From the NCBI GenBank assembly GCA_973895155.1, contig OZ316897.1, positions 10,563,832 through 10,627,831 on the forward strand: DNA of 64,000 nt, given 5' to 3'. Source of the stretch: Marsupella aquatica. Taxonomy: Eukaryota; Plantae; Marchantiophyta. Shown one piece after another: positions 1 through 64,000 of this stretch (the first letter of the stretch is position 1; each line of letters opens with the position of its first letter). The notes below the pieces were generated by a model. The model had not been told where the DNA came from and searched no databases. It worked only from the letters and a program-made list of their open reading frames with translations. The position numbers were made by a program, and so were the translations under genes.

Positions 1-499
1 TAGTGCTTCCTGAAAAGGAAAGGATAATCCTTCCCGTACAGGATGAAGGCTCCAAATCGATTACGAGATCCAGACGCCGGACTGTACGAGGGATGAGTAA
101 TTTCACCTTCAAAAGCCCATCTCAGAGTAGAGTCGATTAGTAGCTAGTAAGTACGGACCAAGTATTAACCAAGCCTTTCCCTGAAGGAAAACGCATGAGT
201 ACCCCGTCACTTCTACAAACCCGGCTCCAAGATTCATCCACGCAAGACATACACCATTGCTGTACAATCCGAGGAATGAAAGTCTCACAGAGATGGAGAG
301 GCAACTGAAAATGAAGCGGGAGAGAGGGAAATGATCGAGAAAACAGAAAGGTCATCAGGAGAGACCCCCGGACATGACTGAGAAATGTACAAAGAACTTC
401 ATCGCGAGAGTAAATAAAGATGAAGTAGGCAACGCAATATATTCGAATATCCATTGGAACAATTCAGGAGCCACAGAGCGTTGGGATGCAATTACATAC

Positions 500-835
500 C
501 ATTACAGAGAAGCCAGAAACTACAGCGAAGGAATTGGCCAACGAGACGCTGGAAAGCTCGACCTCACCCAAGTGACCCACGAACATGATGGAGATGACGA
601 CGAGAGAGTACGATAGAACGTTGGCAACTATAATCGGCCAGGCCAGACCACATTGCAACTTGACTTCCGCGAGCACTCTGCTACCTCCTTCACCTCCTCG
701 TCGACTTTCACCGGTTTTCCCAACTATGCCTCCAGAACCGTTCCGACCTTCAATTGCTCTCGAATTGCCCTCCCTCTCCTGGACCGCTCCATTGAATTTG
801 GGCGATCCATTCTGTGCTCCCTGTCCCGCAGCCAT
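500..835 (-). CDS. MATE (DTX) family transporter, exon 1; downstream exons not identified in this window
   Basis: The translation EVKLQCGLAWPIIVANVLSYSLVVISIMFVGHLGEVELSSVSLANSFAVVSGFSVM matches the plant MATE N-terminus. It ends at a canonical donor (ATG|GTATGT, GT at 499-498), at the usual first-intron position. Confidence 0.9.
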
Positions 836-1272
836 GTTTTTCCAGCAACTCGAGACTGCGGACCTGGAATGTTTCCACCGACGCTAACCCCAGCTGCAAG
901 CTGACTAACAAACTGTCCAACCTTTCGCCAACTGTTCGAGCTCTTCTGCGAATCTGTTCAAACTGTTCATTAGATTTCACCACCAACGTCTCAAAATTTG
1001 TTGCTCTGCTAGATACACCTGATAACAATCTGATTATGAGTACACGTGCGTTCAATCTGATAACAATCTGACTAGACGGAGACCAAAATATTAACGAAAT
1101 TTCATGAACAGTTGCACCTTCAAAAGCCCGTCTCAAGATAAAGATGAGTATTAGCTACAGTCGCATGCTAATAACAGTAAGCTATTGAGCTGGCCACGTC
1201 AGACAGCACGTGGTATTGTATAAAATTCGTGACCAATTTGCACAAAAACCTGCACACAATTCAACGAATACC

Positions 1273-1429
1273 CAAGAAAAGACTTAACAGGACCCCTCTG
1301 CCAGTCTGCCATGAAGACTTAACAGACCCCTGTGACTGCCCATCTTGCCCAGGTCTTCATTGCATCTTACTCACAAGGGTCTGGTTAAGTCCAGGAGATG
1401 CCAGAAGGGTCCTGTTAAGTCTTTTCTTG
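1273..1429. mobile_element. Mutator-like MITE, copy 1
   Basis: TIR CAAGAAAAGACTTAACAGGACCC...GGGTCCTGTTAAGTCTTTTCTTG; 9-bp TSD ACGAATACC/ACGAATATC (1 mismatch); second family member at 60495-60680. Confidence 0.85.
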
Positions 1430-2039
1430 ACGAATATCGCCTCCTCATCCGTGTTGAGAGACGTGTCTTGACCGTCTAAGTTTGCTCGATTGATAGCCAA
1501 CAGCAACTAGGAACGCGGAAAGTTCCGAGTGATCTCCATTAAACCCCGCCTTCCCATCATCACGGAGAGATTGAAGAGGACCCACCACAAGTTTGAACAG
1601 AAACGCCAGAGCTACAAATTATCCATCAATCCCATCAGCTTCATGAAGGTTTGGGCTTAGCTGGTTCTGACCACAAGAATAGTTCACGAGAATTTGCTGC
1701 CAAGCATTGGAGGTCCATGTGCGATTTGTTACTACTGAGACATTATTATACAGATTCGAATGGTCGAGCGTCGAACTCACTTTTCGGACTAGCTTTTGAT
1801 CTCATCAAGCTTTCAGCACGGTCATCAAAAGGAGGATTGGTTGATGTGAAATGCGAAGGCCCTCGAGACCTTTCCTTCTCCATCCCCCATTGCTCTGCGA
1901 GGACGTACGTTCACGAAAGAATTCAGGTGGCACAACTCTTCAGTCCTCTGTCATCTCTTGCGTAAGAAAACCAGGATGTGGTCTGTCATCTCTTGCGTAA
2001 GAACACCTGTTACGACATGTTTACTTTGGTTTCAGATGG

Positions 2040-2210
2040 AGATATATATCGGATGAACCCCTAAATTGAAAACTGTTACTTGATGGACTTGTGAGGCCCC
2101 ATGAAGTTTTGAGTAAGTTATTTGAGGTCCATAGAAGGTGGATCGATCACTCATGGGGTCCCTCAAGCTAGTAACACTTTTCATTTTGAGGGTCTAGAGA
2201 GTACATCTCT
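2040..2210. mobile_element. Degenerate MITE-like fold-back element
   Basis: Imperfect inverted ends (CCCCTAAATTGAAAACTGTTAC ... GTAACACTTTTCATTTTGAGGG); internal sequence related to the array at 3395-3740. Confidence 0.5.
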
Positions 2211-3394
2211 TGTTTCAGATCTCTCAATCCCCACAACTTGCGGTTAATGACATTGGTAGGAACTCATTCAGGCTTGTTGGAAGAGCAATGGCTTGATGGC
2301 TTTGCTATTTGATGTTTGGTTAAGTTGAATTTCAATTATTATATTACCTTGGTTGGAAAGCCTACCAGGTTACTTTGTCTCATGGATACTTCTGTTCTGT
2401 AGTTTCGTTTGAATGTGCCCTAGATAAATTGTTTCTGCCCACTCTTCATGTTTTCAATTTTCTTTTTCTAGATCCCCTCTTTATGTCTCTATTTTCTTTT
2501 CAATCTTGCCCCTCCTTTGATAGAATAGGTTATTTATATCCTTATAATCAATTTATATTAAATTACCACTTTAAACATGAGGTATATGCAAACCCTAAGC
2601 TATTTCATCAAAAGAGTATGAGAAAAACTATAAAAGATGAAGCCAACCCCAGCCCCTTTTCTAACAACTCATAATTTTGTTTCCTAAGTAAATGCTTCTG
2701 AATGACTTACTTGTCTCTAAGTAAAGTCATTTTGAGTGAAACATGAAAGGCCTACCATTTGTTTTCAAAAGGATTTGCAATCTCCTAGAAACTAAACTGG
2801 GCAGTGTGTGTTCTACAATGACACGTGGGATAAAATGTGGTCAACTCTAGTTTGTAAGACCATGAAGAAGTGCCAAGAGTGGGATACAAGTGGGGTCATC
2901 ACTTTGTGCAACCATGAAGGAGTGAGGAAAGTGGGATAAAAGGGGTCAACAATTGTAAGAGCATGGGAGGTGAAGAGAGGGCTCACATACCAAGTCACCC
3001 AAAACTGATTTATTTCCTTGGAATGGTTTCTCTTTTATATAGTTTAACCTTGAAAACCCCATGGGAAGGGGGGACAAGCAGCCCAAAACAGAGGCCACAA
3101 GGAACACAACACAGCACAGCCCCTGCCAGGGCCACCAAAACTAAAACTAACTTTATTTAATACCAAATCACCCAAAACTAATTTATTCTTCTGTAAGGTG
3201 ATTCAGAAAAAGTTCATCTCAAGGCTCAAGAAAGAAATGTTCACTCAGGAACCATGTCAAGTGACATGTTCCACGTTTACTTCTCAATGGCCCAGATTAG
3301 ATCCCAGGAGCTTTTTGGGGTAGAGGTGTGAGGCTGTGTACGTAATAGGCCCTTTTAGTCTTTTCTGACCGCCGCAGTTTCAGACCTTATAGTT

Positions 3395-3740
3395 ATTTGA
3401 TGAACCCCATGACATCCATAAGATTTTGAGTATGCTGATATAAGGTCCATCTACTGTCTGGATCACTCATGGGGTCCATCAAGTAACACTTTGCATTTTG
3501 GGGCGCATATAATTATCTCTCCCAATCTACCCCATGCATGAGTTTTAGGTAGAACATCTATGGATGATATGGATCACAATTATGGTGTCCATCAATCAAC
3601 AACATTTCATTTTGGGGGTCCATATATCTCTCCCCAACCTACCCCATGAGATTTTGGGTAGGGGGATTTAAAGTATATCAATGATATGGTTCGCAGTCAT
3701 GGGGTCCATCAATCAACAATTTTCATTTTGGGGGTCTATA
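3395..3740. repeat. Degenerate tandem array, ~3 units of ~115 bp, related to 2040-2210
   Basis: Recurring CATGGGGTCCATCAA..CATTTTGGGGG and CCCCATG..AGATTTT motifs. Confidence 0.65.
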
Positions 3741-4774
3741 AAGTAAAAATCTCGTGCTCCCTGGTCAAGTTCTATGGAGAGGAGTATCAGATCAGAGAAC
3801 ACTATGATATGTGATCTTGTTCTTCCTTTCTCATGGTCTATTTAAGAAATGTCAATTTGGCATAAGCTATATTATGCAATCCCGTTCTGTGTGTCTCTTG
3901 GCTGATCTATGAAAAGTAATTTTGGAGGGAAGACTCCCAGCCTGTTTAAAACTGTCTACATTTCTTCCTAGCCATGGGATGGGCTTAAAGGCCGGTGCCA
4001 ATCTACACCTTTTCATTCCCAACCTGTCCCTCTCGTTGCAACTCCAATGCTTCTTGAAATCTAGTTGCCAGACCTAATTGCCAACTGTCGGGGAATTCTG
4101 ACTGCCTGGTCATATCATTATGCTAGTAGTTAATGATATTGCAAACATAATCACCAATACAGTAGTTATGTTTGACCTTACCAACTATGATAGCTATCCT
4201 ATTTGACCCAAAGGTTATGATAGACTGTATGTAGTCAAGATTGGTATCAATTGAGTGATGTGATGACTATGTGAGAGTTAAGATCAATTAGTTTGGATCT
4301 GTTGTGCTAATTACGGGTCTAGTTAGAGACTCTTGTAATTCTGAAAATTCAGGGAAAAATCCATGTCATCTCATAAATTCTTAACCATTGGATCTATGTA
4401 ATTGGACCATCTAGATTCTTATCATGTGGGAACACATGTGGGACAAAAATGGGAACTAATGTAATTAGATAATGTCCATGCATTCATGTCGTGCCAAAAT
4501 AGATGCATGTCTCCCATTTTGCTTAACCATACCATGCCAAAGTGAATGAGTGCAATTAACTTTCCCCCCATTCCACGCCTCCACATCTATTCTCCACCAA
4601 ATCATCATCATCAAACACTACAGTACAAGTTCCCCCCCCCCCCTAAATCCCCCTTTTTTGTTTAACTTTTGTCCTTTATAAAATGAGGAAGGAGTGTGGG
4701 TAAATCGTAGCACTTCATCAAAACATAAACTTTTTTGGTGCCATCAGATCCACCGAGACACTCCTCCCACTACA

Positions 4775-5030
4775 CGATGATTGGATATTATGCACAACTA
4801 CCTCAATATCAATCACCCATTTACAATGTTATATAATCCCTATAATCAACCATTAAAGGGCTCTATAAAAATATTTGAAGTTTTGGATGATTGGACATTA
4901 TTTGACAATATTTGGGAAGTTTTGGTTGATTGGTATTGAGCTAGTTTTGCATAATATCCAATCACCCAAACTTCAAATATTTTTGTAGAGCCCTTGCTGG
5001 TTACTTATAGGGATTATATAACATTGTAAA
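4775..5030. repeat. Fold-back inverted repeat (MITE-like)
   Basis: TTTACAATGTTATATAATCCCTATAA...AAGGGCTCTATAAAAATATTTGAAGTTT is mirrored by AAACTTCAAATATTTTTGTAGAGCCCTT...TTATAGGGATTATATAACATTGTAAA. Confidence 0.75.
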
Positions 5031-6402
5031 AAAAAAAACTCAACTAAGATTTCCCCCCAAGTCCTTGCAACACTTAATTGTTCCCATTTCTTAATAAAAA
5101 TGGGGAATGAAGAAAAATAGTGTTGAACTTGATGGCAAGCTCAAAAATTCCAAGATGAGTGAGAGAAAAAAGGGAAACAAAAAAAAAAAACTACTATTAT
5201 TGATTTGAGAATTTCATCTCAACTTGAACTATTGAAAATTGCATAATCTAAATATATACTTTGCCAGTTTTCTTGTCATCTTCTTCCATTGTTGATTAAG
5301 GAAACTAGCTATAGTTAGCTTGAAATATTTTGAATGTCTTGAACATCTAACCTGGTTTTTCCATTGGATTGTCGTCCATGTCCTCTACTGTAAGTGCAAC
5401 ACCCTTTCCAACCCTTGACAGTGGATTGGGTCTCTTACTTTGCCCCACTCCACCCCTCCTGATTTGAGTCCTGGTTGGCTGGCCCACTCCCGTTCGCTGT
5501 TCAAGGGAGGGAGAGCGTATCGGCTAACTTGAGGATGGTGACAAACATCCCATTATAAGAAACTCACAAGATGTTCACCATTGGATGATTCCAAACTAGC
5601 CAGGTTCCTTTGCTTAATCAACAGTGGAAAATGGGTTGGAATGTCATTATTTAACACAAAATAGTGATCGACAAAGTATCCAATTCTATCATTCCTTTTG
5701 GTGTCCCTCAAGCTTGTATTTGACCTAAGGCTGTAGTACGCAACAAGAGCATACAAGAACCTTCAAATCAAGTTAGACTTATTCAGAGTATTTGTAGTAG
5801 TGCAATCCATGCATTGACTAGATAAGTCCAAATATAAATACAAATTCTTCCACAAAGACACAAATAAAGCTTCTTCCACTTAGAAGGCAGTTGTGTCCCA
5901 ATTTGTGACTATCTCTGGAAAACTAATCAATGGTTAGCTTTGCATTGTTTTATTCCCGACTTTGACCTTCATTGATACTAAGATTTTAACAAAGTATACC
6001 AGCATTGAAGTGAATACAAACAAAGCTTCCTCTCGGGCTTCTTGAGGCATGTGTGTATGAAAAAATTACAATTAATATGTTAGCTGGCTTGAAGTAACAA
6101 CCTTTTTGAACTTCCTTGTGTGCAACTCTTCTGAACTTTCATGTGAGAACTCTAAGCGGATTGTAGGAGTGTGATTCCCCACCAATCAAGCAAAACTTGC
6201 TTGTGCACCAAAGATGACTAAGCCAACTTTATCATTGAGATCATGTTTGTGCTTTTTAAATTTACAATCAATGCTGACATACTTTGTTAAAATCTTAGTA
6301 CCCTAACAGATCCAAGCTGACCTCAAAATTTAAAACAACTTTGCCCAATTTTAATTTCATTTCTATTAATAAAAATGGAACAAATTTCCTAATTTTTTGG
6401 CA

Positions 6403-6510
6403 CCAAACAAATTTTGCCTTTCGGTAGAGTCCAATTGATAGGAAAATGGTTGTTTGGCAACAAACAAATTTTGCCTTTTCGTAGAGTCCAATTGATAGAA
6501 AAATGGTTGG
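6403..6510. repeat. Tandem duplication, two ~57-bp units
   Basis: CAAACAAATTTTGCCTTT..GTAGAGTCCAATTGATAG.AAAATGGTTG occurs twice. Confidence 0.85.
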
Positions 6511-7499
6511 AAATTAAAGCTCATTGTTACGAACACATCCCAACTAGACCCACATACTAGTTGTATTTAAAACGGTACAACGGTTCTGTATATGGATGAC
6601 AAAATCACCAATGTAACAGGGGGACTATATATGAGAACCAGGACATTCATAAATATAATAAGAAAATTTGCCATTGGAAGATGTTCTAATTGGTAATAGT
6701 GTCACTATTGTTTTTCATTTACAGATATATAGTTCTGTGCATGGATGACAAATTCACCAGCCTAACCAGGGGAACTATATAAAAAACAATTGTGGCATAT
6801 TAATTTACAAACACAATAAAAAAAGGGTTGCAGGATTGTAAATAGTGGCAATGTACTTAGTGTCAATCTTATTTAAAAAGCGCAACAGAAACTAGAGTTG
6901 GGGTCTACACTTCCAGAGAATGTAACACGACAAAACTAATGAGTACAACTCTATATAAAGACAAAACTAATATAGAAAAAAATGAAAGTGAAATGTATAC
7001 CAAGAACACTCATGGACCAAAGGTGAAAGGGAATAACATAAATTCTTGGCCAGCTTTTGTCTTTATTTTTGTTAACATTCAAAGAATGGGCATTCACACT
7101 AGTGTACTTAAAAGCTGTACATTTAGAGTTGCAGACGGTGAATCCTTTTTGCCGGGATTTTGGTCGAGGATTGGGTTGTTCAGATCTTGGGTTTGGTTGG
7201 ATCTCTTCCTGTTCTTTGGGCTGAGTCAGCCCTCTTTGCAGTGTTTTATGTCGCTGTTGGTGGGTGATGTTTTGCCACTTTCGCTTCCCCGTTTTTGCCT
7301 TGGTCCACAGGATTGGACTTCTTTGGTCCGTTGGCCCTTGACCAGTTGTGATCTGGTCTGTTATTCCTTGTTTGATTGGATTTTGCATCTCCTATACATA
7401 AAATACTGCTTTGAAAGGGGCACAAAAAGGGGCACCAAAAGGGGCACCAAAAAACTATATCTGATGAGAAATATGGGAAAACAAGAGTGCCATCTGATT

Positions 7500-7925
7500 G
7501 GTCTACTTCACAGGCCGTCACTCTCATACCTTCAACAACTTCTCCGGTACCAAGATTCCTTTGGATACCCGAATCGTGCGCTCTCGAATTGTACAGACCT
7601 CGAAATCATCGCCACCAGCTCGACTGAGCCCCCTCCCTCCGAGCTGGCTTGCGAAGCTCCACTCGACTGCAAGTTTTCTTGACCTGGATGAATTTGCTTC
7701 ATGGGCCGATTCCGAACGAAGCTTTGACAATAATGTTGGGCTTTCTGAAACCCCAACGAGCCCGAAGGATCGGATAGTGTGGACTCAGACAGAATTCTGT
7801 GTCAACTTACTCGTCACATTTGCAAGAACTGGATTTGTCTTCCAACACAATCATTACTGGTCTACTTCTATCGACCTTCGAACGTTTTTCACATCTGGTG
7901 CGACTTTGCCTCTAAATCTGGTCCA
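7500..7925 (+). pseudogene. Decayed extracellular-LRR receptor-like gene remnant (5' part)
   Basis: Frameshifted plant LRR fragments: NNFSGTKIP, ALSNCTDLE, PSWLAKL..FLDL, LQELDLSSNTIITGLLLSTFERFSHL. Confidence 0.65.
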
Positions 7926-8080
7926 TGAGCAGACGGGGAGTGCGTTGCAGATGACCATCCGCTTTCTCGGCACAGGGAAGCATTTCCTATACTAGGATCA
8001 AGCTCTGCACCAATCTTAAGGATTAAAGAAAGTTGGAAGGTTGCTGACTGACTGACTTACGTACAGGGTAGGAGGAAAGA

Positions 8081-9334
8081 ATGGCGTGGAGGAGAGCTTT
8101 GAGCAGACTCTCTTTCTTGCGCATTGCCGAAGCAGCACCAATTGTTTCGGGTGCTGTCTCTGCCCCTCCAACAGTCTTGTGGAGCCGGATTTGCTGGTCA
8201 CCTGTGACCACTTCCACAGCTGCTCGAGAGCCGGCTGCCAGTGCTGCTGCTGCAGTAGAAGAATCCGTGTCAAGCGACTCAGCTTCTTCAGGTGGTTTTG
8301 CTGCTGCTGCGCTTCAATACCATTCTTCGGCTGCCAGCGTTGCAGCGGAGGCCGCCATTCGAGATGGCCCCAGGAACGACTGGAAGCGAGAGGACATTCA
8401 GTCCGTCTACGACTCGCCGCTCATGGATCTCCTCTTCCACGGTGCGCAAGTGCACAGGCACGCTCATCGCTTCAGAGAAGTGCAGCAGTGCACTCTGCTG
8501 TCGATCAAAACGGGCGGATGCTCCGAAGATTGCGCTTACTGTCCCCAGTCGTCGCGCTACGATACCGAGGTCAAATCCCAGAAGATGCTCGGCAATGATG
8601 TCGTCCTGGAAGCTGCTGAGAAAGCTAAGGAGGCGGGGAGCACGAGATTCTGCATGGGGGCGGCTTGGAGGGACACCGTGGGAAGAAATACTAATTTCAG
8701 TCAGGTTTTGGGCTACGTGAAGCAAATTCGAGGAATGGGTATGGAGGTGTGCTGCACTTTGGGAATGTTGGAGGAGAAGCAGGCACAGCAATTGAAGGAT
8801 GCTGGACTTACGGCGTACAATCACAACTTGGATACATCAAGGGAGTATTACCCAAAGATCATAACTTCTAGAAGTTATGATGAACGCCTCAAGACCCTGG
8901 AGTTGGTGCGTGAAGCAGGTATCAGTGTTTGCTCAGGCGGAATAATTGGAATGGGGGAGGCTGCCGAGGATAGGGTGGGCCTGCTGCATACTTTGGCCAC
9001 ACTTCCAGAGCATCCTGAGAGTGTACCTGTGAATGCCCTTCTAGCTGTGAAAGGGACTCCATTGGAGAAACAAAAACCAGTAGAAATTTGGGAGATGATT
9101 CGGATGATTGCAACCGCACGGATTGTGATGCCCAATGCTATGGTTCGGTTGTCTGCCGGTCGTGTCAACTTCTCACAGCCGGAGCAGGCATTGTGTTTCT
9201 TAGCAGGTGCCAACTCCATCTTTACCGGTGAGAAGCTTCTTACCACACCGAATAACAACTCTGATGCAGATCAGCAAATGTTTGAGATCCTTGGTCTGAT
9301 TCCAAAGGCTCCCAATTTTGAGCAAGGGAAGTGA
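8081..9334 (+). CDS. BIO2: Biotin synthase (radical SAM), intronless, with a mitochondrial-type presequence
   Basis: 417-aa ORF with LLSIKTGGCSEDCAYCPQS (CxxxCxxC), RFCMGAAWR, YNHNLDTS, HPESVPVN, RLSAGR and AGANSIFTGEKLLTT; Arg/Ser/Ala-rich N-terminus. Confidence 0.97.
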   Translation: MAWRRALSRLSFLRIAEAAPIVSGAVSAPPTVLWSRICWSPVTTSTAAREPAASAAAAVEESVSSDSASSGGFAAAALQYHSSAASVAAEAAIRDGPRNDWKREDIQSVYDSPLMDLLFHGAQVHRHAHRFREVQQCTLLSIKTGGCSEDCAYCPQSSRYDTEVKSQKMLGNDVVLEAAEKAKEAGSTRFCMGAAWRDTVGRNTNFSQVLGYVKQIRGMGMEVCCTLGMLEEKQAQQLKDAGLTAYNHNLDTSREYYPKIITSRSYDERLKTLELVREAGISVCSGGIIGMGEAAEDRVGLLHTLATLPEHPESVPVNALLAVKGTPLEKQKPVEIWEMIRMIATARIVMPNAMVRLSAGRVNFSQPEQALCFLAGANSIFTGEKLLTTPNNNSDADQQMFEILGLIPKAPNFEQGK

Positions 9335-9499
9335 AGGGAAGGGGAATACTTCGTGAATCAAGCTCTAAAAAAAATTAATAGCTGTCGATGTAGATAGATG
9401 AGCTGAAAATGTATGGAGACTCTTGGTATAACTGCAAAAGCTCCCAATTTGGAGCAAGGGAAATCAATGGGGACGACCACGATTTAATTCAGCTGTTAG

Positions 9500-10460
9500 T
9501 TGGCACTTTTCGTCTTCCAAGATAATAACTGGTACACTTCCGTCGACCTTTGAACGTTTTCCAAATCTGAAGTCTCTAAATCTAGTGAGAAATTACATGA
9601 GGGCGTATCAAAACACTGTTAGATCTGTCAGACAATTTCGCGATTGCACTTCCTGCTGAGCTGAGTGACTTGGTGAGCTTAAGGGACTTCACTCTTGTTC
9701 ATTGGTGATTTAAATACTAGCGTCGGAGATGTCTCGAATTTCAAGAGAGCTGCAGCTTTGGTAAACCATTACTCGGAAAGTACCCCGCCGTCACTCTCAC
9801 AATGCTGGGGTTTTTTGGAATTTTTTGGAGTGCTGAACTTTGACTCCCATGCTTTGATATTCCGTACTTTCCAGTTAGGCTCCTGTCATGCCCCGCAGCT
9901 TCTCAACGAGCGCTAACTGACAATAGGACGTTATGTGCTGTCTAAAGGAACATGATACTATGAAGGAAGTTCAGGATATGAAAAGGCATATGGAGAACAT
10001 GCTCTGAAATCAGGTGCTCCGATACTTGGAGTCAGTGATTTACATGAGACATTATCTAAGTTGTGAGACACAGGTCTGGAGCAAATTCCAGGGGTGAATC
10101 CTGCCCACAGTTTTGAAAATGCATTTCACCTCTCAGGGATATTCATATGTAGAACACACAGACGACGACTTGATTGTGGACGGGTCTTGCTTAGTCGTAA
10201 CAGTAAGGGACGTATTCCTGTCCATTGGGAACCCTACTTGTCGCTTGGCACAGGCTTATGCTCAACGGTTCGGATTTGCATCAATTGTTTCTCCATTCTC
10301 CCCACGCTCATAAACCTCAACCCCCTTCAGAGAGGTTTCGACCTTCTGGTCAGTCTTGAGGCCCATTTTGCTTCTCAGATTCATCTGCTTTGTCTTTCTC
10401 TAAGGACACGTCATGGCACCTTCTTAGGTCAATAAGATTTTGGATCTGTGCACAGCTCCA
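9500..10460 (+). pseudogene. Decayed extracellular-LRR receptor-like gene remnant (3' part)
   Basis: Fragments ITGTLPSTFERFPNLKSLNL, LDLSDNF..LPAELSDLVSLRDF, SRNSKGRIP and LINLNPLQ, broken by stops and frameshifts. Confidence 0.65.
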
Positions 10461-11021
10461 TGACACTTCTATCTCTCGTTTCCCAAAGCTGTTCTTGGAG
10501 TTGACATCACATGCAAAAAGTAGAAGCTTTGGGAAACCAAAAGATCTCTACTAAAGAAATACGAAAAACACTCTTGGCAATCATCAGACAATGCAGCAGA
10601 AGACATCTGCCGTAGCAAATACGATGGGAAAATGTTTGAGACACGATTAATTGGAATTATCTTGGTAGTTCCCTCATAGAATTATCAAGGAACAAAAACT
10701 GGAAATGGTCAATATTTCTATCCCTGAAACGGTCTCCAACTGAACACCTGTCGTAACCCTTCCAAAGTTGCCTTGTGTTTCCGCCTTTAGCCTTGCGGCC
10801 GCACGGCCCGACACATTGGACAGCCTGGCCGAAAATAGGTGGTCCCAAAAGAACAAAAACATGCCTGTCCGTCGGACTCAGCTTGAATGTCCTCTGTACT
10901 ATATCGGAGCAGAATTACTCGAATATGCGAATCCGGGCTGAGGTACTCCACAAAACTTTGTGACTTGAAGATGTTTCTCAAATTTACATTTGTGAACCGC
11001 AAATTAAAAGATGAATGTGCA

Positions 11022-13385
11022 TTAAATAGTCTTAATCAGAGTGGGACCACGGATCCGATCATATCGGCTTTTGATAACAACTGGCAACATCACCAGAATT
11101 GCCATGAAAGACATCGTTGCAATGGTCCAGAAATCGTACAAGTCACTTAAAGAATTGATTTTCGACAAAATCCCGCCTGCCTTTACTCCGACAATACTAG
11201 CAGGAGTCAAACCCACAGTGGTGCCAATGACAAAGTCCCTACAAGATGCAAAATAGTTTTCATTAGTCAGACCACAAAAATTACGTCTCTAGAACTCTAA
11301 CATTCAATTGTATAAATGGTCTGTAAGACTTCACTTTGGCCTATCTCACAAACAACTCCAAGGCTATTGAGTCACTCTTCTTGTACACGGCGACAATTCC
11401 CAACGATGATTTCAAGCTTCAGGATCCTCTATGATTCTGTCGAAATGACTCAATGAATTCCAGCTGAGCTTTGCAAGCATGTCAGAACGGAAATTGTCAA
11501 TTGGTCTTGTTTCAAGATTTTCCCTGAGCTTCTGGTTCCCCATGTAAACTGCAGAATAATTTATTTTCTTTGCACAGTAGGCTAACGCTCAAGTCTCTCC
11601 ATCGAAGTACATTAAGCTGACGCATGATTGTCTTTTAAAGTGCAAATAAAAAGATAGGTGACATCCTGTGTTGGGAAGCCTATGGCTGATCGGTAGTAAT
11701 AATATTTAAACATAGACCAATAAATAGTTCTTAGAATAGAGAAGGCAGAACAAATCAGGAATCCAGCACCGGATGAATTGCAGCATACCTGTATGGGACA
11801 CCTACGAGTGGTGACGCTACATTGATGAACCAGTTTGGCAGAATGGGAGTGAGTCGGATGAAGAGCATATAATTAAGCATGTGGTGACGGTGGCGGTGCA
11901 CTTCACGTGCCATCCACTCGCAACGCTCTGGAAAGTAATAGTATACAATCTCTTTCAAAATGTAGTTTGATAGACAATAACACATCGATGAGCCCACTGC
12001 TGCAAGCATCTGATGTGAGAGAAGAGTCAGTTTCATACGGATCGTAACATTGCAACCGTTCTTTCCCAATTTCAGGTCTAAAAGTACCCCAAGGAAACGA
12101 ATACTGTGATTTATTTATCCCAGACAGACTCAACACTCAAATTTAGAAACATACCGTTGATCTTTCCTGTTTATTAAAGAGAGGGATTGAATCCATATTG
12201 ATGAGAACCCACAATTCCACTGGGCAACGAAGCTATGAAAAGAACACCCTACACACTGCCTGGCATGCAACCCAACCACACAGAATATGCCGCTCATTTG
12301 TGTTGATACACATTCCAGCCAAGCATCATCAAGGTACAGAAGAGAGTAGATTACTAAAGCTGCTTCACACATTTCTTCAGTATTTCTTGAATATGGTTGG
12401 GATCTTGTTTCAGAGCTCTCATGCTGGTCGTAGAAACAAAAAAGTTTTACTGTTCACTCTCTTAACAAACTTTCAGTATCTCTCAAGTATGTTATACAAA
12501 GGTGCGTAATTGCATGAACATAATGGCAGTTCGACAATGTGCTGCTCCTTGTAGGGTTACAAGATCAGTCTCAAAATCAGAAGCACACCAAAAATCCAAC
12601 AGACTGGTCTGCGTCATCCCGACTATCGCTCTCGATGAAGTTATTGATGAATTAACTAATCCCCAAGCCAAACGTCAACACAGCAAAATGAAGGAACTCT
12701 GTCGCCCACAAAGAAAGGAACTCAAGGCCAAAGCTCAAAACTCAATAACCATTCGAAGGAAAGAGACGAGAGAGATTACCAGAACGAGAAATAAAGCCTC
12801 ATAAAATCCGTAAAGCGATCCCGCCAAAATGTTAATGAAGATGGAGCCCGGAATGACGAAGGTTTGGAGAAACAGATAGAGGCAAATTATGCCCACTTGC
12901 ACCTGCCGTCTATGTTCCTTCTGATACACTTCCAGCACTTGTCTGATCACCTTCAATTCCTCGAGGTTCGTCGGAAACCTAAACAAAAACTCTTTCGTGA
13001 TCTTCTCAGCATCCGTGACATCGTCTGCCTTAATATCCTCGGACACCACCCCGACGCCATTGATCTTCGGCAGAGAATGGAACAGAGCAAAAATCATGGC
13101 GAACGAGACACTGAAGATAATCGCCAAGATGAGAAGCTTCCGTATCCACAAAAACTTGTTGATTCGCGTCTCCTTCAAGCTCGAGAGCAGTTCTGAACCT
13201 AGCGACGCGTCGGGGTACATGGAACTGGAATCGTCCTTGTAAATGGACGCAGAGTCTCTCGCGTAGAGAGGAGCTGGGTTCCCATAGATGGAGAACGTCT
13301 CCTCCTCGATGTCAGTCCCCACGCCGTGAGCCCCCAGCTCGACATCCCCGCGCGCATCTCTGAAATAAACCCCATTCAAGCGCAT
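11022..13385 (-). CDS. TMEM41B-like / SNARE-associated Golgi (VTT/DedA domain) membrane protein; exons 13385-12780, 12009-11789, 11238-11022
   Basis: Motifs LYLFLQTFVIPGSIFINILAGSLYG, YMLFIRLTPILPNWFINVASP and FVIGTTVGLTP..VKAG. Both introns are GT-AG and preserve the frame. Confidence 0.9.
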
Positions 13386-13689
13386 TGTGAGAAAGTCTAT
13401 CCAGAGAACATCAATCAGGACAAGTCAGGTCGTCGCCATAATAGGCAACGGATAGACAACTAGAGTACAAGGTTTCCGGTTGGCTTCCAAGGTCGTCCTT
13501 CTCACGATGGATTTCACGGCAGACATCTCCAATCGTGGCTGCCGGACTATAGTGAGATTAACGGAAAGCTCATCATGGATCTTCCCACCCCACACCACCG
13601 ATGCAAGCGTTGCCTGCCGGCCTACATCAGAGAATGTGCCCCAGAATGTGGGCTCGTGCTTAACAGGAAGGTAATAACGGAGAGACAGT

Positions 13690-14130
13690 GCCTTCCCTGC
13701 CGAGACATGGGAATATATCCGTACTCCTAGACTTTTACATTGGCACAAAGAACATAGCGTTACGGAAGTATCAGCACGGGACGGATGCGAGGATGACTTG
13801 TGCAACGTCTCTCTTCGGGAGGAAGATGCACATCACACCATATGTGGCAACAGAGGGCTTCCCATCTGGTGTGAATTATAATGTGAAGCCGCCGCTCATC
13901 CAAGGTTTTCACGGCGCCAGGAACTGAGAACGTGAGGAAATGCTGCAAGCCAGATTCTATCGTAGCAGAAATCTTCCACATGGAGAAAGGCGGTGCCTTT
14001 CATACGGCCAGGAAGTGGAGAAATGAGAAAATGCTGCGAAGCCAGATACTACTGTGGCCCACGTCATCCACCACCCCTTGGAGACCTGGAATTCTATCGT
14101 TCACAGCAATATCGACGGCCTTGAATTAGA
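13690..14130 (+). mobile_element. Possible LINE C-terminal (zf-RVT-like) remnant
   Basis: Degenerate W....P....W, DDLCNVSLREEDAHHTICG and WRNEK spacing reminiscent of non-LTR ORF2 ends; weak. Confidence 0.3.
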
Positions 14131-14335
14131 TCTCTACGAAATCTGAAGTCAAACTTCCCTTCGACTGACACCTACAGCATTGTGAAACAGCGAGGAAATG
14201 AGGACAAGAGGAAATATAGCAAAGTCAGGTACTAGTAACACTGACGTCTTCCAAAACCTTGTTCAAGATGCTCATGCCTGACTGAGTTCTCGAGACCCTG
14301 GTATCTATCTATAGAGCTCAACATCAACGGTGGCC

Positions 14336-15100
14336 TCAGATCAGATCTGACGATATCTGGAAGAACGATTTGCTCTTCGTAGTTGCCCGCTTAATGAGTA
14401 GGCAAACGGCCAGGAAATGTCGTAAAGCCAGCAGGTGGCCGCTTTCTTCCGTTTGCACTGACCCCATTGTCTCAGACATGCACAACTTCAAGAGTTGTGG
14501 ATGTCTGTCATCTACGGGACCAGCGACGACCTCCGCATTGGGGCAAGGCTGAAAAGATTTCCACAACAAATTGAAGAAGCAAATTTCCCTGAATAATCGG
14601 AGGCCTAGGGACTCGCCAAAGCGTCCCTCTGCCCTGCATCTTTGTTTAATTTGGTCAAGCTGTTTGACTGTCTCCGGAAGCCGTGTGTATGTATCATCTG
14701 CGGCAACGATGACGGCCGTTTGGGGTTTTGTGCACCGCACTTTCGAGGCGTGTTCGAGTGGCTTTTTACACGAACTGAACAGATCTGACAACATTTTAGA
14801 CGCTCTGGGCAGATCTGACATTTTAAAGGGATAGTCCTTTCTGCATAGCTGGCCACCCTAATGAGACCCTCAGCAGGTCTACAAGCCTAGAGCACAAGCT
14901 TGTTGATTCAATGACGAGTACCGACTCTAGGAGCCTATATACCTGTCATTGTCTGCATAGTTGGCAACCATGATGAGATGCTAAGTCGAGATGAGGTCAA
15001 TTATAGACCAACTAGAACCAATTGGATCATGCTTTGACTGATCAAGAACCCCTGGTACCTGTAGCCTTAGGAAGTCTCCCCTTAAACCCCAAATAGATTG
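14336..15100 (-). mobile_element. Possible LINE reverse-transcriptase remnant
   Basis: VIVAADDT...LDQIKQ...RFGESLGLRL resembles the non-LTR RT (F/Y)ADDT...F...SGL.IN region; heavily decayed. Confidence 0.4.
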
Positions 15101-17035
15101 CGGTGCACGTCAAGAAGTAGGATTCTTGGATCCAGTGAAGGATTCAGTGGCCAGATGAAGAGACGGGAACTAGCAAACCCACATAATGATCCCCGAAATG
15201 CAAATTTCAGAACTGGTGAGTTACGCAACATCAATCACAGGTTGAGGGGAGCCTCCAGATGGATCGACCCAATATAAGTTGAAATTTCAAAAAAAACAGA
15301 TGGAAAGAAATGCGAGATGAATAACATAATTATCCCGTAGGATTTCGAACGCTAAACCAGATTAAAGATAGTTAGGTTGGCTCCAGATTGATCCATCCAA
15401 AAGTCGGAATCTCCACTTCAGCATCTTACCAACTTCAAAATTTCAAAAAATGAAACTGAAAACCCATTCGAGAAAATGACCGAAGAAACAAAATAGGTCG
15501 CTCAATTGGTATCTTACAGATGCGTGATGCCAACGTCGTGGTGGACAGGGAGCGATCCCGACTCGTGACCTACGAGCGGTGACCGCTGCATTGTATCGTG
15601 AAAGCGCTGCAGTGACCACAATTGTCATCCATTCATGCTCTGCCCTCTTGATGCAACTGCTCAGTAATGAAACACTCCTTCCTGGATCTACTCTGATTTT
15701 CTCTCCTTCCCACCCATCTGCACTCTTACTCTGTTCTCCTCCTCTGCTCCGAAGTCCTTCACTCTCCTCAAACTCGAAGGCTTTCACGATTGTCCTCCAA
15801 TTCCTCACACACCTCGTCGGTCCTGTTCCACTCCTCTTCCTTAGAAGTCCATTCTGTTCCCTGGCCTTTCCCCCGCAAACTCCTGCGCTTTGTGCTCCTC
15901 AACTACCTCAAATCCTCCTCTGTTTTCCTCCTCCTCCTCCAACTTCCCTTAAATCTCACCTCCTCCTCTTATTGCACCAGAAATTCCTGGCCATACCTGC
16001 CTCCCCCCTTGAGTACGACCGCCAATCGATCAACTAATCAATCCGCCAAAGCCACAAGCTAATCGATCGAGCACCAGCACACCTTCCATCAACCGGCCTG
16101 CCGATCTCCGAGACAAGCAAGTAAAGCCGTCCGCAATTCCACCACAGGAGAGGAAAATCAGTATCCAATCTCCCGATCAAGCTTGGGGAATTAGAACACA
16201 CTGGGGACTGGCGATCCACACGCACAGAGGCAATCTACACTCCAACCACGGCAATCGATCCTCTGCTTTGTCCCCACGGACGACGATCCCGCTGACCTGA
16301 GCTGCAGACCGGTCGATTACCAAGCCACTGCACTGCTGCTGCTGGACCAGTGTCGTGCGTTGGAGAGAGTCAAAAGCTGCGCCACCATTCCGCAAAAGCG
16401 GACCCACAATTCTCCATGAAACAGCAGCAGCAGCAGCAGCAGAGGACGCGGACGAGGAAGAGCGTCGCGGTCCTGCCGACGTACTTTTCTCGTTGCAAGG
16501 GAAGGAATTTGTGGGTCCAAACCAAAGGAATTGCTTTCCGCAGTTACACTACAGGGCTCCGGCCTTGACTCGGCTGGCGTTTGAATTCGTTTCTTCGCCT
16601 TGAACATTGACGAAATTCGATGACGATGGTGGCGCCGGACGGGTGTGGAGGGGATCACATTCTTCGTCGGCGGCTGTTGCAGAATGGGGGGTGCCGGGGT
16701 GGGGATTTTTACAGGGTCGCCGATGCGATACGAAGACTGCGGCGGTGTGAAGTGTGAAGACTGTGCCCATGGTGGTAATGCGCGTATGAGGCACTCTTCC
16801 GGCTGCGGCTGCGGCGGGGGCGGGAATCCGGATCCGCCATCAGCAAACAGTCGTCTTTCTCTCGAAATGCACAACTCCGTAAGTGACAACCCTGGATAAC
16901 TGCATTGGTCCCCTTCGTCCCGTTTTTCTTTTTCAGTTTTTTACTTTGTTTTTCCTTTTTCTGGTTTGTTTTGTTTTTTTTAATTTATTTTTAAAATAAG
17001 AAAATTTTAATTTGAAAGCGACGAAACGCGAGTTC

Positions 17036-17969
17036 AGTTTTTTACTAACCTATCCCCAAACCTAACCGTAATTATCAACCTGTCCCCAATACAAGTTATT
17101 TTAATTTCTAAGTAGATTCTTCCAATATAAGTTACTCTAACTTTTGTATTTAACCTAAGGTGGTTCTGCATTGGTCACCTGCCATGTGGCAATGTGATAT
17201 TGACTACACCAAACTCCGGCCAGTTGGGTTGCTGATTTTACCTTGACCCGGGCAGACGCACTTCCCTTATGACAATTTAGGGAGTACCTGGCTAGCAAAG
17301 GGAAGGAAGGGGTGGCTCTGTGTCATGCTTGCCTTTGTAGGTAAGTCAGGCGGGAAGGAGGTCTAGGGGGTTGCCTTAGCACAAATGCGATGGAGCCAGC
17401 CCGGTACTCCCTAAATCATAAAAATGGGGAATGAGTCAGCCCAGGTTAGGGTAGAACTGTTACGGATTACTCTTAGTCTTGTGACTCATAAATTACGGCA
17501 CTTAGGCTAATCACAATTAGAGTTTTAACTGAGGTTAGGTTAGTCGGTGTGTGACCTTGTATATACCAGGGCTAGTGTAAGCCATTGGTGTGTGGTGCTT
17601 GCTCATTGTAATAGAGCAATTTGGGAAGAGAGAGAGCATGTGTGTTCGTCTACTCTTAAAGTAAAGTTTATGTGTTTGTGTGGACGTAGCCTTGAAGAAG
17701 AGGTGAACCACGTAGAGATTGTGTCGACTACGTGTGCATGGTATGAATAATGATTGGATTGTCATGAAGGAAGACTTCATAGTTCAACAAGAACCAGTCA
17801 GGGTTCTGCGTGGCAAATAGCACCTTGCCTTGTTGCAGGCGACCAATGTGGAACAACCTTGCGTTAAGTAGAGGAGTTAGAGTAACCAATATTTGAAAAG
17901 GGGAAAACAAACTTTGGCGGACAGGTTGATAATTAAGGTCAGTTTAGGGGATAGGTTAGGAAAGAGCTG
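17036..17969. mobile_element. Non-autonomous DNA transposon with ~200-bp degenerate TIRs and a nested smaller inverted-repeat element (~17232-17460)
   Basis: CAGTTTTTTACTAACCTATCCCCAAACCTAACCGTAATTATCAACCTGTCC is mirrored at 17918-17969. Inverted homology continues 17120-17230 vs 17785-17900. Inner IR ATTTAGGGAGTACC / GGTACTCCCTAAAT. Confidence 0.8.
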
Positions 17970-18957
17970 TCATGAACAACTGAAAAGCAGCACCAACCAT
18001 GACTCAAGAGTTTGGTAGCTATCATAATCAACTGAAAAGCAGCCCCAACTCTGAACATAATTTTACTATAAACGCACAAATGAAGTTTACTCTTAAGGGC
18101 CTAGGGTCTAGAGTGAAGCCTCTAGACAGTAACCCCAGTACAGACAAAAGTGATCATGAATCTCAATTAAAAAAAAATTAAATGAGGATGGATAAAACTG
18201 ATATTAACTTCAAATAAAGACAAAACTGCAACAGGGGTGGACAAAAAACACGGATGGGACAAAGATTAACAAAATAACATAGAAATATTATTGTGCAATA
18301 TTTTTTTCTTCATATTTGTTTACCTTTAAGGAATAGTTAATTGGGCTAGTTTCCATGAATAACAAAGATCAACAACTCAAGACTAGGTTGAAATCCTGAC
18401 AAGTCAGCTACTGTTTAATCTCTTTCATAATATACAGATAAAAATCTCCATCCCTAAAGATCTTTGATGTACAAAAACCCAAAATTTTCATCCCTGAAAA
18501 TTCCTATATGGTTCTAGTGAATGGTTTGGACCTGACTTTTTACATTTTCTTTAATTGGTTTGGTCAACACCCTATTACACTGACCAGAACTCGAAAGATG
18601 GTCTTCTGAAACTTCTTCTCTACTTTTACTAAGAATAGTGAAAATAACAAATCTTGTAGGTTAGTAGGTATATTATCCCCTGTTACCAGGCCATTATGGG
18701 CAATTATAGGGTGTTCATCCTGGTTAATGAAGGCTTTAGCCCAAGTCTGAGGGGGCATTCTGACCCAAGCCTATAGTCAGAATGTTTACTTAATATGTAA
18801 AATTGAGTAAGCTTGTGAAAGAAACAAAAAAGTCAAATCCCTGACAAAAGGTCATGCAGTAATGTGTAAAGAAAGAAGAAGAAGTCAAAATGTCAACATT
18901 TTATGTAGTTTTTGTTCTATGTGGTCAAACATCTATTTTTTGAGGTACATATGCCTA

Positions 18958-19320
18958 AATTGATGGGGCATAGCATAATTCACTCCTTAGAGCTAGGCGT
19001 GTATTGTAGAAAATAAATGTTCTAAAAATACACAGTCAAACCTGGCAAAATATTTTTCATATGTAGCAACATAACCGGGCATTTTGGGATTTTGGGCCAA
19101 AATACCTGGGGAAAATTAGGGCTTTAGCTCCATAAGTTTAGGGGTTAGTATATATTGCCCATAATGATTGATGGGGCATTGCTAATTCACTCCTTAGAGC
19201 AAGACGTGTATTGTAGAAAATAAATGTTCTACAAAATAAGAAGTCACAACTAGCAAGAGTATTTACAAAATAGTCTGTAACACTCTGGCAATACTAGGGC
19301 AATTTGGGCCAGAACACCCT
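18958..19320. repeat. Tandem duplication, ~208-bp period
   Basis: TTGATGGGGCAT..TAATTCACTCCTTAGAGC...GTGTATTGTAGAAAATAAATGTTCTA at ~18960 and ~19168. Confidence 0.8.
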
Positions 19321-22300
19321 GTGAGGGTTTTAGCTCGAGTTTTCAAGGGACTACTAGTTCCCATAATGCACTCATAACAGGGCATTAATACACTTCAGGG
19401 CCTACACAATTTTAAAATTTAAGTCACTTTTTTAGTAAAAGCATAGGAGAAGTTTCAGAATGCCCGTGTGCAAATATGGATTGTGCATTCTTCTCTACAT
19501 AGCAAGGAAAATTTCAACAAGGAAAATTCAAGAGAAAAAAATGACAAAGTGCAGTAAGTGGAAAGAGGGCTCCACTAATTGACAAAGATAGAAGTTCAAA
19601 ACCCTCTATGAAGGCTGAGTATAATTACCTCATCAGTTATCAGTCACTTCTATCCTGAAATCAATTGCCATGTTATCTTCAGGAGGCTGCCATGACAAAA
19701 ACACCGAAAAAAACCCAATTTTTTTCCCAAATTTGTGAAGGAAAATGATTACATGTAATATGATATGCTATTAATAATATGAAATGCCTCCAATTCCCAT
19801 GATCTCTCTCAAGCACAACTTTCACTTATTTCTGATTTTATATGATCTTTGTGTGAGTAATCATTATCAGATCTTGTAATCTTACCACTTGGGAGATCCA
19901 TGACTCTCCCAGTTCTTTGTGAAAACTAGCAAGGTTAGGGTGGGTTCCCACCAAGAGTTATTTTCTAGACTACATTTGTTAATTCAAAAGTTAACAGGTG
20001 CAGGATTCCTGCTGGCTCAACTGGCTGGCTCAGTTAAAAGTACTAGTTTAAATGTGTAACAATCCTTAGTTAGTGAGTGTTCGTGTGCGAGTACTTAACT
20101 TTGTGGTGACAATTTCCACCCTGTTTCAAAGTAGCATTCCTTGTTGTGGCGGGGTCAACCAGGTGGGGAGTGTCATCTGGGGAGTGTAGTGCTAAGTGGC
20201 ACGCTGAGTGTGTCATTCTGAGTGTGTCTCTCTGAGTGTCGTAGCTTGAAGATTCTGTAAGCATTGTGTAGTGAATTTGCAATGGCCAATGGTCCCACAG
20301 CTGCTACCTTTTCCATTCCTGGCTCTCAACAATAAGTGAGACCTCGAGCACAAAATTGGACCGAATCAGGTTAGGATTCCAAAGGGTAAACCTATGGATT
20401 TGCAATTGACATGCCCTAGAACTCACAGTTAGATCTATTGCGCCTCATGGATCAAAATCTTACCACAAAGTCCAGTGGGTCGTCTTCAACTTTCACACTG
20501 GAAGTGGAAGAGAACAACGCGACATTTTAATCTCCAATCTGTAAGGATTGTATTGAACTCTCGACACGTATGGGAGAGAGCCCCCTGAACTTTTCAATTT
20601 GCATTTATCTCGGGAGAGAGGAGCATTCATTTGTACTTCAGTGACACCATCTGTAGATTAAAATTTGAGGCTAAGACAAGAGATTACCTGCAGAATTGAA
20701 TTTATTGTCCGTGTATCGATTCGAGTGAAGACTGTAGACTCAATCTGTTGGTAGATCACACTCAGCACGTTAGGCCATCACGACAGAAAGTCACAAGTTC
20801 TCTATTGTAGAGAGAGTGACCAAGACAACTCTGTTAATGGCAAGCCTACAACTAATCTTTGTACGTGCAATTGTAGAAATAATCATCATAAATTCTATTT
20901 AGAAAAACATGGAGATGAAAATTGATTATAAATCGAGCTTTGTTCCCTTGCAATGGCTCCGCATGCAAAGTAGTCTCAAATCACAATTGAACATCAGTGT
21001 GCAATCTCCCTGATAACTACTCTTCTGACAATCTTGACTCTATTGGAGGCCATCGGTGAGGGGAGCCAATGGAGGATAGGCGGGAGAGCAAGCACCCAGT
21101 AAATTCACATTGAATGGATGGTAAATGCTCATAGTTTTCAACTCCCGTTTCAAATCCATTGAAACAACAAAGAATTTTTTATCTTGAAACTACTAACAAA
21201 GTTAGGCCAAAAATCTGGTTGGAACACTTAGTGAAAAGCCAACTTTCAAGAATTCATGATAGTGAACTCTTTGTCTACTAACTATCCCTAAGAGTGGGTG
21301 GGAACCTACCCTTTTTTCTTTTCTTTTCTAAAATGTTTTAAGGGAAAATTTGTGAAACCCCACAGAAAAGGAAGAGTCAGTCACAATAGTTGAACCCGAG
21401 ACCTATCAGTCTCTACTCAAGTGAACTATCACAAAATCATGCCTCTCTAGGCAGGTGAGAACCTACCCTTAGACTGTCTCATTGAAAAGATCTCTCCATG
21501 TTGCTTCTAAGGAGCTTAAGCCTAAAAACAAGCCTTCTATTTGATTCAATTGAATGTCATGAAATATATTGAAGGTCGGCTTTTGCTCTTAAAATGTTTT
21601 CAGAAATAAGATGGGTGTCACTAAGTGAAGGTGTAAAAGAGTGTGGGACTCCATGAGGGTGAATAGTTCATGGGCTCAATCCATCACAGCTTCAACTTCC
21701 TTGGAAGATTACATGAGTGTGAAATAATTTGGCAAACAAAGGGTCTAATTAAATGCGGGAAAACTATATTCGGATGGACCACTCCCAGGAACCTTTCAAC
21801 CCAAATGGACCACGTCACTTTTGACCCATAAATAATTTAGACTCATTAGACTTGTATGTAATGGAGAGGATGATAGATGTATCACCATTATGAGTGGTGG
21901 CATAGTGTATTGTACTACATAGGTTTAGAGGTTTGGTATGTGTGATATGTGAGCAGTTAGCATATATTTTGTGTTTGTGAGGGATAGTTATACATTTTTT
22001 AGGGCTTGAAAGGTTTTTTGATGTTGACCCTTTCAAACAAAGCTCTGATGGCTATTGTGTGCATGAAACATGGATTCCTCGAAGGGCAAAGTGCGTTTGG
22101 TTTGACATCCATGTGTGATTGCATCAGGCGGGATTGTGTGATTGATTGGTACCGATTGCTGTTCGATTGTTCTTGAATATTATTATGGGTTTTGGGCATG
22201 TGTGGGCATGAGTTCTTGTCACTTATACTCCATTCTCCTATGTTTGTGATGTTGGCCAGATTGTGATCATGCTTGGACGTGTGTAACAAGTGATGTATGT

Positions 22301-23254
22301 TGTGCAACGATATGTATACGCACAACATAGACCCAGAGCGGGTCACGAGCTAAAATTGAGTAATCATGAAATACGCCAAAAATTGACTCGTAATTTTTCC
22401 ATTACATTTTTTATAATCATTTTTTCAATACTTCTTTCATAAACTAGTCAAATTAACATGACTCCTGACATGAACTCTTATAATAGTTTTTTCAATTCTT
22501 TTGGATAAGTCAAAAGTCTGCAATTCTTTTGTATAAGTTAAAATAGGCATGTATTAGGATGAACATGCCATATAGTGAATTTGCGCAAAATCCTTGCTCA
22601 AGATTTGGGTGAAAAGCTCAAGCTTTCACAATTGCTTTATTCAACGTTCCAAGGGGCGAAACAGAGTAAGATCAGTCTCACCAGAACAAAACAGAATAGA
22701 AGCGAATGGAAACGGAAACGGAAACGAGAAAGATCGTTTTGGACTCGGGAGAAAGGTGGGGTTTCTGCAGCAAGGATTTTCAGACAGCTTTGTGATGCGT
22801 TGATTCCTTTCATTCGGCTCGGATTTCGCGTCAGTGAAGTTTCGCAATCATGTTGAGGTGTCTCCATGACTCGCGGGTGAGCTCGGGTTGGTGACGATGG
22901 GACCAGCAGCAGCGGCAGCGGGTGGCGAGAAGGACGCAGTCGGGCAAGTGTGCCACAGTGTAACGGACCTACGAGAAAGGAGTTTTACTCATGCAGGAGA
23001 GTCCAGATTGTTCGGCGTTGATCGACAACCGGCGCAATTCCTCTGCCTCCCCCCTCTGTCTCCGTCGTATCTCGTGGCGGTGCTGCTAGCTTGCCAGTAA
23101 AAGGTCTACAAACGATCCGGCTCCTTGCCATGAGTGTTGTTGCTGTTGTTGTTTCGGATTCGTCCTCAGCTGCAATTGCTGCTGATCGGGGATTCAGTTT
23201 TGGGACCTGCTGCAGCGGCTGTGTTTTCGTGTTGAGGTCATTTGAAGGCGGGAG

Positions 23255-26200
23255 ATGACGGTCGATCAGGGCGGGCTGCAGAGGGCAGCCCTCGATGCGT
23301 TCGCCGGTGCTGTGGCTGGTGGAGTTTCGCGCACTGTGGTGTCTCCTCTCGATGTCATCAAGATTCGTTTCCAGGTTTGTTTGCTTTTGGTTTCTTTTGT
23401 GCCTGCCATCCATCCTACTTTCTAGTGTTGGTGTAGCGCGCCCTAGTTCTTTCGTTCTTCAATTCTCTTAAGGAATTCTGCTCCGTGGAATTGAATAGTA
23501 CTCTGCTATTTGTGTGTCCTCTGCCATTACTTCACTCCCTGGAATTCAATACCTCTATGCTATCAGTTGAAGCTTGCAATGTGCTACTACTCTGCTATTT
23601 GTAAGTCCCCTACGACTGCTCCTCCATTGTCTGAAATTCATTCGCACTCTGCTGACCGCGAGTGTCATCTCCTACGCTACCGGTATTATTCACACATCGA
23701 CGACAGAGAAAGATTTTTTTATTTATTTGGGTGGGTTGGTGTTGGGAGAGTCTTGGAGCATGCTCGTGGATAGCGGTGTCGATCTCAGCAGCAATTCGGG
23801 ACCTGAAAATGAGATCACTTGCAATTTCTGTCACCGCAAGTGGAGGAGACCGTGTTTGGAAAGCTCAAGACGCTCATGCCAGGAATTGGGGTTTGGAGCT
23901 GGCAGGTGCAATTGGAGCCAACCAGCACCCGATCACGACCGTTGGATCCGTCCCAGTTGCCGGCGAAGTATACGGGAATATTGCAGGCAACACGCGCCAT
24001 TGTGCGAGAGGAAGGACTTTCGGTGGGACATTCGTTACTACAAAGACCTCCCTGATTCGTTAAATTCAGCTGAAATTTTACTGTTTATTGTTGGATGTAG
24101 TCAGTGGCACTGTGATTAGATTGTCTTGTGTACCCAAACAGCGTTGCAGGCATAAACTTGTGCTGTGGACGTGCAGGGGTTGTGGAGAGGAAATGTACCA
24201 GCTCTGTTTTTGGTGATGCCCTACACAGCTATTCAGTTTGTCGCCCTACAGAAATTCAAGCACCTGGCTGCTAAATACGGCACTGCTGGAGGTCTGCATA
24301 ATCACCAGCCCTGCACCACAACTGTTACCAGAGTATGAGGTTTATAATGAGGTTACGAATTCGCCCTATTTTTACTATATTTGCGATCAGGTTTTTAGTG
24401 TGCCTTTTTCTTCAATCATTTTTGATGAGGCTGCTAGTAGCCCTACTCTTCTTGATGAAACTCTCTATTCGTATTCCGAGCAACAACGGAATCATGTCAA
24501 TTCCCTCCCTGAGTGATTTCCTACGCGTGTGCTCTCCACTTGATCAAACTGAGTTCTAGAGGAACCCAAAATGAAACAATGGCCAATGAGCTGGGCTTTT
24601 GTTAGGTACGACGGAGGTGTTCTCGAGCTAAATTGTGGATCCTGGACGTATGCGTCAATGCAGGTGAATCTGCAGAACTCAGCGCTAGTTTGCATTTTGT
24701 TAGTGGATCCATCGCTGGGGCTGCAGCAACGATTGGATCATACCCATTCGACCTTCTTCGGACCATAATGGCTTCACAAGGGGAGCCTAAGGTACTCCTT
24801 TTCAGAATCGTAATTGGGCAGTCTGTTGACTATGGTGCGTGAAATGTTCGTTCCAAGATGCTGGATTTCTTGACATGCTAGCCCCAACTACCCGTTCTTT
24901 GAAGTGGAGAGTAAAATAAAAGTGTCACCAAAATATAATCCCTATCTACATTCTTTGAAGGTTAATCATCATACATGTCATCATTTTAATTATCATACAT
25001 AACATACCATTCTCTTTTCTATGGACATCTCTCTTTCTATAGACATATGTTATGGTGGGGCCATAGAGTCCATTTTTTGAATGTAGATAAGAATCATGAC
25101 AGAAAGCATGCATGATTATCATTTAACATACATCATAGTCATGAATTCATCCACATGGTGGGCCATGAAGTTACGGTCTTCACTCTAGAAGCCTAGGCTC
25201 CAACTCTAGCTTGTAGTTGGCGCTTTATAAGTAAGATTTAAAAGGCTGTAGGGTACCGGGAGCTATGGAAAATGTTGGTTTCGTTCTTAAGTCCGTGGAT
25301 TTCTTCCTAATGATGACATTTGATGATATTGCATACCAGGTATACTCCAGTATGCGGGCGGCATGCGTGGGAGTCATGCAAACCAGAGGAATAAGAGGAC
25401 TGTATGCTGGTCTTGTACCTTCGTTGGTGGAAATCATTCCTTACGCTGGTCTGCAGTTTGGCTCTTATGACACTTTCAAGAGATGGACTAAGGTAATGAA
25501 TGTTACATGTAACTCAGAAACGAATAAAGAAGATTTTGTGAACAGTTCCTCCTTAATGTTTTTCTCGTCCTCTGTAGATGAGTGGCGATTTCAGTATCTG
25601 GAAAATTCTTTTAGATGATGAAACTAGGCTGTCATGGTGAGGTTGTGGTAAACAGCCTTCCAGCCGTAACTGTGCTGTGTGCGAATTGTATCGTCCATAG
25701 TCTAGTACTGGGTGCAATGTATAAATTTGTTCGGTCATGGTCCTCCTCTCAACCCTCTCTTACCTCGTCTGTTTCTGATGATTGTCATTGTTTCGTCTTC
25801 TCATTTTCAGGTTTGGATGCAAGCGAATGGATTAGAAAAGCAGTTGAATAGTGAAACATTTTCAAATGTGGAACATTTTATTTGTGGTCTAGCAGCTGGC
25901 ACATTTGCTAAGCTTTCCTGTCATCCTCTAGATGTTGTGAAGAAGAGATTTCAGGTCCGTTTGACTTCTCATTCAAAGTAGAGCTTCGTAATTCCTCCTT
26001 TGTCGTCGCCATTTTAGTAAGCTGAAATCGTACCTAAACTCAATTTGCATGTTCTACTGGCCGATTTTTTAATGTGATGCGGATCAATGGCCTTACAGGT
26101 GGAGGGCCTACAGCGAGATCTGAAGTATGGTGCTAGGATAGAGCATAAAGCATATAAGAGTATGGTGGATGCGGTGAGAAGGATAATCGAGCAAGAAGGT

Positions 26201-26338
26201 TGGAGGGGTCTTTACAAGGGTACCTTGCCATCCGTTGTGAAAGCAGCTCCTTCTTCAGCCATCACGTTTGTTGTATATGAGCAAGTGTTCAAACTAGGGT
26301 CAACATTTTTTGGCGAAAGCCCCACGAAAAATCAATAA
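23255..26338 (+). CDS. TPC1: Mitochondrial thiamine pyrophosphate carrier (SLC25A19/TPC-like); exons 23255-23374, 23906-24022, 24177-24291, 24664-24791, 25340-25492, 25811-25954, 26099-26338
   Basis: Three carrier signatures ([30 protein letters not shown]) plus [26 protein letters not shown] and [11 protein letters not shown], as in plant TPC1/2. All introns are GT-AG and in frame. Confidence 0.93.
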
Positions 26339-26744
26339 TGAATATTATTGTCATCCAGTATCATATTTACTTGGGGAAAATTACACCCTGGAAAGTTTCA
26401 GAAATCACAGAAATACTCATCTTCTGGAAATGACCACGATAATCGTCGGTGGTGTTTAGAGTGCACTTTCGGTTCACACACTCAAGATCAGGACATACGA
26501 GGAGAATGTACGTTAATAATTCTCACCCTGAACTGGGTGCACAAGACTGACTGGCAGATAGAGCTTTTCTCATGTGAGTAATTCATACCGATGGAGTAGT
26601 GGGCTTTATGTTACACCACACCCGCCATTATAAAAGCCCCATCCCATGTCTCACTACTCACCATAAAATTTGTGGGACACTTGCACCTTTTGTGGATCAC
26701 TTGCCAATAAAATGTTTTGCACTCACCACCTTTTGTGGAGTTCA

Positions 26745-26908
26745 AAACCCATTCCTGAACCTAGGCACTCTACAATGAGAGCTATGGGTTACCCTCCACA
26801 AAACTCATTCCTGAACCTGGGCACTCTATAATGAAAGCTATGGGTTACCCGTCCACAAAACTCATTCCTGAACCTGGGCACACTACAATGAAAGCTATGG
26901 GTTACCCA
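26745..26908. repeat. Tandem repeat, 3 x ~57 bp
   Basis: AAAACTCATTCCTGAACCTGGGCACTCTA.AATGAAAGCTATGGGTTACCC repeated three times. Confidence 0.9.
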
Positions 26909-27591
26909 TAGCCCTTTATAGGGGCAGTTGTGGTTTAAGGTCAGGGTACTTGTACTTTTGCAAGCCCAAAATTCATCTAGCATTTTGGGAGTTAGGAGAA
27001 TATTCAAGCTGACAGAAATGGGCTTTGTGTACAAGTCTGCAAAACTCTAGTAATCCAAAAATATGAAGGGGGGGGGGGGGTGGGATTTTGGCCTGCTTCT
27101 CTATTCATTTTCATTGGTTAATTCTTTTAGGTCAAGCTCCAATTTGTTGGGTCGAGTTCATTCAGATGTATCCTCTTCAGATGAATCCAAGTCCTGAAAA
27201 TGAACCTTCCCTCACATGAGTCCCTTTCAGCACCTTGGGAACTATGCCATATTTATTTTTAAAGAGCCTCTAGCCATGACTAAAATATTTTTTCATCACT
27301 TTAGTATGTTTTTCCTTAAATTGTGGAGCAAAGTCTCATGGTAGAGGAGAGAAATGTGAAAACAAGAAAATTTGGACACTACTCCTTTTGTAGGATTAGT
27401 GGTGGGTTAAGTGTCAGCACTGTTATTGTCATCTTTAAAGCAACATTGTCCATGACAAATCCTGGATTCACCATTTTTAGTAGGAGCAAATTCTCACCCA
27501 AGTGGAGAGTATGTGAAAAGGTGAGAAGTCTTGGACATCTCTCCTTTTATATGGCTAGTGATGGCTTAAGGATAGGTACCTGAGAACTTAT

Positions 27592-27713
27592 GGGCAAGAT
27601 TAGAGTATCATATCTTATGTTCCTTTATGGGGACTTGATTTGTAAGAGGGGGCAAGATTAGAGTATCATATCTTATGTTCCTTTATGGGGACTTGATTTG
27701 TAAGAGGGGGCAA
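27592..27713. repeat. Exact tandem duplication, 2 x ~58 bp
   Basis: GGGCAAGATTAGAGTATCATATCTTATGTTCCTTTATGGGGACTTGATTTGTAAGAGG occurs twice. Confidence 0.9.
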
Positions 27714-29223
27714 AAATTGAGAGAAAGTCTCCGCCCAAAACTCTGTCAGTCGCATCATATCAAGTAAATGGTCCATATTTAGAGTGTCAGCAACATTATT
27801 TTCCTCCATAAGGATCAGTGCTCGAGGACTTCATGGGGAACTCCTTCGTCTCTTGTATCCCCTTAATCTCTTGTGAACTACTTGATATTTATTGAACGTG
27901 TGAGCAACATGATTTCCTCCATATGGAAGTGACCAGAGGAATCCATAAACAAGGCTTAGGGAACTATATACAAAACTGCCAAAAAACAAAAGGCACCCAG
28001 CTATACTACAAGATCCCAGAGGCAAACAATCCAATGAAGGGTAGGTAACCAAAGAGCCAAGAGGAGGGGAACCCTGGCAAAAGTACACCACAAACAGAGC
28101 CGGGAAGAAAAGAGAACCTAAACCTAAACATTACCGAACTGGGTCCAAGTTGTCTTACTCTACCATATATTAGTCATGTAATTCACAAGACATTTAGACA
28201 CAAATGGTCTGCCCGTACGTGTTGCCTCGTTCTTGTGAGAATAAGTAGTGATGATCAGGTTGGTGCACTGAGCACATAATTTTTGAAAATTTGAGCCCCA
28301 GATACAAAATTGTAAGTAGGGTGAAACTCAGGAAAGCAAATCAGTGCCTAGTTTAGGAATATTAGTAACAATTTAGCAATTTTATATAAAGCACTCACTG
28401 CCAGTGAATTACATGGTGTTTGCAAGGTAAAGATATTCACAGAGGGCATACACGAACCTGATTGTCACTACAGTAAAGTGATAATGTGTCGAAGTGAATA
28501 GCTTTGAAGTACCCTCATTGATATCGTGGAACAATTAAAGGGTGGGCTTTATGAGAGTCGACTGATGCAACATTGATTGGCTTTCACCTAATTTCTCGTT
28601 GAAATGGTGAACAATCAAGTCGGGAAAACTGACGGTTTACATCCTGTAGCCGCTGCGCATTGTGACATTGCCTCGACCACACGAGACCATCATACCAACT
28701 AAAGCGAGGTGTACTATTTGTCCCAGGTATACTTGAAAGCAGTGGGATAAGAAAGAAAGTAAATATTAAAGCGCATCCAACCATATGTACTCCGACGGAT
28801 TCTAGAAAACCTTTGATAAAACCATGACGGCAACGGAAAACATGCCAATTACCTGATCACATCTTCAATATCACACCTTGGCTTACAGTTCCAGAGCGAT
28901 GGACACGATATATGCCTAAATTTTGTGTTAGAGCACTCCCAGCGTATGGCAGCTGCATGGAACTCTGTAAATATGTTAATGTTAATTTAATAAAGGCAAT
29001 GTCAAGAATCTATACACTCATTGTTCCTAATTCTAAGCTAATTAATTGAAATTGAATTATCAATTAATTAGAGAACAAATCTCACCCACTACTCTTGGGC
29101 CATGACATCGTCACTTGCGAGAGGACTTTCTCGAGCAAAACAATTCCAAGCCCGACAAACCTTGAAATGCCCTGTTAGTGAATACAATTGGTAAGAGTCG
29201 GCTGAAAATTCCACTATTTTTGT

Positions 29224-32200
29224 TCAGCTTATCTGTTTTCCTTTTCGTCGTCTGTCCAGTTCTGCTTCGGCCTCCAACACTAACTGTCGAAGCCGGTTCA
29301 CTTCTTGTTCACACTCCTGGAGAGTTTTCTTAGGTGGAACTACAACAGAGTCAGGGTCAGCTGGCTGGTAGGGTTTGATCAGGTTGACAGAGAACTCCTT
29401 CAAAGCATCTACTCCTCGCACCTGCATAGAGAAGAACACAATATGAACAAAACGCCTCAAAAGGATATCTCATGCAGTGGATATGCCCAGGACAGGTGAG
29501 AGCTGCAGTCTTCCTTTCCCTCTCTCGAGAAAGTCCACCAGTGATGTGAGGACCACCAATATATACAGAAAAAAGGAAATGCGAGTCATTAAGACGTGTA
29601 GAGAATGACGTAAGGGATCCTACAGTACCAACCTACATTAGCAAGCAGAGCCTTGGCTCAGATATCACCATCAAACTTATCAGATAAATACCTCCTCTGG
29701 AAGCAAAGGTAACTGAGTGATATGAAAGTCCTCATATAGTTCATGGAACTGATCTAAATATTTCTTCTGCATTCGTACTCTTGCTTGTAGTAATTTTGAG
29801 TCGGCAGCTGTTTCAAATTGGACACTTCCGTGAGTTAGAAGCTCCTCATGCAAAACGCGCCCATCCTATCGACGCTTGGCACGGCATAAAAGGCATTGGG
29901 CAACTACCAAATCAGACGAGTTCTTATCTGGTCCGATTAGTTTAATGAAACATTTGCGGAAGAAGAGGATTTTCATACATGATAATAGCAAACAGGGGTA
30001 TGTAAGGCGGATTTAACCATATTTACATCAGCTCAGTATGTCGGCGGATTAGGCAGAAAAGATCACAGAACGGCCCTGTTTTGATCGCTACTGTCTATTG
30101 CCAGAGATCGTCTGGGAAACTCACCTTCCTCCTTGAACAAAACTTGATTGATGACGATATTATGAGTGTCGATTTCAAAACGGGCCAGCTCCTGCACTAG
30201 TCTTTCTGTTTCATAGAGTGAAAGAAACTCCGGGATGCATACACAAACAAAAGTTGTCATATCCTGGACCACCCAATCCCGAAATAAGTATGACGACTAT
30301 AACAAGGTCGTTGCCGATAGCATAAATTGACTTGATTTGTTGCTTCTGGCTTCAAGAGTAGACTAACGACTAGAAGGACGTGTAAGAGGCTCTTACAGGA
30401 TTACGAAACTGCTCATTGACTTGCTCAATCACCAATTTCATGCCTTCCAATTTGCTCATAATGGCATCCTCTCCGAACTCATTGCCAGCTCCAAACATCC
30501 GTGTTACCTGGACCACCAGATTTCCTCTGTCGTTACTGCATCACCAAGTCCCATCGTATAAAAAGCACCTCCAAGGCTGAATGAAAGGCACCCATATCTA
30601 CATACCGTGTCCCTGCACTGACTACTTTATGTAACAACTTCACATACACATAGAGCTGACGACACCTTCTCAACAAGTAAGAAATAGACCCTCCTGCACA
30701 ACATATCTATCGCGATCTTTGCGATACTCTGAAGCGTCTCCAGCATGTGAAAGTTACCGTTACTCTTAGTCCAGGACCCTTTCCATGACTCTAGACCAAA
30801 CATAGACAAAACGTCTCCAAACGCCGAATGTACACTTGGTTCGTGTTGGAATAGCACATTGCATAAATTTATGCAGGATCGGTACTGTTTCACTAAACCT
30901 AACTATTACTTTCAGAAATACCGAATTAAGCTCAGCTTCTACATTACACACTCGGAAGCACTATCAAGCAGTTGAGGAGTTAATCTAGACCTGATTGATA
31001 AGCCCTCCAAACTTGTTCTTCAGAGTCATAATCTTGCCAAGCCCTTTCTCCAGAGTTGATGGGAACTGCAACAACCGTAATGTGTGGCCAGTGGGAGCTG
31101 TGTCAAACACTATGACATCATAGTCCAATGTCTGCACCAACCTGCATTTCGATCAGCTCTCAGTCATACACCAAACTCTACAAAGCCCATAGGTCTAGTA
31201 AGTATCAGTATTGCCCAGCTAAGTTCTACAAAATCGCAATACAATGATACGATACAACATCAAAAGAATCTGATTACATGACGTACATGAATCATTCTGG
31301 GAGAATTTATTGGACGTACGATGGCCTCATTATTCACCTAGACCTCCAACTATTACGTTCCGCTCTAATTATGACTTGCAGCAAAATTAACTTAGCAAGA
31401 ACAGGTTCCTGTTAATCCAACAGCATTCCATGGAGACATGTGCGGCATCTGAGTTCGCTTCAAAAGACTCTCTCAATTGAGGGGAAGACGAACCAATGGA
31501 TGATTTCGATTTGAAATCGGCTCTCCATGAAAAACTTTTTAAATTTGTCAATGACGGAGAGCTTCCACAGTCTGCTTATTATGAAAATGCACCGGTGTAG
31601 AGAATGCAAGGGAGAAAAGAATACAGACACGAAGAGCGGTACCAACGAAAACAAACAACCCGAGTTAGGTCAACTTAGCAAACATCACACCCTTCAGAAC
31701 CATCGCATGCGGGGCAACTAACGTGATGCAAGTTTCACACCGAACAGCCAAAGGATCGTTAGGGAGAAACTTACTTGAGCATTTCAGCAAAACTCATGGC
31801 CTCATCTATGCCCGGTATTGAATTCGCAAGCTCGGACACAAAACCTCCCATCCCTTCCAATGACTCCAACTCATCGCTCTCCACGTTGGGATCTACCTCC
31901 TGCATAATAACCACACCGTAACAAAAGTCATCCGTGTAAGTCCTAGATGCAGGACTCGTAGGCAATTGCGGTAGCACCTAAAAAGGTTCACAGTAATTCT
32001 AACAAGAACCACTCTAGCAAGAATTCCTGCGCGAGTTGAAGTCACCTGATCTTTCAGATTTAGATTAGGGAAAATACAGAAAAATCATGCGAAAGCTAGA
32101 TGCAGAAAGCATAGGGAATTGAAGTATAACCTAGAAATGAAACAACAATCAACGAAAATCACTCGACATCTATAGTCGCCATGGTAGAGACGGAGTAGCA

Positions 32201-32585
32201 CCTTGCTCTTCCAACCTAAGTATCGACTGAGCAGAAGACAGGCGAAGCAGAAGGATACATTGGAGAAGAGAACAGAAGGGAAAAGCACAAGGAGAAAAGG
32301 AGAGCGAACCATTGCAAAAAGGTTGGAGAAGCCCTGGACGAGAGTGGGAGTGCGCGTGAATTTCTGCCGAAACGCGTCGCTGAGGTTGTGAGCCGGATCC
32401 GTGGAGATGATGAGCACGGACGGGCGCACGGCCGCCAACTGCACGGCCAGCATGGAGCTGCACGTCGTCTTTCCGACACCTCCTTTGCCTCCCACGAAGA
32501 TCCATTTCAATTGCTGCTGCTCCAACACATTACTCAAGCTCGGCTGCAACGCGCCCGCGCCCTCCAGCTCCTCGTCTTCCGCCAT
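29224..32585 (-). CDS. GET3: GET3a / ASNA1 (ArsA-family) tail-anchored protein targeting ATPase, multi-exon
   Basis: [16 protein letters not shown]-loop, [76 protein letters not shown], and the plant C-terminal coiled coil; GT-AG junctions seen. Confidence 0.95.
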
Positions 32586-33559
32586 ATCTAGTAGCTCAAT
32601 TTCCTGCTCCAATAATCCCCTCCCTTTCTTCGTCCTCGACCTCCGTCTCCTCCTCCGCAATGAATGAAATGGAACGGAATCCTCTGTCAAAACAACCTCT
32701 ACATTTTAGATTTAACGAAGAGAAACAAGACCTTTCAGTCGAAACTCGAGCAGAGCACTTTTCTGCACCGATGGACTCAATTACCGGGCCTAATTACAAT
32801 ATATCTTAATCAACTAATCACCTACTGTAATGTTGTGAAAATCGCGGCCGGCCTCTGTAATCACTCCTAATTCGTGCTTCTAATTTGGGTTACCGGGTTC
32901 GGGTACTCTGGTTATCACGAGTGGGTTTATTACTGTTCCAATAAAGCTGACGCAGTACGGAATCAAAAGCTTTGCTATGATTCGCTGATTTTCAGTGGTA
33001 ATGTGGCATGTTGTTGTACGTGTCATGAGCCTTCACGAGGGGCTTTGGTCCAAGTGGCTTCGGTCAGTTGGCCAGCGATCAGGTTGGAACTGGATAGTTT
33101 GTAAGGTTTTTTTATGTGGTGAGGGTGGCCAAAGTCACCTTGTATGAAAGAGAAAAATGTTAGGAAGACCTAGCCCTAGATGTAAGGATAGGTGGCAGAA
33201 TCTGGCTCATGGTTATCTGTTTGAAATTGGCTAATGTTATCATGATATTAACTTTTTCAGGAGATTAGGTTACTTTGTCTTATTGAAATTTTATATATGT
33301 ATGTTTATTTCAACTTATTCTAGACAAGGTGCATTTTTGTGATTTTGAAATTATTTTACCCTCCCTTAATGTTTTTAATTATCATTTCTGAGACCCACCG
33401 TTTCTGAGACCCACTCTTTTGGGTCTATATATATTTTTCAGTCTTGTAAAATCATTATTTTTAACCAACAATAGAAACGATGACAACCTAGTAATTAATT
33501 GACAAAATTGTAACTGGCCAAATAAGAATTACATGACTCATCACGTTTCAGGTGATTCT

Positions 33560-34230
33560 AGACCATGATAGTGCAGGACATATTATTACTTGATTTATCA
33601 AGCTTATCGCTCTCTGAGAGTAATTTAATAGAATATCCATTTTGAGCGGAAGAACAGAAAAACAAGGCAGGAACGCTAACACAGTGCTCCAGTACGTTTA
33701 TCAACTCTCACTCAACTCATGTAAAAATGCTGACACTGTCTCGAAGAATATAGTTACAAGTCAGGGAACTCTCTACCTCGACTCTGCACTCTCACTAATT
33801 CCCATGGATCGCTGATCAACATTAAATCAAAGCCGTGCTCTGATACCATGCTGGTAACATTCACTTAACTGAATTTCTACAAAGGAACCGGCCAAGGAGC
33901 CACATTAAGTAGAGCGCAGAGAACCAGTGACAAGGAAGAATCAAACAGACCAACAAAGAGACCAAGATCTGATGTCAGAACTAACAGCCTAATCAAAAAG
34001 GTACAAACCCACGACTAAGCCCGCAACCGAGAAGCGGTACCAACACAGAGTAATTAAACGTGAGTCTGACAGTAGAGTATCGCCCATTGTCTCTCCTACG
34101 TAGCTTAGTACGCCTTTCTCATATATAGTAGTGGACCCTAAACAAATATGCTGGGATGAAGGGACACAAAAGTGGTGGCACTAAACTGAGTATCCTTAGT
34201 TAAATAATCATGCAGCTAATGTCACAACAT
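33560..34230 (-). mobile_element. LTR retrotransposon 5' LTR plus tRNA-iMet PBS and decayed internal start
   Basis: The minus strand reads ...ACCAGCA|TGGTATCAGAGC (PBS at 33837-33848). The LTR sequence from 33849 is homologous to 48166-48430 and 49550-49815. Confidence 0.75.
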
Positions 34231-34789
34231 TGTGGCCAGCTTGTAGCTCAAAATCGCTCTAAACTAGGTGTGCAGACTCCTCTCCCCTGCCTCCGCTAGG
34301 CTCTCTCTGGCACAACCTTGGGATACATAATGAAATTCAAATATAAACATCATTCAATCAATCATATATAGTGAACATCAGCAATGTATGACAGAAATGA
34401 ATCTTTACTGATCTTGGAAACCCTTGCATATATGCTGGGTTGAAGGCATGCATACAATTTAATTTGGTGGCACTAAATCCAGCACTAAAGCATCCACCAT
34501 AAAACTGATTATGCGTTATTTAACTTAATATTTAACTGGTGTCTCAACACTACTGCTAGCGTGTAGCTCAACATTGCTCTACACTGGTTCGCCAGCTTTC
34601 CCTGCCTCAGCTACGCTCTTTCTAGCACAAACCTTGCACAACATACGTAAGCATCTACCATCAGCTCAATTCCGACAACGAATATTTATTAAGTGTCCTC
34701 CCACTCCCGGTTTGACCTTGCCCGTCAAACTGGGCGTTTTTGAGTGGCAAATTGGCAACCCGGCACCCGGGTTCGGAAGCAGTCCGGGA

Positions 34790-35330
34790 AAGGAAACCTT
34801 CGGCCGCGGTTCGGGTTCGGGAGGCCGGGTTCGGGAGGAGGTGTGGAGGGTTTGGGTGGGGGTCCGGGTGACTAATCGGGTCCGGGTCCGGGGCGGAGGC
34901 GGTCGGTGGGGGCTTGGGGTGGGGGCTCGGGGTGGGGTCCGGGTGGGGTTCGGGTCCGCTCGGTGGGGGTTCGGGTTGGGGTCCGGGTGCGGCTCGGGTC
35001 CGTGAGGCCGAGTTCGGGAGGAGGTGCGGGGGGTTCGGGTGGGGTCCGGGTGGAGTTCGGGTTTGGGTCCCGGTCCGGGGGTTCGGGTTCGGGAGGTGCG
35101 GGGGGGTTCGGGTGGGGGTCCGGGTCCGGGGCGGAGGCGCTCGGTGGGGGTTCAGGTTGGGGTCCGGGTGGGGTTTGGGTCCGGGAGGCTGAGGTTCGGG
35201 GTGGGGTCCGGGTGGGGGTCCGGTTCGGGGTTCGGGTCCGGGTCCGGGGGGCACTTCGGGGGTTCGGAGGTTCGGGGTTCGGGATGGGAGGCTTGGATTA
35301 GGGTTTTGCGGTTTAGGGTTGGAGGGTGAG
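34790..35330 (+). repeat. G-rich subterminal array (GGGTTC/GGGTCC hexamer variants), left arm of the hAT element
   Basis: Dozens of GGGTTCG/GGGTCCG units, ending in TTAGGG/TTTAGGG motifs near 35300-35320. Confidence 0.9.
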
Positions 35331-36226
35331 GCCGGCCGGGAAAGGGTCGGGAGGGTGCTTGGGAGAGGATAAAAGGAGGAGATCCCTCCTCCCCCTCCTC
35401 CCCCTCCTCATTTTTGCAGAAGAGGAGGAGAGGAGGAGGAGGAGAGGAGGAGGAGGAGGAGGAGAGAAGGAGAGGAGGAGAGGAGGAGGAGGAGAGAAGG
35501 AGAGAAGGAGAGGAGGAGAGGAGGAGGAGGAGATAAGTGTTTGGTTTTGGTTTTTGTTTTTGATTTTTGGTTTGTTTTTGTTTGTTTGTGTTTTGTTTTG
35601 TGGTTTTTGAAGTTTTCTTTTGTGTTTTAAACCCTAACCTTAGAGCCAAATGGAGGGATATAAAGAAACACTTGTACGCGCACGCTTTGAGCCTCGGTTC
35701 GGTTTGCGATACTCTGTACAAGAATTTCTTAATATCACCTTAACAATTTAGTCTCCTTTGTTCATTAAGTAAAACATTTGCGGAGATAGAGGAATCCATG
35801 TACGCATGCTTAGAGTTTTGGCTCGGTCTGCGATACTTTGCATGGATACCACGATTCGCCAAGAATGTTTTTACTTGAATTACAAATGAGTGCTAAATTA
35901 TAGACACCAAATCACATATGTTGAAGCAAGAATATAACAACTTTGAAAGAAAAGAACACTTTTGTGCGCATGCTTTGAGCGTCCGCTCGGTCTGTGATAT
36001 TTCACAACTATTGTCTTTCTCTTTTATTGTTGTTATATTTAAAGGTAATTAAAATCATGTGTGCAATAAAAATACATAATGCATGGGATAAAAAAACCGG
36101 GAAGAGATAATAACAATACGACTTGTAATTTTCAGGCTGGTCGTTGAAACCTTATTGGAAGGATTTTATTTAAATCCCGGTAAGATTTTGTTCCTCCCTC
36201 ACATATTCCTTTTGTGAAGGGAAAAC

Positions 36227-37091
36227 ATGGCCATCGGTAATTTTAGTTTAGAGTATAGGCAAGTGTTGGAGACAATCACAAAACATGTGAATGAGGGATA
36301 TGAGCCGAATCTTGTTGCTCTGGATGCATTGAAGAATGCTCGAAACACTCTCGAACATGCTAGGAATTCTAGCAAAGTGGTCGGGAAACAAAAATGGAAG
36401 GGGGCAAACAAAGAGGCAAAATAGGTTTGACATAATGTGGTAGTGTCGATATGGAAAGAAATACTTTATTGCTACACTCAACCGAAACAGTATGGGGTGG
36501 ACGGGTTCGAGAGGGAGTTCACAAGACACGAACAGAAAGAATACAAGAATTTTCTTGGTGAGATAACCTGTTGTATGCGGGAAAGCGTACAGAAGAAGGA
36601 CAATTTCACACGAGAGCAAATGAAGTCATTTGAAGATGAAACTGAGAAACCGGGAGGATTTCTGGAAAATTTGGCTCTCAACTTGGAGAAGCATATTTGG
36701 GATAATTTGGCAGCCAAAGTGGAGGAGGGTGACACTACATTGCTTGGAAACCGAGGAACGCGAGTATGAGCAACGAGGATTGTTGAAGCAAATGTCATCA
36801 ATGGAGACTCAACAAAACACTGAAGAAATGACTGAAGATACTATACCGGCGATGCAAATAGATGAAACTCCCATTGAACATTTCACAATCAATGAATATA
36901 ATTTGTCAGCTGGGGAATTTGACAGGTTGTTATTCAGTGGCCGACTCGATGAGTGGAAACAATATGCGGCAGCCAACCAACCATCAATAGATGAGCAAAA
37001 TTTGCAACGATCCATTCGGCGTCATCGACAATGTCAACAACAGGCAGAGGTGAAAATAGAAGCCGTCGACAACAACAACAAAAGGAACTGA
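36227..37091 (+). pseudogene. Accessory (cargo) ORF of the hAT element, unknown function, disrupted by stops and a frameshift
   Basis: 36227-36424 and 36437-36769 are in the same frame, separated by two stops, and continue after a frameshift into 36630-37091. Charged, helical, protein-like composition, ~285 aa in total. Confidence 0.6.
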
Positions 37092-37842
37092 AACCAATAG
37101 TCTCTACATTTTGATGTTATTTTCATGCACTTACTATTAGAGACCTTTTGTTAAATTAGAAGCGGCATATCCTCTTTGACAATTATTTTCAACTTGTAAT
37201 TGGTAAAGAGATTTTGGAGTGACATTACATTGCATATCCCGTTGAGTACATATATTTTTCATTGGGGGCATGGCGTCCCCTTTTGGAGAATGTGTATTTT
37301 CGTAAGAATACTCCATCCTCCAATCAGCCATAGGTTTTGGAAGCATATTTTCGGGCTCACAATCATATTTTTGGACACACAAAATGGCACCGTAACAAAA
37401 TTGGGATTCTAATGATTGAAAGAGTGGGAATGTTGTTTTGTACAGACGTTTACAGGTATGTTAGCGCCTTAGGTTATGTACACCGGTCACGGGCATAATT
37501 ACAAAGTAAACTCACAAAAATTTGCCTACATGAGAAGGGTTGTGAAAGTAACAGAGCTTTGAGACCAATTTGATGGTCGTAATGTGGACTCCAACAATTT
37601 GTCAATTTTTGCAATTGGTGACAAGTATGGGGAAAATAGACGTGATGAGAGACGGTAGCACAGTGGACTCAGGTACTGATCCTTCTCTGAAATCATTTCC
37701 AAAAGGAGATCATGTACCACAATGAGTTCAACAAAGTCAACATCGCAATGGTTTTAGCCGCCCAAGTTGAGAATGATTTTGTAGAAGGATGTATACCTAA
37801 GTCCACTCACTTTTCTTGTCTTTCATAATTTTTTCCGCTATT

Positions 37843-38645
37843 GCTGCTATGGCCAATGACATTCATGCACATGCGAACCGAGGCCAACGCCTACTCCTTT
37901 GCCCACCGCAAAAATGGGCCCTCATTACAACTTGAAGTTGAACGGAGTTTATTTGAGTACAAGAGAAGTTCTGAAAGCAAATGCACTCTCAGGTCAAATT
38001 TTCAGGTCCTTCGAGCAGAAAATTACTGAGTATGTCATCGATCCGTTGGTTTTACAACTTCTCTCATACTCAAATAAACTCTGTTCAACTTCAAGTAGCG
38101 CAGCTGCTACGGCCAATGACATTCATGCGCATGCAAACCGAGGCCAACGCTTACTCCTTTGCCCACCCCAAAAATGGGCACTCATTACAACTTGAAGTTG
38201 AACAGAGTTTATTTCATTATGAGAAGGTTTATGGAAGCAATGGCACTCTCAAGTCAAATTTTCAGTTCATTCGACCAGAAAATTACTGAGTATGTCGTCG
38301 ATCCAATGCTTTCACAAATTGTCTCATAGTCAAATAAACTCTGCTCAACTTCAAGTAGCGCAGCTGCTACGGCCAATGACATTCATTTGCATGGGAACCG
38401 AGGCCAACGCCTCTACATTTGCCTACCCCCAAAATGGGCCCTGATTTCAACTTGAAGTTGAATAGAGTTTTTTTTCATTATGAGAAGGTTTATTCAAGCA
38501 ACGGCACTCTCAGGTCAAATTTTCAGGTCCTCCCGACTTTATTATTATTGAATATGTCGGTGCTCCGTTGCGCGAATAAATCTTTTGATAGTGAAATGAA
38601 CTGACCAATTACTGGAGTACGGCTGCTACGGCCTATGGCATTAAT
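37843..38645. repeat. 260-bp tandem array (3 units plus a partial) inside the hAT; related copies at ~39895-40370
   Basis: GCTGCTA(T/C)GGCCAATGACATTCAT starts at 37843, 38103, 38363 and (partial) 38622. Confidence 0.9.
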
Positions 38646-38661
38646 TTGCACAATTTCATGT

Positions 38662-38926
38662 TTATATCCTCTCCTTTCCGAATTCCAATTCGAGCTTGGA
38701 CATCCTCTCGTCAGCTGGTCTCCCCCATTTCAGCTGCTCTTCACGTGAACCGAGATGGCAGCCTCTGGAATCCTCAAACCTATTTCATTTCAATGCATCA
38801 TTCATAGTGTTTGAGGAATCCAAAGGCGTTGCCTTTGGTTCGCGTGAAGAGCAGCTGAAAGGGTAGAGACCAGCTGACGAGAGGATGTCCAAGCTCGAAT
38901 TGGAATTCAAAAAGGAGAGGATATAA
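38662..38926. other. Long near-perfect hairpin (~120-bp arms, ~20-nt loop); candidate hpRNA or pre-miRNA
   Basis: TTATATCCTCTCCTTT..GAATTCCAATTCGAGCTTGGACATCCTCTCGTCAGCTGGTCTC..TTTCAGCTGCTCTTCACG is mirrored at ~38804-38926. Confidence 0.9.
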
Positions 38927-40724
38927 TTGGGTGAACTTGACAAGCTTCTCGACCAATACTGACAGTGTATGATTGCATTCCATGGATAATTACATGATCA
39001 TGTAGTGTAGTCCCTAAACTTGCAATTGGTGACAAGTGTGGGGAAAATAGATGTCATGAGAGTCAATAGCACTGTGGACTCAGGTACTGATCCTTCTCTG
39101 AAATCATTTTTGAAAGTGATTATTCGCAATGGTTTCGACAATAAGTTGAGAATGATTTTGTAGAAGGATGGGTACCTAAGTCCGATGTGTTCCCGTCTTT
39201 CATCATAATTTCCGCTATTGCTGTCTGTACATAGTCAGCATATTGTGGGTCTATAATCCTCATACCTATTAATAATCATTCGAATAGTCAAATGGTTGTA
39301 CTCTACGAAAGGAAGTACTTGTCTGTGTTATTCAATCTTGGGGCTCTGTTGCTTTCACATATATTTTCATAGTGACAAAGTTAGATGTTTTTAGCGACTT
39401 GAAATTGGTGACTCTATTTTGCGTCTGCATATCAATTCGGTGACCGATCTTGCGGAATTCCTCTGACCCTGTCTGATCATCATCATGACATTGCTCTCCT
39501 TGGCCACCAATTGCTCGTACAATGAATTAATGTCATAGTAGCCGTACTCCATTAATTGGTTTCACGACCAGGTACTGAAAACAATTGCTAACATTTTTTC
39601 CAATTCTACTCACGCCTAGTTTATACCGTATAGACTACAGCGTACCATGGATAAGTGTACCATGGAGAAGTGCAGACGAAGTGAGAAAGGCTGTTCCTGC
39701 CTTGAGTATATCCATGTCTGAAAAAGAACAAACCTAAGGAAATATTTAATTAAGTTTTTTGGGAGCATTGCGTAAGATATAAACGGGTGAGCTTGAGAAG
39801 TTTCTCGACCATTAGTGAGTGTGTAACTGCAGGGTGATCATGTAGTCCCTCGGTAATATGGAAAATTCATTTGTAACACCATGTTGCACAGGACTTGCCA
39901 ACTCCTTCACCCATCCCCAAAATGGGCCCTCATTACAACTTCAAGTTGAACGGGGTTTATTTGATTATGAGAAGGTCTTTCAAAGTACCTGCATTCTCAG
40001 TTCAAATTTTCTGGTCATCCCGACCAGAAAATTACTGATTATGTGGCCGATGTGTTCATTTCACAACTTCTCTCGTACTCAAATAAACTCTGCCCAACTT
40101 CAAGTAGTGCAGCTGCTACAGTCAACGACATTCACCCACCCCAAAAATGGGCCCTCATTACAACTTGAAGTTCAACTAAGTTTATTTTATTATGATAAGG
40201 TTTATTCAAGCAATGACATTCTCAGGTCCAATAATCAGGTCCTCTCGACCTAATTATTATTGAATATGACGTTGCTCTATTGTTGGACTAAATCTTCGCA
40301 TAGTGAAATGAACTGACCAATTAATGGAGGGGGGTTGGTAGGGACTACGGCTGCTATGGCCAACGACAAGGTATCCCTAAACTTATTGTGTCTCTATGAC
40401 ATTCTCAAATGCAAATAGAAATAAATTATTCAATCATTGTACAATAATAAAAGGTACAACACACTGCAAGACAATACAATCATGTTACAAAAAATATAAT
40501 TGTTTATAATTTTGTCTATGTCAGTTACGACAATATAAGAGTAGCAACACTTGATATTATCCTAATGGAAAGATGCTTCAAGGCTGTGAAGAGAAATTTT
40601 GTGCATTGTTGTCACGATTGTTGCGCAAAAGCGCATTCCACTCGTCTTGTTTGTTGCCCCAACTGAGTGGATCACGATTGTGTGACTGAACATTGTGCGA
40701 CGTTTCTTGAAATGATGATATTCC

Positions 40725-43700
40725 TCAAAACCCACCAAGGCGAATAGGCCTGTTCGACGTATATGGATTCATGACACTTGGCCCTGCATATGCATTCAAG
40801 GGTGGACCTGCATGATGTTGCCAGTTTGCATGTGGGACGTTTGAAGTTTGACCTTCATGATTGTTGTATCCATGAAAAAAGGTTGTTGTCCTTCCATCCG
40901 TCGGATGCCCTGCTGTGCCTATGCGTTGCTCGTCGAAATATGGTCTGCTTGTGTCCACATCATTTGCGAAGTTCGACCAAGGTGACCTTGGTTGGGAAGG
41001 CATCACAAAGTCTGTGTCCAATGATGCATCTTCGTCGTCTTGGATTTGCGATTCATCAATTGTAGGATACATCTCCAAATCCATTTCATTCTCCCATTCC
41101 CCTGCATCAGTGATGTCTGTATCTGGTGGAATACGAGTCAAGAACTCACTATCCTTATCTAGTGAAAATCCATGTAGCAATTCATCAGCATCATCAATTG
41201 TATCATAATCTTCAACATCTTCTTCACCAAGAGCCGCACGTGTTGCATTGTACTCTTCATTGCCGCACAACTCCATGGAGACAGGGCTAGGTCTCGGGGG
41301 GTTGACTATCAAAAATCTTAGGAACCACGTGCGATCCAAAATAGGTATTTTTCATAGAAATTAGCTAAATTTTAAAAAGCGTAGGAAGCAAAAGAAGGTA
41401 TTATAGACCAATATTTATAGAATATTCTTTAATATATACCTTTTATAAAGTAAAATAGGTCATTAAAATTGAAAGTAGAGAATGTTTTTGGAATATTCCC
41501 ATTATAAAATAGGTGTGTTTATATTAGGCTAGGATCGCACGTGGTACCCCAAAATATACACTAAGTTAACCCCCTGAGGGCTAGGTCCATCATTTGTTCT
41601 TCTTCTTTGGTCACAACGTTCATATATAAACGTATGCGGGTTTCAAATATTTGTTAGCCCTTTCTCTACCCTCATGTTTGTAAATACAAACACCAAATCT
41701 TTTGCTCAATCATTTGTCAATCGATATTGGAATGTATAAATCCATACGAACTCCAGTTTCGCTCGCAAGCTAATGCGCACACTTTTTGGTGTAAGATTCT
41801 TCGCGCCAGGATTCTCAAATATTTATAATCTGCACCATATGCATGCCACCACTCTACTGGACTGACGTTACCTATACTTGATTGGGCGGCTCCCATCGCT
41901 ACTGATGTATTGGGAATTTTGTTTTGGGCGTCAATGGCTTGACTGTGGATGGTAGAAATAAGTTCTTTGACGTCGCAATCGTGGTTGATCCCCTCCTTTA
42001 CCTGTTGTTCTGAATATCTAGCAATGTATTCACTGAAACCCCTATAGAGTTCTGGATCTCCAGCAACATCTATGTCCTCATCAAAAAACATTTGGGAATT
42101 GAGATATGTTGTCGCTAGCATAAAATCAGTGGTAAGAGTTTTTTTTAATCCAAATACATTTTTAGTATCTTTGGTTTCAATACCTCTGTTACCAATGGAC
42201 AATCCTCCATGCTTGCTTTCAAAACATCAATCCCTCTTTTCAAACTCCAATACAACCAACCTGATTGCGGAGAATCACCATCAAATTCTCGCAACATCCT
42301 CACCAATGGAGTAAAGAATTTAACTGTATCCTTCACTTCAACCCAAAATGTATCTTGTTGTATCCAAATTTTAAGTTCGTCTGCCTTTCCCCTCGTCATA
42401 TGTCCAGCTGATTTTGGTCGCAATGGAAGTCTATCACGATAAGACTGCCAATTATCATCAATGGCCATCTGTTGTAAAGCTCCTCTTAGCTCCAACGCTC
42501 TTTGTGCAATTAGGAAATTGGTCGCAAATCTAGTTGCATTTGGATTCAACAGTTTTTTGTCAAGAGATTTTCTTGCAAATATTGCAGAAAGCTTTTGCAA
42601 TGATGAAACTGCTTTTACTATCCACCTCAAGCGCTTAAAAATCTTTTGGAATGGATTCTGTCCAGCATCATCTAGCACTACACGCTTGTGACCACACATA
42701 TCCTCTAGCAGCAAATTAAACACGTGGGCAGCACACCAGCTCCAAGTGACATGAGGATACTTTTTTATGACTACCTCATAACATGCTACGCGATTTGCGG
42801 GTGCTCCATCAGTTACGATTTGAATAATATGATCTGCACCAATATCCTCAATGTATTTCAACCACATCTTGCCAAGATATTTCCCATCTTTCTTGTCAGC
42901 TTGCGCAGCATTCCAACTATCCAAGAAGAAGTCACCTTTAGAAGTCAACAACATGACATTCATCAAAGGTTCTCTTCGGACATTTTCCCATCCATCCAAA
43001 GAAAGAGAATACCCATAAGGTTTTGCCTCCTTTAAAGTTTGCGTCATGTCCTTTGTGAGATCCTCCTTACTGTCTTCCAATAATTTCAATCGCAAACTTC
43101 GCATCGTAGGTAGAGAGTAACCATTGACAATCCCTTTTGAAGTCTCTTTGACTGCTTCTCAAAAAAAGGGATTATTTAAAACATTGAATGGAATACCACT
43201 GGTGTAGAAAGCTTTTGCCCAAAGCTTATCCAAATTTGTTCTATTTGGAATTTGATAGATATCCATAATTGGGTTAGGAAGATTTACTGGCCTATCTCCT
43301 TCCCTGACATGTGTATCATCCATGTCAACATAGTTTGACCCTCGTGTGGATGCTTGCGAATATGAACTTCCAACACTTGGCCTACGGCCTCTCACATCCC
43401 GCAAGATATGAGTTCCATCCCTTTGTTTGTACTTTAAGGTTAGTGGAACCTTTATCACATTGTACATTATGTTGATGGCATCCAAATCGACGACACCATA
43501 GAGTTGCATGCAAGGGGGCGCATCCCCTTTTTGGATGTTTCCCATCAAATGCGCCTTTGCTCGTGTTGCATGATGAGTAACATATGTTAAACAATACTTG
43601 CATCTTTGATAGATACGATTGACATCATGACATGTTGAAGGCGCATCACATCGTTCAAAATATCTCCACATTGGAGATTGTTTTGAAGGGTGTTCTTGCA

Positions 43701-43785
43701 CACGAGTTGGACCAGGCCTGGGAGTAGTGGAATGATATCGAGTTTCATGCAAATCCTCTTCATCGGACATTGTTACGACTCTCAA
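40725..43785 (-). pseudogene. hAT transposase (BED finger, DUF659/RNase-H-like DDE core, dimerisation domain, acidic tail), inactivated
   Basis: SPMWRYF..CKYC..RAKAHL; LSLDGW, IVTDGA, CAAH, ATRFAT; PVEWW..G..L..LA.RIL..ACERNWS; DLVFVFTNMR. Frameshifts at ~43160, ~42145 and ~41715, one stop, and a nested MITE. Confidence 0.93.
41294..41577. mobile_element. MITE nested in the transposase coding sequence
   Basis: TIR TCGGGGGGTTGACT / AGTTAACCCCCTGA; 10-bp TSD GGGCTAGGTC (41284-41293, 41578-41587). Removing it restores the frame ...QRRRTNDGPSPVSMELC. Confidence 0.88.
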
Positions 43786-44334
43786 TGGTAAAAAAAATAA
43801 AAGGGTTGATTCTTTTGATTTTGTGGATATAACAAATATAGTACAATGGGTTACTTTGCTGAATTATCGCAGACTGGGCCTAAGCTCAAAGCATGCGCAG
43901 GAAAGTTTCCCAAATTCTTATATTTGTCAGCATCCCTACTTCAACCTATGTTATGTAATATCTATAACTTCACAATCGTTTATATTTCAAGTGAACATAT
44001 GTATGAGAAATCGTGATACCCATATGAAATATCATAGACCGAGCCAAAGCTCTAAGCATATGCACATGGGTATCTCTTTACTTGCAAGTAGTTCACTTTC
44101 AAACAAAACAATGATGCAAAGTTGTTAAGGCGATATAAGGAACTTCTCGTACGAATTATCGCAGACCAAGCCGAGCTCAAAGCATGCTCGTACAAGAGTT
44201 CCAATGTATCCCTCCGATTTCTCCCTAATGCTAAACCACAAGAGAGAGAAACACAATGAGATTTTGGATTAGTGAAAAGGATTAGTGACTCCTACTTATA
44301 CTAAACTATCTACTTCCTACCTCCTAAAGCTCTT

Positions 44335-44850
44335 AATCTTCTAACCCTAATCACGCCTCCCCTAACCCTAATCTCGCCCCCTAACCCTAATCCTGCCCCT
44401 AACTCTTCCTCGGCCGCCAATTCCCGAGCCCCGTCCCCGAACCCTGCACCCCGTTCCCCAAACCCCCTACCCGAACCCCCTTCCCCGAACCCCCTACCCC
44501 GTTCCCCGTTCCCCGCATCCCCGAACCCCTTCAACCCGTACCCCCTTCCCCGAACCCCGCCCCCCCCTTCCCCAAATCCCACCCCCGGCCTCCCCTTCCC
44601 CGCCCCCCGTCCCGCTTCCCCGAATCCCGTCCCCCGGGCCCCCTTACCCCGACCGGCCCCTTTTCCCCGGCTACCGGGAAGGGTCCGGGCAGGGTCCGGG
44701 GAGGGTTCGGGGGGGAGGGTCCAGGGAGCGGGGGCTAGGGTCCGGGAAGGGCCCGGGAGTCCGGGTTCGGGTCAGGGGGAGTTCGGGTTCGGGTCCGGTG
44801 TGTTTGGGAGGAGTTCGCGAAAGGTCCGGGGAAGTCGGGGTTCATTCGGG
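44335..44850. repeat. Right-arm subterminal array: CCCTAA telomere-like units, then a C-rich CCCGAA tract, then a G-rich GGGTTC/GGGTCC tract
   Basis: CTAACCCTAA x3 at 44341-44400; CCCCGAACCC repeats to ~44670; strand switch to G-rich 44680-44850. Confidence 0.9.
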
Positions 44851-47499
44851 AGAATCTTCATGAATATCCGTCAAATTGAGTATTTTCGGGCCATCATTTG
44901 ACGATTTGATGTGCCCGGCAAGGCGTCAAGGTGCCCGTCAAGTTAAACCGGGCTCCCACTGGTGACAGGTAGAAAATGTACTCCTTACCCATCAGTGCTA
45001 TACTCTCATATGTATAGGTTGTGGTGAGATGATGATGAAAATGAGAAACACCAGCTCTGCAAATTCCGTCCCTGGGCACATGTGAGGTCCAGCACCAAAT
45101 GGCAAGAACGTGTATGGCCTAGGGGCGGCGTCGAATCGGTCTGCGTTTACTTAAGACTTTCAGGAGCAGAATGAGACTCAGGATTTGCATGAATGAAATT
45201 GTGCAGCGGGATCACTAACCAACCCTTCGGTATTAGGTGACCTTCATACTCTACATCACGACTAGCCTGCCTTGCGACAACAGGAGCGATTGAAAGAATT
45301 CTCTGTAATTCTTGAAACAACTTTTTAGTATAGATTATTTTGGACGTGTCTTCCCATGACAGTCTGGTTCTCTCTTTCGACTGATCGATGTTTCTAAGAA
45401 TTTTCTGCTGCTCAGCCTGAACACAATCACGATAGACGTCTGGATTCTCGTTCAGATACTTGAGGGCCCATGTAAGAAAAGTGGAGGTACTGTCAATAGC
45501 AGCAAAAAACAGTAAACAATATTATCAGCTATTGTATCGTCATCTAGAATGATGGGTCTCTTCTCCTCGCGCTTGAATACTCTCTTGAGAAGCTAGAAGA
45601 ACTCCCAACATATTGGCTGCCTGAGTACCCTGTTGAGCCCTTCTCCTTATTATGAGTTCCTTGATGTATTGCGACAAAGCCGCCTTTGCCTTCGTGCCTT
45701 TGTTAAAAGTTGTCCCGTGAAGATTCAATGGAAATGAACCCAAAGCCTTGTTCAAACGCTTGAAGTTTTCTTGCGCAGTCCTTCCTTGAGTGGAGCTCCA
45801 TTTATGAAGAGAATAGTGTCGTTGAGGACAAATTTCGCGAACCCCGAAGTCGCTCCCAGTGTCGCAGGCTTGAGACAAGAGTTGAAAACGTTTCCATACC
45901 TGTCGACGTGTGAAAAGCGTTAATGCAGGATTAGTGGCAAAAGCAATTGATTCTCCTATAATAGGCCAACCGAACGACGCTTGGGGAAGTTGAGCACCAG
46001 GCTTCGATGATGCAGACCAGCTCGGACTCCAATGTTGGAACAAAAGCAGAAGTACTGCACCCAAGACTGAGGGCAGAGCTATTGACCAAGCTAACACTGG
46101 ATCCATCAATCACGTACGTCGGTACAGTAATATATCTACAGGACAACCCAGTCGAGACTGACACAATAGTTCGATCCCAGCACACACGCAAAATATGCTT
46201 ACGGAGAAGGGTCAGTCCGTGTGAAGCCTGCCAAGTGCCAACGGAGGTGAACAAAGTAGCCCCGACAGTAGCTCCAAGCGAAGTCTTCGAAGACCTGTAC
46301 TAGGCTCTAAGAGAGCACTCGTGTCAGCAGCAGTAGCTAGCGCGTGAGCATGAGAGAATTCTTGAGAGCCAGTATTAATAGTGATACCCCTTTTTGTTTT
46401 CAAAACGCTTCGTCCACGACAAGATTTAAAAGTAATCATGATCTCTCGCCTTTCTGTTTCCAAATTAAGCTGCGTCCAGCACAAGATTGGACAGTTGGTG
46501 GGCCAAGGCAACGACGATGGTGACTCAATTAAACACGTGCATACCGAGGTCAATGTATGACGGGCCAACCACAAAGTGAAGTTGAATTCTAATAAGTCAC
46601 CACCAGTTCTTCGTATGACTACTTAGAATCGTTCTGAACACAGGTAGAAGAGCAGAAATTCAATGAGAATATTCGAGTATATAAGTGCAGTGAAATAGAG
46701 TGCCTCACAGAAGACAGACTCTGCCAAGAATGATCACCCCGACCACGCTAGGATTTAGTGTCCCTAAATGCTCCGTAGAGCATGAAGACGATCCCGAGAA
46801 GTCGAGTTCAAATGGGTAACTTCGAAGAGTCGACACTGTGAAATTTCACTGAGGATAACTTCAGGCGTGTACAGCTTTGTCTATACACCGGTAGATCTAA
46901 ATTTTGTCAATATAGACCCATGTCCCAAGTTTTCGTGTGTTTCAAATCATGATGTCTCATGAATATAAAATCCACTGAGCATAACGTCAAAAGCGTACAT
47001 GCGTTGCATACACCGATACATCCGACTCCTTTCAATATAGACACTTCAAATCGAATCACCTGAATATAGTACGTTTGGGATAAGTTTTTAGTTTATATAC
47101 AATAAAGTCCTTTTTACATGTTTTCAGGGCATTGTGGGCACAATGCCCCATTGGAAACAGGGTTGAAACCGCGACTGTTCCCGAGTCTTAGTGAACAGCA
47201 GCAATTAAAGCAAAAAAATTAATTTAATTTTTACTGCTCTGGAAATCCCTTGTAGGATCCCTTGATTTATACTCGGATGAAGGCATGCAATTGGTGGCAC
47301 TAAACTATCCAGCATAAAACTGACTATCAGTAATTCAGTATGTAACTACTGTAGTGTCTTAACCGCACAGCTACAGTAGCATGTAGCTTAAATTTGTACA
47401 TAGCTCTAAACTGGGTGTAAAGACTCCCCTGCCTCTGCTACAGTCCTCCCCACATGAAGCCATGGTGCTGTATTTGAATAGTGGGCCATGGAGCACTGT

Positions 47500-47830
47500 A
47501 TCTGAATAGTGCACCCGGGGTGGGGGTGTACTTAAGTTTTGACTATTATTTGTTTTCATTTTTTTGTACTTGCAAAGCGTTGTGTTTGATAATATATGGG
47601 GGCTGTGTTCAAATGTTGCCTTTGTGTTTGAATCTTGGTGCCTGGGTGTATTTGATAATATATGGGCGCTTTGTTCAAATGTTGCCTTTGTGTTTGAAGA
47701 TTGGTGCCTGGGGTGTATTTGACTTTTGACTTTTGACTATTATTTGTTTTCCTTTTCTTGTACTTGCAAAGCGTTGTCTTTGATAATGTATGGGCGCTGT
47801 GTTCAAATGTTGCCTTTGTGTTTGAATATT
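47500..47830. repeat. Degenerate tandem repeats (~60-bp units)
   Basis: TTGATAAT.TATGGG.GCT.TGTTCAAATGTTGCCTTTGTGTTTGAA x3. Confidence 0.8.
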
Positions 47831-48165
47831 GGTGTTGTAATATCATTCATGAATTTAATTTGTACCATTTGTGTTCAAACAGTTTAAGGGCAAAACTCAA
47901 ACACGTCATCCAACTCAAACACAATGGCCCGGACATTCTGTTAAATAGACATTGTATTCCAGTAAAACTGTTATTTTGTAAGAGTACCCAAAATTTCACA
48001 TTTTTTAAAACAACCCCTTTGCGCTGTGTTTAAGGGAAGATGGTATAGAGGCTCCCTCTAGCTATCTTGCAACACATTTAATCAATCATACTGAACAATA
48101 GCAAAGCATGAAAGAAACGAGAAAATAAATGTATCATTGTTGGTCCGGGAGTCCCTTTTATGTAT

Positions 48166-49815
48166 TGTTGGTGACATTTTCTTGCCTGCATTGCTACAAG
48201 TTAATCGGCCAAAAGCCAGATTAAGTAGAGTGCAGAAAACCAGCGACAATGGAGAATCAAACAGACAAGCAGAGACACCTACAGTAGATCTAATGGCAGA
48301 ACTAGTAGCCTTATCAAAGAGGTACAAACCAACAACCGAGACTGGAGCAAAACCAACCCAAAGTACAAGTGAGCTTGGCCGGAGAGTAACGCCCATCAGT
48401 ATCTCCACTCTGCTAGCTTACTCATTTCTCAAAGTAGACAGAGGTTTCGATCAAACACCCCCTCTTCAGGAAGCGTGAAGTGAGAACAGACAGTGCGCAC
48501 AGCAGTAGTCCAACATGGGCAAGCAATCAACGATCACTCATGCAATGTCGATACTGCAAGTGTGAGTTAGACGCACTAGGAGTAGCTCCGATTGCTGCAA
48601 GAGAGCTGTAGAAGGATATCACCTAGGATACGAGCTCAGCACCAGGATAACTTGAGTTTGGAGATTGAGATGAAGCAGACGGGGAAGAAAACAGATGATG
48701 TAGATTCGGTCTGCCCCCTCTGAACAGGCTCAACTAGAGTCCTCTGAAGGGCGTCATCTTCACATTGATTATGGAGGACTGAATGATGACAATTCGATGG
48801 TGCGGTGAAGGAGATATTACGCAGTAGAAGTAGCCAGGGCGAATCCCAGGTATACACATGGGCAGATGCAAATAGGCAAATCAGTCCGGACTTGCCACCA
48901 GGCCTTTTGAACATTGCCAGAAGCCTAACAATTTTTGACAAGATACTTTCCCGATCGATAGTGGTCACGTGTCAAATTCTTTTGGTGGTTCTTTTGAGCT
49001 TCAACTTCCTTTGAAAGGGGGGTTCTTAATAGGGGCGTTCGGACAGGTAGTAGAAAAAATTCATAAGGTGAACCTCCTGAGGTCGGAATATGAGCATTGG
49101 CAAGAGTTTGACTAAAAGAAAGATCCGAGAATCCCTCTAGTACCTTGAGAATGCTGGCCCTTAATTCTAGAGTCCACTCACTAGCAGACGTGCTATGCTT
49201 GATATCGATCAACTTCACTGCATTTCGCTTCTAGCACTTCATCATCTTCTTTAGCAAAATTATCAAAGACTTTGGGTTCTTCAGCAACATCACCACCTTC
49301 CTGACAGACATGAACATTAGCTTCGGGACGAAACTGTCGCATACCCGCAGCCTTCAGCTGCATTTGAGAAATTTCTCATCGATTTTCTTGAGGGTCACAA
49401 CCCGGGTCACAGAACCAGTGACCGGATTTACCACGTACAGTAGTTACAGGTGCCCACCGTGCAACCACGAGCGCCGGCATTGAAGCAAGGATTCCAAAAA
49501 TTATACTCATGGACCTGAATCGCATCAACATGAGCTTGAAAACAGCCCTAAACGGACAAACAGAGAGACCTAGATCTTATGGCAGAACTAACAGCCTAAT
49601 CAAAAGGTCCCCACCAACAACCGAGCCCGCAGCCAAGAAGCCGCACCAACCCAAAGTAAAAGCAAGCCTGACAGGAGAGTAACTCCCATTATCTCCACTA
49701 TGATAGCTCAGTACTGATCCTTTCTAGCTTGTAGTAGTGGTTTCAACATACAAAAGTGGTGGCACTAATTAAACTGAGTATCCTTAGTTTAATAATTATT
49801 CAACTAGTGTCTCAA
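48166..49815 (-). mobile_element. Decayed Copia-like LTR retrotransposon (LTR fragment, pol remnant, PPT, LTR)
   Basis: LTR homology to 33849-34230 at both ends; purine tract GAAGAGGGGG|TGTTT (minus) at ~48455-48468; EPKVFD..EAK..EV remnant resembling the Copia RT start. Confidence 0.6.
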
Positions 49816-50224
49816 CAGTCCTGCCAGCTTGTACCACAAAATTGCTCTAAACTAGTAGTACGGACTCCTCTCCCCTGCCTCCGATAGGCTCGCTCTAGCA
49901 CAGCCTTGCGAAACATAATGAAATTCAAATGGCAACATTATTTAATCAATCATAGTGAATATCAGGAAAGTATGAAATGAATCTTTACTGATCTGGAAAT
50001 CCCTTGAGCATATGCTGGGATGAAGGCATGCATACAAATTTCGTGCCACTAAACTGTCCACCAAAGAACTGAGTATCTTTATTTAACTGGTGCCTCAACA
50101 CTACTGCTAGCTTGTAGCTCAATATTTCTTAATATTGCTCTAAACTGGTTCGGCAGACTCCCCTACCTCAGCTAGGCTAAACCTTGCACAACATACGTGA
50201 GCACCTACCGTCTAATAAGCCAAC

Positions 50225-51676
50225 TCAATTCCGACGACGAATATTGATTGGGTATCCTCCTACTGGTGACGGGTAGAAAATGTACTCCTTACCCATATCC
50301 AGTGCTATACTCTCATATGTATAGGTTGTGGTAAAATGATGAATAAAAACGAGAAACAGCAGCTTTGCAAATTCTGTCCCTGGGCACATGTGAGGTCCAG
50401 CACCAAATGGCAAGAACGTGTATGGTCTAGGCGTGGTGTCGAATCGGTCTGGGTTAAAACTTTCAGGATCAGAATGAAACTCAGGATTTGCATGAAAGAA
50501 ATTGTGCAGCGGGATCACTAACCAACCCTTCGGTATTAGGTGACCTTCGTACTCTACATCACGAGTGGACTGCCTTGCCACAACAGGAGCGATTGAAAGA
50601 ATTCTCTGTAATTCTTGAAACAACTTTTTAGCGTAGATCATTTTGGACGTGTCTTCCCAAGACAGTCTGGTTCTCTCTTTCGACTGATCGATGTTTCTAA
50701 GAATTTCCTGCTGCTCAGCCTGAACACAATGATAGACGTCTGGATTCTCGTACAGATACTTGAGGGCCCATGTAAGAGTAGTGGAGGTATTGTCAATAGC
50801 AGCAAAAAACAGTAAAACAATATTATCAGCTATTGTATCGTCATTTAGATGGGTCTCGTCTCCTAGCGCTTGAATACTCTCTTGAGAAGCTAGAAAAACT
50901 CCCAACATATCGGCTGCCTGAGTATCGTGTTGAGCCCTTCTCCTTAGTATGAGTTCCTTGATGTATCGCGACAAAGCTGCCTTTGCCTTCGTGCCTTTGT
51001 TAAAAGTTGTCCCGGGAAGATTCAATGGAAATGAACCCAAAGCCTTGTTCAAATGCTTGAAGTTTTCTTGAAAAGTCCTTCCTTCCGGAGTGCTACTGAC
51101 TTTCTCCATTCCGAGTAAAAACCACATGCTTACATCCAACGTCATCTTTTTGGTCGCGTCTCTCGTGTTAACGGTCCCTCGTTCAGCCCAGGACGTCAGA
51201 TTCTCAAGAACAATGGCCTCGAGGACATCAACTTTCGTACGCAGAGCCTCTGGAAGAAGCGCTTTCTGGATGAGCCTCTTGAGTGACACATGCCGAGGAC
51301 CATCTTGAAACAAGACTGATTTCGGACCGAGAACTTGCCGTGAACTTGGTGGAGCTCCATTTATGAAGAGTTCAGTGTCGTTGAGGACAAATTTCGCGAA
51401 CTCCGGAGTCGCTCCCAGTATCGCAGGCTTGAAAGATAGACAAGACTTGAAAACGTTTCCATGTCTGTCGACGTGTGAAGAAGCGTATAATGCAGGATTA
51501 GTGGCAAAAGCAATTGACTCTCCTATAATCGGCCAACCGAACGAACCTTGGGGAAGCTGAGCACCAGACTTGAATGATGCAGACCAGCTCGGACTCCAAT
51601 GTTGGAGCAAAAGCAGAAGAATTGCACCCAAGACCAATGCCAGAGCTATTGACAACGCGAACACTGGATCCATCAT
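50225..51676 (-). CDS. Cytochrome P450, CYP85 clan (CYP707A-like), intronless, 483 aa
   Basis: N-terminal TM anchor, LPQGSFGWPIIGES, I-helix FFAAIDNTS, ELQR (ExxR), FNPDRF and heme motif [11 protein letters not shown]. Confidence 0.95.
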   Translation of the reverse strand: MMDPVFALSIALALVLGAILLLLLQHWSPSWSASFKSGAQLPQGSFGWPIIGESIAFATNPALYASSHVDRHGNVFKSCLSFKPAILGATPEFAKFVLNDTELFINGAPPSSRQVLGPKSVLFQDGPRHVSLKRLIQKALLPEALRTKVDVLEAIVLENLTSWAERGTVNTRDATKKMTLDVSMWFLLGMEKVSSTPEGRTFQENFKHLNKALGSFPLNLPGTTFNKGTKAKAALSRYIKELILRRRAQHDTQAADMLGVFLASQESIQALGDETHLNDDTIADNIVLLFFAAIDNTSTTLTWALKYLYENPDVYHCVQAEQQEILRNIDQSKERTRLSWEDTSKMIYAKKLFQELQRILSIAPVVARQSTRDVEYEGHLIPKGWLVIPLHNFFHANPEFHSDPESFNPDRFDTTPRPYTFLPFGAGPHMCPGTEFAKLLFLVFIHHFTTTYTYESIALDMGKEYIFYPSPVGGYPINIRRRN

Positions 51677-51814
51677 TCACGTACGTCGGTAGAGCAATAG
51701 ATCTACAGGACAACTCACTCGAGATTAACACAATAGTTCGACGCACACACGCAATTTATACTCTGCAGAGAAGAGTCCCTTTCGTGACTCCTGCCAACAT
51801 AGATCAATAAAGTA

Positions 51815-52978
51815 CACTCTTTACAGTATTTAGTCTCACGAAACAATTAGTGTCACACACACTAATTAGGGGTATCCCTTGATTTTCAGCCAACTGACAC
51901 TATTTATCGTCACCTTCAATTTTGAAAAAAAAAAATTTTAAAAATATTGATAATTAGTGATAACAATATAATTGGTGGTAACCCTAAACTAGACTCACTC
52001 CAAAGTTATCCAGACTTTCAATGACATCTCTGTGTGCGTATGTTTTTAGAAAATTTCCTTTGTATTTTAGCTGGTCAGTCTTTGTGAAAGGAGAGTAACA
52101 GAGCGATAACATGGCGGGATATGGATCACCCATCATAGCTGGATTTGCTAGAGTAAGGGAAAGAGAATCAAGATTATGTCAACATGTCACTGGTAATTAA
52201 TTTGCGTCTCCTTTGGCTTTTCCTTGCTGCAAGACCCACAAAATGTTTTTAAGTGTATCGAAAGAGTCTGTTCTTTTCTTGAAGCAACTTGTGAAATGTT
52301 CGTTCTGTACTTTACGTCTCATTATGATCAACTTACACCTGAGCTTCAAAATATCATAGTATAGTATCGAGTGAATTTTGAAGGGAGTCGAGTTGGCCTT
52401 GATATTCATGCTACTGTTGAAGTGGCTCCTAAAGTTGGTGAACCAGGTGAAGAGCCAGCTCAACCCACTTCTCTTGGGGCTGTATGCTGTCTTGCAAGGA
52501 TGAGACACAGGGGACAGGTTGAAAGAGAGTGAACAGGATATAGTTTGTAACTTATGTGAGACAACATATGTTATTCATAATTGATAGAAGTGAATCAAAC
52601 ATATCTTGCTTGCTCAATGTGGTTGAGTACCTCAAACTATAATTTTGTGCTATGTGAAAAGAGTTATAAATGTCTGAAGTTTGCTCAATGTTCAGTAGTA
52701 TTAGTATATGGAAAGAGTTATAAGTTTCTGAAGTTTGCTCAGTAGTAAATTTTGTAAAGTGTAATCAAATATTGTGCACATTTTTCATTTTTTTATAAGC
52801 AAATTTTGACTATAGTCTATTCTATTTTTTTAACTTAAGTGTACATGTGACACTATTTGACTTGTGATCACAATTAGTGTCATACCATATTAGTGTCACA
52901 CACCCTAATTACCATCACTTACCTCAAATATAACCTCACAGTAATTAGAGTGTGTGAGACTAAATACTGTAAAGAGTG
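51815..52978. mobile_element. Tc1/mariner-type non-autonomous element (TA TSD) ~140 bp upstream of the P450 start
   Basis: Perfect 25-bp TIR CACTCTTTACAGTATTTAGTCTCAC, flanked by TA on both sides; absent from the paralogous upstream region (~46250-46280). Confidence 0.9.
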
Positions 52979-52979
52979 T

Positions 52980-53860
52980 AGCTCCAAATTAATACCTCTA
53001 GGCCGGAGCAACAGTAGCTAGCTCGTGAGCATGGGATAATTCATGTAAGCCAGTAACAATAATTATAACTTAACCTGTTTGTTTCCAAAAGCGTCGTCGA
53101 TCACAAATTGCCCAGCAAATGATTTAAAGTAATAAGAATCATACCCATTTCTGTGTCAAACGCGTCGTCCAGCACAAGATTTAAAAGTTGGTCGGAAAAG
53201 GCAACGACGCAAGATGTATAACGTAAGTCGATTCCATAAGTGCACAACGAGATCAATATATGTCGGGCCAATCACAAAATTAAACTGAATGCTAGACTCC
53301 AACAGTTCGTCGTATGAGTAACTAGATTCGTTATTATCACAGGTGGAAGAGCAGAAATGAAATGAGGATGTTCGAGTGAAATGAGGATGTTCGAGTATAT
53401 CTGTCTAGAATGCCGCAGAGAGGAAAGACACTGCCAAGGATGATCACCTGGACCACGCCAGAATTTAGTGTCCCTAAATGCTTGTCCCTAAATGCTCCGT
53501 AGGGCATGAAGAAGATGGCGAGAAGTTGAGTTCAAATGGCCTACTTCGAAAAGTCGAGAGTGCGAAATTTCACTGGGTATATCTTCAGGCGTTTACAGCT
53601 ATGTGTATACACCAATACTTCCGAATCTTCTCGATATAGAGTACAGACCCATGTCCCAAGTCTTTGGGTATTTCAAATCAGATACTGTCACGAGTCAAAT
53701 GAATATAAAGTCCGCTAAGGATAACAGGAGACGTGTACAGATTTGCATATACACCGATACATCCGAATCTTGTCGGTATAGACACTTACCCACTTCCCCA
53801 TGTCTCCAGTAACTTAAATTAGATATTGTCTCGATTCTACTGAATATAGTAAGTTTTGGG
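52980..53860. repeat. Segmental duplication: upstream region of the intact P450, homologous to ~46270-47090
   Basis: Collinear matches, e.g. CAGTAGCTAGC.CGTGAGCATG and GATCACC..GACCACGC..G.ATTTAGTGTCCCTAAATGCT. Confidence 0.9.
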
Positions 53861-53869
53861 TGTATTTTT

Positions 53870-54110
53870 TCGAGGCTGTTATATGGTGGGACACTCTTTA
53901 GCTATCTTGTTTCATTCAATTTGATTTAAATGTATTTTTATGTTCATTTGCCCTAGTCCATACTTTAGCTATGTAGTATTTAGAAGTTAATCATTTTTGG
54001 CAGCCCCTTTAACTTTTTTAATGTCCTTACTTTTTATTAGGTTTCCTCCTATTTTTCTTAGAGTTTTGAGAGGCATATTTCCTTACCTGCATGAGAGAAG
54101 GTTCAACCGG
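53870..54110. repeat. Dispersed ~240-bp repeat with an inverted copy at ~57570-57810
   Basis: CCTTACCTGCATGAGAGAAGGTTC vs GAACCTTCTCATGCAAGTAAGG; GACACTCTTT vs AAAGAGTGTC. Confidence 0.7.
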
Positions 54111-54729
54111 TCAACCAAACAACTAGTACACTATTCATTGATGAGTGCACCTTATATACCATTGGTTATAAAATTTACATTGTTCATGGTTTATTGATGA
54201 ACAGGTGTCACCTAAATAGAGAGCCCCAGCCAAAAGTTCAAAAAAATGAAATTGAGTAGTTCAGGCCCTTGTCTTTGAGTTGAATCATAAAGTGTTGCTG
54301 TACTTATACAAGTACACTGACTAATATCTTGAAATTAATGCACATGTCTTCAAATATTATATTTTTCTCATTTTTAAAAAGGTGTGCATTAACTTTCTTA
54401 TAGCTATCTTCAATACTGGTTTTTTATAAACTAGTTAATTCTTTTAGATAAGTCAAAATAGGCATATAGTAGAATGAACATGCTATATAAGTTTTGGGTG
54501 GAGTTTTTTTGTTTGTACAGAATTACTCACATCCTCTTTACATGTTTTCACGGCATTTGTGGCATGCTGTCCCAATGACAACAGGGTTTAAGTTCAAATT
54601 TTGAGGGACTATATGGCTTGCACTATACTGGAACATAATAAATTGTTTTTTCTTGGAATGTGATAAAATAATATTTATCTTATCTTAATCAGTTGAATTA
54701 AGTGAATTATTTTTAAAAGTAATAATAAC

Positions 54730-54990
54730 CAACCATTTCTTTCAGTGGCTAAACTTTGCTAAATTTCACCTCCCCAAAAAACTTTTGCCATTATGGGCTA
54801 GTATTTTTCTGTCTTATTAGCAGTGTTCCACCTAATCACATGTCCCAGAAGGCAGAATCTAATGGTCATCCTTAAATGTAGGGAAATAGGACGGTCAGGA
54901 AATGACAAAATAAGGGATATTTTTTCTGAGCATCTTCGCTTTCACATACTGGACATTAGCCACTGGCAAAAAAGAAAAAACCTTAAAAAA
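54730..54990. repeat. Dispersed repeat family: direct copy at ~59630-59860, inverted copy at ~58360-58640
   Basis: Shared TGTTCCACCTAATC...CAGAATCTAAT.GTCA.CCTTAAAT...TGAGCATCTT. Confidence 0.7.
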
Positions 54991-57900
54991 TACACTGATA
55001 AAAACAAAGTCACTGTCTAAAAGTGCAGGTCCTTGGGGAACAAGGGAATAAATAACATCTATGCCAATGATGACTAGATTGTGTGTGTGTGTGTGTGGTG
55101 TAGGTCAAGATACTTAGTGCAAAGCCAAATAGTCACTAAGAGGACTGCAACACATGCCAAATAGTGCAAAGCCAAATAGTCACTGAGAGGACTGCGACAC
55201 ATGATTGATGGTAGCCATTGCCCAGGACTCCGGACACCATGTATATAAGACAAATTAATATGCTTCCACTGCAGGATGGTGTTCTAATCAGGTAAGGGGT
55301 TGATCTGGTATTTTCTAGTGCTCGAGTTTGGGCCCTTGGTGACATGTTCAATGAAGGTTCTTCTGGCAAGAATAACATTTTTATTATTGTCAATGTTTCA
55401 GGCCATGCTGCAGCCAAGGCAACCTGGCTGAATTAAGGGGGAGGCATATGCCCTAGGAATCACATGTTTGATTATTAGTGAAGGCAAAAAAAAAGTTACT
55501 GATACATGTTTGATCATTAGAATGCCCTGCAAACAAATGAAGGTTATTTTTTTTATTCCATCATGCTACCACTCATAACCAAACCCAAAGCACCTTAATA
55601 ATCTAGTTTTGGCCAAATCTTATTTATTGAGATTCAACAAGGTATTTCTAAATTTTGATAGTCATAAAATAAAGTATACGGAGGGTTTGGGGGGATTTTT
55701 TTGTTTCATTTTTAAGATTGGTATTTTTTAATTAATGTCTTGAATTATAAATTAATAAGAATTTTTACTTTGTTTCACAGTTGTGGCGTTTTACACTAAA
55801 TGATTCCTCAGGATGCATATGCTTCTTGGTACCTTGGGGATCTGTTTTACCAAGCTAGCTTTGGAGATCTTTGGGTCTCTTTGCGTGATCTTTGAGTGTT
55901 TCCTTCCAGCCGACATAGTTTTTTACGTTCAGCAAATCCCCTATCCCCTATTTGGTACTTACTAGCTTCTTTTGGCACCAGATCTCAATCGCTCTACATA
56001 GGTGTGAGGGCCCGTGTGAGGGATTCACTGTCCGTTGTCAAGCTGAGGCACTTGGTTTTTGGTACTGTAGTCAAGTCCCTTTTCATCACACTCCTATGTA
56101 GTTGACTTTGGAGCACTACCGGGCTTCTCAGTTTCTTTGCCTTGGTTTTGGCACTCTAGTCAAATCCTTCTTCATCACACTCCTATGCAGTTGATTTTGG
56201 AGCTCTACCAGGCTTCTCAGTTTGTTTGCACAGTAGGGTTCTGATGATAACATGTTCATCCTCAAAAATGCTTTAGTTTTGTCGTGTAGTGATGTAATTA
56301 TTGCATAATATTGGATAGGATTGAGTAGGAAAAATGCAGCATACGCCAAAGAAAAGTACAGTACATCTTACATAATGACCAGTGAAAAGTACAAGTGCAC
56401 AAATATTGAAAAATTGAGCACATATGGTACAGATTCACACTTGTTTTAATGACGCTCAAATGAGTCTAGAATTGTGCACATATAGTCCAGAAGATACTCC
56501 CTTGCCTAAGAACCATGAGCTTGGCAAATAAGAGTATGAGAAGGACTTAAAGTAGTAGGAGGACTTAGGAGTACTTTCCAAGACGTGGGGGGCACTTGGG
56601 AGTTTTTTTCACCAAAGCAAATTGGAGGGCCATTGCACACACTAAACATAGTGTCCTGGGGCTAAAATCATTTTTTGAATCCTTTTATTGCCCCCAAGGT
56701 CTTGTAAAGCCAAGTGTAGCCAACTGTGCCAGATTAATTGACTAAAAGACAGATTGAGGACTCACTCCACCTGATTTCTCATCATCTTTGGCTAAAGTCT
56801 TGTACATATGAGAAGAGAAGATCTTATGAAAGACTTGTGGGTCCCTATTTAATGCAAATGACTTAAAATAGAAATGGACCAAGAGGCCAGAAAAAAAGAC
56901 CACCAAGAGAGGTGGTCTAAAATTTAGGACAAAAGAATGTTCCACATAAACAAAAAAAATTGGGCCCCACTACATTCCATGTAGGATTGGTAACAGGTTC
57001 GGTTGAAAGTGCCCCCAATGTCTTGTAAAGTGAACAGTTTCTCCCAAATGGATGGCTCTGATCAGATCTTGGAGACAAACCAAAAAAAATGGAAACTGCC
57101 CCCAAGGTCTTGTAAAGCCACCCTTAAAGCAGGAGGAGTCTACTTCTCAAATTACCAATTCTCTATCATTCACTAGAATTGCAAGAAATTCCATAAAATC
57201 TGCTTAACAGTGCAAATGCATTGCATTGAAAACTAAATGTAGTGGGGAAGGAGAGCTATAGCACAGGAACATAAAAAAAACTTAGAGGGGTGCCAAAGCA
57301 GTCTAAGATGTAGATTACACATGTGATGCACATTGTTGTGGCATATTGAGGTAAAAACATGTGAGAAAAATTCTTAGTAAGACAAATAACATTGAAAGGT
57401 GGATTGAACATATAGCACGGTCATTTGCACAGTAGGGTTCTGACTAGCACTTTTGCTATTGGAGTCTAGGGCTTTCTGGCTCGGGGCATTTTTGCTTTTT
57501 GGTATTCCAACATTCTTGTTTCAATAAACAGAATACTAGTTGCTTCCTGGGAGTTGCTTGGTTAAGGGTAGAACCTTCTCATGCAAGTAAGGAAAAATGT
57601 CCCTTAAAATGATAAATAGAATATAGGAAACTTAATAAAAACTAATAAAATGATAAAAATTGAAGGGGTTGCCAAAAATGACTAAATTATAAGTGTCACA
57701 TGGTTAAAGCATAGTTAGACCACATTAACATAAAAATACATTGCAAACAACTTGAATGAGACCAGATAACCAAAGAGTGTCGTGCGATTTTGCAATATAG
57801 TGCCTTAAAAAAATCTGCATTTACTTTGCAATCTCCATAAAGGGGTTACAAGGAGAAAATCAAACCTTGCGACGAACCACCCGTCGCTACAGTAGACGTT

Positions 57901-58650
57901 CAATGCAATTAGTGTCATCGCTCCAAATGGTCTACTTCTCAAATGGAAGGTTACCGTGAGGCTTCCCGAGTTTGACTCGGAAAAGGGTTAATAAAAAAAG
58001 ACAAGGCCAGAAGATTGAATTCAATTGAACTCGGTCCGATTTGAAATGGATCGAGCTCCTGTGAGCAAAGAAATCCGCTAGTTTCGGTCCGATAAACAGG
58101 TTTGGCAGCTGCGTGTGACAACCGGGAATCTCGTGTGCTGCAATAGTAGAGTAGGTGACAATCAGATCGAATTCGAGCATGACCAACGCCGGGTGTAGGG
58201 CCGACACTACAGCACCATATCTGGACATTTGTGTTATGAATGTTTTACGACCAGCTTATCATGCTTATGACTCGCCGCTGATCAAGTAAGTAGTGGTGCC
58301 ATGAGCCATGGATTTACCAAGAAGGCAAGAAGTCCAGGACAGCGTATGTTTTAAGGTTTTTTAAATTCTAGCCAATGTGGCTTATTTTTAGCCAGTGTGG
58401 TGACTCAGGGAGGAGGTGCTAGGAATTATTATTTTTATTTTTTCTTAGATCATATCTTGACGGTCAGATATCCCTAGATTTATGGATAACCATGAGATTC
58501 TGGCAAATAGAGTCCATGATTTGGTGGAAAAGTGGCTAATGGCATACAGAAACTATAGGGAATGTTAACCAAAAGTGGGGAACACTTTTTGGGGAGATGG
58601 AATTTGGCTAAATTTTGCACTTAAAAAATAAGCTGGTCCAGGACACCTGA

Positions 58651-58800
58651 GAAGCTAGAGAGTCTCCAACAAGAGCAAAGTCACCCAAAGCCTACAAGGG
58701 AAGCTAGAGAGACTCCTCCAAGAGCACAAGAATCAAATAGCCTACCAAGGAAGCTAGAGAGTCTCCAACAAGAGCAAAAGCACAAAAAGCCTACAAAGGA
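58651..58800. repeat. Tandem repeat, 3 x ~50 bp
   Basis: GAAGCTAGAGAGTCTCCAACAAGAGCA...AGCCTAC.AGG x3. Confidence 0.85.
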
Positions 58801-59887
58801 ACAGACTGAAGTATTCTAGGATGAAGTCGTCGAGTGTTTCTGGTCTGGACAAATTCTACAGTTGACCTTCAATCTTAGACTATATTCTGGGCGTCGTTCG
58901 GTGGATTTGGCCAAGAAACGTGGAAAAGTTCTACCGTCCTTCTCATCATTAGGGTGGACAATGGTCTCCCACTTGCAGATTTACTGATTTAGACATTTAG
59001 TCACCACACTAGATGTGTACTATTAACTCTAGGTACGTTTACTTTAGATGTGAGCATTGTAGTAAGTTGATCCCTCTGCCACGTTAGCAAATTTTCCCCT
59101 TTCTTTTATTCTTTTTGTTTCAAGGTTGCACTTGCTTCAATCTTTTGAGTTTGTTCTCCTTGGACTTCTTTTGTTTGGCTCTTTCTATGTAATATTTTTT
59201 TTTTTAACTTTTCATGAAAATGAGGGCCATTTGTGAAGGGTGAGGGAAGAAACTCAGGGTCAAATAATTACAGTTTTAGAGTATTAAACACTAAGTCGAT
59301 TTGCATTAGAATGTGACTTGTTTTATAATTATGTTGCCTGTTCAAACTTCCAATTGGTGAGTAGCAGGTACTGAGTTCAGATCTTGAGTAGTAAATGTGG
59401 GTTTTTTTCTCAGAAACAAATTAATAGACACTTTTGACGGTAGGAAACCATGGTGGAACCCAGGTTCCCCCTAACGTTTTCATTTGGCCACTTGGTTGCA
59501 TTCCTATTGGGAGTCTTTTGTACTAAAACTGGACCCACAAGTCTTTGGGGAGGAGTGGGTCCCTAACTTGTCTCTTAGCAAATTACTTCTAGCACCATTG
59601 TTTACAAGCCCTTTGGGTCCAGTGTTGTTTTTAGTGGCCAAAATTTGTCAAAGTACGCCTCCCCAAAAATTCGCTACTATTTTGCTGTCTCATTAGCTAT
59701 TGTTCCACCTAATCCCAGGCCCCATTAGCCAGAATCTAATAGTCAGCCTTAAATCTAAAGAGATCTGACAGTCAAGAAAATAATTGAATAGTGAATCTTT
59801 TGAGCATCTTCTCCTTCACACACTATACATTCGCCACTGGTGAAAAAGTAAAATCCTTACAAAAATACTCTGCTTGAGTCCCATAAA

Positions 59888-59927
59888 GGACCCAGACCGG
59901 CTAAACTCTTTTAGCCGGTCTGGGTCC
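59888..59927. repeat. Perfect 18-bp-arm hairpin
   Basis: GGACCCAGACCGGCTAAA-CTCT-TTTAGCCGGTCTGGGTCC. Confidence 0.9.
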
Positions 59928-60494
59928 GATAAAAGGATATTCCAAAAACTCATTTAGCCGGCTACATTACTTTAGTATTTGAAATAGCCCTACAAAGTGC
60001 TACCAAAAAGTTTACAAGTGCCTCCCCCATCTTGTAAAGCCACCCTAAAGCCTTCACATTCCGTCCTGCCTAGCTCATCCACCCTTCCTGCCATCTTTTC
60101 TAATTTAATCACATCTCCAACGTTTAAGAGTTGGCCCTTCACCAGGGTAATCTTTAAGCTTTTTCTGCCAGTTTGGCAAATGTATATAAGCCTCTATAGA
60201 AGAACTTCTTGGACTTTAATTGCTAAGATAGATCTGCCTAGTGAGATCAAAGGATGGCCTTGAGGTTTGGGCTACTAGGGTCTACAGCTAGGTGGAAAAC
60301 TGGCTCATGGGAACAACAGGTTTATCGAGACTAAGGGAGAACTTTACAAGAATCCTTCATACTAAGCTTGACTTTACAGTTTTTCTGGTGTTCCTTGTTT
60401 GGTCCTACTCAAGTTATTTTGTCTTAATTCAAAATTTTCTATATGTATTTTCAATCTTGCCCATGATTATTTCTTAGAATATATAGCTTTTATC

Positions 60495-60680
60495 CAAGAA
60501 AAGATTTAACAGGACCCCTATGGCATCTCCTGCATGGACTTAACAGTCCAGCAAGATGCCATAAAGACTTAACAAGATCCCTGTGACTGCCTATTTTGCC
60601 CAGGTCTTCATGGCGTCTTACTCACAAGGGTCTGGTTAAGTCCAAGAAATGCCAGAGGGGTCCCGTTAAGTGTTTTCTTG
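60495..60680. mobile_element. Mutator-like MITE, copy 2
   Basis: Same TIR and internal sequence as 1273-1429; perfect 9-bp TSD GCTTTTATC (60486-60494, 60681-60689). Confidence 0.9.
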
Positions 60681-63364
60681 GCTTTTATCCTTATATTCAA
60701 GTTATATTAACAAATGGATACATAGACCCTAAGCTATCTATTCCCAAGTCAGAGTGTGATGGAATCAAGGGGTGTGAGAAACAAACATTTCACCCCCTGC
60801 CCTCTCAACTACAGCTCAGAGTTCCCTTTTCTACGTTTATGGGTTTGAGTGACTTTGTTTCTATAACCTCAGTCATTATGAGATGCCCACCATTTTTTTG
60901 AAAGGGATTCACAATAGTTCAGTAGCTATACACTTGCCTACTAGAAAACTGGCATGTGGGTATAGAATTGGGCCAACACTTTGTAAAGGAATCTTAAGCG
61001 ATGGCCAGAAAGACACTTTGTAAAGGAATAAGGGATGACCAGAAAGACACTTTGAAAAGGTATAAATAATGACTAGAATGCACTTTGTAAAGGAATAAGC
61101 AGTGAGGCACAAGTACCAAGACACCCAAAGGAACCTAATTTATTCCAAACTATAAAAAATGAATGATTAAGTATTCTTCTCAAGATGTTAATCCTTTTGA
61201 GCCCGAACACTACTAGACAAACTATTTTAGTTTATTTTGGGGGATCATCACACTTTTAGGTATTTAAAAAAAATAAAATTCACATTTAGCTAGATAGGAC
61301 AGTCCTACTGTGAGCTTTTTTATTACCATTTGGGGAAGATTACCTTAAGTTGGAGCAACCCTATTATATATAAAACACTGCAAAAGAAAAAAAAATGTCA
61401 AACGGGAGAAAGGATACCGAAGGCAAAGCAACCCAATATATAGCATGCTCATCCTGGTATATGCTTGATTTTTGTCTTGCAGTAATTTGTAAGTAGCATA
61501 AAATATGAGAGTAGACCTATTGTATGAGTAGGATAAGATAATATAAGTAGAGCACATGCAAAGAAAAACACATAACAACCAATGAGAAGGACAGTCCAGT
61601 TCTATGGCACAAAGGTACTAAGATCTGTGCACTTATAAGAGGGCTGCCAAAATAAGTTCAAAATACTCTATTATCCAAAAATTAAGTAAAAATTTAGATA
61701 ACACAAGTGATGCCCCTTGATAAGGCACATTGAAATAAAATAACACTACATAACAAATCTAACTAAGACACAATCTGAAACGTGAATCACCATATAAAGG
61801 CCAAAGACCAAAACGAGGCCCAACATGCTAAGGGGTCCCCCATCAGCCAGAGAGAACAACCAACCAAAGATCCCAGTAGGTGGCTTAAATGTCATCAACC
61901 CCCTGGACCAACCAGCACCACCAGCTCTGCATCCTCCTCAGCAGCTCAATCTCGCCCCCACCCCCCCCTAACCCACAGCCTAGTAAGAGCCAATGGGTCA
62001 AAGGTAACAACCCTATTGATCGGGATGACACTTCCAAAATGTTTCCTTTCAGATGTCATGACAATCATTCATATCAAGTGACCAGTCGGCTCACCGGTCC
62101 ATTCTGGCTTTAGATCCAGTTGAGAGACAATTGTACTGTGCTCCTCTCAATCCTTCATGGACTACACTAGCTGGGTCACTTCCCAAACATGCTGATGAGT
62201 GTGCAATGTAATTTTGGCCAGAGAATTCATTACTAGTGTTGACTTCAGGCTGGAGAAAAGTGGACCAAACGTTTGGGATTCTCTCCGCATAGTAAAAAAA
62301 AATTGGATTCTCTCCCAATGGTCAATTGAAAAGTTTCATATTGTCTCTCCCAATGGACCTTTGGAACTCAATACACCCTCAAGTGACCTCCTCTACCACT
62401 TGGGCTTACCTTGAGGGGTCACTTCCACAAGTTTTGTCATGTAAGAACACATTAAGGGGAATTTTATTCATTTTAGGAAAGTACATAGAAGTAGCAAGGA
62501 AGTAAGGAGTAATCATTCAAAATTGCCACATGTCATCACACAATTTATCATTTGCCACATATTTGGTGGTTTTTTGAGCTTCCTATTCTTTTGAAAGGAG
62601 CTGGTTCAATAGGGGCCTTTGCACAGCATATACAAAAATCATATAAGGTGAATTCCTTGAGGGCTGACCATCTAGCCTGACATCACGTACTCTGGTTGGT
62701 TGTGTGTGGTAATATGGGAAAGCGTGCTTGTGTACGTAGTTCAGGAAGTTTATGACCAAATTGGAGCATGCAATCACCATATATAGCCCCTGGGCCTTGT
62801 TGTTAGTTTGAATACATAGTGCACATTGTCTACGCACTACAAACGTACAACTGATGATCACTTAATATGAGGTCTTGACACAAATTCTCAAAAACCTCGT
62901 CTGTATCCCTCCCATCCTTTGACACTCCCCCTCCTTGATGATTCCTCCCTCCCATCTCTCACCACTCCCCCTCCTCGACCATCCTTGCCTTGTTGAGTAA
63001 GCAATAGCTACTCAAAGACAACATGCACATGTGCAATGTCCAACAAACACATGAATGGTTGACACAAGAGATTCACCCAGGGCTTTACCTCACAAGAGGC
63101 TACATATATATGTAGAGGAACACACAAGGGAGCTTTATTGACCTCGATGCCCATCAACCATATGAAGTCTTCATAAACTTCATTTTTCCCTAGCTTTTAG
63201 ATGACTTTGTAACAATGAGCCTAAGTTCCACTCACAAGCTAAGTCTGACTAATGAATATTATAGTTGTAGTCACACATTTAATCTAAATCAAGTCCCTGG
63301 TTACGGTTAGACTAACTATGATTGCATAGTAACTCTAGACCCAAGGAGTCAATGGCTAACATTT

Positions 63365-64000
63365 CAATTTCCCCCTTGCCTCTTTTTTATGCAAGTGTAT
63401 CATTAGTCTGCTGGAGGTATTAATTGGAAAACTAAACAAGGTTTGCCATTTCTAACGAGAGTTTAACTAAAACTCACTTATCGCCTAAACAAGAATGAGT
63501 AAGCTCATAAATATATCAAATATTGCAAAACTATTAAGTTATCCTAGCTACCAAGCTAGCTACTTGTAACATCGTATAATCTGTGATGTGACACAATGTT
63601 GGGAAAGTAAAACTCTTCAAAGAAAGAACTTTCATATATAGGTGTAAATATATTGCATTGAATTTACCATCAATCGACTAGCTCAAATATTTTATCAAAC
63701 ATAACTATCTAATAAAGTAGTATCCTATGTCAACATGCTTCAATATATCACTCTGTGGTCCATCATGTAGTTCCCCGCGTAGTTTATAGAAAGATGTGAT
63801 TCACTTATATCCTAGATGAAGCTCAACATGCATACTCATCATTGAATACATTGGCTGTTCCAGCAACATTTGCAACATTTGCTGAAAAAGAGTCAATAAA
63901 CTTACCTGGAAAATACTTCTAGCTTCCCCTGGCTAAACTTGTCATATATATGTTTAGCAAAAAAAATAGATTTATGTCTTGGGACTTTCTAGATCTGAAA
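63365..64000 (-). mobile_element. Copia RNase H remnant and polypurine tract
   Basis: Minus-strand LKHVDIGYYFIR (~63705-63743) resembles the Copia KHIDIRYHFIR motif; PPT AAAAAAGAGGCAAGGGGGAAA|TTG at ~63365-63390. Confidence 0.6.

Follow-up and report, generated by a model that had tools for sequence, protein, structure and literature searches.

Boundaries and ends of the element

The window analysed here, a 64-kb stretch of DNA from the liverwort Marsupella aquatica whose numbering is used throughout, contains at 34706-44952 a single hAT element of 10.2 kb, in which a broken transposase gene read from the right end and the remnant of a second gene read from the left end converge on an interior of repeat arrays and a long hairpin. 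Exact boundaries, with an 8-bp target site duplication (TSD) and matching termini, had been proposed in an earlier reading of the sequence alone (the sequence-only reading) and were borne out: CTCCCACT stands on both sides, and the termini (CCCGGTTT) agree at 8/8 positions, or at 10/11 on extension. The features of the two ends are as follows.

34698-34705, unstranded: left copy of the TSD, 8 bp, CTCCCACT, with the same letters as 44953-44960
34706-34716, plus strand: left terminal inverted repeat (TIR), CCCGGTTTGAC, its first 8 bases exactly those of the right end
34806-35305, plus strand: left G-rich subterminal array of GGTTCGGG / GGTCCGGG-type repeats
35296-35322, plus strand: two TAGGGTT cores resembling telomere repeats or teloboxes, with three AACCCTA cores as their mirror image at the right end
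35384-35628, plus strand: simple repeats, CCT/GAG-type followed by TTTTG-type, at the left end only
44341-44403, plus strand: three telobox-like repeats of 19-21 bp, each with a CTAACCCTAATC core
44407-44830, unstranded: right subterminal arrays, C-rich and CCCGAACC-type at 44407-44660, G-rich at 44674-44830
44942-44952, minus strand: right TIR, GTTAAACCGGG on the plus strand
44953-44960, unstranded: right copy of the TSD, CTCCCACT, 8/8 against the left copy

The 8-bp TSD, the short TIRs, the DUF659 RNase H-like core and the C-terminal hAT dimerisation domain together identify the element as a hAT; Mutator elements are recognized by a 9-11-bp TSD and a MULE transposase, whereas here the TSD is of 8 bp and the transposase domains are of hAT type only. 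The element entered the locus by hAT-type cut-and-paste and left the 8-bp duplication behind. No further copy of any of its parts was found outside it in the 64-kb window.

The subterminal DNA is mirrored over about 1.3 kb. Read inward, each end runs from a short TIR through GGTTCGGG-type repeats (about 500 bp) and telobox-like motifs to a stem-loop triplet, after which comes a transcription unit that faces inward. In the left array (34806-35305) the motif G[GT]T[TC]CGGG occurs 26 times, and of its 38 copies on the plus strand of the window, 35 sit in the two ends of the element. The transposase of Ac, a hAT, binds short subterminal repeats, and the G-rich GGTTCGGG-type repeats are probable transposase-binding sites here.

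A broken hAT transposase gene with a nested MITE

40584-43770, minus strand: hAT transposase pseudogene of ~1,000 codons, no intron seen, with a CCHH zinc-finger-like N-terminus, DUF659, a hAT dimerisation domain and an acidic tail
41294-41576, minus strand: nested MITE of 283 bp with an 11-bp TSD, GACCTAGCCCT (41577-41587 and 41283-41293, in the minus-strand reading), and imperfect TIRs of ~45 nt

The minus-strand transposase starting from the right end, also part of the earlier reading, was confirmed by Pfam matches to DUF659 (PF04937; E=2.6e-29, score 102 bits, cut-off 34.7) and to the hAT dimerisation domain (PF05699; E=3.7e-6, score 27.1 bits, cut-off 21.4), and by colinearity with Calypogeia fissa proteins over 43767-40584 at 71-82% identity. 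For the closest transposase, members of its two 90% protein clusters are found on five separate large C. fissa contigs, which suggests a multi-copy family. The catalytic D, D and E motifs can still be read in the translation (LSLDGW, VTDGAPAN and CERNWS), and a CxxC...H...H pattern is visible at the N-terminus (RCKYC..THHATRAKAH), where Pfam gave a weak zf-U1 match only and no BED domain.

The gene is broken at no fewer than six places, nested MITE included: a stop codon occupies 43159-43161, the frame shifts near 42140 and near 41725, two further stops fall within 41577-41723, the 283-bp MITE interrupts the gene, and an early stop lies at 40725. The copy had been called dead on first reading and these lesions agree; the locus is non-functional today, a long-dead copy of the element. 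The MITE is the sole nested insertion found with its own TSD, and it lies in the transposase, not in the element interior.

Mirrored stem-loop triplets upstream of both units

35640-36015, plus strand: left module with three stem-loops of ~55 nt (35663-35735, 35787-35859 and 35951-36015), upstream of ORF2
43841-44228, minus strand: right module with three stem-loops (44133-44204, 44006-44078 and 43841-43913), placed before the transposase start codon (ATG at 43770) and mirroring the left module

An inverted module of 365 bp is common to both ends (35640-36004 against 44228-43860, 71.5% identity), and conserved hairpins thereby precede both transcription units, as six mirrored stem-loops with compensatory changes. 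Those of the left module share a conserved core, GCATGCTTWGAGC..GGTCTGCGATA, and its two outer copies have fold energies of -18.7 to -20.1 kcal/mol. The paired fraction of cells across the stem-loops is 95.9% and falls to 25-45% if the partners are slid, and compensatory change was found at 8/9 outer pairs, in a comparison that comprises only three paralogue classes on each of the two ends. Conservation sits in the loop and not in the stem, the stems varying among the three repeats with pairing kept. On the sense strand we counted seven G-U pairs against one A-C, a hint that the structure works as RNA. These covariation-supported triplets heading both transcription units are new here.

It is rather unlikely, in our estimate, that the triplets are instead DNA-level features of a long subterminal repeat, serving as palindromic sites bound by the transposase or by a host factor, and neither RNA elements nor promoters of two genes. 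Their position is compatible with such sites, since they fall in the inverted subterminal regions and hAT transposases are known, from Ac, to bind short repeats there, and palindromes pair equally well in DNA; yet stems that differ among the three repeats and still pair, together with the RNA-like excess of G-U over A-C, are unexpected for a duplex DNA site, and a conserved loop beside an unconserved stem argues in the same direction. We favour leader-RNA elements that would be common to the transposase unit and to the unit at the left end.

The left unit retains the tail of a RING-H2 protein gene

36227-36719, plus strand: frame without detectable relatives, with stops at 36422 and 36428
36720-37091, plus strand: 3' remnant of an accessory gene, encoding the C-terminal tail domain of a coiled-coil/RING-H2 protein with its stop codon and no RING finger

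The second plus-strand gene that had been read from the left end (ORF2) consists of open frames over 36227-37091, with a stop at 36422 and a change of frame near 36720-36766. Its first part is probably non-coding as it stands: 36227-36700 gave no relatives by protein search (length band of 62-196 aa) and nothing by hhalign against the RING family, and 36227-36719 had an atlas recognition of 1325, under the level of 2300 that is reached by 91/100 proteins of known families. Only 36720-37088, about 120 codons, has relatives. A phmmer search with this tail returned nine matches among 1.84 billion representatives (P0015 with E=1.2e-27, plus eight others), and tblastn aligned it with P0030 at 67% identity over 121 aa (E=3e-53), ending within two residues of the P0030 C-terminus. 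In P0015, P0030, P0019 and P0020 a RING-H2 finger lies immediately upstream of the tail shared with ORF2. In the present copy homology starts abruptly at about 36720, and the RING finger and all coding sequence upstream of it are absent. Pfam matched no family to any piece of ORF2, no kinase match was obtained in any ORF of at least 60 aa on either strand of 36.0-40.4 kb, and no VANC-like gene was found in the element.

These matches indicate that the left unit is the last (3') third of a RING ubiquitin-ligase-like gene. A second gene was, as first proposed, once present at the left end; it stood behind the mirror copy of the module that precedes the transposase, and only its tail now survives. 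The accompanying claim that the architecture is preserved goes too far, because the RING finger is gone and 36227-36700 has no relative.

The relatives of the tail are very rare, unnamed coiled-coil and RING-H2 proteins, none of the nine coming from an annotated plant proteome, which is the pattern expected of a transposon gene and not of a host gene. A fragment of a host gene captured (transduplicated, Pack-type) by this copy or its close lineage, in a family otherwise made of ordinary one-gene hATs, would explain why only a piece with an abrupt start and no RING finger is present, and why no RING plus tail match was found among C. fissa proteins of 343-1092 aa although the transposase is there; gene capture by hAT elements has reportedly been documented in fungi. 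We nonetheless regard capture as improbable, given that the 3' end and stop of the gene are intact, in sense orientation and behind a mirror copy of the upstream module of the transposase, and that relatives so few and uniformly unnamed are unlike those of a conserved host gene.

Foldback arrays and a long hairpin between the two units

37609-37846, unstranded: leader L1, a paralogue of 39020-39223
37843-38640, unstranded: array R1 of three 260-bp units, units 1 and 2 being foldbacks of ~170 nt and unit 3 a variant end unit
38662-38926, unstranded: long near-perfect hairpin of 265 nt with TATCCTCTCC... termini and TA on both sides
38920-39850, unstranded: spacer X1 (38920-39019), leader L2 (39020-39223), a unique stretch of 630 bp and a second X copy (39776-39850)
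39851-40368, unstranded: array R2 of two units paralogous to R1, with the same variant unit at its end

The 260-bp array and the long hairpin reported between the two ORFs were both recovered, the array as 2.6 copies with 87% matches and a score of 1039 (37843-38529/38640). Most of the interior is made of locally duplicated foldback modules that are paralogous to one another, with compensatory change at 3/72 pairs of the foldback units. The hairpin has 90-nt arms that are 93% complementary and folds at -205 kcal/mol (z = -23.7); it may be a TA-flanked, MITE-like foldback, perhaps of foreign origin. It resembles Rfam MIR7533 in being a long, near-perfect hairpin of about 250 nt with similar terminal letters (AUCCUCUCC), but the resemblance is of a generic long-hairpin or MITE-like kind, and membership of that family was rejected, the score of 97.2 bits falling short of the gathering score of 230 and both strands being matched.

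Much of the 37.6-40.4 kb interior could be secondary DNA, that is, nested MITE or foldback insertions and local duplications that arose after the death of this copy and are foreign to the design of the family, an alternative that we consider possible at less than even odds. The TSD-flanked MITE inside the transposase shows that this copy did take up insertions, the 265-nt hairpin has TIR-like termini with TA on each side and ends like those of MIR7533, the leader and array modules have been duplicated and rearranged, and pairing within the foldback units bears no mark of selection. Set against this, the 260-bp arrays have no TSD-flanked boundary, the interior modules occur nowhere else in the window, and simple extension of the palindrome also accounts for the TA flanks of the hairpin.

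Comparison with known transposons

DUF659 has been described, mainly from Viridiplantae, as a domain of hAT transposases (PMC3985635). With the plant DUF659-type hATs (Ac/Tam3/Tag1-like in the wide sense) the element shares the 8-bp TSD, short TIRs, short subterminal repeats and an RNase H-like core with a dimerisation domain, and it differs from them in its size (10.2 kb against 3-5 kb), in its structured, mirrored ends of about 1.3 kb, in the remnant of a convergent second gene, in 2.8 kb of foldback arrays and in the long acidic tail of a transposase of ~935-1,000 aa.

The resemblance to MuDR (mudrA/mudrB) and VANDAL (VANA/VANC) is one of layout only: two convergent units, each headed by the same upstream region derived from the terminal repeats, and an accessory protein beside the transposase, which in MuDR is illustrated by the interaction of MURA with MURB (PMC12973397). 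The superfamily is a different one, with an 8-bp instead of a 9-11-bp TSD and a hAT instead of a MULE transposase, and the accessory gene, no longer intact here, is akin to RING-H2 proteins rather than to MURB or VANC. Of the MuDR/VANDAL-like two-gene arrangement initially proposed, the convergent layout stands, whereas nothing ties ORF2 to mudrB or VANC, its relatives being RING-H2 tail proteins only. Cargo hATs of fungi (ToxhAT, and a hAT amplifying a housekeeping gene) are reportedly also enlarged by non-transposase genes; theirs are captured host or virulence genes, whereas the extra gene here seems to belong to a rare family of transposon type and has its own mirrored upstream module. We found no description of a hAT counterpart of MuDR/VANDAL in the literature searched, which is consistent with the suggestion of an undescribed hAT lineage.

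Proposed explanation and significance

The explanation that we propose, with a probability of about 0.6 as a whole, starts from an old, inactive copy of a large hAT of a leafy-liverwort (Calypogeia-type) genome, with the broken transposase as its right unit and, at the left, the last third of a coiled-coil/RING-H2 (E3-ligase-like) gene. An internal deletion or rearrangement would have taken out the rest of the left-hand gene or genes, RING finger included. In intact relatives the RING protein would be an accessory factor encoded by the element, acting perhaps through ubiquitination of a host silencing or repair factor or of the transposase itself, and the stem-loops would be leader-RNA elements that the two units have in common. 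Between the convergent genes would lie locally duplicated foldback repeats plus one long hairpin, possibly a foreign MITE, and read-through of this DNA would yield hairpin RNA and so attract or tune silencing. A further step, which we advance only tentatively and hold to be less probable, is that a leafy-liverwort hAT lineage is built as a two-unit machine, in which stem-loop triplets head a transposase unit and a RING-H2 (possibly plus kinase) unit, foldback arrays lie between them, and the accessory unit counters silencing or controls the turnover of the transposase.

This copy being dead and most of its accessory gene lost, it offers little functional material; it does provide two handles for finding and testing intact relatives, namely the conserved tail domain of the RING protein as a search probe and the stem-loop motif, which is supported by covariation and flags each of the two transcription units. 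hATs are textbook one-gene transposons, and accessory functions can evolve in Mutator, CACTA and Harbinger elements. If a hAT lineage does regularly carry an E3-ligase-like gene preceded by a structured leader that has been duplicated, hATs too can evolve accessory functions, and such elements would offer candidate factors by which a transposon interferes with silencing or protein turnover in its bryophyte host.

Boundaries and genomic setting of the element

The sequence at 34706-44952 (10.2 kb) is best interpreted as a hAT transposon copy that has decayed and undergone internal deletion. Its boundaries are exact, as the sequence-only reading had placed them: the target-site duplication (TSD) CTCCCACT occurs at both 34698-34705 and 44953-44960, and the element starts with CCCGGTTTGAC and ends with GTTAAACCGGG, which form a short terminal inverted repeat (TIR). 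Inward of this TIR the two ends are similarly organised. Both carry arrays of G-rich repeats of the GGTTCGGG/GGTCCGGG type and an inverted 365-bp module (35640-36004 vs 44228-43860, 71.5% identity). Of the 38 plus-strand occurrences of G[GT]T[TC]CGGG in the 64-kb window, 35 fall inside the element's two ends. Telobox-like cores placed between the GC-rich arrays and these stem-loop-bearing modules could be promoter elements for both transcription units. No second copy of any part of the element was found elsewhere in the 64-kb window. The ORF 2 kb to the left is probably a host-gene exon and, with the cytochrome P450 ORF to the right, places the element in gene-rich DNA.

Features of the ends and flanks
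32088-32690, minus strand: ORF for the N-terminus of an ArsA/GET3-type ATPase (PF02374, E = 3.5e-27)
35296-35322: left telobox-like/telomere-repeat cores, TAGGGTT x2
35384-35628: simple repeats, CCT/GAG-type then TTTTG-type, left end only
44341-44403: right telobox-like/telomere-repeat cores, AACCCTA x3, mirrored relative to the left
50228-51676, minus strand: uninterrupted cytochrome P450 ORF of 483 aa (PF00067, E = 4e-63), located 5 kb beyond the right end

A disrupted transposase from a multi-copy liverwort family

The predicted minus-strand transposase reading inward from the right end was recovered by Pfam and tblastn, with a DUF659 domain (Pfam E = 2.6e-29), which has been identified as the hAT RNase H-like core and occurs mainly in green plants (PMC3985635), and a hAT dimerisation domain (27.1 bits vs a Pfam cut-off of 21.4). 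All tested defining features of the hAT superfamily were found, save a recognisable BED finger. The nearest relatives are proteins of the leafy liverwort Calypogeia fissa annotated as "unnamed protein products", with 71-79% identity across long stretches by tblastn. Among these, P0002 and P0004 (CAM6112531/33) match the N-terminal half (82% in the top local alignment) and the C-terminal half (81%), respectively, and P0027 and P0029 (CAM6097278/79) combined point to a transposase of ~935 residues. Members of the two 90% clusters of C. fissa transposase proteins lie on five separate large contigs, and the family is thus multi-copy in that species. The public C. fissa annotation splits each transposase copy into 2-3 adjacent gene models.

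The window transposase is intronless and colinear with the C. fissa proteins but disrupted at several sites.

Transposase and its lesions
43770 to ~40584, minus strand: hAT transposase
43159-43161: stop
near 42140 and near 41725: frameshifts
between 41577 and 41723: two stops
41294-41576: nested MITE, 283 bp
40725: premature stop

The nested MITE is bounded by imperfect TIRs of ~45 nt (CAGGGGGTTAAC... / TCGGGGGGTTGAC...) and by its own 11-bp TSD, GACCTAGCCCT (41283-41293 and 41577-41587), whose length suggests a Mutator-type non-autonomous element; no further copy of it was found in the window. Together these lesions indicate that the copy is old and, as had been supposed, dead. When sequencing runs were searched with words of the transposase, DNA runs contained at most 0.34 of them and no RNA run matched.

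The second ORF carries the tail of a RING-protein gene

The second gene proposed from the left end (plus strand, 36227-37091) withstood scrutiny only in part: 36720-37088 is a gene tail with relatives, and the sequence upstream of it is without similarity, so that the whole is not a single gene. The 153-residue C-terminal piece gave nine phmmer matches among 1.84 billion representatives, all unnamed, of which P0015 (624 aa), P0019 and P0020 were informative; a follow-up search added P0030 (354 aa). These four proteins share the order coiled coil, RING-H2 finger (CxWC...GTCGHxWHHAC...CxCR) and conserved tail, the last including TPIEHFTINE.NLSDGEF..L...GR..EWK. The similarity of the ORF is limited to this tail, with 67% identity to P0030 over 121 residues (tblastn, E = 3e-53), and the alignment ends at most 2 residues from the P0030 C-terminus, with a stop codon where expected. 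At its other edge homology begins abruptly within the final residues of the RING; the finger has lost its cysteines and histidines, and ~100 residues are absent relative to P0015. The AlphaFold model of P0030 (mean pLDDT 58.7, reaching ~80 in the helical tail only) was of insufficient quality for fold comparison.

The upstream frame, 36227-36700, contains two stops. Neither tblastn nor hhalign linked it to the RING family, and it had no protein match within the searched length band of 62-196 aa and no Atlas cluster, its recognition being 1325 vs the level of 2300 attained by 91 of 100 known-family proteins. The ORF therefore comprises the final (3') third of a gene of RING-ligase-like type, fused to DNA without recognised relatives, an arrangement that is most simply the outcome of an internal deletion. 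A kinase or other Pfam domain was also sought in the interior, and none occurred in any ORF of at least 60 aa. Metagenome contigs searched with the transposase and RING alignments returned no match.

The RING gene is probably an accessory gene at the level of the transposon family, with a probability of roughly 0.6. The indirect evidence for this is that its 3' end is intact, that it lies in sense orientation behind the mirror copy of the module upstream of the transposase, and that its relatives are very few and lack annotation, unlike those of a host gene. Counting against this, none of the C. fissa proteins of 343-1092 aa matches the RING and tail region. That a fragment of a host gene was captured in a single event seems less likely to us.

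Mirrored stem-loops in the possible leaders of both units

Each copy of the 365-bp module holds three ~55-nt units with the conserved core GCATGCTTWGAGC..GGTCTGCGATA. Aligned, the six copies form a 9-bp outer and a 4-bp inner stem with 95.9% of cells paired, and changes on both sides were seen in 8 of the 9 outer-stem pairs. Pairing fell to 25-45% when partners were slid, and the covariation score was unmatched by any shuffle, the sample being small (two ends with three paralogue classes apiece). On either side, the outer two copies share an extended hairpin (-18.7 to -20.1 kcal/mol), and the innermost is degenerate. Counted in the sense orientation of both genes, G-U pairs number 7 vs a single A-C, a bias that hints at structure at the RNA level in the two units' leaders; a DNA-level binding palindrome is a possible alternative. 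Searched with a covariance model of the six copies, window positions 1-35456 and 35526-64000 contained no additional copy.

Interior arrays and a long hairpin

The 260-bp array noted earlier is real and is one of a pair, since 37609-40368 comprises two paralogous modules, each with a leader and an array of 260-bp units.

Interior modules
37609-37846: leader, ~230 bp
37843-38640: 260-bp array, three units
39020-39223: leader, ~230 bp
39851-40368: 260-bp array, two units

A shared variant unit terminates both arrays. The regular units are ~170-nt foldbacks with compensatory change in only 3 of 72 predicted pairs, and are thus read as palindromes in decay, not as RNA structures under selection. 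No boundary flanked by a TSD could be identified for the arrays, and local duplication accounts for at least part of their origin.

Between the two modules lies the long hairpin (265 nt, -205 kcal/mol, z = -23.7), likewise as first described. Its TATCCTCTCC termini, with TA on either flank, fit a nested MITE-like foldback, although the TA flanks could be a mere extension of the palindrome. Besides this hairpin, an automated TIR and TSD scan of the interior, insensitive enough to miss known cases, gave weak candidates only. In an Rfam search beginning at window position 35600, the hairpin matched MIR7533 far under threshold on both strands, and this assignment was rejected.

Relation to known transposons

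The proposed likeness to MuDR and VANDAL elements holds for the layout and goes no further. Fungal hATs with cargo are known; our literature search found no plant hAT, from liverworts or otherwise, reported to carry RING or kinase genes. The locus contributes a RING-tail probe for searches, covariation-supported stem-loops of the putative leaders and, in the nested MITE, a dated sign of age. The finding is real, and its interest lies in the transposon family and less in this copy.
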